The position numbers were made by a program, and so were the translations under genes. The notes under the pieces are model-generated. The model was not told the DNA's origin and made no database searches. It worked only from the letters and a program-made list of their open reading frames with translations. A DNA stretch of 64,000 nt, from assembly GCA_964016885.1 (NCBI GenBank), contig OZ024740.1:208444001-208508000 (forward strand). Direction: 5' to 3'. Source of the DNA: Eledone cirrhosa. Taxonomy: Eukaryota. Shown here piece by piece: positions 1 to 64,000 of the stretch (its first letter is position 1; every line of letters starts with the position of its first letter).

Positions 1-1200
1 AAATAATAGGTACGTTTTGTGGAAATAGCAGGTATATATTTTGAAAATACGAGGTATGTATTGTGTAAATAGCATTAATGCAGTGTGGAAATAGCATGTA
101 TGCATTGTGAAAATTGCAGGTATGTATTGTGGAAATTGTCGTCCTATATTGTGGAAATATCAGTAATTTATTGTGGAAATAGCGGGTATGTATTTTGGAA
201 ATAGCCATAGTATATTGTGGAAATAGCAGGTGTGTATTGTGGAAATAGCAGTAATATATTGTGGGAATAGCAGTAGTATAGTGTGGAAATAGCAGGTATG
301 TATTGTGGAAATAGCAGTAATATATTGTGGAAATAGCAGTAATATATTGTGGAAATAGCAGGTATGTATTGTTGAAATAGCAGTAATATATTGTGGAAAT
401 AGCAGGTAGGTGTTGTGGAAATAGCAGTGATATATTGTGGAAATAGCAGTAATATATTGTGGAAATAGCAGGTATGTTTTGTGCAAATAGCAGTAATATA
501 TTGTGGAAATAGCAGGTAGGTATTGTGGAAATAGCAGTAATATATTGTGGAAATAGCAGTGATATATTGTGGAAATAGCGGGTATGTATTGTTGAAATAG
601 AAAGTATGTATTGTCGAAATAGCAGTAATATATTGTGGAAATAGCAGGTATGAATTTTTGAAATAGCAGTAATATATTGTGGACATAACAGTAATATATT
701 GTGGAAATAGAAGGTATGTATTGTGGAAATAGCAGTTATCTATTGTGGAAATAGCAGTAATATATTGTGGAAATAGCAGTAATATATCGTGGAAATAGCA
801 GTAATATATTGTGTAAAATAACAGTAATTTATTGTGGAAATAGCAGTAATAAATTGTGGAAATAGCAGTAATATATTGTGTAAAATAGCAGTAACTTATT
901 GTGGAAATATCAGTAATATATCGTGGAAATAGCAGTAATATATTGTGGAAATAGCAGTAATATATTGTGGAAACAGCAGTAATATATTGTGTAAAATAGC
1001 AGTAATATATTATGAAAATAGCAGTAATATATTGTGGAAATAGCAGTAATATCTTGTGGAAATAGCAGGTATGTATTGTGGAAATAGCAGGTAAGTATTG
1101 TGGAAATAGCAGCAGATATATATTGTGGAAATAGCAGGTATGTATTGTGGAAATACCAGAACCCAAGCAATATCGAAATACCTGTCGTGCATTGTGGAAA
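1..1200. repeat. Minisatellite, ~22-bp unit (TATTGTGGAAATAGCAGTAATA / ...GCAGGTATG variants)
   Basis: Dozens of tandem copies of gtggaaatagcag with two alternating spacer variants; explains the repetitive ORFs at 160-1219. Confidence 0.95.
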
Positions 1201-1239
1201 TGCGCACTAATTTAGACACAAAACCAGCAGTTTGCGGAC

Positions 1240-1420
1240 TAGAAAAAAGTCGATTACATCAACTCCTTTATTTTATTGGTACTTTATTTATCGACCCCGG
1301 AAGGATGAAAGGTAAAGTTAGCTTCAGCTAGATTTGAACACAGAACATGAATTACAGTAACTGAATGCCACAAAGCATTTTCTCCGAAGCTCTACCGATT
1401 CTTTCTCTCCATCGCCTTCG
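1240..1420 (-). mobile_element. tRNA-derived SINE copy (family S1), diverged
   Basis: ggtactttatttatcgaccccggaaggatgaaagg motif shared with copies at 7125, 9455, 11069, 12135, 17695, 36630, 40400. Confidence 0.7.
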
Positions 1421-1450
1421 TGTATTGTAGAAAGAGCAGCCATCTATAGT

Positions 1451-1506
<56 letters not shown>

Positions 1507-1830
1507 GACATATCTCTAGGAGGAGGTCACTCTGATATAAAACCTGCGACTTCGTTTGTATCCAATGATCTAGACCAGTTCTTCTTTTGGGGCAAATACA
1601 TTCGATGTGCAGAGAGTGGGATTAGCCCTGTGCAAAACCTTTCCTCACTCAAAAAAGCTTCAAGCAAAGGCATCGCTTGATATGTGACATTTTTTGCGAT
1701 GCATGGTATTGCTGGCCATAGGCAAGAGCCTAGTAGAACTAAAAAGCCACGGCCGTAATGCTCATGCTTAAGAATCTAGCGATGGCATTACTCGAAATCG
1801 AGTTGCAGCCATCATATTTGTATGCATATA

Positions 1831-1990
1831 TATAACAAAGAAAGTGTGGTAAGAAACCAGGTGGTCCAAAATGCAGCAGGGTACTCGATACTTAGGGTAG
1901 TAGAGTGGGTCGTTTCGACAGCTAGAACCGAACGGTTTTACCTGTCGAAACGGCTGGAGCTCAGCCGTCGGGGTTCTGACTCTTTTCCTA
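1831..1990. mobile_element. Family A fold-back element (half-hammerhead, PLE pLTR-like), diverged copy
   Basis: Shares tataac.aagaaagtgtggtaag...gtactcgatacttagggtagtagagtggg arm; has tttcgacag...ctgtcGAAAcggctggagctcagccgTCgggg. Confidence 0.75.
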
Positions 1991-2155
1991 TGCATATATA
2001 TATATATTCACAATTGAACGCTCCTGATACCAAACTGTATAAGCCATGGCCTCTCCATTGGACAACATCGGTGGCGTGTGTGTGTACGTCACGGATTCAA
2101 TCGGGGGTAACCACAGTAAGTAAGGTACTCAACAGATTAGTAGAGTGTAAACATA

Positions 2156-2266
2156 ATGTTTAATATAGAAATGGCTTCAACAGGACTAGAACTGTTTCAT
2201 TCAAAAGAAATCAACTTTTGAATGAAACAGTTCTAGTCCTGTAGGAGCCATGTCTATATTAAACAT
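2156..2266. repeat. Fold-back palindrome centred on a putative hammerhead stem II
   Basis: ~50-bp inverted arms; centre TTTC-attcaaaag-aaatcaa-cttttgaat-GAAA-cag..ctg-TA. Confidence 0.8.
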
Positions 2267-2472
2267 CATATATATATATATATATAGTGCAAATTTATAC
2301 GGGAACGAAACAGAGAGGCAGACAAATAAAGGTTTATTAGGCTCACGCTTTTGAGAGGGGGTGGTATATATATATATACTGAAATTGGCATTAAAATTTT
2401 GAAAGAAGATAATTGAATTAAATATATTGACGAAAAACCAAGAAAGAATCTCGCAAAAACACGCTTACTCAC

Positions 2473-2689
2473 CCTTAATGCTGCTATATAAAGGTTCCTG
2501 GAAGTTAGGTATGGTTTTAGAAAGTTTAGGGGTCTCTAAGATGACTGTTTCATCTTTACTCTGCTGTTTGGGCCAAAATGGACCATGTGAGAATAACTTC
2601 AAATCTGGAGATTGTCTATTGTATTTGGAAATGAATTCATCCAAGAGCTGAGAATACTTCCAATATACTTTGTTTGTACCTAACTCCAT
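2473..2689 (-). CDS. Possible host exon or short ORF of unknown function
   Basis: Non-repetitive 74-aa ORF ending at a strong donor AAGG|GTGAGT; no good acceptor (abuts (GA)n); no recognisable domain. Confidence 0.25.
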
Positions 2690-2699
2690 GACTAGTTCG

Positions 2700-4536
<1,837 letters not shown>

Positions 4537-4555
4537 TATATATATATATATATAT

Positions 4556-4629
4556 ATGGATGTCCCGAAAAGTGTATACACACTTTGATTAGAATGGTGT
4601 TCAAGTGTGTACATTCTTTGGGGACACCC

Positions 4630-4631
<2 letters not shown>
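4556..4631. mobile_element. ~76-bp Tc1/mariner-type mini-MITE
   Basis: Degenerate CAGGGTGTCCC TIRs, TA flanks; homologous to 38950-39025. Confidence 0.6.
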
Positions 4632-4721
<90 letters not shown>

Positions 4722-5467
4722 AGAGTATTCTGCGTCAAATCGACTAGTGATTAACCGTACTGCAGAAGACCCACTCTCCCATATAAGTAGGACGTGACGT
4801 GTATTGAGAGAAGCTGAGTTACATCAACATTTATATTCTCCCCGCCAATAAGTCTATACACCTTCTCTTGACCTCAACCCACACGACTTTGGTTGGGCCT
4901 CTCCCACATCATTACTATCTAAATACGATGTTGTTCCCACATCAAGAGGAGTATCTTGGCCCTGTGTACACTCAGCAGTCTTATGAAGCTAGTTCTCTCC
5001 TTTTACATATCCTATATTCCACACTCCACACCTTGTCTCGTAAAAGCCACCGTGCTCTCATGCCCCCATCAGTCCTCCTCCTATCACTCTCTCCTCCTGT
5101 CCGGTTGAGGACAGCCTAGTGTTGATGCCATACTAGAGTGCAAGTAATGCACTCTGCCTGTGGCCGCGCCCATGTCGCGATTAAATGCACCCACTCCACT
5201 CTGTAAAGTGGTCGTGTAAAACGTTCCTAATCTACAATGTAAAGTTAGGAAGGGCATCCAGTCGTATAAACTATGTCGAACTGGAACGTATGACCAGGAA
5301 ATGGTCATTTGACTTACCTGGTCACAGATTGTGACAACCCAGCCAACCTATGTCAGCCTGGAAACCAACATAGAATGATATATGTGTGTAGGTTAATATG
5401 TATATCTATATGTATATATTTATATTTGTTATCTATCTCTCTCTTTATATATATATATATATATATG

Positions 5468-5603
<136 letters not shown>

Positions 5604-5658
5604 TGTGTGTGTGTGTGTGTGTGTATACATGGAGAGAGAGAGAGAGGGGGGAGAGAGG

Positions 5659-5708
<50 letters not shown>

Positions 5709-6324
5709 GAGGGAGAGATGGGGAGGTAAGTTAATAAATAGATAGTTTGTCTTAGTAGTTGTGATTATATAATCAGTACCGACATCAAATGTAATCATCC
5801 TACCCAGGTAAATAAACTTGATCTGTATTGTTGAAACAACAACAACAACCTATAAGATCTATGTCAACTACACTATCTAATAGCCACAGTCATCATCGTC
5901 AAGAACACCTGTTACAGACACACTACAATAACAACAACTATTACAGTGATACCTTACAACAGGACTTTTACCGAATCAATCTGTTTATTTTTAGACAAAT
6001 TAATTCTTTAAAGCGGTTAATCCGGTGACAAAAGATAAATAGAAGATAGAGTTGAGGAGAAAGATGACGGCAAAGACGGGTTTTAAATGGTGTAGAATTG
6101 TGTGGTTAGAGATCAGGCGTGCATTTTAACTGGTGAATACGAATAGTTGGCTCGTTCTATGGTCACGGACACTGTACAATTCTGAACCGCTGATCTCTTG
6201 ATTGCTTGCCCAGTTGCATATCCTCTCGGCCACCCAAGTTCTATACTTTACAATAGAGGTTCCCAAACGTTGAGAAGGTAAGGAGTGCGCTGGGGCCAAA
6301 GGGAACGCTGGAGGGGGTAGGGAT

Positions 6325-7043
6325 GACCTTTACTTTGATGATAACATTGCACTTCTTGCAGATTGCCTAGAAAATGCGCAACAACTTTTGACATCTCCCG
6401 AGGAAGCAGCCGCCCTCGTTGGTCTTCATCTCAACGAGGGTAAAACAGTACATATCAAACTGTACAGGCAACAGCACCAAAGCAACCAACGTCAGTGATA
6501 TCAAGCAAGTCGAAGATTTCAACTATCTTGGGTCCTGGATCATGGACTCTGAGAAGGATTTAGCCACCAGAAAGGCCCAAGCAAGGTCAGCTTGCAACAA
6601 GATGGATCGAGTGTGGCGCTCATATCTTTCCAACCACACCAAGATCAGACTCTTCCAAGTAACAATTCAACTAATCTTGCTATATGGAAGTGAAACATGG
6701 ACGTTTTCATCCAAACAACAAAAGCGCCTTGATGGCACCTACACTAGCCTACTTCGTCGCATTCAGAACATAAGATGGTGACATCCGGCCTCCTACGCAT
6801 ATCTGTCGTTGTACGAAAAAGGAAAGTAAGATTTGCTGGCCACTGACATCGTGCCACCTACGAGGCTGTGACCACATTAGTGCTTTGAAAATCACAAGCA
6901 GCCACTAATTACAGGGGCCGCAAACTCTCCTACCCCGATGTCATCTCCAGAGATTCTGGTATTGAAATCCAGGACTTGGCAATGGCAATGAACGACAGAC
7001 CCACGTGGAGATCAATTGTTGAGTCGATTCGGCTGAGGACGCC

Positions 7044-7086
<43 letters not shown>

Positions 7087-7087
7087 A
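6325..7087 (+). pseudogene. 5'-truncated RTE-clade non-LTR retrotransposon (RT C-terminal part)
   Basis: VEDFNYLGSWI, TKIRLF, LLYGSETW, RLDGTYTSLLR motifs; stops and frameshifts; (GAT)n 3' tail 7046-7087. Confidence 0.85.
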
Positions 7088-7124
7088 TTAAATATCTAAT
7101 GATACATATTATATATAAATATAA

Positions 7125-7312
7125 GTGCGGTGGATTGGCAGTATTGGTAGAGGTCGGACACCATGCTTTGCAGCATAGAGTTATGGCCCTTTACGTTCTG
7201 AATGCAAATCCCGTCGAGGTTAACTTTGCCTTTCATCCTTACGGGGTCGATAAAATATAGTGCCAATAATGCACTGGGGTAATTGCTGGCCTTGTGGCAA
7301 AAGCAGAAACAA
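7125..7312 (+). mobile_element. SINE S1 copy
   Basis: tRNA-like head then ccgtcgaggttaactttgcctttcatccttacggggtcgataaa. Confidence 0.8.
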
Positions 7313-7856
7313 TTATTTATATATATATAGTAAAATAAAAAATATATAATATTTATTTATACATCTATATATATAAAACCGAGAATGTCTGTCTGTCTGT
7401 CTTCCTAAAACTCAAGAACCACCCAACCGATTTTTTTCAAACTTTGCACATGTAATACTTATAGTCGTGTGAGTGTTTTGAGCAAAACATATTTCAAATT
7501 TTCAATGCCCTAGGGACCGCATTAGGCGCCGGTTAGCGATCTCTCTCTCTCTTTCTTAGTCTGTCTTTTTAGATAGATACATAGCTATAACGTCGCGCCC
7601 TTATAATATCTGTCTGTATATGAAAACAATATGAAAACATAAAACGCAGAAGTAAATATTTCGAAAAACGTTGCAACCGAAGGAAAACAGGAAGACGATA
7701 CTTTGGTTCGTGAAGACGTTCCCTGGCAATGAACGGAAAAAAGCGAAGATAATACGTCAGCAATGAGAACAATATTTGTTCTAGAGTTCTTATATAATTG
7801 ATATATATTTATCCTTATCGAGCCCTCTTTGGTTCGACTAACACTATATATATATA

Positions 7857-8598
7857 TAAACGTATGTATTTTACTAAGGACCTACCCTTATTGAGTGCTT
7901 TGCTAACTCATTCATATTGTAAGTCGACTTTGCTTGCCCACAGCCAAAGCTTCGATTTTACTAACCTTCCACTTGTATTATTTTCTCCTAGATTTAATAA
8001 TTAACTAATTAATTTAATTAAACAATTCTGTTTATTGGTTAATTATTTGTGTTTGTTTAATAACATCTGGCTGAGAGCTTTTATTCTGAATGTTTGAGCG
8101 GAAATTATAATATTTCCTTTGTTTAACACTTTGAATCTACCCGCCAAAAACCGGGGGTTGCTTCCCTTGTTGGAAATAACACGTGACAACTAAATGTACG
8201 ATTGGCTTGCTCATAGCAGCAGCATTTAGCTCGTCTACTCCGGTTTTTTGGCAGAACGGAATCCCTGTTGATGAAATGAAACCTCTGTTCGATCATGGAA
8301 TACCACGAGCGTGCCTGTTACGTAAGTCGGATATTTGATTTTGGATTCACAGAAACACTTTAAACGTTTATCGTTTAATTTGTCCAGGTGTATCTTTTTA
8401 ACCTGTTAGTTTTTTCGTAGCTTTGGTATTGTGTGTTGGGTTTTGCCTACCACAATGTTCAATTTGTCAAGCTATTTAAACGTATGTTATTACTCTAAGG
8501 ACCTACCCTTATTTAGTGCTTTGCTAACTCATTCATATTGTAGGTCGACTTTGCTTGCCTACAGCCAACGCTTCGACTTTACTAAGCTTCCACTTGTA
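7857..8598. repeat. ~120-bp direct repeats (7857-7977, 8478-8598) flanking ~500 bp, inside the Helitron
   Basis: aaacgtatg...taaggacctacccttatt...ttccacttgta present twice. Confidence 0.8.
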
Positions 8599-8634
8599 TA
8601 TATATATAGCCGTTCCGTATAACCATGTCCATTA

Positions 8635-8673
8635 CAAGCTGAGGATCCGCTAAGGTGAAACAATTGTTCTCGG
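8635..8673 (+). ncRNA. Minimal type I hammerhead ribozyme motif (stem I partly degenerate)
   Basis: CTGAGGA-tccgctaaggt-GAAA-CAATTG-TT-ctcgg; same family as 18793-18832. Confidence 0.65.
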
Positions 8674-9454
8674 TATGGTGAACTAACTGTTGTGTAACCA
8701 CTTCTATATATATATATATATACACCATATATATATATATATATTCACTATATATACATATATACACACACATACACAAATAGCGAAGTCAATGTTTTCA
8801 TAATGTCGCAATGCAGATAGATACATAGCTATAACGTCGCGCCCGGTTAAGACGGCACTCATGGCTTAGCAATTACATAGTCAAAGGTTCGGAAATCACA
8901 TGCATCACTGACGAGTTTACTCCTTACTCTACCAGTTAGTCTTAGTGTACTTCGTCCTGCTTTTAGGTCATGCCTCGAAGGAAGAGATACTCCATTGGCC
9001 GAAATACTACGAAAGCGGCAAGAAAAAGAACAAGGCGGGCAAACGAATCGTCAGTGGAATCTGCTATTCGACGGTCGCAAGGCCGAGGTATTCCGTACTT
9101 CTCTGTACTGTTTCAGAAAGGAGGGATAAACATGCCAATCTATGTTTAGAAGCCCGAGCAACGACGGGCCATTCTGCTAGTAGTATATATTATATTATTT
9201 ATGATATATAAATTAACGATATTATTTATTATATATTATTTACAATTTGCGTGGAGGCAGGTCTTTCTGGAAATAGGGTTGGGGGCGCTGAGGATTTTTT
9301 TACAGGGCCATGAGGGGGGCGGTGGCTCCAAAGGTTTGAGAACCTCTGCTTTACAATATATAGTTTTGTCTCCCTGTTTTCTGAGTTCATGTCATGCCTT
9401 GGTTGATTGTTTCTCATCGTTTATCCTGAGCCGCTACAGATATCTACTAAATCA

Positions 9455-9640
9455 TTGTTTCTACTTTAGGCACAAGGCCAGCAATTACCCAGTACATTAC
9501 AGGTACTTTATTTTATCGACCCCGTAAGGATGAAAGGCAAAGTTAACCTCGGCGGGATTTGAACTCAGACTGTAAAGGGACGTAACTATGCTAGAAAGCA
9601 TGGCGTCCAACCCTCTACCGATACTGCCAATTCACCGCCT
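9455..9640 (-). mobile_element. SINE S1 copy
   Basis: Full-length match to family S1. Confidence 0.85.
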
Positions 9641-9689
9641 AAATAATGTTTATTAAATCTACAGTGTAACAGTGTAAAAAAATCCTACT

Positions 9690-10270
9690 CTCAATCTCTC
9701 TCTCAATCTCTCTCTCTCTCTCTCTCTCAATCTCACTCTCCCTCTCTCTCCCCCTCTCTCTCTCTCTCTCACACTATCTGTCTCTCTCTCTCCCTCTCTC
9801 TCTCTCTATTTATATTTTCATCTCACATTATACACCAACATTGTTTTTCCTCTCTCTCGCACAGTCTCTCTCTCTCCCCTCTCAAATTCTCTCCTTTCTC
9901 TCTCTCTCCCCTCTCAAATTCTCTCCTTTTTCTCTCTCTCTCTCTCTCTCTCTTTCCCCTCTCTCTCTCCCCTCTCTCATTCTCTCCTCTCTCTATCTCC
10001 CTCTCTTTCCTACTCTCTTTCCCTTCTGTCTCTCTCCCTTTCCTTCTTACTCTCTCTCACTCTCTTCGTCTGTCTCTCTCCCTCTCTCTCTTTCCCCTCT
10101 CTCTCTCCCCTCTCTCATTCTCTCCTCTCTCTATCTCCCTCTCTTTCCTACTCTCTTTCCCTTCTGTCTCTCTCCCTTTCCTTCTTACTCTCTCTCACTC
10201 TCTTCGTCTGTCTCTCTCCCTCTCTCTCTCTCACTCACTCCCTCCTATTCTATTTATCCTATTTCCCTCT
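9690..10270. repeat. (CT)-rich tract with a ~130-bp internal tandem duplication
   Basis: ctctctttcccctctctctctcccctctctcattctctcc...tcttcgtctgtctctctc repeated twice. Confidence 0.85.
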
Positions 10271-10397
10271 AACTTCCTATTTATTACGTATTTAACGATA
10301 AGACATCTATAATTCCACCTCCACCACTAAATCTATCACTGCCAGCGATATTGTACCTTTTGACATTGACCACTCGGTCAATGGGTACTATATTTAA

Positions 10398-10559
10398 CCC
10401 TTTAGCAATTAAACCGGCTGTATCCGGTCAAAATTCTCTCACCACTTTCTGTTCAAACTGGCTGTAACCAGCCGCTCAGTATTATGTTAGATAACTATGT
10501 GAAAAAAAGCCTTTACCATGTAAATATAATATATATAGAGTAATGTAAATGCTAAAGGG
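10398..10559. mobile_element. piggyBac-type MITE
   Basis: TTAA|CCCTTTAGCA...TGCTAAAGGG|TTAA; partial second copy ~10760-10930. Confidence 0.85.
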
Positions 10560-11068
10560 TTAAAAGAAAATCACATCTACTGTGGGTCTAACTTTTACCT
10601 TATTGGAACTACTTATCAAAATCTTAGCTTCGTTGATCAGGTCACATCACGAGGTCTCATATTAAACTATTTTTTACCACCATTGAACCACAGAGTCACA
10701 ATGTAACATGGTCTTATATGTAAGTATTGCAAAATGTTTTAAGAAGCAAACATCAAGTCTATTTAAACCGGTCGTAACTGACCACTCATCCTGGTGTTAA
10801 GGTATTGTTCTCAAAATAAATAACATCAAAATTTCAGATTCGATATTATGTGAAATAATTATGTGAGCTAAAGCCTTTACTACGAAAATACAATAGTAAA
10901 TATAGAGTAATGTAAACGTTAAAGAGTTAAGGGGAATATCCTAAAACAGGCATCAATGTTAGACCGATTCCTGCAAGAAAAGAACCCAGCTTTCTTTTCA
11001 ACAGAGAAGTTCTGTAGTCAAGTAAAGACCAGTCCGTTTCCACTGAACTATCATTATATTAGTTGCAG

Positions 11069-11288
11069 TGGATTAGGGCGGTGGATTGGCAGTATCGGTA
11101 GAGAGTCGGACACCATGCTTTGCAGCAAAGAGTTACGGCCCTTTATGGTCTGAGTTCAAATTCCGCCGAGGTCAACTTTGCTTTTCATCCTTACGGGGTC
11201 GATAAAATAAAGTACCAGTCATGCACTGGAGTCGATTTAATCGACTTTCCTCTCCCACCAAATTACTGGCCTTGTGCCTATACTAGAA
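11069..11288 (+). mobile_element. SINE S1 with 19-bp TSD
   Basis: atcattatattagttgcag at 11050-11068 and 11289-11307 flanks a full SINE. Confidence 0.9.
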
Positions 11289-11535
11289 ATCATTATATTA
11301 GTTGCAGATATTCTGTGAGGAATTTCATCTGTTCAAGTCTGTACAAGTCCTGACAGTACAGAATCGTTCTTACGTCTACAAATACTAGCACAGACATAGA
11401 TATAATGTATATATTCGGGGAAATCTAACGATGGCGAACCTCCACTACAACCACCACCACTACTATTACTACTACTACTGCTGCTGCTGTTGCTGCTGCT
11501 ACTACTACTGTCGCTGCTGCTATTACTACAATATA

Positions 11536-11886
11536 CAGTTGTCCCCCGGTATTTGCGGGGGTTACGTTCCTAAAGCACCCGCAAAGAGTGAAAACCGCGA
11601 ATATTGGGCGTGGTCCTTAAAAATGCCTATGAACGTCAAAATATGACGTAAAATATAATTTTAAAAAAATAGAGAGAGCGTCTTATGCGAAGGGCCAATA
11701 AGCGGCAAATACGGTATGTTGTTATTAATAATTTAGCGTATATATTGCCACGAAAATAGGTATGAAAAAATCGCGGAAGATATTTACGATTCCGCGAATA
11801 TGCCGTGGTTTCCACGAACATTTATTAGTTAGGTTCTAAGGAAAATTACGCGAATAACTGGAGATGCGAATGCCGGGGATACACTG
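11536..11886. mobile_element. Tc1/pogo-type MITE
   Basis: TA|CAGTTGTCCCCCGG...CCGGGGATACACTG|TA. Confidence 0.75.
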
Positions 11887-12484
11887 TATGTAGTAGTAGT
11901 AGTAGTAGTAGTAGCAGCAACAGTATACCTCCTATAACTTCGATTCATACCCATCCCTTCCATATACTGTACCGATTGTGTTGTTATTTCTGTTTACCTT
12001 TTATATACATATATATACATATATATATATTTATATTTGTTTTGCGAGGTTTTTGATATGAAATCGTGTGTCGAAACAAATATTGTTATACTTGGGGAGG
12101 GTCATATTGTTGTAATAATATTGCCAGAAATAATTGTTTCCACTTTAGGCACAAGGCCAGCAATTACCCAGTGCATTACTGCTACTTTATTTTATCGACC
12201 CCGTAAGGATGAAAGGCAAAGTTAACCTCGGCGGGATTTGAACTACTGCCAATCCACCAGAACACAATCACTGTTTGGTTGGTTTTCGCTTCTGTATCTT
12301 TTATATCTCCATAGTTAATTCATTCGGTCCTCAATATTTACCATTGACTGACCAACGGTCAAAAATACAGATATAATATAGATAGATATAAACACATATA
12401 TATAGTCTAACAAAGTTCTTTCGTTGCACATCTGCAACATCGTCACATTTACAAAAATATCCAGATAACATCAACAATATCCGT

Positions 12485-15400
12485 ATGACAGACGTAGCAT
12501 TACCGGCAGAATTTACCAAAGACCATACAATAAATATTCATGGGAACACTTTAATCAATGAACAAGAACAACAGGCTCCACAGCTCCCACCGAAATTTGC
12601 TATCTACAAAAAGAAAAATCCAACCGAATGTAAAACGGAGCTGGAAAAGTGTTTCACAAAAATACGCTGGAATGCGAAAATAAACAACAACAACTATACT
12701 GACAATGACTCTGAGTATAGAAATAACAGCTATAATAGTAATAGTCATAACAATGACAATAGCAGGAGAGTGAGAAATAGTAGCAATAATAATGGTAGTA
12801 ATATTAACGATAGACAGAACAACAACAACAACCACAATAATAATAATGGAAACATCGACAGACACAACAACAACAACAACAACAACAACCACAGTGGTAA
12901 TAATGGAAATAATACGAGTAGCAACATTTATGATAGACACAACAACAACAACCACAGTAGTAATATTGGAAATAATACGAGTGGCAATATTAATGATAGA
13001 CACAAAAACAACAACAAGAAACATAATAATAAAAGTAACAACCACAATGGTAGAAATAACAGTAACAACAACAATAACAATAGAGAAAACAACAACAATA
13101 CATCTAACAATCATAACAATACATCTAGCAATCATAACAATAATAATAATGTTAATGGTAGGAACAATAATAACAATAATAGCAACACACACAACTATGA
13201 TGATAGACATAATGAAAACCCCTTAGAGAAACTATTCTTCAATCCAGCTGACAAAACAAATAAGATGAGTAAAATTTATCCTACGAGGTTACCCTTTAAT
13301 AAAAGGGTTTGTATACCACAACAAATAGATGACGAGACAGAGGCACAGTTCACCATAGCTAGAAATAAGATAAGACAAATAGTAGACCGATATACTAAGA
13401 GACAAAGCAGACCAGAGGTCCAACAACTTGGAAGGAAACCTGTAGAAGGCTTAGTTAGCCTCAAGCAGCGCACAAGGGATGGTGAGGTAGTATGTCTACC
13501 CACGGGTAAGTCTGGTAGGATGTCAATAGACAGCATGCCGAACTACATCAAGGCTATGCAACCCCACATCACCAACACCAGCGAAATTACACAACAAACA
13601 CATGAGGGGAGAGGGAAGATCCTCAACGCTCACATGATGATGTGGACCGACATCCTAAAGCCAAGCAGACGCACTGCCAACAACTTCCAGGCGTCTAACA
13701 ATGACATACCACCCTTGTATGGGATCCGCAAAGACCATAAGACAGTTGAGGACCCGACAACAGGACCACCAACAAGACCTGTATGCGGAGCCAATATCGC
13801 TAGCAACTACAGGATCTCCTACTTCCTCTCAATGGTTATACGCCCCATAATCAAGATGTCCCCAGATGTATGTGACAGTACAGAGAACCTCCTCAGCAGA
13901 ATCAGTGAATGCAACAAAAACAAAAACCTATCTAACTGCATAATAGGCAGAATGGACGTGGTATTACTGTACCCATCCATTAACATTGATTTCGCTGTGG
14001 AAAAATGTGTGGAGATGATCAGTGAGAGTGAGGTGGAGTTCTGCGACGTCGACACAGATGAACTGGGCCTCCTACTTAGACTTACTTACGACACTGACTA
14101 CCTAGACAGCCATGACCTTAGCCGTTTCTGCCCCAGTAGACCCATAAGTGGTATACTCCCCACCATAACCTCAATGGCAAAATAGACTTCCATGGGAAGG
14201 TGAATTGGGTGGACCAAAGTCATACGGACCGCCCAAAACAATGATCAGGTAAGAAAAATGGTCGCGCATGCAATAGAGGCTAGTATTACAACTACCCCAA
14301 AGGGCGACATATTCAAATTCAACGAGAAGATCTACACCCAAAATGAGGGAGCAGCCATTGGCGTCAGCATAGCTGGTGACATTACCAACTTTTTATGGTA
14401 TGGTGGGAAAGGAGACTCAAAGATCTCCTTGATGAGGGCTCATAGACCTCATCATGTACTCTCGTTACGTAGACGATATTAATATAGTAATAACGACACC
14501 CCCACAAGAGAGTACTAACAAGTATGATTTAGAATGTAGCACAATGGAAAGCATCCAGCAGATAGCTAACTCCATACACCAGAGTATAACTGTAACTATC
14601 GACTACCCTTCCAAACACCCTAACAGTAGACTACCTGTATTAGACACGGAACTCTGGATTAACACTATAGACGAGAGGGCCTCCAAATACCTGATACTCA
14701 AAAACTCAGCAATGTCCAGTAGTGCTAAGTTTAATATTCTGATCGCAGACTTGGTACGAGTGATGAAGAATGTGTCCCGCATGTGCGACCCAATAGAAAT
14801 GGAAAGACACATCCAACACTTCATCAACCACAAGCAGTTCTCCGGCTACAGCCAAAGAGACAGAATCAGAGTATACGTAGGAGCCATGGAGAAGTATTAG
14901 ACCCTCATAGAACTGGACATGAAAGGAATTTGCCCATTATACAGGAGCAAATCATGGAATAGCTTAGATAGGGCTAAACGTAAGATAGGGAAAGTCATTT
15001 CATGGTACGACAACCAGAGATACCAGAGTGTCATGTTCGTGGACGCTACCCCTGGAGGGAAATTAGCTAACCAGTGTAGAAAGGCCCTGAGAAAGACCCA
15101 CTTAAAGATTAAAGTGGTAGAAAAGCCAGGAACTACCATAAAATCCCTGATCAGCAAAACATACCCTTTTAAGAAAACCCACTGTACTAATAGGAAATGT
15201 ATTATATGTAAAGTAAACCCCCGGATAAACTGTAAAACTAGAAACGTAGTCTATAGCATAAGATGTACAGAGGGTACTTGCAGAAACATGAAAACAACAT
15301 ACATAGGCGAGACAGCTCGTAGCATAGGAGAAATGATAGACCAACACTGGGGGGAACTAAAAGGACGAAAAAACGGTTCAGTACTATACGAACACGCCAG

Positions 15401-15570
15401 ATAACAACATGACGGTAACATAGACAACATAGAAATTAAAATAGTATCTAAGCATAGAAATGACCAGCAGATAGGCAAATCAGAGAAGCAAGTGAAATAG
15501 AACTTAGAAGGCCAAAACTAAACAGAAAAAATGAATGGAATAACAACAACACCCAAACAAACAATACTGA
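12485..15570 (+). pseudogene. PLE RT plus GIY-YIG endonuclease, disrupted
   Basis: PLYGIRKDHK, RPVCGA, DVVLLYPSI, GAAIG, YSRYVDD, LPVLD, SAM..K, VMFVDATPGG, Cx4CxxC, NVVYSIRC..YIGETARS; several stops and frameshifts. Confidence 0.9.
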
Positions 15571-15826
15571 CCTAAGAGAAGTATAAATAAATAAATAAAT
15601 AAATACATACACAAGCACAATAACAACAAACACATATAAACACACACTAGTAAACTAAGATAGAATAAAATAACCAAAACACAGTCACCCAAACGCGAAC
15701 ACACACCAAACACTATACACACACGCAAACGCATGCGCAGAGAAGACAAAAATAAATAAATGAATAAATAAACAGATAAAATAAAGATGGCGTAGATATA
15801 CAATACAACAGGAGGAACATAATAGC

Positions 15827-15868
15827 ACCACTGACGATGTTGCAGATGTGCAACGAAAGAACTTTGTT
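15827..15868 (+). ncRNA. Hammerhead motif in the PLE 3' pLTR
   Basis: CTGACGA-t-GTTGCA-gatg-TGCAAC-GAAA-gaac-TT; stems I and III weak. Confidence 0.65.
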
Positions 15869-16182
15869 AGACTATATATGTGTGTTTATATCTATATTAT
15901 ATCTGTATTTTTGACCGTTGGTCAGTCAATGGTAAACATTGAGGACCGAAGGAATTAACTGATATAAAAGATACAGAACCGAAAACCAACCAAACAGTGA
16001 ATGTGTTCTGTTATTATTTCTGGCAATACTATTACAACAATATGACCCTCCCCAAGTATATATATATATATATATATATATATGTTTAATTAATATCTTA
16101 ACTGGTGCCATGTAGAAAATATGAAAAAGCTGAAGCAAATTTGATTTTACTATTTTAGATTTATCTTGAAATTTTAGCTCCG

Positions 16183-16657
16183 ACATGGCTGTATACATAC
16201 AAGTATGTGAAGTTCGTATATCTAGTAATATACGGTATGTTTAATAAATAAACATTTGGAAGGCCTAACTATAAATATCGGAAGGCTGACGGCTAGCGCC
16301 GTCTAGCAGATTCCAGCAGAAGCAGCGGGGTATAACTGTCAATGCGTAATTCAGGGTGTGGCTATCATCAGGACAGTGCTTCCCATGCATTCTGCTTGAA
16401 ACAAGCGAAAATATATAATTTTTTCGCCTGTGTAGATGGACTGAAAAGCCTCATTTGCATATGGAGCTGTGTAAGCTGCTCAACTTGAAAGTAGAATTAA
16501 GATTTTACACTATATATACGAAATTCACATACTTGCATGTATACAGCTATGTCTGGAACCCGCTAGAGAGTGCAAGCCTTCCAATATTCATAGCTAGACT
16601 TTCCGAGTGTTTATTTATTAAACATACCGTATATCTCTAGATATACGAAATTCACAT
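16183..16657. repeat. Imperfect inverted-repeat element (MITE-like)
   Basis: 16205-16290 is the reverse complement of ~16570-16657; 16183-16220 of ~16513-16552. Confidence 0.6.
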
Positions 16658-17339
16658 TTATCTTTTTTCAAATACCACATATATAACTTTACATTCAATG
16701 AATTAATCTATAGTCTTTATTGGTCCATTATTTTACATGTTTCACTTCCTTAACTTCCGGTATTGTCGTCTTCAATAATAATACCGGATGTACCTTTCCT
16801 CTGTGACTTCTCTTATTTGCATATATTTGTTCCTCTTCTTTCATTTTTTACTTTATTGTTTTTCATTGAGGATAATTTTTTGCGCTTATCTCTGCCCATT
16901 ATATTCGTATTGTTGGAATGTTCTGGGTTTTGTGTGAAGTCTTAATTTCAGAGTGTTATGTTTTTTAAACCTCCTGATCTTTTCTACTTCAACGTTTGTT
17001 GGTTACCAGGTGATATTTTTGTTTTTATTATATTCATATTGTTACAGTTTACTACAGATTATTTGCGGTTATCTCTATTTATTGTGGCTTGGCTTTCATT
17101 TGACTGACTCTGTTTAGAATCACTGTCTTCCGGTTTTCCTTGGCCGACACAGCTAGTGTTCAGGTGTCTTTGTCCTTCATGACCTTCCAACTGGGTCTGA
17201 GTAAAACAAGCTGGAGAAAGATAAAGATGAGCCACTTTCAGATTACGACGTCGACAGTGTGAGACGCCCTGCTGCTTTTTCAACACTATGAACTGCGTTT
17301 TATATTCCAAGTATCCATTGTCGTTTATCTCTGACATTT

Positions 17340-17452
17340 TCAGAATACTTCCGTAAAAGACCTTTTAATCTCCGTAGATTTCCTTGGGGTTTCTGTAAAT
17401 CTCTCTAAATGTCCTTCTTTATACCTCCGCGATTCACTTCCGGTAACAGTAA
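17340..17452 (-). CDS. Possible terminal host exon (phase 1, 36 codons plus stop)
   Basis: ttttag acceptor; open frame TVTGSESRRYKEG...FTEVF*; unique downstream sequence with AATAAA near 16716; phase compatible with exon 37603-38184. Confidence 0.25.
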
Positions 17453-17694
17453 CTAAAATTATAAATGTTACATCCTGGTGACATTGACAAAATATAAATT
17501 CAAGTAATATATTTAGTGATTGTTAATTGTAATGAACAAAAAATCATAAATTGTGTATCTGTAGATTGATATTGAGGAAAATTGAACTAAAATTTTTGAT
17601 TTACTTAAGTTGATAGAGATGAGTATTAGACAAAATAAAACTATTGACATCAAATAAAACTATTGAACTCACAACAAAAAAAATGATTTATAAT

Positions 17695-17975
17695 TTAGAC
17701 ACAAGGCCTGCAAATCTGGGATAAGGGCGAAGTTGAGTATATAAACCACATTATTTAACTGGTACTTTATTTTATCGACCCGGCACGATAAAAGGTAATG
17801 TTGACTACGGCGGAATTTTAAATCAAAATATAAAGAGCCAAATTTCTCCGAGAATTATGTTAAGGGTGCACACGTCTGTGGAATGCTCAACCACTTGTAC
17901 GTTATTTTTAATGAGCAAGCTGTTCCATCGACTGAAACAACTTGAACAATCGTCGCCGGAACCGACGGAGATCCA
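17695..17975. mobile_element. SINE S1 fragment (minus) adjacent to a SINE S2 3' fragment (plus)
   Basis: Matches S1 core and the tail of 20770-21050. Confidence 0.65.
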
Positions 17976-18121
17976 TCATATATCCGCTACTGTTTTTCGC
18001 TATCTTTTCTGAATGAATTGCTGGCAAAATATTTAGTATTTATGTGTGAGTGTATGTGAGGCGTATTTAGACGGGAATGATTGTCTCGGAGTGGTGATGA
18101 CGAGGTCTCAGTTTCGCATGC

Positions 18122-18206
<85 letters not shown>

Positions 18207-18262
18207 GTGATTCCGAAGGAAAAGCAAAGGGAAAAAAATGTGCTCTATGTATAGAACAGAGC

Positions 18263-18448
18263 TATTTAATTAGAAAGTGAACAACACAAAATATAGCTAC
18301 TCCATTACCAAAGGTTTCTGGATCCCAGAAAAATATTAATATACGACTGGATTCGTCATCAGACAGAGATCCAGATATTAATATAATCTAGGAAACCAGA
18401 AACTTTTGATGATAGAGTAGTTATATTTTGTGTTGTTCACTTTCTAAT

Positions 18449-18452
<4 letters not shown>
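18263..18452. repeat. Fold-back palindrome enclosing a hammerhead
   Basis: ~55-bp inverted arms tatttaattagaaagtgaacaacacaaaatata / tatattttgtgttgttcactttctaattaaata. Confidence 0.85.
18300..18368 (-). ncRNA. Type I hammerhead motif
   Basis: Minus strand: ctctgt-CTGATGA-cgaatccag...ctgggatcca-GAAA-CC ttt GG-TA-atggag; stem I of 6 bp with wobbles. Confidence 0.65.
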
Positions 18453-18484
<32 letters not shown>

Positions 18485-18487
<3 letters not shown>

Positions 18488-18683
18488 CGAAGGAAATGTG
18501 GTAAGGAACCGGGTGGACCATAACGCACCAAAGTACTCAATACTTAGGGTAATAGAGTGGGTAATAGGAACAAGTAAGACCCCGACGGCTGAGCTCAAGC
18601 CGTTTCGACGGCTAATTCTGGACTGAGTCCAGAATTAGCCGTCGAAACGGCTTGAGCTCAGCCGTCGGGGTCTTACTTGTTCC

Positions 18684-18686
<3 letters not shown>
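18485..18686. mobile_element. Family A fold-back element (best copy)
   Basis: Perfect palindrome 18564-18686 centred on ggac-tga-gtcc; GAAA-CGGCT-tgagctc-AGCCG-TC-gggg. Confidence 0.9.
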
Positions 18687-18766
<80 letters not shown>

Positions 18767-18792
18767 GGTTACACAACAGTTAGTTCACCATA

Positions 18793-18832
18793 CCGAGAAC
18801 AATTGTTTCACCTTCGCGGATCTTCAGCTCGG
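18793..18832 (-). ncRNA. Intact minimal type I hammerhead inside inverted arms (18761-18874)
   Basis: CCGAG-CTGAAGA-tccgcgaaggt-GAAA-CAATTG-TT-CTCGG; 5-bp stem I, palindromic stem III. Confidence 0.8.
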
Positions 18833-18937
18833 GATGTGTATGGTATGGTGAACTAACTGTTGTGTAACCACTTCTACCTAACTCGTCCCTTGGACTGAGT
18901 GCTCTACCACTAGTGATATTACTTTCCAGTGTTCCAC

Positions 18938-18971
<34 letters not shown>

Positions 18972-19824
18972 CGCACACACACACACACACACACATACAT
19001 GCACACACACACACATGCATAAGTCTATGCAATATTGTTTATAAACAATGTAATACATGTATGGGGATTTGAGTGAGTAGGTGTATGTGTCTTTGGGGGT
19101 TAATAAGTCTGTGTTTATTTTTGACCGACCACCTTGCCGACAGTGTGTGTATTTACGTACACATGTTCGTACTTGTGTATGTATGTATGTATGTATGTAT
19201 GTATGTATGTATGTATGTATGTATGTATGTATGTATGTGTGTATGTGTGTATGTATGTATGTATGTATGTATGTATGTATGTATGTATGTATGTATGCGT
19301 GTATATATATATATGTGTATGTATGTTCTTCTGGTTTTATAATTTCACAAAGTTTTACCAATAGAGAGAGAGTCGGTTTCTAACATAGACACAAGACTCT
19401 CTTATTGGAATTTACACAACATCAACTAGGTAGATATGTATGTATGTCTGCATGCATGCATGTGTAGATATGGATGTTATTGTATGTGTGGATGTGGATG
19501 TTTTGAGTTGTATGTGTGCATGTGTATATGCTTTGTATCTGTACATGTGTATATGCAGTTATTAGATGCAACATTTTTGGAATCTTTTACATATTTTTAC
19601 TGTTCCATTAATGGATTGTACTTGTAGTTTCCTAACTAGTTGTGTTCTTTCTGTTCCTGTGAAGCCTAGCTTCTCAAGATTTGTATTGAGGCAGTTATTA
19701 ACATATCCCAGTGCCCCAATAATCACAGGCATAAATCTGAAGGTGTGTATGTATGTACGTATGTATGTATGTACGTATGTATGTATGTGTGCTTGTATGT
19801 ATGTATGTGTGTGTATGTATGTAC

Positions 19825-20352
19825 GTATGGTCGGGTCGTTGGTGACTAAACCGGCAACCCCACGAAGTTTACTTGGTGAGGAGGGTGATTTTGGATACCC
19901 TGCAGGACAAAAAAAACAAAACCTGACAAAGTGCGGAAGAACTCATAAGAGTCAACGGCCATCCAAAAGTGTGTAAATATGTATATACACATGTACATAT
20001 GTATGTATATACGCGGGGACATAGAAATAGTCGGGCTGGACACCCGATCGCGCGGTTAAACCACTGGGAGTGAAGGACCCCTAGCCTTTGTCAGGACATT
20101 CTTCTAGCAAAAGGCAACTCAGGAAACTGGGATAACTCCGATATAAAACCTGCGGCTCAGTAGTTACCGATGATGTTGATCTTTTCTTCTTTTCGGGTTA
20201 TAGCTACTGTCGCTCAGAGAGTGGGATTGGCTCAGTTTTTCCTCACTAAAAAATATCTTCACGCACAGGCATTGCACGATAGAATTAATTAATAATTATT
20301 AATAATGGTATATCGTGCAATGGCCATACTCGATAACGAGGGGGCAGCCATC
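19825..20352 (+). mobile_element. Family X non-autonomous retroposon (RTE-like 5' and 3' modules), subfamily 2
   Basis: Shares atggtcgggtcg..gactaaac, gatataaaacctgcg and ggccatactcgataacgag..gcagccatcat with other copies. Confidence 0.7.
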
Positions 20353-20767
20353 ATGTACGTATGTATGTATGTGTGTATGTAGGTACGCACATTCGTGCTT
20401 ATGTATGTATGGATGGATGGATGTATAGTTGCATGGATGTATGTATGCATGTCTATGTGTATGTATGCAAGTATGTATGCATTATATATATGTATGTATG
20501 ATATGATGCATGTATGTAAATATGTATGTATCTGTATATAAATGTATATATGTATGCATGTATGCATGTATTTATGCATGTATATATATATGTATGCATG
20601 TATGTATGCATGCATGCATGTCTATATGTATTTATATATGTATGCATGTATGTATGTATGTATGTATGTATGTATGTATGTATGTATGTATGTATGTTGC
20701 TATATTTGTACGTATGTATGTATCTATTATGTTGGTATATTTGTATGTACGTATGTATGTATTTATG

Positions 20768-21050
20768 TGAAGGCGCCTGGCATGAGTTCGATTCCCGGCG
20801 GTGCGTTGTGTCCTTGAGCAAGACACTTTATTTCACGTTGCTCCAGTTCACTCAGCTGGCAAAAACGAGTTGTACCTGTAATTCGAAGGACCAGCTTTAT
20901 CTCATTGTATCACGCTGAATCTCCCTGAGAACTACGTTAAGGGTACGTGTTTGTGGAATGCTCAGCCATTTGCACATTAATTTCACGAGCAGGCTGTTCC
21001 GTTGATCGTATCAACTGGAACACTCGTCGTCGTAACTGACGGAGTGCCAT
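20768..21050 (+). mobile_element. tRNA-derived SINE S2
   Basis: B-box gttcgattccc, tgtgtccttgagcaagacact core, 3' tail also at 17850-17975. Confidence 0.75.
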
Positions 21051-21399
21051 TACATCATGTATTTATGTATGTGTGTATGTATATGTGTGTGTGTCTATAA
21101 GTGCCTGTATATGTTTATGTGTGTATATGTATGAATGTATACGTCACCTGCGTCTTCCTGTCTCGTGGTTATTATACATAAGTAATCCTGAGGAGTGCGA
21201 TACCAAGGTAACTCAATGGTCGTTTGTTGTGAACGTCCACAGGAGTGTATATAGCGTATGGCGGTATATAGTGTAAGAATGTATATTGTGTAAGAGTGTA
21301 GAGAATAATCTCAGGTATTAAGTGATTAAATGTTGACTTCCTTTGACTGGATTGTCATAACGACTTGGTAATTGAGAAATGTATATAGGAGAGTTGACT

Positions 21400-21800
21400 G
21401 TAGGGAGAAGGAGGGGGTGAGAGGCGGGTGGGAGGTGGAATAGGTGAGGGGGTGGGTGGAAAGTGGATGGGGGAAGGGGAAGGGGAAAGTAGGAGGTGGG
21501 AGAAGGGAAAGAGGAGGGGTAGAAAGAGAGGGGAGAAGGAGAGAGGAGATAGGGAAGAAGAAAGAGAGAAGGGAGGGAGAAGATAAGAGGGAAGGAGGGG
21601 AGATGAGGGCGAGATGAAAGGGAAAGGTGGTGAGGGGAGAGAAAAGATAGAGGAGAGGGAGTAGGAGAGAGCGATGGGGGTGATGTAGAGCGGAGGAGGG
21701 AGAGGGGGGTGAAAGAAGGTCTAGTAGGAAGCAGGGGGAGTGTATAGGAATGGGTGAGGCAGAGAGAGAGGGGGAGAGAGAGCAAGGAAGGAGACGGAGA
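21400..21800. repeat. Polypurine (G/A) low-complexity tract
   Basis: Direct reading. Confidence 0.8.
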
Positions 21801-21884
21801 GCCGTTGTTTGTGGGATTTTGCGGTACAAGTAATTATGTATGTGAACATACCTTTATGTATGCATATATATATTCTATATTCTA

Positions 21885-22361
21885 GGGCGGGTAAAATTCC
21901 CGAGATCCATAGACGAGTTCTCATTATCGCTGCCATGTCCTGTGTCTCCAACAGACCAGTGTCTGTCCTTAGGGCATCAACATACGTTAACCTTGGTCTT
22001 CCTCTTCCAGTGTGTCCGTGTAGGGGCTCCCACAGGAGCACTGAGTGCAATGTCAACTCTGGATGCCGGTGAGCATGTCCAGCTAACCTCAGTCTCCTCT
22101 GTGTCACTTTTGAACTGACTTTTGGGAGGCTCCCATACAGCTCTGAGTTTTTCATCCTCAGTGTATAATGATTAATGTTCAGAGCCCTCCTCAGCATTCT
22201 TGTGTAGCACCCATCCACCATCTGAGTGAGTTTCTAGGTCAGTGCCCAAATCTCAGACCCGTACAGCAGCACAGACTCCACTACAGCAATGCAGTGTCGA
22301 TGAGTGTGGAGCTGAGAATGAATGAGACTAAAACAAAATATCTGGTAGAGAATGTTGAGAA

Positions 22362-22362
<1 letters not shown>
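21885..22362 (-). pseudogene. RTE 3' fragment, with a probable inverted 5' piece
   Basis: DGCYTRMLRRAL, RRLRLAGH, GRGRPRLTYVD on minus; VELRMNETKTKYL on plus at 22300-22362. Confidence 0.75.
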
Positions 22363-22402
<40 letters not shown>

Positions 22403-22437
22403 CATGCACGTATGTATGCATGTATATATATATATAT

Positions 22438-23048
22438 GTCAGGTCACCATGTTGGTGCTACTGGTAACATGTATCCCAGTACAACCTGTCTCATGGTCGG
22501 GTCGTTGGCGACTAAACTGGCAACCCCACCAAGTTTTCTTGGTGAGCAGGGTGACTTTGGACATCCTGCAGGACTAAAAACAAAACCTGTCAAAGGGAAA
22601 AGGAGCTCTTAAGAGTCAATGATCATCCAAAATCACCGGGAGAGGTGACCCCTTAGCCTTTGCCAAGGCAGAATTCTAGGAGAAGGAAAACTCTGATAGA
22701 ACACCTGCAACCCTGATGGTATCCAATGATGTTGACTTGTTCTTCTTTTTGGTAAATATCATCTTGGTTAAGAGAGTGGGACTGGCTTTGTGCAGTGCCT
22801 TTGCTCACTATAAAAGCTTCACAGCACAGGCATTGCTTTATATCTGGAGATCTATCTGCACTTGTCATCACATGGTATCATGATCCCAGCACTATGTGTC
22901 GGTAATTGTCACAAGTGTAGTGTTTGTACCAGAGTTTTCAAGTCGCTGGCTGGACTAAAAAGTCACACTCGTTCAGCGCATCGGGAGGGGTTCTCCTACA
23001 TGGATATAAAGTAGTGGCCGTACTCGAAAACGAGTTGGCAGCCACCAT
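22438..23048 (+). mobile_element. Family X non-autonomous retroposon
   Basis: Near-identical to 30497-31105 and 34995-35410; ctaggagaaggaaaactctga RTE-5'-like motif; microsatellite flanks. Confidence 0.85.
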
Positions 23049-23485
23049 GTATGTATATATGAATGCAGATTTGTATATATATATATGTATGTGTGTATAT
23101 AAGTATATATGTATATATGTATATATGTATATATGTATGTATGAATGTATGTACGCCTGTTTGTATGTATGTGTGGTTAAGTAATGGGAAATGTTTAGCT
23201 TTGCAGGAGATAAGGTAACCTCTCTAGTGTCAGTGCTACAATAAAATACAGTACACTCTGCAAAAGTGGTTGGTGCTAGAAAAGGCGTCCAACCGTACAA
23301 GTAGAAACACTGACAAAATAGAATGTTGAAGTGAGATGTACTCCTTTGCCTAACACAAGGGGACACTAACTATATAGAAGGACTGAGCCAAAACGTAACC
23401 ACGCTTCCAGCCCATGCCACCATGAAATGTGGACGTATAAAGATGATGATTATAGTGGTGTGTGTGTGCTTTGATATAAATATAT

Positions 23486-23577
<92 letters not shown>

Positions 23578-23611
23578 CATATGCACATACATATAGATAT
23601 ATAGATATATC

Positions 23612-23704
<93 letters not shown>

Positions 23705-23724
23705 GTATATATATTTATATATAT

Positions 23725-23875
23725 ATAACAAAGAAGGTGTGGACCATAACGCACCAGAGTACTCGATACTTAGGGTAGTAAAGTGGGTAATGGGAAAAGA
23801 GTCAGGACACCGACGGCTGAGCTCCAGCCGTTTCGACAACTAGATCCGTTCGGGGTCCTGACGATTTTCCCGTAT
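23725..23875. mobile_element. Family A fold-back element, shortened right arm
   Basis: tataacaaagaaggtgtggaccataacgcacc...ccgacggctgagctccagccgtttcgac. Confidence 0.75.
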
Positions 23876-23894
23876 ATATATATATATATATATT

Positions 23895-24480
23895 CCTCGA
23901 CCTCCTAGACAAACATTTTCCCCTTAATCATAGATATAATAGGATATTTAATAGAAATTTAGTCAAAATCAGTTACTCTTGCTGCCCATCAATGAAGACT
24001 AAAATTACCAACTCTAATCGTACGAGAGTAAATCCAGGATGCAGTTTCAGGAAGCCGGAAGAATGCCCATACAGGGTAAATGTAATACCAAATCCATTAC
24101 GTATGAGGCCAAATTGACACCGATGATTAATAACCAGCCAGCCAGGAGTGAACGATATGTTGGCATGACTCAGGACAGATTCAAAACTAGGTATTATGCA
24201 CATGTCGCTTCTTTCAAACACCCTGAAAAAAGAACAGCAACGGCGCTTGCAAATAAAGTGTGGGAGTTCAAAGACAAAAACATTCCGTACACTATTGATT
24301 GGTCTATTTTAGACCATTCAAGAGAATACCAAAGGGACACAAAGAAATGTTCTTTGTGCACTACGGAAAAATTTAGAATTCTCCAAAACTCGAAAGCCCT
24401 TCCACTTGCCTCAACTCTATGACCGAGATCTTCAGATGTTGTCCGCATCTGAATCGCACCTACTTTTAACTGGATTAACA
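23895..24480 (+). pseudogene. PLE 3' fragment (linker plus GIY-YIG)
   Basis: HFPLNHRYNRIFNRNLVKISYSC; CPIQGKC; ITYEA..RYVGMT..FKTRY..H; CSLCTTEK. Confidence 0.85.
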
Positions 24481-24859
24481 TTCCTACGATTGTTCAATCA
24501 CCTTGAGCTTCTCCTTTACTCATCACGCCTTCCACTCACCACGAATATTATTACCTTATGAACTCATACTTCCTACCCATATATACCTTTTCTCCCTCGT
24601 CTCCTTCTATATATCTCTTTATTTTAATCTTTTTCCTTTTATTTTTATCAAATTTGTTTCAGTTGACTTATAATCCCCCCCCCCTACTTTCTAGCTTATC
24701 CTTTACTCAGTTCACTTTTTAACCAGATACTCTTATCTAGATCTCATCACAAACCTTTTACAACATTTTTTTCCCTTACCTGTTCTTAATAATTGTGTTT
24801 ATTATTTTATTTAAATTTTACTCCCCTTTTCTCCTTACTTACCCACTAGGTTTTTTAAT

Positions 24860-25945
24860 GTACCAAGAAAACCGTCGTAATGTACCAACCTGCCCCTGGT
24901 AAGCAGTACAGTGAACCAAATATCTATGTGTATGGTAAACGACTTGGGGTGGTTGATCAGTTTGTCTACCTGGGAAGCACTGTCAATCGATACAGCAACT
25001 TTGATAATGAAATCCCACTCAGGATTAGGAAAGCAAGCGATGCTTTCGGAAAGCTAGAAAGGCGACTCTGGGGTCGGCGAGACATATGCAAGAAGACAAA
25101 GGTAAAGGTGTACAAGGCATGTGTGCTCTCTTCTCTTCTTTATGCCTGCGAGACCTGGGTCACATATCGACACCGCCTTAAGCAATTGGGGCGTTTCCAT
25201 CAGATGTGTCTCAGACGGATCCATGGCGTTCACTGGAGGGACCACATCAGTGATGTCGAGATTATGGAAAGCTCTATGTGTGACAGTATAGAAGCTCTTG
25301 TGCTTAAGCAACGTCTCCGTTGGATGGTCACCTTGCCAGGATGAAGGATTCTAGAATACCAAAACAACTCTTTTATGGAGAGTTAGTTAAAGGAAAACGA
25401 CCGCCACATAAACCAAAAAAGAGGTATAAGGATTCCTTGAAAGCCTCTTTGAAAGACGCTAACATCTCTGCTGATACATGGGAAAATGTTGCTGCTGATC
25501 GTAATAAATGGAGAAAGACTGTATATGAGGGAAAAAGTTGCCTTAGAGGCATCTCGAATCGCATACGAGAAAGTAAAGCGGGATGTGAGGAAGGGCATTG
25601 CTGTTGCACTTCCAGACGGTGAAGGTCCTCCTATGGTGCTGACATGCAGCGTCTGTGCGAGGCTCTGCCTAAGCAAAGCTGGACTCGAAAGTCATATTCG
25701 CAGTCATAAAGTAAGACCAGTGGTTGACTACCAGGCTGCTGTTGGAGATGCTACTCATCATGCTTGCCAAGCATGTGGTAGAGAATGTAAATCAGCAGGA
25801 GGGCTCAAACGACATGCAAAAGTACATGAACTCCAACCACAGCCGGCTATTCCCAGTGAATGTTTTGGTTGCCGACTCTGTGCAAGACATTTTAGATCAT
25901 TGGCTGGGCTAAAAAGCCACATTCGATCGCAGCGCTGTTAATTGC
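24860..25945 (+). pseudogene. RTE 3' fragment with three C-terminal C2H2-like zinc fingers
   Basis: VDQFVYLGS, TKVKVYKACVLSSLLYACETW, GHLARM..RIPKQLFYGEL; CSVC..HIRSH, CQAC..HAKVH, CRLC..HIRS. Confidence 0.85.
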
Positions 25946-26045
25946 TATCGTGTGTGTGTATAGATATGTTTATGTGTGTATATATATATATGTATATTAT
26001 TATTGTTGTTGTCGTTATTATTATTGTTGTTATTATTATTATTAT

Positions 26046-29000
26046 CGACACCACCTCCACAATCCCCGAAACGCAAACAACCTAAACAAACACAAGTACA
26101 AATAAACACACAAATACCTGAAATTGCAGACACCACAGCTACAACAAACATAGACATACCCGAAACAACACCACCAAAACCATCGCCACCACAGTCACCA
26201 AAACGAAAACAAATAAAACCACACCAACAAAATGTTAAAAACTTCGTGCTTGTCAGAAGGGCCAACGATAAACTGATGGCCCTCTTAGCGCGAAGCGAGG
26301 ACATTCAAACAGAAGGGGAGATTTTTGAAATGAGCACATTTTGCGTGCCAGAAGATTTGCTTCTGGTCCGAATGTCACTCAATTCCTTCAAAGAAATTCG
26401 AGAGAGCTTTCCTCAAGACGTGGGAACCCCGAACGTGAAACCCACATCAAGACTTTTAAAGGGGTTCCCAAAAGAAACCCCACCAACCATGGAGGTCGAA
26501 CCACCCGACCTTCACAAGACCCGGGAGGTAAATAAACCTTCCCTCTCTCTCTCTTAGCTTACCAATATGGCCATATTAAGAGTAGGAAGTTTAAATGTTC
26601 GCGGCTTGGGGTCACCCTGGAAGCAGGGTCGCCTGCTCAACGACCTCCGGTCGCTGGAAATGGATGTGATTGCCGTAAGCGAGACCAGAATTTCCGACAT
26701 GCGCGCACTAGCCCCCATTTTCGACGACTATCAGATCTTCGCATCTGTTAGCAGGCCGGGAATGGGGGGTTGGGTGGCAGTGCTGTTTAGGAAAGGACTG
26801 GATCTCGAGGTAAGGTCGATCTTCCGGGACCCGGACGGTAAGTTGGTGGTCTTGGATGTGAGCAGTGGCGAAGGTGGTGCCTTTAGTCTGCTGGCCGTCT
26901 ACGCCCCTACAGGGGCCAGACGACCTGACTTCTTTAGGCGCCTGGAGACCTTTCTGGGTACGTCTCGTACTTTACTGCTAGCGGGGGACTGGAATGGCAT
27001 CTTAGACCCACGCTGGGATTGTGTGGGAGTAGCCGATAGGAGCGGGGGGTGCAAAAGCCTCAAGCACCTACTCAGCCAGTTCCAACTGTCTGACAGGTAT
27101 CGACTAGATTTCCCCAATGTGCCAGTATGGACATGGACCAACCGAATGGGGTCATCTAGATCGTATATAGACAGGATGTTCATTAGGAAAATAGACAGAA
27201 ATAGTGTAAGCTGTCCACTTTTTAAAACGGTCGCCTATTCAGATCACAAATTTGTGATCTGTACGGTCGACCTAAATAAAACGCGTAGGTTAGGACCGGG
27301 TTACTGGAAGCTGAACATGTCATTTCCGGCACGTAAGGCTTACAGGGATCGAGTCAACAATTTAGTTAAGCAAAAGTTGACAGGGGGGATCATCAACAAC
27401 AGATGGTGGGTGGCTCTCAAAAGAGAGATTAGAGTAACTTCGATAGAGTTCAGCAAAGAACTAGCGTTAGAGAAAAATAGAAAGGAGGGGGAGCTGGTAG
27501 ATAAGTTAGACGAGGCTATTTGTAGTGGCATCGCAACTGACGTGCTAGCGGCGAGAATGGCATTAGACCATTTCTTCAATGCCAAACACAAAGGTTGCAT
27601 TGTCAGAGCTAAGGCGCGTGCGCTGAGAAACGAGGGAACTAAAGCTGTTCGATGGGCCCGCGTGGCGGAGGCGCAGCGTGGTAATAAAAGCACAATTCGG
27701 TCTTTGGCGGACCGAGAGGGACACGAGATAAGCGATTCCAAGCGGATGTGTGAGGCCTTTCGCCAGCACTTTGCTCGGTTGTTCAAGGAGAGTGGCGAGT
27801 CAGAGAGAGTAGCGGATTTCAGTCCCTACCTTGACGGCTTGCCGCGCATCTCGACGGTCGACGCTGAGCGCTGCGAAAGGCCGATTACTTCAGCCGAAAT
27901 TCATGACGCCCTTGTCGGCTGCATGAGGCGCAAGTCACCCGGTTTGGATGGCCTGCCCTACGAGCTTTACGTAAATATGCCAGACTTGTTCTCCGAACTC
28001 CTCGAAGCACTCTACTGCAACTGGCAGCAGAATGAGAGTATTCCCAGTTCTGTGAGCAGGGGAGTGGTGACGCTGATAAGGAAAGACGAGAACAAGAGGG
28101 ATACATTAGACAACTTCAGGCCCATAACTTTGCTCAACACAGAGTTTAAGATTTTGGCCAAGGTGTTAGCAAAGAGATTGGCGCTTGTCGTCGAGGATTT
28201 GGTCGGGGAGGTGCAAACTTGCGCAATCCCAGCCAGGTCCATACACGACAATCTCCACCTCATGCGATACATCATAGAGAGGGTAGGGTGTAAACCTGGC
28301 TTCGGTGGGGCACTGATCAATTTAGATCAATCGAAAGCATTCGATAGGGTCGACCATCGGTATCTGGAGTTTGTCCTCAAAGCAGCTGGCTTCGGCCCTG
28401 TCTTTAGAAGCTGGATCGTTGCAATGCACAGCGGCACACGCTCGGTGGTCAAGGTTAATGGCCACCTCTCGGAACCATTTCGGCTCTCCCGATCGATCCG
28501 TCAAGGGTGCCCTCTCTCTTCCCTTCTGTACGTATTGATTCTCGAGCCTTTACTGCGGAAGCTGGAGCTGTTGCAGGGCATCCCGCTCGAACCGGGACGT
28601 AGAAAGGCGGTGTCGGCTTATGCGGACGACATCACCGTGATGGTGTCGAACACCTCAGAAATCTAGGTGGTCGGCACCTTATTGAAGGAATATGAAAGGT
28701 TGACAGGAGCCAAACTTAACCCGGAAAAGTCGGTGGGCTTGCAGCTCGGAACCTGGAGAGGCAAGCCCATGCCGTCCAACAGCGTCGTGGGGCGCTGGAC
28801 GGACGGACCGGTAAAGTTGCTCGGGGTTTGGTTCGGACCAGACCTCCAGGTGGAAAAGAATTGGGACGAGGTAACGAGCAGAGTAGCCAGTCTCACCCAA
28901 AAATGGGCTGGGAGGAAGCTATCACTGAAAGGTCGCGCGGAGGTGGCGAATGCGTACATCGCGTCCGTCATCTACTACCGCCTGACCGTCGTGCCTTGCC

Positions 29001-30262
29001 CCCGTCCGCGCCTCGTCAAGTTGGAACGGCTCCTCTTCAAATTCTTGTGGAGGGGACAAGTTCCGTTGGTGAGGCGGTCCATCTGCTGCCAGCACCCTCT
29101 ACGCGGAGGGCTGGGCATGCCGTGGCTAATGATGCGCAGACATGCGTTGAGGCTGCGACATCTCCAGATATTCTGCCTCAACGGTGAACAGGTGTGGTCG
29201 CCGTTTATCAGACGGGCCTTTCCGCAGCTCATTTCTTTGACTGAGCTGCAGTCCTGGGTCAAGAAGAGACCGAGACTGGGTGACTGGCACCTGGAATGTT
29301 GCCAGGCACTCACTGCCCTCTACCAAGCGGGCAATGCGATCAGTGGAACTTCCACTCTCGAGTTCTATAGAGGATTAGTGGTGGGCAAATGCGATGACGC
29401 ACTCGGAGAAGCTTTGGGCCTCGACGAAGTCGAACTGACCAGTCTGTACCGGAGGACTTTTGAGCCGGAGACGATGGACAATTTCCAGAAATTCCTCGCT
29501 TGGCAGTGCTACCGGGGGGCACTGCCGGTTCGGGATAAACTCTACAGGCACGGAAGTGCTGTCAGACGGACCTGCCCAAGATGCGCACAGAACGACGAAA
29601 CCGTTCTGCACGCACTTGTCCAATGTCCGTGCATTACTGACTTGTGGAGTTATGTAGAACAGCTACTGTCGCGTGTGGAACGAATCCGGCTACCGGCCGA
29701 GTCCATAGTGAAGATCGACCCGCCACCTTCCTTAGGTCAGGAAGAGCAGGAAATTTTCCTGTCTGGTGGCAGTTGCGAAAGAGATTATATGGTGGACCAG
29801 GTTGAAAGGACTAAAGACAGACACTTTTCTCTTCGGCCAATCCCTTATCAACTTCTTCAAGTTTCACCTGGAAAGGAAGGTGATGGTGGAGAGAGAAGTG
29901 CTGCCCCCCCCCCCCAGTACATTTGCTAAAAGGTGGGTGAATGTGGCGAGAATGGCTCGTGTGAATGGGCCTACTCTGACCATGCGCCTATAGGCTAGCT
30001 AACTTGAGGAGAGAGGTGCTCTCCCTGGGTGCCCTAGAAGCGCAGGGTGGTTCAGGATTGGTGGGGTACCCGAATCGTCCACCCCCTATCGGGGAATTTA
30101 TTTTGTTATATTTATGCATAGTTTATTTTATTTTTTATATTTTCATTGTTAAATTAGTCTTGCCATTGTGTACTTTTACTCGACCTTATTGTAAACCCCC
30201 ACTGTCCCTGTCTTTGTATTGTCCCCTACATGTCGGCCCTTGTGGCTAATAAATGAAATCGT
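26046..30262 (+). mobile_element. L1-superfamily (Tx1-like) retrotransposon, 5'-truncated in ORF1
   Basis: ORF1 end 26046-26557, ORF2, AATAAA at 30248; (TTA)n on both flanks; GC-rich relative to background. Confidence 0.92.
26567..29993 (+). pseudogene. Tx1/L1 ORF2: APE endonuclease, RT, CCHC knuckle; one TAG (28664-28666) and one frameshift (~29765)
   Basis: SLNVRGL, GDWN, SYIDR, SDH; KSPGLDGLP, FRPITLLN, DQSKAFDRV, RQGCPLS, AYADD; CPRC..ETVLHALVQC. Confidence 0.93.
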
Positions 30263-30346
30263 TATTATTATTATTATTATTGTTATTATTATGTGGGGTT
30301 TTTTCTCGTGCAATTACCCATACTCGATAACGAGGTGGCAGCCATC

Positions 30347-30378
<32 letters not shown>

Positions 30379-30422
30379 GTGTGTATGTATGTATATATAT
30401 ATATATATACATACATACACAC

Positions 30423-30496
<74 letters not shown>

Positions 30497-31105
30497 GTCA
30501 GGTCACCAGTTGGTGCTACTGGTAACATGTATCCCAGTACAACCTGTCTCATGGTCGGGTCGTTGGCGACTAAACTGGCAACCCCACCAAGGTTTCTTGG
30601 TGAGGTGGGTGACTTTGGACATCCTGCAGGACTAAAAACAAAACCTGTCAAAGGGCAAAGGAGCTCTTAAGAGTCAATGGCCATCCAAAATCACCGGGAG
30701 AGATGACCCCTTAGCCTTTGTCAAGGCAGAATTCTAGGAGAAGGAAAACTCTGATATAACACCTGCAACCCTGATGGTATCCAATGATGTTGACTTGTTC
30801 TTCTTTTTGGTAAATATCATCTTGGTTAAGAGAGTGGGACTGGCTTTGTGCAGTGCCTTTGCTCACTATAAAAGCTTCACGGCACAGGCATTGCTTTGTA
30901 TCTGGAGATCTCTCTGCACTTGTCGTCACATGGTACCATGGGCCCAGCACTATGTGCCAATAATTGTCACAAGTGTAGTGTTTGTACCAGAGTTTTCAAG
31001 TCGCTGGGTGGACTAAAAAGTCACACTCGTTCAGCGCATCGGTAGGGGTTCTCCTACATGGATATAAAGTAGTGGCCGTACTCGAAAACGAGTTGGCAGC
31101 CACCA
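30497..31105 (+). mobile_element. Family X non-autonomous retroposon
   Basis: Near-identical to 22438-23048. Confidence 0.85.
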
Positions 31106-31117
31106 TATATATATATA

Positions 31118-31389
31118 TGGAATAGAATGAAACGAAATTTCATTTCTCACTCTTAGTACGGCACGTTCCTGTGTCAGTGTTGAACAAAAAGGTGACGTGG
31201 TTGCCTAAACACTGTCCGGCGTAATTCAGGCTGTTTGTTTGTTTACAAACGAACAAACCGAGCATTATAATAAATGTTCGGTAAACTGATACGTGCATAT
31301 ATGTATGTGTGCCTGTATGTATATATATACATGCTACTGTACGTCTGTATACATATATGTATGTACGTATACATACATACTTACATTTA

Positions 31390-31390
<1 letters not shown>
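31118..31390. mobile_element. Diverged fragment of the hammerhead tandem family R
   Basis: gaaacgaaatttcatt..ctcttagtacgg inverted end joined to gtcagtgttgaacaa..gagcattataataaatgttcgg. Confidence 0.65.
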
Positions 31391-31420
<30 letters not shown>

Positions 31421-31744
31421 ATGTACACACATATACATATATATATTTGTGTGTTTGTGTTTGTGTATATATATATATATATATGTGTGTGTGTTTATTT
31501 ATGTTTATTTTATATTTTTATATGGTTATATGTATGTGTTTACGTATATATTTGTGTGTATGCGGTTGTATATATGCTTTTGTATATATGGGTTTTTTTG
31601 TGTGTATGGATCTACGTATGGTTTTTTGTATGCGTGTGTTGATTTCTTACTACGTGCGTGTGCGTGTGTATGTGTATGTGTATATTTATTTTTGCACGCA
31701 TGTGTATGTGGATGTGTACGTATGTTTATTTTATATTTTTTATG

Positions 31745-34380
<2,636 letters not shown>

Positions 34381-34417
34381 TATTATATATATATATAGAG
34401 AGAGAGAGAGAGCGAGA

Positions 34418-34501
<84 letters not shown>

Positions 34502-34994
34502 CATAAGTTATGTATCTATATATATAACTTATAAATTATTTACAACAGGGGGCACATTAATCATTATTCGGAAATTCTTACTGTCCAGATAATAAAATAA
34601 ATCGTTTAGATTGAAACAGAGCTTTCAACAGACTGGTAAAGTCCGTTGCGTTAAAAGGGGTCAACGTCTTAATAAATATAAATGATGCCATGTCTCAACA
34701 TGTCCACTGCATAAATAGTTCTGTGTGTATACATACACATACATACATGCATATATATATATACATACATACAAGTACACATACGTACATGTATATATAT
34801 ATACATACATACAAGTACACATACAAACATGTATACATATATACATACATACAAGTATACATACATATATTCATACATGTATACATATATACATACATAC
34901 AAGTACACATACATATATACATACATGTATACATATATACACACATACAAGTACACATACATATATATATACATACATACATACGTACGTACGT

Positions 34995-35410
34995 ACATGG
35001 TGGCTGCCAACTCGTTTTCGAGTACGGCCACTACTTTATATCCATGTAGGAGAACCTCTACCAATGCGCTGAACGAATGTGACTTTTTAGTCCAGCCAGC
35101 GACTTGAAAACTCTGGTACAAACACTACACTTGTGACAATTATTGACACATAGTGCTGGGCCCATGGTACCATGTGACGACAAGTGCAGAGAGATCTCCA
35201 GATATAAAGCAATGCCTGTGCTGTGAAGCTTTTATAGTGAGCAAAGGCACTGCACAAAGCCAGTCCCACTCTCTTAACCAAGATGATATTTACCAAAAAG
35301 AAGAACAATTCAACATCATTGGATACCATCAGGGTTGCAGGTGTTATATCAGAGTTTTCCTTCTCCTAGAATTCTGCCTTGACAAAGGCTAAGGGGTCAT
35401 CTCTCCCGAG
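34995..35410 (-). mobile_element. Family X copy, 5'-truncated
   Basis: Reverse complement of 30695-31105. Confidence 0.85.
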
Positions 35411-36019
35411 ATGATGTATGTATGTATGTATGTACGTACGTACATACATACATACATACATACATACATACATGTATACATACATGCATACATACATGCA
35501 TAGACATACATACATACGTACATACATACATGCATACATACATACATACATACATACACATACATACATACATACATACATACATACATACATACATACA
35601 TACATACATACATACATACATACATGATTTGTTTGTTTTTAATGAAACAATCTATCTTTATTTTTACAAAGTAGAGCGTCATAAATGTTTGCCGAGTAAA
35701 ATCAAGGCCGGATGTAATCGGAGGTTGGGCAAAGGGGGCAATTCCCCGGGCCCTCTGTAGTAGGGGTCACCAACGACGGCCGTAGCAATTTATTTGTGCC
35801 CTCAGGTGGACTTTTTAGTTTTAGGGTGGTTAGAATCGTTGAATTTAATACCTGTATATATAACCTTTCAATTCCAATTACTTGAGCCAAGCTAACTTTG
35901 ATATGTAAAAATTGGCGGGCTTTGCTGTGTATTATAAGTTTTGGGGGCACGAGTGTTGTTGGTGTTGCTACCTCTGTTGTTTTACATCTGCTGCTTACAT
36001 AGCTTTCACAGGTCTTTTC

Positions 36020-36440
36020 CAGCACAGCCACCTACCACATGCTGCGGTCCTTTATCATCTCTTCTGTGAGCTTCAATGATTTGCAATCAGCTCTCACAAC
36101 CTCTACCCAACTCTTCCTTAGTGTCTCTCTAAAGCAGCTTCCTTCCAGTGGTATTTTTGGCACCTCTTCATCCATATCATCCATACGCATCACCTGTACC
36201 TACTAGATCAGTCTTCTCTCCTGCACACTATATCTGATTCCTCTTATACCCAGCTATTCTCTCAGGTCATGCTTTATCATTCACGCATATTGACATTTCA
36301 CATTCAACGGAGCATGTTCGCTTCATTTCTTTCCAGCTTCGGCATATCGTCTGCATTAACTTCAGATATATCACTACCATGCAACATCATACGTTGCACA
36401 TCATTTACAACATTACATACAGAAGACCATCCGTTCGTAG
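36020..36440 (-). pseudogene. Degenerate RTE-like 3' fragment
   Basis: Homologous to 58870-59350 (MLHGS.., EASMLR..). Confidence 0.6.
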
Positions 36441-36629
36441 ATAGATACCATTTGTTGTCAACAGAGATAGTAACTCCCAGGAAATATGGGTCCTATGAAT
36501 AAGATATGTTTTATGTAAACGTAGTAAACACTAAAGGTCCCTTAAATCCTGATAAAGTTGTTCACAGATGGTTTCTTCTAAAGAGAGAATGAGAGGAGAG
36601 ATAATTGGCCCTAATGTTGTATTTGTACT

Positions 36630-36750
36630 TTATTTAATGATCTCAAAAGTATGAAAGGCAACGTTCATCTCGGCGGGATTTAAACTCAAGGCTAAGTGAG
36701 CCGAGGTACTTTTAATCCATCCTAACGACTCTGCCAATTCGCCGCCTTTG
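36630..36750 (-). mobile_element. SINE S1 fragment
   Basis: atgaaaggcaacgttcatctcggcgggattt...ctctgccaattcgccgcc. Confidence 0.65.
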
Positions 36751-36790
36751 ATATGTGAACATATAGATACAAATAAATGCATATCAAGAT

Positions 36791-36966
36791 CAGTGCCGGA
36801 TTTAGGACAATGAGGCCTTGTGCTAGTTAAGTTATGAGGCCCCTTACTTGGGCCCTGAGGAAATAATTTTTGGGGGGTTTTTTGTGTTTTGCTAAGAAGA
36901 TTTGGTAAGAAGCCAACGGGGCCCTGTGTCAAAGCACACCTAAGCACAGTAGTAAATCCGGCACCG
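36791..36966. mobile_element. hAT-type MITE
   Basis: TIR cagtgccggattta / taaatccggcaccg; near-TSD atcaagat / atcaacat. Confidence 0.7.
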
Positions 36967-37602
36967 ATCAACATGTTTCTTATTTTGTGATCGTTGAATA
37001 TTTCATCTCTGTTCACGAATCTGTCTCGAATGTTTCATTTAAAACAAAAATCCCAAAACTTATAAAATTTTCCCTATATATTTTTAGGTACTCGAATATA
37101 TTTCAGTGATTTTATTTCTCTTTGTGTATGTTCGTCATAATTTTTAGAAGACGAAACTGGTTTTGATCAATAGACACATGTAGATTGATTTACTGATTGG
37201 TTTATTGAATGAATTATTGATTGATTAAATGATTAAATTTATGTGGAACAACTTGTCATTTCAACTGAAAGTATCTTTAAATACATTCAAATGATGTAAA
37301 AATGGCGGTGAATTCACAATAAATTTCATAATCTGTTCACAAAATATAACGCAGAAATAACAGAAAAATGGAAAAATAAATTAATACATAAAAGCGAAGA
37401 TTAGTCACAACTTTATGATATTATATATTGAATCGACAGCAATATGTAACTGGTATTGTTAAGTGATAGAAGGTAACGGCGTAACCCAACAAGATTGATC
37501 TTAAAACATAGCTAAATATTTTCACTCCATCTTTCTGCGGTGTAACAAAAGACAAAATTTAAGAAATAGAAAGAAAAGAAAAGAAGGCATAACTCGACAT
37601 AC

Positions 37603-38184
37603 CTGCTAAATAGTTGGACAAGGGTTCGAGCAGATGTTTTGTACCATTCTGGAACTTGACGGAGGGTAGTAAAGGGCCGAGAAAGTTCGGCCATTTAAAT
37701 CCAAATTCGCTTTGTAATTTGCAAATATTTTCCACTGGTCGAAAAGATTCTAGTGGTTTCAGGTTTCTGTATAAACTATCCAGACCTGGTATATTATACT
37801 CTGTATCAAAGTATCTCCGATATCCACTGACCAAATGTTCATTCTTCACAAACGGTTGAAATAAGGGAGGGGGTATGTTGTAAACGAAAGACGGTAAAGT
37901 TCTCTGTTTTGCCATTAACTGTTGGTTCTTTAAAAGCCGTTCTTGTTTTTGTTGTTGCTGTACTTCTCGTACTTTTTCTTGTTCTTCTTTGTAATTAGTC
38001 CAGTTAATCAACAGCTGATCATTAAATTTTATTACATTTGATGTGTTGTTTATCTTCTGCAGATGAACTTTTTCTCGAAGTTTCTGCAGACGTTCAATAG
38101 GTGGAGTCTTTAAAACGGCTCTTACTTTCGCTTCCAGTTCTCTTTGTAGTTCTTGCCTGATGTACTCCTGCCATCCTGTAGAAC
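37603..38184 (-). CDS. Probable internal host exon (582 nt, phase 1-1), unknown protein with a coiled-coil-like N-terminal part
   Basis: tttaccAG acceptor, CAG|GTATGT donor, fully open 194-codon frame (STGWQEYIRQELQRELEAK...LEPLSNYLA), no TE motifs. Confidence 0.65.
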
Positions 38185-38634
38185 CTGGTAAAGACCATAT
38201 AATATATTTCAGAATTGAAATAAAATAGAAACAAAGAAAATTAATGTGCGACTCATTATTCTTCTAACAGAATAACCGAGCTTGCTCGTGTGAAAACTAG
38301 AACTAATATCTGGACTATATGTAATAAGAAGTATCTATTGTTGGGAAATTAAAGCTATTGACGTCTATAGTGAAATATATAAATCCTGTGATGTTGAAGG
38401 CTGTGCACTCAGTAGCACTGATCTAGTGAGTTAGACCAAAAAAAAACTCAAACGATGGATCATGTATCGATAATCAGCATTCAGTTCTTCAACCAATTGA
38501 TTTCTTACTTACACAGTTAAATTGATGTGACTTAGTACTTACAGACATGTCTACCTTTAACGTAATTCTCGTGTCAAAACAGTGGGACAAGGCGAGACTT
38601 TTGAATCACAGGCACAATCCAGAGATGGTGAGAG

Positions 38635-38769
38635 AAGAAGAAGAAGAAGAAGAAGAAGAAGAAGAAGAAGAAGAAGAAGAAGAAGAAGAAGAAGAAGAAG
38701 AAGAAGAAGAAGAAGAAGAAGAAGAAGAAGAAGAAGAAGAAGAAGAAGAAGAAGAAGAAGAAGAAGAAG
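38635..38769. repeat. (GAA)n
   Basis: Direct reading. Confidence 0.95.
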
Positions 38770-38949
38770 GTGATGGTGGGGAGGAAGAGGAGAATCGACT
38801 CTAACATATAAATGTTACTTTATTAATCGACGAAAGTTGCCCTCGGCGAGACTTCAAGTCAAACATACAAAGTATTTTATCCGACGCTTAAATGATGATT
38901 CTGTCAATCTGCCGCCTCAGTTTCAAATATAAACTGTCTATGATATCTA

Positions 38950-39025
38950 CAGGGTGTCCCAAAACATGTATACACACTCCAACAGCATTCTGATAAAAGT
39001 GTGTATACATTTTTGGGAAACCCTG
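38950..39025. mobile_element. 76-bp Tc1/mariner-type mini-MITE
   Basis: TA|CAGGGTGTCCCAAAA...TTTTGGGAAACCCTG|TA. Confidence 0.75.
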
Positions 39026-39084
39026 TATTTTGGGGAAACTGTCATGAAACCTAACTGGAAAACAGTGCAAAAATTGATAAAAGT

Positions 39085-39360
39085 CTGTCTTGAGTCCAGA
39101 GGGTCATCAGGCCGGTGCTTATCCCGGCTTCCATGTTGTTAAGCGACTTAGAGTACAAGACTTCTCCTGGACAGGATGCCAGTCTAATGCAGGGTTAAAA
39201 CCCCAGCTACCGCTGGTACTCATTTTCAACTAAGTATACTGGAGTAACACGAAGAGTTTTTCTCAAGAACACAACACACAACCCAGTCCAGGAATCAAAC
39301 CCACGACATTATGATCGTAAGTTCAACACCCGTTACCACTAGGCCTCACGCCTTCACAGT
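39085..39360 (-). mobile_element. tRNA-derived SINE, diverged
   Basis: Minus strand: ggcctagtggtaacgggtgttgaac..gggtttgattcctggactggg..gtgttcttgag. Confidence 0.6.
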
Positions 39361-39597
39361 GATGCTGTATTTTATATAATACAGGAGAGGAAATGTTTTC
39401 AAATTGACAACTTTCTCGGGAAGGATTAACAGAACATTGAAGACAAACAACGAGTTTTAGACAAGATCAGAAATGGGACATTGCTTTCGTTACACACGAA
39501 TGAGAACTAATGAGTCTGTGTACAGTATTTCAGTTGCGTTTGGAGTCGATTATGAGTGTGTTTCTGTGTGTGAGAGAGAGAGAAAGTGTGTGCGTGT

Positions 39598-39667
<70 letters not shown>

Positions 39668-39759
39668 GTGTGCGTGTGCGTGTGCGTGTGTGTGTGTGCG
39701 TGTGTGTGTGTGTGTGTGTGCGAGTGTGCGTGTGTGTGCGTGTGCGTGTGCGCGCGCGC

Positions 39760-39818
<59 letters not shown>

Positions 39819-40397
39819 TTGTATAAGTAAGACGGTATGTATGTATGAATGAGAAGGTGTTTGTGTAATGGAGTGTGTATGCATGCACGTGTGTGCATGT
39901 AAATATGTCTGATCTCATGGGTATGCGTGTCTGCGTATGTAAGCGTTTATGTGTTTGTTTATGTATGTGTTTCGTGTATGTGTGTCTTTTCTGTATATGT
40001 ATGTTTTGTGTCTTTGAGTGTTTTGTGTATGTAAGCGTGCTTGTATGTGTATAAAAGTGTGAGTACAGTCTTGCGTGCCTTGTTGAGTGTATCTGTTTGT
40101 CTGTGCTTGTGTGTGCATGTGTGTTTTCTAAGTGATGTCCCTGACATTTTATCGTTAGAGTTAACTCCCTTGATCAAGATGCCACCTGAATTAAAGCAAG
40201 CAACATGGAGTAGGTGTCAAATATGTTTAAATAATTCATCTCTAATAGACGTTGATCGGTTCCTATGGTAACCCCAACCCACCCCAACCCACCCCAACCC
40301 ACCCCAACCCACCGCTGCTGTTGCTGGTTGGGGCGGTGCTACTCGATTTCACTTAAGTGAAATGGAGCAAGGTAAAAATGAAGTGCCAAGCTCAAAG

Positions 40398-40778
40398 AAA
40401 TAATTGTTTCTACTTTAGGCACAAGGCCAGCAATTACCCAGTGCATTACTGGTACTTTATTTTATCGACCCCGTAAGGATGAAAGGCAAAGTCAACCTCG
40501 GCGGGATTTGAACTCAGATCGTAAAGGGACGTAACTATGCTGGAAAGCATGGCGTCCGATCCTCTACCGATACTGCCAATCTACAAAGAAATAATTGTTT
40601 CTACTTTTGGCACAAGGCCAGCAATTTCCCAGTGTATTACTGGTACTTTATTTTATCGACCCCGTAAGGATGAAAGGCAAAATTAACCTCGGCGGGATTT
40701 GAACTCAGAATGGCAAGGGCCGTAACTCTATGCGTCAAAGCATGGCGTCCGACCCTCTACCGATACTGCCAATTCACT
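40398..40778 (-). mobile_element. Two tandem SINE S1 copies
   Basis: Two consecutive ~190-bp copies each starting aaagaaataattgtttctac. Confidence 0.9.
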
Positions 40779-41006
40779 AAACCTCTATCAAACTGGGGGC
40801 GACAATAGAAAATAGTTGCCAAAAGAATGACAAGAGAAATGAGATAATTACATTATTACGAAGCGGACTACTAATCTACACGAACATGGCTGCGTCCACA
40901 GAGAATGTGTGTGTGTATATGAATGTATCTATTGGTATTTATTTATTTTGTTCGAATAACACCTCGGACTCCTTCTCCTCTAAAATATTATAGTTAATCA
41001 ATACAT

Positions 41007-41040
<34 letters not shown>

Positions 41041-41042
41041 AT

Positions 41043-41189
41043 TTTTAAGCAGCGTTTGAGAGTTACTCCCCTTCTAAGATGATTTTTCTATGATACACAC
41101 ACACAGCTATATATATAGAGAGAGCTGTGTGTGTGTATCATAGAAAAATAATCTTAGAAGGGGAGTAACTCTCAAACGCTGCTTTAAAA
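41043..41189. repeat. Fold-back palindrome with microsatellite core
   Basis: ttttaagcagcgtttgagagttactcccc...ggggagtaactctcaaacgctgctttaaaa. Confidence 0.85.
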
Positions 41190-41429
41190 TAATTCTTATT
41201 ATTTAGAGTTATTTCCCTTGATCTTTAACTATTCTAGTTGAAATTTGTAATAACATTATTGTTCCTGTGTTGCCATTTTCATTCTTCCTCTTTATCTTCT
41301 TCTTCTTCTTCTTCTTCTTTCTCCAAAGCTTCAATAACAGAAAGGAGTGATCAGCCTCTTCGAGTCCCACGAGTGACGCTGTCCATATTTGTCCGTCTCC
41401 AAACGTTTATATGCCTAACTTATTAGATA

Positions 41430-43138
41430 CTAGCTGAGGTACCCAGCTTCACTAAGGTTAACACATGATAAGAGAAGACCGGCAGAAGAGAAAACGTCTG
41501 TATTGAATGCATTGTCTTGTTTACAGTGTGTGTATATTGTGTGTGTGCGTGTGTGTGTATGTATGTTTGTGTAGTGTTTATGTATATATATGTGTATGTG
41601 TGTGTGAGTGTTCGTGTGTGTGTATATGTGTGTGTGTGTGTATATATATATATGTGTGTGTGTGTGAATGTTCGTGTGTGTGCGTGTGCGTGTGTGTATA
41701 CCACCGTTGGAATCGGAGACATAGGCCGCGAAACACGATCATCACTGACAACGAACTCGCAGAGAGAATCCCTTATGGTTGAAATAGCAGTCAGGTTGGT
41801 TAGCATACGTGGTATATCTTATAAAATGAGTATCAATAAACTTTCCTGGATATACTCTCTATCGCAATCCTGTACATACTTTCCGATTGTCACTTTTCGT
41901 TTTTTTTGTGTGATACGCGAAGGAACGAACCAACAAATATCTCTCTTTTATATCTCTTTTATTTTTTCATTCAATATATTTTTCAGCTAATTCTGTCGTA
42001 CAAGATACATCAGCAATCGTTATCTAATGTTTAAAACATATGAATAGCTGCGATATATGCACCATATAAATCAAAAACGATATGAGAATTGAATACCATA
42101 CTAAAGCGCCAGTAAGCTTGCTAAGAACCTGTAGATAGAAATGTTAATAAATACAACATTTGGCTTGGATAAACTTTAAGATGTTCTTTCATTGTAGGTT
42201 TCTTTTCTCAGCCAGTACGTTAAAGAAAATTGATAGTTACAACAATAAAGGTTGAACAGAGAACAAATTTTTTAACAAACTTTACAATAATTTGTACAAC
42301 CATAATGGAAATTCCAAGTAACAGAAAATACATAAATTACATTGTTAGAGCCTCAGAGTATACAATATTTTTTGTTCAGCCCTCGGGAGCAAAGATGAAG
42401 AGATTGTTTGGCGAGCTCAACCTAGATCATCCTACATACACTTGACCATGGTTTTCCCAGATGAAAGCCAGTCACTTTTAGGGTTTGACACTGAGCTTTG
42501 TTGATGGTAATCTCTGTTGCTCTAGTAACATTTTTTCTTCTGGAAAATCTGATCTTGCGGCCAGGCTAGGACTTTTTGGGTGGCATCTCGGCAGTAACAA
42601 TGACGATAAGCCGTCTGTGCTTTCGTGAAATAAATACGTTTGATTATATTTTGTTTATATTTTGTTTTTGTTTTTGCAAAAATATCTGTACACAAATATA
42701 TAATCATATATATATATTAAAATCCAAAGAGGGCTCGATAAGAACCGTAGAGCAAATATTTATTAAAATAACAGATTAAAGTTTAAGCAAAGAATCGCTG
42801 CTTTCACCCTTTACGGGATCTTCTGAAACTAAAAAAAATCAATCTGTGAAAGCAGAAGTAAATATTTCGAAAAACGTTGCAACCGAAAGAAAACAGGAAG
42901 ATGATACTTTGGTTCGTTAGGAATGTCGTATAACCGGAAGAGTTGACATTTGAAAATTTTAAAGAAGTGAATATTTAAATAATGTCTTTAATCTTTTAAC
43001 AAAATTCAGTAGACAAAATTACCCTCACTTTCTTACTTGGAAAAAGTTACATCTATAGTGCAAATTTGGTGCCGTTTGGTCCAGCCGCTTTGCGGAAAGT
43101 TTGTTACTTACATACGGCCATCAGCTTTATAGTATAGA
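41430..43138 (-). mobile_element. Helitron remnant(s)
   Basis: TC start at 43138, CTAG|T end at 41430; degenerate helicase C-terminus ITINKAQCQTL..SR..KNIVYSEAL at ~42345-42515. Confidence 0.7.
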
Positions 43139-43604
43139 TATTTACCAGTTCAATGTAAATGTTAATAGTTCGAATTATGAGTCTCGCCAAAGAGATTTTT
43201 TATAGCAAAAATAATGGGCTTTGAAGTCATTTTTATTTTGTGTCTCTAATTTGTTCTGCCCTACACATCTCGTTTTTGTGTGTTGTGTGCTTGGTTTACG
43301 CATGCGTTATATCCGGATGTAACGTATACGCTAACCAAGCACACAACACACAACATACAAAAACAAGATGGTGTAGGAAAGAACAATGGAGAGACACAAA
43401 ATAGAAGCCCAGTCACGGAGGAGGTCACAGATTGTGTGACAAAAGAGCTTTGACAATATATAAACAACCATCCTGTTATCGAACCAACCAGCCAACCAGA
43501 AATTTATAATAAATTGAAGTCAAAATCAACAGGTGCGTGTGTTTTTATTGGCAGCATGACTCTCCCAAAGTATAACAATATATACACATATTTACATTTA
43601 TTAT

Positions 43605-44405
43605 CATCGGTAACCTCATGCCGCGTCCTCGTCAGCAGGGTTCTCCAAAACACAATAGAACCCTCTGTGTTCAGGGAATGTGAGGTCGCCTGTGAGATGT
43701 CGGACAGGCTGGGACTTAGCCCGGTAGAAGTCCCTCCTCCTTCACCCCCTGCTGACCTCAAGTCCCCCCAAAGCGTATGGGATTCCATCCAGTGCAGCCT
43801 GGCCTCAGACACGCTAACGCGCCAGCTCGACCAGCACCATGTTGCCTGTTTTCGTGCGGCCTCCAAAACCCACAGTGGTGCCTGGCTCCATGCCTTTCCC
43901 TCCTTCTCCACTGGCACGCAGCTGAATAACGATAGCCTGCGCATCGGCGTTTCCTTGAGGCTTGGACTCCGTATCTGCGAGCCACATAAATGTCGCTGTG
44001 GATCCACCGTGGACCCTTTCGGACTCCACCTGCTTTACTGTGTCGGCCGCCTTCCATGCCATGCTGCCCTCAACGAGGTCATTAAGCATGGCTTGGACGC
44101 TGCAGGCTTCCCCTCCCAGCTCGAGCCGTGGGGCTGGACCGAGGGGATTGCAAAAGGCCAGATGGTATGACCGTCTTCCCGTTCCGCCGTGGCAAACCCC
44201 TCGTCTGGGATGCCACTTGCAGCGACTCATTCTCCAGCCGCAACCTGGTTCAGTCTGCGACTAACCCAGGTTCTGCTGCACGTCGGGCTGAGGAGGCCAA
44301 ACTCTCCAAGTACCGGTCGCTCTCCGACAGGTTTGCCGTCGTACCTTTGGCAGTGGAGACTTCTGGTGTCCTTGGCCCTAGGGCTACCTCCGTATTCACC
44401 ATCAG
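43605..44405 (+). pseudogene. CRE-clade-like non-LTR retrotransposon 3' fragment (CCHC plus restriction-like endonuclease)
   Basis: SGAWLHAFP, LRLGL, C-x-CG..D..G.H..C, EP.GL, KRPDG, WDATC.D, AE..K..KY, PLAVETSG. Confidence 0.85.
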
Positions 44406-44553
44406 CTAGCCAATATATATATTAATATATATACATACACATACACACATATACACATACATATACATATATATACGGATATACATACACATGCATATAT
44501 ATACATTTATATACACACACATATATATATACGTACACATATACACATACACA

Positions 44554-44609
<56 letters not shown>

Positions 44610-44774
44610 CACATATACACACATATATATCCACATATACACACATACGCATATACACGCGCACGCGTACATATACATGCACACATACATACATACATAC
44701 ATACATACATACATACATACATACATACATACATACATACATACATACATACATACATACATACATACATACAT

Positions 44775-45073
44775 TACTAAAACAGAGAATGTCTGTTTGT
44801 CTGTCTGTCTGTACAATCACTAAAACTCGAGAACCACCCAACCGATTATTTTCAAACATTACACATGTAATATTTACATTTTAGGGAGTGTTCTGAGCAA
44901 AAACAATTTCAAATTTTCAATGCCCTAGGGACCGCATTAGGCGATTTAGCGATCCCTTTCTCTCTCTCTTAGTCTTTCTCTTTTTAGATAGATACATAGA
45001 TATTACGTTGCGCCTTATAATATCGGTCTGTATGCCTGGCTGTCTGCATTACGTCATTATGACGCGGTGTGTA

Positions 45074-45105
<32 letters not shown>

Positions 45106-45500
45106 TGTATGTGTGTGTGTGTGCATATGTATATATAGTGTGTGTGTATATATATATATATAGTGTGTAACATTTTTCGAAATATTTACTTCTGCGTTCA
45201 CAGATTTATTATTTTAGTTTCAGAAGATCCCGTTAAGGGTGAAAGCAGCGATTCTTTGCTTAAAGTTTAATCAGTTATTTTAATATATATATATATAATT
45301 ATATATTCGTGTACAGATATTTTTGCATACACATAAAAACAAAACTTTATTTCGCGATAAAGTATTGATTTTCTTCGAACAGAAAAAAACCCTGGTAATG
45401 TACGACGAACTTTTTTTATAAGCACAAAGTGTAGACACCAAACCGAGGCCGAGGTATTCCGTACTTCTCTGTACTGTTATTTATATATTCGTGTACATAT
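44775..45500 (+). mobile_element. Helitron 5' fragment of the same family as 7364-9180
   Basis: gagaatgtctg..aaaactcgagaaccacccaaccgatt..tgccctagggaccgcattagg shared. Confidence 0.7.
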
Positions 45501-45568
45501 ATGTTTGCATACACAATAACAAAATATAAGCAAACGTATTTACTTCACATTTATTATTATTATGTTAT

Positions 45569-45658
<90 letters not shown>

Positions 45659-45709
45659 CTTTCCTCCTTAGGTAAGTATATACGTTCAACAATCTGGAAG
45701 GAAGGTATA

Positions 45710-45750
45710 CGTTGCTGACGATAGCTAATAAGCTTGAAACTAGTACAGCG
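45710..45750 (+). ncRNA. Minimal type I hammerhead (intact)
   Basis: CGTTG-CTGACGA-tAGCTaataAGCTt-GAAA-CTAG-TA-CAGCG. Confidence 0.8.
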
Positions 45751-46121
45751 TTCCTTTGTCAGTGTTGAACAAATGAGCAACGATGGTTGCTGAATACTAC
45801 GGCTTGTTTACAAACACACCGAGCATTATAATAAATGTCCGGTGAATCCATACGTACATATATATATGTGTGCATGTATGTATATATATATATATACATA
45901 CTATTGTACGTCTGTATACATATATGTATGTACGTGTACATACTTATATTAAAGTAACAGCCGTACTAAGAGTGGGAAATGAAATTTCGTTTCATTTTTT
46001 CCGTTTATCGTTTTCGGTGCACCCAGCCGATTAACCCACTCGATATGCAAATTGGGCTACTCAGCCGTTAATATGCATAAGGTAAGTATATATATGTTCA
46101 ACAATCTGGCAGGAAGGTATA

Positions 46122-46162
46122 CGTTGCTGACGATAGCTAATAAGCTTGAAACTATTACAGCG
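46122..46162 (+). ncRNA. Minimal hammerhead (stem III variant CTAT)
   Basis: Same motif with GAAA-CTAT-TA. Confidence 0.65.
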
Positions 46163-46425
46163 TTCCTTTGTCAGTGTTGAACAAACGAGCAACGATGGTT
46201 GCTGGACACTACGGCTTAATACGGGATGTTTGTTTACAAACACACCGAGCATTATAATAAATGTCCGGTGAATCCATACGTACATATATATATGTGTGCA
46301 TGTATTTATATATATATACATACTATTGTACGTCTGTATACATATATGTATGTACGTGTACATACTTATATTTAAGTAACAGCCGTACTAAGATTGGGAA
46401 ATGAAATTTCGTTTCATTTTTTCCG

Positions 46426-46457
<32 letters not shown>

Positions 46458-46536
46458 GTTGAAATGAACGAACAAAACACAGGAAGCAATTATACACAGT
46501 TATATTAGGTTCATGCTTGGTGGAAGTGGAGAAGAT

Positions 46537-46570
46537 TTCAACGTTTCGGACATAAGTCCTTCATCGGGAA
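46537..46570 (-). ncRNA. Minimal hammerhead with CCGAUGA core variant in an isolated pLTR-like fragment (46458-46690)
   Basis: ttc-CCGATGA-a-GGAC-ttat-GTCC-GAAA-CG-TT-gaa. Confidence 0.7.
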
Positions 46571-46687
46571 AGTTTGGATAGGGGAGAACAGGAACTCCGA
46601 GAGAGAGTAAGGAGGGCTTTAAGGAGGAAAGTTACAAAGTAAAGAACACAATATGAAGAGAAAAATATAAAATATAAATAACAAAAT

Positions 46688-46765
<78 letters not shown>

Positions 46766-47004
46766 ATAATAATAAATTTGAAGACTAAAATCCAAAGAGG
46801 ACTCGATAAGGATAAATATATATAAAATATATAAGAACCGTAGAGCAAATATTTATTAAAATAACAGATTAAAGGTTAAGCAAAGAATCGCTGCTTTCAC
46901 CCTTAACGGGATCTTCTGAAACTAAAATAATCAATCTGTAAACGCAGAAGTAAATGTTTAGAAAAACGTTGCAACCGAAGGAAGACAGGAAGACGATACT
47001 TTGG

Positions 47005-47290
47005 TTGGTGGAGACGTTTCCTGGCAATGAACGGAAAAAAACGAATATAATACGTCATTATTTGGAGCGGTGAGAACAATTATACGCAAAGACAAAACCA
47101 CGTTTATGGTATAAATGAAGTCGTGGACTAATATTCTATTTAGGTGGTTCGTGGAGACGTTCCCTGGCAATGAACGGGAAAAAACGAAGATAATACGTCA
47201 TTATGTGGAGCGGTGAGAATAATAACACGCAAAGACAAAACCACGGTTATGGTATAAATGAAGTCGTAGAATAAAATTCTATTTAGGAAA
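47005..47290. repeat. Two tandem ~140-bp units
   Basis: tggagacgtt.cctggcaatgaacgg...gtataaatgaagtcgt..attctatttagg twice. Confidence 0.8.
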
Positions 47291-49840
47291 CCGAATGATT
47301 CTCGGCTTCAGAGTTAGGAATAATGTATATAAATTACAGAGGTTATGGAAATCAACAATAATTAAATATATACATGCACGCATCCATATACGTACATACA
47401 CATGCATACGCGAAAACACCCGCCATGGGTATGCATATGCAAGCACGTACACAAAAACACGTGCACACATACAAAAACCCGCGCAACGCCTGTAGCCGCG
47501 CACATACGAACGTATACACCAAATACACATAAAAATATATAAAAATATATATATATGTGTGTGTGTGCGTGTATACATATAATTATATAAACGTATATAA
47601 ATATGCACACATAAATACGTATAAAACGGGCGCACACACATACCTACAGGTAAATACACATATGTTCGCTAAACAACGTCAACCAAAACACAAAGTGCGC
47701 ATATACACACACCCTACATACGTGCAAACCAGCATACAGACACAAACGGAAAATACACGTATACACATAACCATATACACATGTACCAGTATATATAATA
47801 TAATATATACACCTATAACAAATACAAGCAAATATACGTAGAAGATAGTATACGTACCTTCACAAAACATACAGGTAATATATACTTACCTATACAAATA
47901 AGTAATGGTATAAACATAAAATATACTTAGTTACCACATCAAGACGTAAATTATCCGCGTTCGTACTATCCGTTAGGGTATAATGTGGGGCGGTAATACA
48001 GGAAAGTTTTATGCAATTTATGTTTACAAGCCGAAATTGTCTCAGATTTTTTGTTTAAGATGTGGTCATTGGCGTAGAGTATTTCCAGGGCTTCAGCGGC
48101 GCAGAGGTCACATGGTCTTTTATTTCCGTTATACGATCTAGCCCTAGCTAGGATCTCCCAGTGTAGTTGTCTTTTAGACTCCAGATATAAGCTGAAAGTG
48201 ACGTCATATTCCTTCTTAAAGGGTTAAGGAAAGAATGAGTATGCATGTAAAGACGCTGCTTGAATCTATTGCGGTTAACCCTACGTAGGCCCTAGGGGAC
48301 GTGGGTGTTTCAACCTTACATTGTAGACAATGTTACTGGAGAGGCATTTCCCGGATAGGGGGCAGTCAACCCGATTCCTACAATTACAGTTAGTACTAGC
48401 TAGGGGGTTGCACGTGTTCCTATGTGCAAGGTTAGGAGTCGTAGAGTAAGAAATTTTAATGGTATTTCTATTAAAAATGTTATTATATTTATGTGCTGGT
48501 GGGAAATGCTTCTTAATAAGGGAGAGAAAGATCTTAGCTAATGGTGTGGCCACCTCCTTATTATATGGTGGGTTGTACCATATAATGCGTGAGGATCTAT
48601 TTTTCCTAGGTCTATGCTCATACTCGGTATATGCTACCTTATCGACAAGTCCACTCCGAGCGAGAGCTTCATTGTAATATGTGGAATGGTCGGTGAAAAT
48701 ATGCTCGTTTGTAGATAGACGGGAAAGCCTCAAAGAAACGTTTCTTACCAGGTTCTTGATTATGCTGGCAGGATGGTTAGAATGCTTGCTTATGTAATTA
48801 AGCGTATCATTCGGCTTCTATACGGGTAATGCAAGCCATTCGACAAATTGAGGGTAATTAACGACCGAGAGGTTGGCCTTTAAAGAAGGCTGTGAGTTCT
48901 TTTCTGAACCTGTCGCAGGCTCGTGGGCCGCACTTTGTCATGGCCAAAAGACCGTCATCACGGTAGAAACCACCGCCTACGTTGGGGAATTCTTCCTTGA
49001 TAGAGAAAAGAAGGAAAAGGCCGATAAGATCAGTAATCTCCGCAGAATCGCTGGCGCCGATACTCACGTCGAATGGGGTACTATTAGATTTTTTAATCCA
49101 AATAGAGTCGTCGAAATTAATCACCGACTTACGGGCATTGAGGATGACATCAACTTCGAAATCCTTAACCACTGTGAGTGTTTTAGCGAAATTGATAGCT
49201 CTAAGAAGAAGTGGTAAAGTGATGGAGGAGTAGTAATTATTGATGTCGAATTGGATAAAACGGCAATGTTCCTTGTTACATATGCCGTTGAACCAATCAA
49301 TCACCGCGAAAGAATTGTTCCACAGTGCAAGAGGGGCCAAACTTCTAATTTCAGGTATAATTCTATCTAAAATCCTTTTACTAAGTCTACCTAAATCGGA
49401 CTTCGTAGGGTTAATAAGCCGAATAGAGGGGTTGTTGGGGAAATTGAATTTGTGATCCTTCAGGGTAAAGTGGGTAGAAATGGGGTCCTGAGGTTCAGCC
49501 CGGTCCAGGATGTTGAGATCAGAGGTGATTTTAAACCCAGCATCGTTGATGTCATTAATGACACTCCGATTAGTTTTACGGTAATCCTTAGTTACAGCAT
49601 TGTGTAGCAGTTGCGTTCCACTTGATATAGATTGCCAGTTTTGTCGGAGTGGACGTGCACGGCACTAGAATCCTTAATAGAACGAATTCTATTCTTCAGG
49701 TCCTGCTGGAAGGAATTGCTCCTATTCTGAAATTTGATATTCCGTATGAGTTCCAAGACATCATTTTCGAAGGGTAGCAATGCTGGGTTACTCGGAGGGT
49801 TATTGTAAGTTTTAAACCCAAATTTATCCTGTTTGTTATA
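47290..49840 (-). mobile_element. PLE, degenerate RT plus GIY-YIG, with 3' UTR
   Basis: SDKTGNLY, TLKDHKFNF, RLINPTKSDLG, FIQFDINNYYSSI, GASDSAEI, YRDDGL, WYNPPY, CNCR..CPLSGKC. Confidence 0.88.
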
Positions 49841-50034
49841 TATATACTAGCTGGCCCGTCCGGCTGGCGCTCAGCTAGTATATATATATTTGTGTGTGTG
49901 TGTGTATGTTTATGTATGTATATATATATATATATATATATACATACATACATACATACATACATACATACATACATACATACATACATACATACATACA
50001 TACATACATACATACATACATACATACATACATA

Positions 50035-52720
50035 GAGATACGATTTGGAGATACAAAATTTAAAACTTTGAACTCCAAATTACACCAGTTGAAACAACAA
50101 CTCACAGCTACAACAGAAAGACTAAAATATAAGTCAACAGCACATAAACGACAAGTGCTAAATAGATTGTTTGCCAGAGATGCTAAATCAGTTTATCGCA
50201 GCTTCGGTGGCAAAAGCTCAATCCCTGTAAACGACACCCCTTCAAAAGAACAGGTTGAGAGCTACTGGAGATCTGTATGGGTAACGGATGACGGATTCAA
50301 CAGACAAACTAATTGGCTAAAAGAACTGGAACAGGACTACTGCCAACATGTCCAAACAAAACAATATGACATAGATGGGTCAATACTGGAAACAGCTCTA
50401 CAGAAAATGTCGAATAGGAAATCGCCAGGCCCAGACCTCATTATAGGATACTGGCTGAAGAATTTCACTTTCTATTGGCAAGATCTCATACGGCTGTTTA
50501 CAGAAACCATTAAAGGCACACAAGAACTGCCCAGATCGTTATCAACTGCCACTACTCTCCTCATTCCCCAAAATAGCCAAACCACCCTTGCTAAAAATTA
50601 CCGCCCAATAGCCTGCCAAAACATCATGTATAAATTATATACTGGGTGCCTTAACCTGTTCTTACAGGATCACTGTGCTACCAACAACATCATAACACCT
50701 GAGCAAGCTGGTGGAAAGAGGGAGGTGTGGGGTTGCATAGATCACCTACTAACTAACAAAATGATTCAGGAAAAAACAACAAAGACTCGCAGAAACATGA
50801 CTGTGGTGTGGCTGGACTATCAAAAAGCATTTGATAGTGTACCTCATGGGTGGATTATTAAGGCTTTACAGTTAGCTAAAGTCCCACAACCATTGGTAGC
50901 TGCTGTTGAACGCCTGACCAAGAACTGGTACACCAATTTGATCCTTAGAGGTGAGAACGAGAAAGTTAAGACTGATAAGATACATTACCAGAAGGGCATC
51001 TTTCAGGGTGATAGCTTGTCAGTGCTACTCTTCGTTCTCTCACTGAATCCACTATCTTACCTACTCAGGAAACAAGGTGGACAAAGAAGTGGGCCCAGAA
51101 GTATCTCCCATCTTTTCTTTGTTGATGACCTGAAGTTGTATGGGCCAAATATCAATGACATCAAGAAACAATTGGACCTCATTACACAATTTTCAACCGA
51201 CATCAAAATGAAATTTGGTGAGTCCAAGTGTGCATATTTGGCAGTAAAACGTGGAAGAGCTGTGCCCTCCTCTAGAAATCTAGAGATGAACGGCCTGACA
51301 ATACAACCTCTACAGTCAGGTGACAACTACAGATATCTTGGACAGGATGAGAATGTCAGATATGATGGACCCATAAATAAGGAGAGAACCAGAACTGAAT
51401 ACCTCAGAAGAGTAAAGAAAATATGGTCATCAGAACTGTCAGCGTACAACAAATACATTGCCCACAATACTTATGCTGTACCAATTCTTACCCCAACATT
51501 TGGCCTGCTGAACTGGTCATTGCAAGAAATAAGTGAGATGGATGTTAGAACTCGAAAACTTCTCAGTGTTACTGGGAACTTTAACATCAATGGTGATGTG
51601 GATAGACTATACTTCTCACGCAAGGAAGGTGGCCGGGGTCGAAAATCAATATTAACAACATATGAGACCCGGATAGTAACACTGAAGCAACACCTTCAAC
51701 AGAGGAAAAAGGTTGGCAACCATCTTTCCCAGGTTTATGAGCATGAAAAAAAAAATCATTAGAATAGCGACTGATCTGGAGGAGAGATATGGAATAAAGC
51801 CTGATATAAATCTCTCACCCAGAGAAATCGGAAGATCCTATTCAATGTTCAAACAAGATTTAAAAAATTGACCAATTTACAGAAAAAGTTGTGCATGGAT
51901 ACTTGAGGCGTAAAACACAGACCATAGAGGAGATAAACCACTCAAAAAGCCTGGCATGGAGTTCCGACAAGTTTATGACATCACACCTTGAGGGATATCT
52001 CTATGCAATACAGGAACAAGAACTCCCTACCAAATATCTGCTGCACAAAAGAGGAGGGCCAGCAGCTGACAATAAATGTAGGCTATGTAAAACAAAGATC
52101 GAGGATGTAAGCCACATTGTTGCCAGCTGCGAAAGAATGTCATCTCGCTACTACCTCCCCATGAGACACGATGGGATAGCTAGAACCATCTGGAACGCAC
52201 TTCGGAAAAAAAATTAACAACAAACGAGTAAGAATATATTGAGATAGATGGCACTAAGGAATACTGGTGGAACCTGAAAATAAAAACTGCCACCAAATTA
52301 AAGCACAACCGGCCTGATATTGTTGTTTGGGACCACACATTGAAAACGTGTTCTGTTTTGCAAATAAGCTGCCCACTTGAGGTAAACGTTGTCAGAAAAA
52401 TACAGGAGAAGGACATCTACGGACCATTGATGAGGAGTTTACAAATCCAGTATCCAAGATACACCTATAGCTTCATACCCATCATTATTGGAGCTACGGG
52501 TTATATACCAACCCGCTTGGACCAAAGTATGACTGAACTTGGATTTGCGGACAAAAAGCGCAGCACCCTAATTCATAGTCTACAAATGGCTGCGATAGCT
52601 GGCACCTTCAAAATTTGCAAAACATTCTTGCGATTCAAGGGATGACAATTTCTTTTCTTTTACAACCTTGCCACCAGGAAGGTGGCCGGTCAAAAAAAAT
52701 ATACTCGAATTTAAGAGAAA
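50035..52720 (+). pseudogene. R4/Dong-like non-LTR retrotransposon (RT, CCHC, restriction-like endonuclease), 5'-truncated
   Basis: KSPGPD, YRPIAC, WLDYQKAFDSVPH, GIFQGDSLS, FVDDLKLY, RKEGGRG, AIQEQ, CRLC..HIVASC, RHD, HNRPDIV; frameshifts after 51760. Confidence 0.9.
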
Positions 52721-52816
52721 GAGATAACATACATACATACATACATACATATACACATACATACATACAGGCATGCATGCATACATACATATATACATAC
52801 ATACCTGCATACATAA

Positions 52817-52964
<148 letters not shown>

Positions 52965-53067
52965 ATGTGTATAGACACACACACACACATTATCCTCGTA
53001 AGACTATATTTTTGCATCCCTGTGTTTATTTTGTGCAACTATGAGTGTGTATATATATATATATATA

Positions 53068-53226
53068 TAGTGACGAAACATAAGTCAATTACATGAACTC
53101 ATAATCCTTTATTGACTGCTATATATATATTTCGATGATAGCCATTCAATGGCTATCATCGAAATATATATATAGCAGTAAATAAAGAATTATGAGTTCA
53201 TGCAATTGACTTATGTTTCGTCACTA
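53068..53226. repeat. Fold-back palindrome centred on a putative hammerhead stem II
   Basis: TTTC-gatgatagccatt-c-aatggctatcatc-GAAA-tatata..; ~79-bp arms; AATAAA just downstream. Confidence 0.85.
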
Positions 53227-53309
53227 TTATAACTCCGGAACTTATATCTCGTTGAGTGCTCCCTATCCGCAAACTGAAGTACTGGATTTTACCAACACTT
53301 ACTTTCTTG

Positions 53310-53345
<36 letters not shown>

Positions 53346-53346
<1 letters not shown>

Positions 53347-56300
53347 TACCAGTTTAGCCCGTCGTTGCTCGGGTTTGTTCATTTGCTATGAAAAGTTATA
53401 AACAGGTAAACGTGGCTTGAAAGCGCATAGGTTTATCAATTAAGTGCATAAAGCAGTTGAACCGGTTATTAAAAGTTACAAACCAGTTAGCATTTTGGAC
53501 AATCAATGATGGGTTAATAATCTTCCAATAGCGAATTTAGTAAACCAAAGTTGCAAGATGGTGGCCCTGATGCCGCTGGGTGTCAGATCCGTCCGCCATG
53601 GGTGACCCTACCAGTTTTCTAGACGGCATAGCTCTAACACCTCCAACACCTGCACAACATCTATAGCACCTCTTTGTAGACGATATTGCGTGTCATCCCT
53701 TGAGGAGTGTAAGCAAAAAGTCCATTCCTGCTCCCTACGCGGGAACAGGCAACATAAAGTAGGCCATGGCAGAAGCATGGTTCCCCCAAATGGATGCCCG
53801 CCACCGACAATGTTTGCCCTTGTGTCTTGTTAATGGACATGGCAAAACATGGTCTCACTGGGAATTGGGATCGCCGGAAATCGAACGGAATATCTGACGC
53901 CGAGGGGAAAAGGTTCATCCTTGGAATGAAAACATTCTCCCCTCTCCCGCACCCCGTTACAATGGTGGCCTCAAACAAGTGGGGCGACAGTGACTTGACG
54001 ACCATGCGAGTACCGTTGCACTGCTTTGGTGGACGCAAGTTCCTATTAGCATAATGGGACAGCCAACCCTAAGCTTAAGAATGTGAGGTGGGAGCCCTGG
54101 GGGCTCAAGGGAATTTAATAACTCAACCGGATAATTAACGATTTCGTCGGGGTCTGACGTCCGGTCGATAGATTTGAAGATAGCTCTTTACCGGGAATCT
54201 TCTCAATCAGCTGCTCGTTAATAACATTAACCATGGCATTTTTCGGAGCAAGGATGGCTCTTTCGCTGAGCCAATTGAGGTTTTTAAAGTTAGATGAGAC
54301 ATTAGGAAAAACTGCTTCCCGAACGTCAGAAGGGCTGCTCACAATGTTGCACAGGGAGTCGATTGCTATGCCACCTTTGTCATCCGCAGATATCTTGCTC
54401 TCACTAAGTGCTAAAATGTTCTGAGCAAATGCTGCAGACATGTTGTCACCATGCAAATGAGCACGCATATTTGTGCTCAGGTACAAACTCTTCACCTGGA
54501 ACCACAACATGGACGACTTAAGGCAGGCACGCACTTCATCAGCTCTTGTCCCTTTGGGGATGTCAGGCAGCGTTTGCCGAAAATCCCCTGATAGCAGAAG
54601 GGTTACGCCACCCATAGGAGCCGTAAAATCCCTAATGTCTTTCAGGGTCTTATCCAATGCCTCAAGGGCACCCTTGTGTGCCATTGTGCACTCATCCCAA
54701 ACAATGAGGCAACATCTTTTAAGAACCAGAGCTTCGTGTGAACTCTTGCTGATATTGCATGTTGGTGTCTCAGTTTTTACTAAATCCAAGGGGAGTTTAA
54801 AGGTTGAATGTGCTGTCCTGCCTCCCGACAGCAAAGTAGCAGCGATCCCGGACGATGCAACGGCCAACGCAATTTTTTTCTCATGAAGAATCTTAGGGAG
54901 AATCAATTTCGTTACATAAGTTTTTCCGGTACCCCCAGGAGCATCGAGAAAGTAAATACCCCCAGTCTGATTTTGAACATGATAGTTAAATAGGCCAACC
55001 TTTGGTCCGATAGAAGTTTGGGCTCATTTTCCTCTAAGTATTGGGAAAGAGATTCGATGTCATATGCAACAAATCCGGGGCCAACGTGTTAGCTTCCTCT
55101 CTGACGGTTGACGGCAAGCCATACGTCGCCAACTCACTCTCACCCATGTCGAGGAGGGCGTCCTCGATATCAATGAGTGCCCTATTGTAGATAATGTCGC
55201 TATAACCAACTTCCACTGAAGTATACTGCAGATGAGCCAGGCGCAGGAAGTCCTCAGACATGAAGTCTCTGTACTTGACCCATAAAGATTTGGGATCACC
55301 CAATTCACACTTTTGAAGCAAAATGGCAAAGAGTTCCCGTAGACCTTTAGGCGATTTCAACAAAGCACCCTCTGCTAAAGTGGAATCCCATTGCGAATCA
55401 TCTTCCAAAAGACCGCACTTAAAGTAGGCTTCCCGGTACGTATCACATATTTCTTCAACAGTTTTGATGTCCTAAAAACTTTGTGGGCCTACAACTTCAT
55501 GCAGAAGAAGGCGGAGATGAAAGCACTCATGCTGACTTGGGAGCACAGTATAAACCCTTCCAAGACAGCTGTCAAATTTTACACCAGGATGTCTTTCAGC
55601 AGCCTGACCTGACTTTCTTCGCACCCAAGTGTTTTTCGACCATATAAAGTAGGACGGAACCTGGGGGTACACAATTGTTTGCGCAAATGTATCGAACTGG
55701 CAAAGTTTGAAGAAACCCGTCAGAGTGGTCTCTTTCGGATCGGCGGCCAGCTTGGCGGCAGTTTGGTCCGTAAAGTAAACCCTTTGCCCATTTTCCAAAT
55801 GTACCGCAAGCTGTACGATGGCGGGGTGACGTTGGTGTAGGGGTAAACCAAATAGGCGCCAAAAAGCTTCATTGCTACTGATGTACCACCCCACCAGGTA
55901 TTCTGTGACCTCGTCGCTGCTATTTTCAGCTAGAAATGCGAACATTGCGGCATCAGAGCCCTTATTTACATATTTGCATATGTATTTTATCGACTTGACG
56001 GAGTTGCAAAACTCAACGTTGATGTGGGCGTTGAACATCTTCAAGAGAAGCGGGCAGTAAGGGACCACCCATCTATTGTCGACTTGACCTCCCCTTACTG
56101 TTGTGGTGAAGCCACCGTTCTCGGGCCGTCTCCGCCTGTACAGGGGGTACCCGTCGCCACCAGTCTGAGTATGGTCAACAAATTTTTTGGGGTATCCCTT
56201 ACTGCACGACCCCCCTTTCAGACACGTGTGATGCTAATTAGGACCCGACGCACACGGACCATGTTAGCTTGGACGATGTCATGTAATTCCTGGTCAGTTG

Positions 56301-56906
56301 CTGGGTTAGGGATTTCAGCCAAAATGAAGCTGTCTATGGCATTTGAATTGATTTTATCAGCTAACCAAATCAAAATGTGAGCATGTGGCAGCCCTCGTTT
56401 TTGCCATTCTACGGTGAAAATGTCACATTTTACCGCCCCAAATACCTGACCTTTTTTATTAAAGCCATGAGTTTAGCCAGTTTCAGTCTGAACACTCTGG
56501 CAATGAGGTCATGTCTGTTCGAATAATTTTGCCCATGAAAAAGTTCACGGGTTACATTCCGATTCATATGTCTATAGCATTAATCTGTTATATGAAGTGT
56601 TATTTTGCGGGTTATTATTTGCAATAAGCCGATTGAAAATGCCCCAGATAAGCCGTATGTCAATACGGAACGCTCAATATGGAACACTCCACTGCAGTGT
56701 TGTCATATAGGGAGTGAAGAGCGACAGAGAGAGTAAAGCAGTTAAATTATAGAGAGGGGGAATGATCATGATCGATTTTTGCGCTTATTGTTGGTTGGTT
56801 TGAAAAGCAATAATTGTCCCGATTTTGAATAGAATCCGTTGGAAATTGTGGACAGCGCATACGTTACAAACCTTAACACACACATCCTCAGCTTTATATA
56901 TATAGA
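53346..56906 (-). mobile_element. Helitron with both termini, internally deleted
   Basis: A|TC start at 56906; CCCG-agcaacga-CGGG hairpin then GTAG|T at 53346. Confidence 0.85.
53661..56555 (-). pseudogene. Helitron RepHel (HUH Rep motifs 2-3 plus PIF1 helicase), frameshifted
   Basis: EWQKRGLPHAHIL, KYICKYVNKG, DAPGGTGKT, ASSGIAATLL, WDECTM, GDFRQTLP, MSINKTQGQT, LYVACSRV. Confidence 0.95.
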
Positions 56907-58081
56907 TATATAACTCTCTCTCTCTTTATCTTTTTCTTCTCTTCTGTGCAGTAGTCAGTTAAAGAGTTTGACATCTTGATCTGTCTTCTGCAGTTATTTT
57001 CCTCCTCACCTCCCACCTCTCGCCTCCTCAAATACCCGTTTCTGTGACCGACACTACATATCCTGTTCTCTAATCACTCACAAACTCTTTATCACCTCCT
57101 GACCCAACTACCACGCAGCGATCCCACGATCTCTGTAACCTATCCATATCTTCTAATCGTTTAATAATCCTCACCTTTTTGTCATTCCTATCAGCTAATT
57201 GGTCAGAATGGTACCAATTACTAGTATGTTAACTGCCCTGCGAAGAAAATAAGCTCACCTTGACACATCTAAAACATCTAAATATGTTATAAACTCGTAA
57301 CTCCAAAATCTACGAGCAGTTCTAACAGAGTTGGTTAGCAGCCATACATGCGATGAATACCACCTACTGTGCCTGAAAAAAGTCTGTCAACACCATCATC
57401 AGATAAATGTATAAACTACCACAATATCTCTGAGACCAACGCAATGAAGGCAATGAATACCTTCAACCATTCAAAGCCTCAACACTCTCTAGTTTTCCAT
57501 ACTATAGTCTCTTGGCACGACATCTACCAACTTTTCAGAAAAAAACCAATCTGACATTCTTCAACTAGGGCGGTTCCATAATTGTGGAAAACTCTTTTGC
57601 TTGCTTCCGTCAAGATAGTGATCAGTTCTGACTCTGTTTCGGTAATTATTCTTAAATAGTGCTTCTATTCTCAATAAACTCTTTAAACATTCTTTCTCTA
57701 TTGATAGACTCTACTTTTATCAATGGAGATATACTACAGTGTCCCACCCCAACCTGCACGATTTGTCTTACTTTCAGCACTATTAATCTATCGCCACATC
57801 CATATGTCAAACATAAAGAAATAATTCGTTTAACACCTCTAGTATCTATTCTTTCCCAAAGACAACAAGTTTTATAGAACTTTCAGAGACGGGAATGCCG
57901 TTGCTTTTCACATCAAGTATTCTTTCGTCACTATCTGGCATGTAAACCTGTTTGAACAGTCGTCCAACTACGAGTCCTTGTCTAACCAGATAGGTCTATA
58001 ACAGTGTACATGCTCGAGTATCTCTCTTTCTCTCTCTCTCCCTCTATCTCTCGCACTCGCCCCTCTCTCTCTCTCTCTCTC

Positions 58082-58177
<96 letters not shown>

Positions 58178-58179
<2 letters not shown>

Positions 58180-58745
58180 GATGGCTGTCCCCTCGTCATC
58201 GAGTATGGCCATTGCGCGATATAACATAATCCCACTCTCTGAGATACATAGCTGTAATCCGAAAAGAAGAAAAGATCTACATCATCAGTAACTACTGAAC
58301 CACGGTTTTTATGTCGAAGTTATCCCAGTTTCCTGAGTTGCCTTCTCCTAGAAGTATGCCCTGGCAAAGGCTAAAGGTCCTTCACTCCCAGTGGTTTAAC
58401 CGCGCGATCGTGTATCCATCCCAATTATTTCTATCTCCCCGCGCATATACATACACATGCACCCATGTATATACACATATACTTACACATGCACCCATGT
58501 ATATACACATATACTTACACATGCACCCATGTATATACATATTTAAACATTTTTGGATGGCCTTTGACTCTTATGAGTTCTTCCGCCCTTTGTCATGTTT
58601 TGTTTTTTGTCCTACAGGGTGTCCAAAATCACCCTCCTCACCAAGAAAACTTGGTGGGGTTGCCGGTTTAGTCACCGACGACCCGACCATGCGACAGGTT
58701 GTACTGGGTTACATGTTACCAGTAGCACTCAAGAGGGACCCGACA
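58178..58745 (-). mobile_element. Family X copy, subfamily 2
   Basis: Reverse complement of 19825-20352, with the 5' head retained. Confidence 0.8.
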
Positions 58746-58782
58746 CATATATATATACATCTATGTATGTCTCTCTCTCTCT

Positions 58783-58826
<44 letters not shown>

Positions 58827-58828
<2 letters not shown>

Positions 58829-59840
58829 TGATCATCATCATGATCATCATCATGATCATCATCATCATTTTACGTCCGCTTTTCCTTGCTTGCAAGGGTG
58901 AGACGGGTCCTATTCAGCACAGCATATCTCCACTTGTCACGGTCTTTCGTCATCTCCGTGAGCTTCAGCGATCTGAGATCTGCTCTCACCACCTCCGCCC
59001 ATGTTTTTCGTGGTCTTCCTCTACTGCGTCTTTCTTCTACTGGGATTTCTTGGCACTTTACCCACCGATCATCCTCCATGCGCATCACATGCCCATACCA
59101 TCGCAGTCTTCTCACCCGCACACTACAACTTATCCCTCATATACACAGTTTCTCTCTCAACTCATCTATGATTGGTCGTTCACGCACATTGACATTGCAC
59201 ATCCAACGGAGCATGCTTGCTTCATTTCTCTCCAGCCATCGCATATCCTCTCAGTTGCTGCCCATGTCTCACTACCATGCAGCATCATGCATCTCACACA
59301 GGCATCATATAACCGGCCTTTCGTACCCAGAGAGAAACCCTTTTTTGTCAACAGAGGAAGCAGCTCCCTAAACTTCTTCCAACCCGTCCTTTATTCTAGA
59401 TACTATGGCCTCGGAACACCCCCTCCCATGCTAATCTGATCTCCTGGGTACCGGAAGCTAACAACCACTTCTATAGAACCCACCTACGTTTGAAAAATTT
59501 GTCTATCACTGCGACTTCTACTGTCAAATTTCCCTGTACATCTACTGCATACGTAGTTTTCCCTACCCGTTAGTTTGCCTGCTATCCCACTACATCTCTT
59601 GTGTACCCAAGATCTGCATTGTGTACATTTTATAGAATTTATGCAAACTCCTTTTCTACATATCGAACATGGCATTTCCCAGAGTTTTGTCCTCTTTTCT
59701 ACTTATCAACACTTTTGTCTTAGCTATGTTCACTCTCAATCCTCTTGATTCCAACTGCTGTTTGCTTAGCCAGAATTTATTCTCTAGCTCCTCTACTGAT
59801 TCTGCTATAAGAACCAGAACGTCAGCAAAGAGAAGTTCCC
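58827..59840 (-). pseudogene. RTE-like 3' fragment with a Cys-rich insertion and (GAT)n tail
   Basis: ELLFADVLVL, GLRVNIAKTK, CSIC..C..C..WVHKRC..CSRC, FRYPG, MLHGSETW, RLRWYGHV, RGRPRKTW. Confidence 0.85.
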
Positions 59841-59913
<73 letters not shown>

Positions 59914-60185
59914 TTGCATGTGCATTAAGCAACTTGTAGTGTAGTTTCTATCGATTCTAATCAACTTTAGATGGTCCAGGTTAGTCTTCGACCTTTTATA
60001 TTTATCGTTGTTGTGGTATAAGTATGGCCACTGGATTCGGTTGTTTTTCTTGGTGTCACACCTTATAACTATTTTGTTTTATTCTGGACGATAATGTTTA
60101 GCTTATTGAGTGCTTTGTGATTGCCTCAAACAACTGGATTAGCACCTGCTATATGACAGCTACAACTTCGATTCATATCCAATAT

Positions 60186-60218
<33 letters not shown>

Positions 60219-60227
60219 ATGTGTGTG

Positions 60228-60276
<49 letters not shown>

Positions 60277-60317
60277 GTGAGTTCCGGGTTCATTCTATAT
60301 TAAACTTGAGATATATT

Positions 60318-60372
<55 letters not shown>

Positions 60373-60430
60373 ACAAATATATTCCTTAATTGAATAATGA
60401 TTTTACTATTCTTAAATAGTAACATCCCTT

Positions 60431-60460
<30 letters not shown>

Positions 60461-60464
<4 letters not shown>

Positions 60465-60628
60465 CAAAGGAATTGTGGTAAGGAACCAGATGGACCATAA
60501 CGCACCAGAGTACTCAATACTTAGGGTAGTAGAGTGGGAAATATGAAAAAGTATACCCCGACGGCAGAGTCCAGAAATAGCCGTCGAAACGGGTTGAGCT
60601 TTGCCGTCGGGGTCATACTTTTTCATAT
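60461..60628. mobile_element. Family A fold-back element
   Basis: Shared arm plus gtccagaaatagccgtcGAAAcgggttgagctttgccgTCgggg. Confidence 0.8.
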
Positions 60629-61586
60629 ATATATATATTGAAAGAATGAAGAATAACATGATCAACAGTACAAAAAAGGGTTTTATTTACAGTCTAACAA
60701 TTGTTTCACTGATTAAGTTGTCTAAAAATTGCTGAACACTTGAAGCTGTGCCACTCAATTTTAAATATACATATATATATATATATATATATATTGTATG
60801 ACGATTCAATGAATCCACAGTTGCTATATTGTTCGTTTTAGTCGTGAACATGTTATGGCGTAGGTAACAGGGTGATAGCGTACAAAGTTCTGTCGTCTCA
60901 ACGTCTAATCCCAAATCCTCTTGACTCAAATTCCTACCCCATCGTATCCTCTAAACAATCACTGGTTAAAAGATGTCAACGTACGTAGTTTGAGCTATAT
61001 TTATTGGAAACAATAACCGGACTTAATTCCCAAGCCTGCTTCAAATAATATTAACCCCACGACACAAAATATCTACTTAACGGTTGCTATTTATACATGA
61101 CTGCATATGATAGAGTTACTATAGCTGCCCTAATAAACTTATTTTAAGTAAATGAAAAAGTAAAGTTAAAAGACAAAAACAAAATAGATATAGAAGTGCA
61201 GCAACGTTGTTTTTGTTATTAATACATACCAACTTGGAGATTATCTGGCTCTGTCTTCTTGTGTTCTGGCATTTTAAATGAATCTCGCGAGAAAAAGCGT
61301 AACAGTGACGATTTAGATGACGTCATGCCCTTTGTATAGGGCAGTTTTATAGAGGAAGCGTGTTCATGTTGATTTTCCACCATATTTAAAAAGTAATGGT
61401 GATCTCAATTTCGAACTTAGAATTGATCATCGGCTCACACACGTTACGTCGTTTAACTTTCTCTCTCTCTCCATCTCTCATCTGAACAGATATGTGGCCT
61501 GAAAAAACAAAACGTAGAGAATATCAGGAGTATCAAAATGCAATGATACTAATGATATGTATACACATGCACACACGCGTGCACAC

Positions 61587-61654
<68 letters not shown>

Positions 61655-61797
61655 GGAAAAAATGAAACGAAATTTCATTTCCCACTCTTAGTACGGCTGT
61701 TACTTAAATATAAGTATGTACACGTACATACTTATATTTAAGCCGTTAATATGCATAGGGTAAGTATATACGTTCAACAATTTGGCAGGAAGGTATA

Positions 61798-61838
61798 CGT
61801 TGCTGACGATAGCTAAGAAGCTTGAAACTAGTACAGCG
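61798..61838 (+). ncRNA. Minimal hammerhead (intact)
   Basis: cgttg-CTGACGA-tagctaagaagctt-GAAA-CTAG-TA-cagcg. Confidence 0.78.
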
Positions 61839-62288
61839 TTCCTTTGTCAGTGTTGAACAAACGAGCAACGATGGTTGCTAGACACTACGGCTTAATACGG
61901 GATGTTTGTTTACAAACATACCGAGCATTATAATAAATGTTCGGTTGATCCATACGTACATATATATATATGTGTGCATGTATGTATATATATATATATA
62001 TACATACATACTACTGTACGTCTGTATACATATATGTATGTACGTGTTCATACTTATAAATATATATATATATATATATATAAGTATGTATACGTACATA
62101 CATATATGTATACAGACGTACAGTAGTATGTATATATATATACATACATGCATACATATATATATGTACGTATGGATTCATCGAACATTTATTATAATGC
62201 TCGGTGTGTTTGTAAACAAACATCCCGAATTAAGCCGTACAGTGTCTAGCAACCATCGCTGCTCATTTGTTCAACACTGACAAAGGAA

Positions 62289-62329
62289 CGCTGTAATAGT
62301 TTCAAGCTTATTAGCTATCGTCAGCAACG
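62289..62329 (-). ncRNA. Minimal hammerhead (CTAT variant)
   Basis: Reverse complement of cgctgtaatagtttcaagcttattagctatcgtcagcaacg. Confidence 0.65.
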
Positions 62330-62708
62330 TATACCTTCCTGCCAGATTGTTGAACATATATACTTACCTTATGCATATTAACGGCTGAGTAGCCCAATTT
62401 GCACATCGAGTGGGTTAATCGGCCGGGTGCACCGAAAACGATAAACGGAAAAAATGAAACGAAATTTCATTTCCCACTCTTAGTACGGCTGTTACTTTAA
62501 TATAAGTATGTACACGTACATACATATATGTATACAGACGTACAGTAGTATGTATATATATATACATACATGCACACATATATATATGTACGTATGGATT
62601 CACCGAACATTTATTATAATGCTCGGTGTGTTTGTAAACAAACATCCCGTATTAAGCCGTAGTGTCCAGCAACCATCGTTGCTCGTTTGTTCAACACTGA
62701 CAAAGGAA

Positions 62709-62749
62709 CGCTGTACTAGTTTCAAGCTTATTAGCTATCGTCAGCAACG
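62709..62749 (-). ncRNA. Minimal hammerhead (intact)
   Basis: Reverse complement of cgctgtactagtttcaagcttattagctatcgtcagcaacg. Confidence 0.8.
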
Positions 62750-63694
62750 TATACCTTCCTGCTAGATGGTTGAAGTCTGAAAGTATAAACTTTCCTTATG
62801 CATATTAACGGCTGAGCAGCATAATTTGCATATCGGGTGAGTTAATCGGCCGGGGTACCGAAAACGATAAACGGAAAAGATGAAACGAAATTTCATTTGT
62901 CACTCTTAGTACGGCTGTTACTTAAATATAAGTATGTATACATACATACATATATATATACAGACGTACAGTAGTATGTATATATATATACATACATGTA
63001 TATATATATACATACATAAATGTTCGGTGAATCCATACGTACATATATATATGTGTGCATGTATGTATATAAATATACATACTACTGTGCGTCTGTATAT
63101 ATATATGTATGTACGTATACATTCTTATATTTAAGTAACAGCCGTAAGAAATTAGAAATGAAAATTCGTTTCATTTTTTCCGTTTATATATATATATATA
63201 TATATATGTCCCATTCATGAATATTGATATTTATATTTTTATTATTCATTTCATATGAATTGTTAACTCAACTTAATATGACATGACGTAAAGTTGTCAC
63301 TATATCCCCCTCTCTCTATATAGTATTTCCTCTCTCTTGAGTTTTTCTATCTGTATGATGAATTATTATCTCTCTGTTGCTTTCTTTTGTTTTTCTTATT
63401 TCTTCCTTTTTTCTTTCTTTTTTATTTCCTCCTATCTATTTATATCTTTCTTTTCTACATACATTTCTCTCTCTCTCCGGTATTTCTCCAGGTTTTCTTT
63501 TTCTCTCTCTCCTTCTTTTTCTCTCTCCTTCTCTCTCTCCGTTTTTTCTTTCTCTCCGTCTTTTTCTAACTGTGCTTAACACTATAACTAATAAAATAAT
63601 TATAAACATCTCACTATCCAGACAGCTTCCAAAAATAATGGTTGCATCTAATAGGGTACGTCAAAATTATTTATAAAACTGTTTATATATTGTA

Positions 63695-63755
63695 TTTTGT
63701 CTGATGAAGGCATACCATATTTTAATTTGGTATCCCTGAAATATGTATAATGAAA
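63695..63755 (+). ncRNA. Type I hammerhead motif
   Basis: ttttgt-CTGATGA-AGGcATACCA-tattttaatt-TGGTATcCCT-GAAA-tatgta-TA-atgaaa, then AATAAA. Confidence 0.72.
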
Positions 63756-63817
63756 TAAATATGGTTTTATAAATATAGTTTCCATTTATTTAATATCGTA
63801 TATATATATATATATAT

Positions 63818-63982
63818 ATAACGAAGGAAGTGTGGTAAGGAACCAGGTGGACCATAACGCACCAGAGTACTCGATACTTTGGGTAGTAGAGTAGGTAATA
63901 GGAAAAGTTTCAGGACCCCGACGGCAGAGCTCAAGCTGTTTCGACGGCTATTTCTGGACGCCCAGAAATAGCCGTCGAAACG
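63818..63982. mobile_element. Family A fold-back element
   Basis: Shared arm plus tttcgacggctatttctgg-acgc-ccagaaatagccgtcgaaac. Confidence 0.8.
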
Positions 63983-64000
63983 CTAAGTTCTTGTTTTGAA

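Follow-up and report, generated by a model that had tools for sequence, protein, structure and literature searches.

The window analyzed here, a 64,000-nt stretch of the Eledone cirrhosa genome (3.0 Gb), contains at positions 18485-18686 a palindrome that lies within (TA)n, with target sequence on its left (18455..18484) and on its right (18686..18709). It is composed of a 140-nt arm and a 60-nt arm placed head to head around a single base, G18625. Arm positions are numbered from +1, the A of TT/TC-AGTCC, which is located 18 nt before GAAA in the 3' strand of hammerhead stem II. The long arm (18485..18624, minus strand) corresponds to +1..+140 of a Penelope-like element (PLE) unit, with 95% identity to a natural tandem unit, and the short arm (18626..18685, plus strand) corresponds to +1..+60 by sequence comparison with the parent element described below. 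More specifically, the short arm carries on the plus strand the stem II 3' strand (18626-43), GAAA (18644-47), stem III CGGCT(tgagctc)AGCCG (18648-64), the GUC triplet (18664-66) and the stem I 3' strand GGGGT (18667-71), which bears out the reading of the arm as half of a hammerhead in a preliminary description of this DNA. The long arm additionally has an 80-nt 'tail' (18485..18564, minus strand) between two fixed ends, +60 and +140, both of which finish in TA. The center base G18625 (plus strand) sits at -1 of the short arm and is a candidate cap-templated or non-templated base; taken alone it is ambiguous, because some long copies of the same subfamily have C at -1. An unrelated palindrome of ~110 nt adjoins this copy at 18764-18877.

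All six copies noted in the preliminary description are present, and 18485-18686 used as a BLAST query matches 1833-1991, 4355-4536, 23739-23837, 60462-60628 and 63819-63982. The copy at 4356..4536 (plus strand, 99% identity to the tandem unit) has its short arm on the left and its long arm on the right, both starting from about parent +8 and overlapping by 4 nt. Two copies belong to a diverged subfamily, one of the AGTTCGG type with an internal deletion in the long arm (1833..1990, minus strand) and one with deletions and approximate ends (23727..23873, minus strand). At 60462..60627 (minus strand) the long arm ends within stem III (~+32), where microhomology links it to a short arm that begins at +1. 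The long arm of the copy at 63819..63982 (minus strand) begins at +2 and its short arm is broken just after GAAA; past the end of the window, this broken arm runs into another hammerhead-bearing repeat. As previously described, the 5' half of the core is absent (0/6 copies) and the symmetry axis lies mostly in stem II, namely in the copies at 1831, 4356, 18485 and 63818; in those at 23725 and 60461 the join of one arm lies more to the 3' side. Rfam, at gathering score, gives 0 matches in the window.

Elsewhere in the window are open reading frame (ORF) pieces which, from their motifs, we take to resemble an L1/Tx1-type LINE (26558-29929, plus strand), another non-LTR reverse transcriptase (49879-52645, plus strand) and a Helitron Rep/helicase (53661-56233, minus strand). 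Broken ORF fragments at 47969-49840 (minus strand), 31950-32654 (plus strand) and 23890-24401 (plus strand) have 30-55% identity to the parent protein and, judging by this likeness, are other Hydra-type families. PLE-like ORF pieces, again broken, lie at 12392-16060 (plus strand); they include a long Asn-rich insert, terminate in a GIY-YIG-like stretch and precede a CTGACGA core. Inserts rich in Asn have been described for rotifer Penelope (PMC3846280).

Genome-wide, an arm 24-mer has 52,348 exact matches compared to 0 for its reversed control, and the mirror-arm repeat is far above chance expectation. Counted by a tail word, tailed arms number at least 36,741, a lower bound because the search pattern bars G at the first place. 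For arm statistics we used 186 arms, taken from C1 0-19 Mb in positional order, from 40 10-kb stretches spaced apart and from the window; loci L001-L060 and L132-L160 lie outside this sample, and L001-L060 are included in the count of 122 arm pairs given below. Most sampled arms are from C1 0-19 Mb. Because each arm had to match a stem III anchor (≤3 substitutions), the count is too low for arms cut 3' of stem III. Outer ends with a TA flank are fixed, with 72/97 short ends and 65/84 long ends each at one position, and a TA run is found after 181/186 arms, in keeping with a (TA)n insertion bias. Both the center and the short-arm length had been described as varying between copies; the first part stands, and the second gives way to two fixed outer ends between which the center alone varies. 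Poseidon PLE reverse transcription starts at two internal sites that bound the tail (PMC11167929), and by analogy +60 and +140 may be two reverse transcriptase (RT) start sites. The top matches to the 18485 copy are 40 near-identical copies of 202 nt, which were removed from all center statistics because they had been selected for likeness to the query.

The parent of these arms was reached by position-ordered sampling. Locus L165 combines a tailed copy in inverted orientation with a partial copy, an ORF of 719 aa and a tailless end, and locus L320 contains tandem units with a period of 3,542-3,543 nt (3.54 kb), adjacent units being 99.8% identical. Partial or full tandems forming pLTRs, together with an inverted 5'-truncated copy and a tail at one end, are seen at L165, L161 and L320. 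The ORF encodes YRDD (RT) followed by a C-terminal GIY-YIG (VIY..YIG), as in single-ORF EN+ PLEs. It also has DKT at 117, CNCPDRSIC (CxCX5C) at 572, CNLC (CxxC) at 670 and CKH (CxH) at 698, each common to 111-116 of 120 homologs and all on the motif list of the Hydra clade (PMC8557442). The parent has RWR at 37, where RWK occurs in 83 and RW[KR] in 114 of the 120 homologs. Sequence searches of the ORF against Pfam and PDB returned no match; its top homolog carries PF01541. By these motifs the parent is confirmed as a PLE with Hydra-type motifs. The label 'Hydra-type' is drawn from motifs and not from a tree, and we use it in place of clade membership because of RWR for RWK, a non-canonical hammerhead core and a unit above 3 kb. 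The parent is intact and recently duplicated in the same genome. Its RT-GIY-YIG ORF and its tandem and inverted arrangement uphold the earlier proposal that the palindromes are retro-products and not DNA-transposon MITEs.

On the upstream side of the arm, the order in the parent is ACCCC, UUGANAA, G, a long stem II and GAAA. The arm is accordingly the 3' half of a type I hammerhead, as first proposed; the missing half, which had been expected to be CUGANGA, is instead UUGANAA (U3-A8), so that the search for a parent linked to an RT/GIY-YIG ORF succeeded and the search for its CTGANGA core did not. The U3-A8 core is found in 18/23 long arms, with position 7 varying (G/U/A) and other core positions mostly kept, and this variant is known from Schistosoma PLEs (PMC4209133). 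Searches based on CTGANGA gave only chance matches, another repeat family and one mutated mirror arm, the latter at L157:1400-1590 (minus strand), where two substitutions create CTGATGA upstream of GAAA; this arm is not the parent, and its core is probably due to chance because the stem I register does not fit. Absence of a CUGANGA parent had been named as grounds for rejecting the proposal and is essentially what we find; this is misleading, however, since the parent has a known variant of the core, U3-A8. MFE folding gives a three-way junction in 2/3 full-region folds with weak z-scores, and among 8 aligned copies, which are few and related, 89% of cells are paired and 4 pairs are changed on both sides. 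With three helices round the core, a 3-8 pair, GAAA and NUH, the parent region is by sequence a type I hammerhead, whose cleavage is itself predicted.

Other repeat families with CTGANGA hammerhead-like cores occur in the window at 63701 (plus strand), 34394 (plus strand), ~18345-18430 and ~2170-2270, and elsewhere at L018, L026, L033, L037, L125, L131 and L141. Many CTGANGA-core families form head-to-head palindromes, whose center lies upstream of the core and seems to have a preferred position specific to each family. In addition, L319 (G000:C2:356030085-356032066) is a head-to-tail 299-bp array of the mini-palindrome family, in which each unit retains the 5' core and a shortened stem II is rejoined at +1; from its sequence, this array looks like a nascent non-LTR retrozyme. 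With this one array excepted, a non-LTR retrozyme was rejected as an identity for the family, since the mini-palindromes are head-to-head with half a ribozyme and not head-to-tail with a complete hammerhead.

Arms stop predominantly at one place. Among 186 arm ends, 140 fall at -8..+8, 2 at -9..-59, 23 beyond -59 and 21 3' of +8 (Fisher p 3e-14), with peaks at +1 (23), +2 (24), +5 (19) and +7 (18). A depth step of ~25-fold is found at the +1 limit in independent sequencing contigs of unrecorded run type, which cannot show RNA ends (run X1: 140k upstream to 3.6M). The largest class has T at -1 (at least 12,654) and takes in long copies as well as arms that reach -1 to about -10, so the 5' limit spans more than one base. 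It is wider in the diverged subfamily, where many arms extend to -5 to -17, and extra 5' limits are seen by eye at ~-11 to -16, several after a non-parental G; these are possible alternative start sites. No clear peak is found at the ribozyme cleavage site, with ~2-4 of 100 listed tailed arms at or beside it by eye. The sparsely populated interval -9..-59 (51 nt) holds the loop side and 5' strand of stem II. MFE folds place +1 in a paired position in two subfamilies and in an unpaired position in a third, while the AGT word and its 18-nt distance to GAAA are kept across subfamilies and stops are rare at the GC-rich base of stem II. Other hammerhead-bearing palindromes in the genome have their center upstream of an intact CTGANGA (18 pairs listed). 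Because -9..-59 is nearly empty, +1 pairing differs by subfamily and other families invert upstream of their core, stem II does not set the axis.

TCAGT/TTAGT, the word at the limit, is an initiator word. Inr-like words have been noted in a PLE pLTR (PMC3846280), and the Penelope promoter has been placed in the pLTR (PMC2377424). Against a start at +1, not every subfamily retains the TATA-like word at -29, and of 11 copies that begin at the limit and include leader sequence, all are incomplete, their matches reaching +143..+971, so that no copy running whole from +1 to the 3' end was seen; these copies do show templates that begin near +1 and extend up to 971 nt into leader and ORF. We infer that +1 is a transcript 5' end, probably capped.

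The genome contains 378 perfect palindromes with a one-base center, and in the first 100 of these, read by eye in long-arm sense, the center base is G in 55, C in 33, T in 7 and A in 5. Long copies (n=23) have at -1 T in 17, C in 6 and G in 0, and G at -1 is non-parental. In the subfamily whose parent has T, 24/31 one-base centers are G/C (14 G, 10 C; p 0.002), the extra G being on the short arm in 10/31 copies. Genome-wide, G-AGTCC occurs 5,050 times vs 827 for A-AGTCC. Two-base centers (50 of 64) fix the polarity of the extra base, with CG in 6 and GC in 0, and CG plus CA/TG in 12 vs GC plus GA/TC in 1. The extra G is found on either arm or on both, as in six picked examples with G on both arms and 0-6 nt between them. 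Outside perfect centers, microhomology to GAGT words of the mirror arm accounts for part of the G at -1. For L1, an untemplated 5' G has been read as cap copying (PMC9341517).

Close arm pairs combine one tailed with one tailless arm in 65/65 cases in the sample and in 120/122 across all loci, the exceptions being 2 short/short pairs; one long/long pair occurs among the listed one-base-center palindromes. If a single cDNA folded back, the tailed arm should always reach further 5'; this expectation is not borne out, as the further-reaching arm in 47 clear cases is tailed in 25 and tailless in 22. Later deletion of palindrome centers could scramble which arm reaches further. The two arms of one copy share subfamily tags in 45/65 pairs compared to 12% between copies, so centers arise recurrently, in agreement with the independent events suggested earlier. 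At L202, the two arms carry tags of two different subfamilies. Junctions have overlaps of 1-7 nt in 31/65 pairs, and the GAAA-to-GAAA distance ranges from 1 to 55 nt among the 65. Ongoing homogenization of arms is not supported because rare variants are shared in 5 cases and unshared in 81. In vitro, a Poseidon PLE cuts and extends both target strands, and a dimer is predicted (PMC11167929). Two cDNAs made from one RNA or one RNP and joined at their ends would fit the pairing data; self-priming fits less well.

Taken together, the mini-palindromes are 5'-truncated head-to-head PLE insertions, and we consider it likely that they form when two cDNAs from opposite target strands run off a likely capped RNA 5' end and are joined. 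In this model, the promoter would lie in the pLTR and direct transcription from the A of TT/TC-AGT; with this A placed within hammerhead stem II, the 5' end of the RNA would carry half a ribozyme and the 3' end a complete one. The RT-endonuclease would nick both (TA)n strands, and at the 5' copy of the initiation signal the two 3'-OH ends would prime synthesis, one at +60 and the other at +140. Both cDNAs would stop at the RNA 5' end, often gaining C opposite the cap, and their ends would then be joined, whether bluntly, through microhomology or with a short insert. The axis would lie in stem II because the start site sits there and not because of the fold. More tentatively, and with somewhat less than even confidence, we hypothesize that the mini-palindromes record, across the genome, a reaction in which the RT-endonuclease acts as a dimer: from opposite target strands it would prime two cDNAs at two fixed positions of a capped sense RNA, the start of which lies inside the ribozyme.

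An alternative we regard as improbable is a single cDNA that starts at the tailed site, reaches the 5' end of the RNA and then uses microhomology to fold back and serve as its own template; the mirror arm would be shortened by the endonuclease or by a stop at +60. Such self-priming would account for the shared subfamily tags (45/65) and the short overlaps (31/65), for an extra base commoner on the tailed arm (55 vs 33) and for a short end adjoining ATT, the motif cut by the Poseidon enzyme (PMC11167929), and PLE palindromes have been read in this way (PMC3846280). It is at odds with the short arm reaching further in 22/47 clear cases, the extra G on the short arm in 10/31 copies of the T-parent subfamily, zero-spacer centers with G on both arms and the two subfamily tags at L202; the 55:33 bias of G to the tailed arm would still allow a minority of copies to have formed by single-cDNA fold-back. 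We likewise think it unlikely that the +1 limit reflects RT stalling in the long stem II, or an uncapped nuclease-cut RNA end, with the extra base added by terminal transferase, a reading under which two-cDNA joining may still apply. In its favor, the long stem II helix shows compensatory changes, the limit extends over several bases and the cap is deduced from DNA; but the pairing state of +1 changes between subfamilies while AGT and its distance to GAAA do not, stops are rare at the GC-rich stem base, and other families invert upstream of their hammerhead.

The mechanism first suggested for these copies, in which the cDNA snaps back on ribozyme stem II and RNA structure sets the inversion point, appears very unlikely and is largely refuted as a main route: it would need the loop and 5' strand to be copied, but only 2/186 arms end in the 51 nt that hold them, and neither the extra G nor the fixed short end is explained. 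Most axes do lie in stem II, and the L163 junction (-17) and a few listed T-AGTCC rows keep the loop and could fit. Least credible to us is amplification of the palindrome as a unit, by a MITE or a non-autonomous master element. While the fixed outer ends, the 40 near-identical 202-nt copies and a one-base center geometry common to 378 copies would favor it, that center recurs in several subfamilies with the subfamily's own tag on both arms, the distance between GAAA motifs spans 1-55 nt, the termini are not inverted repeats of each other and the sequence is that of a PLE end. A DNA-transposon MITE was rejected given asymmetric termini, a variable center and an RT-element partner, target site duplications being unreadable in (TA)n.

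In L1 twin priming, the second target strand primes a second cDNA, and adjacent, non-overlapping parts are inverted. The route we favor, two cDNAs joined at the RNA 5' end, shares with it the second target-strand primer, and L1 likewise has an extra G at complete 5' ends (PMC9341517); in contrast, both cDNAs here cover the same 60 nt, resulting in an inverted duplication with fixed starts. In the accessible parts of the report on C-terminal EN+ PLEs of the Hydra clade (Craig et al., 2021, PMC8557442), we find the same single ORF with RT then GIY-YIG, the same DKT, CxCX5C, CxxC and CxH motifs, (TA)n targets, partial tandems, an inverted 5'-truncated copy, a one-end tail and a hammerhead in the pLTR. 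The element described here differs in its 3.54-kb unit (generally <3 kb in the clade), RWR for RWK, U3-A8 for the canonical core, an 80-nt tail in place of 30-40 nt, and an output that consists mainly of 60+140-nt mini-palindromes with a common 5' limit. Poseidon PAc of Anolis (Frangieh et al., 2024, PMC11167929) is alike in its two fixed ends bounding the tail, AT-rich target, extension of both strands in vitro and hammerhead near the ORF start; it belongs to a different clade, and the available portion of that report offers no derivation of the inverted copy or of a 5' limit defined by the cap. The minimal hammerheads of Schistosoma PLEs (Cervera and de la Pena, 2014, PMC4209133) share U3-A8, a long helix II, a short helix I, a palindromic loop 3 (GAGCTC here) and motif pairs on opposite strands, whereas here helix III is 5-6 bp, helix II is ~55 nt and most copies have the 3' half only. 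Finally, Adineta vaga Penelope junctions (Arkhipova et al., 2013, PMC3846280) have head-to-head palindromes and Inr-like pLTR words, which were read as self-priming on an antisense template; in our case, G is on the sense 5' side of either arm, which points to a sense template and two cDNAs.

The element class, inverted copy, tail, (TA)n bias and U3-A8 core are thus already in print. In the accessible open-access literature, supplements aside, no report was found of a cap-derived G or a start-site limit in PLE palindromes, and the available parts of PMC13282606 and bioRxiv 10.64898/2026.07.22.740005 describe no such palindromes. How PLE inverted ends and tails form is stated to be open in PMC8557442 and PMC3846280. 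With tens of thousands of junctions and an intact parent in one genome, the formation route becomes testable at single-base resolution. Furthermore, CUGANGA-based searches miss PLE hammerheads such as the U3-A8 parent, and MITE-like palindromes in (TA)n can be retro-products. Two joined cDNA ends would explain how PLEs acquire inverted ends. If the more specific model of a dimeric enzyme acting on a capped sense RNA is true, one mechanism would account, in all EN+ PLEs, for the inverted copy as well as for the tail being on one side only, the antisense self-priming model would be replaced, and promoter placement would disable the 5' ribozyme copy while leaving the 3' copy whole.
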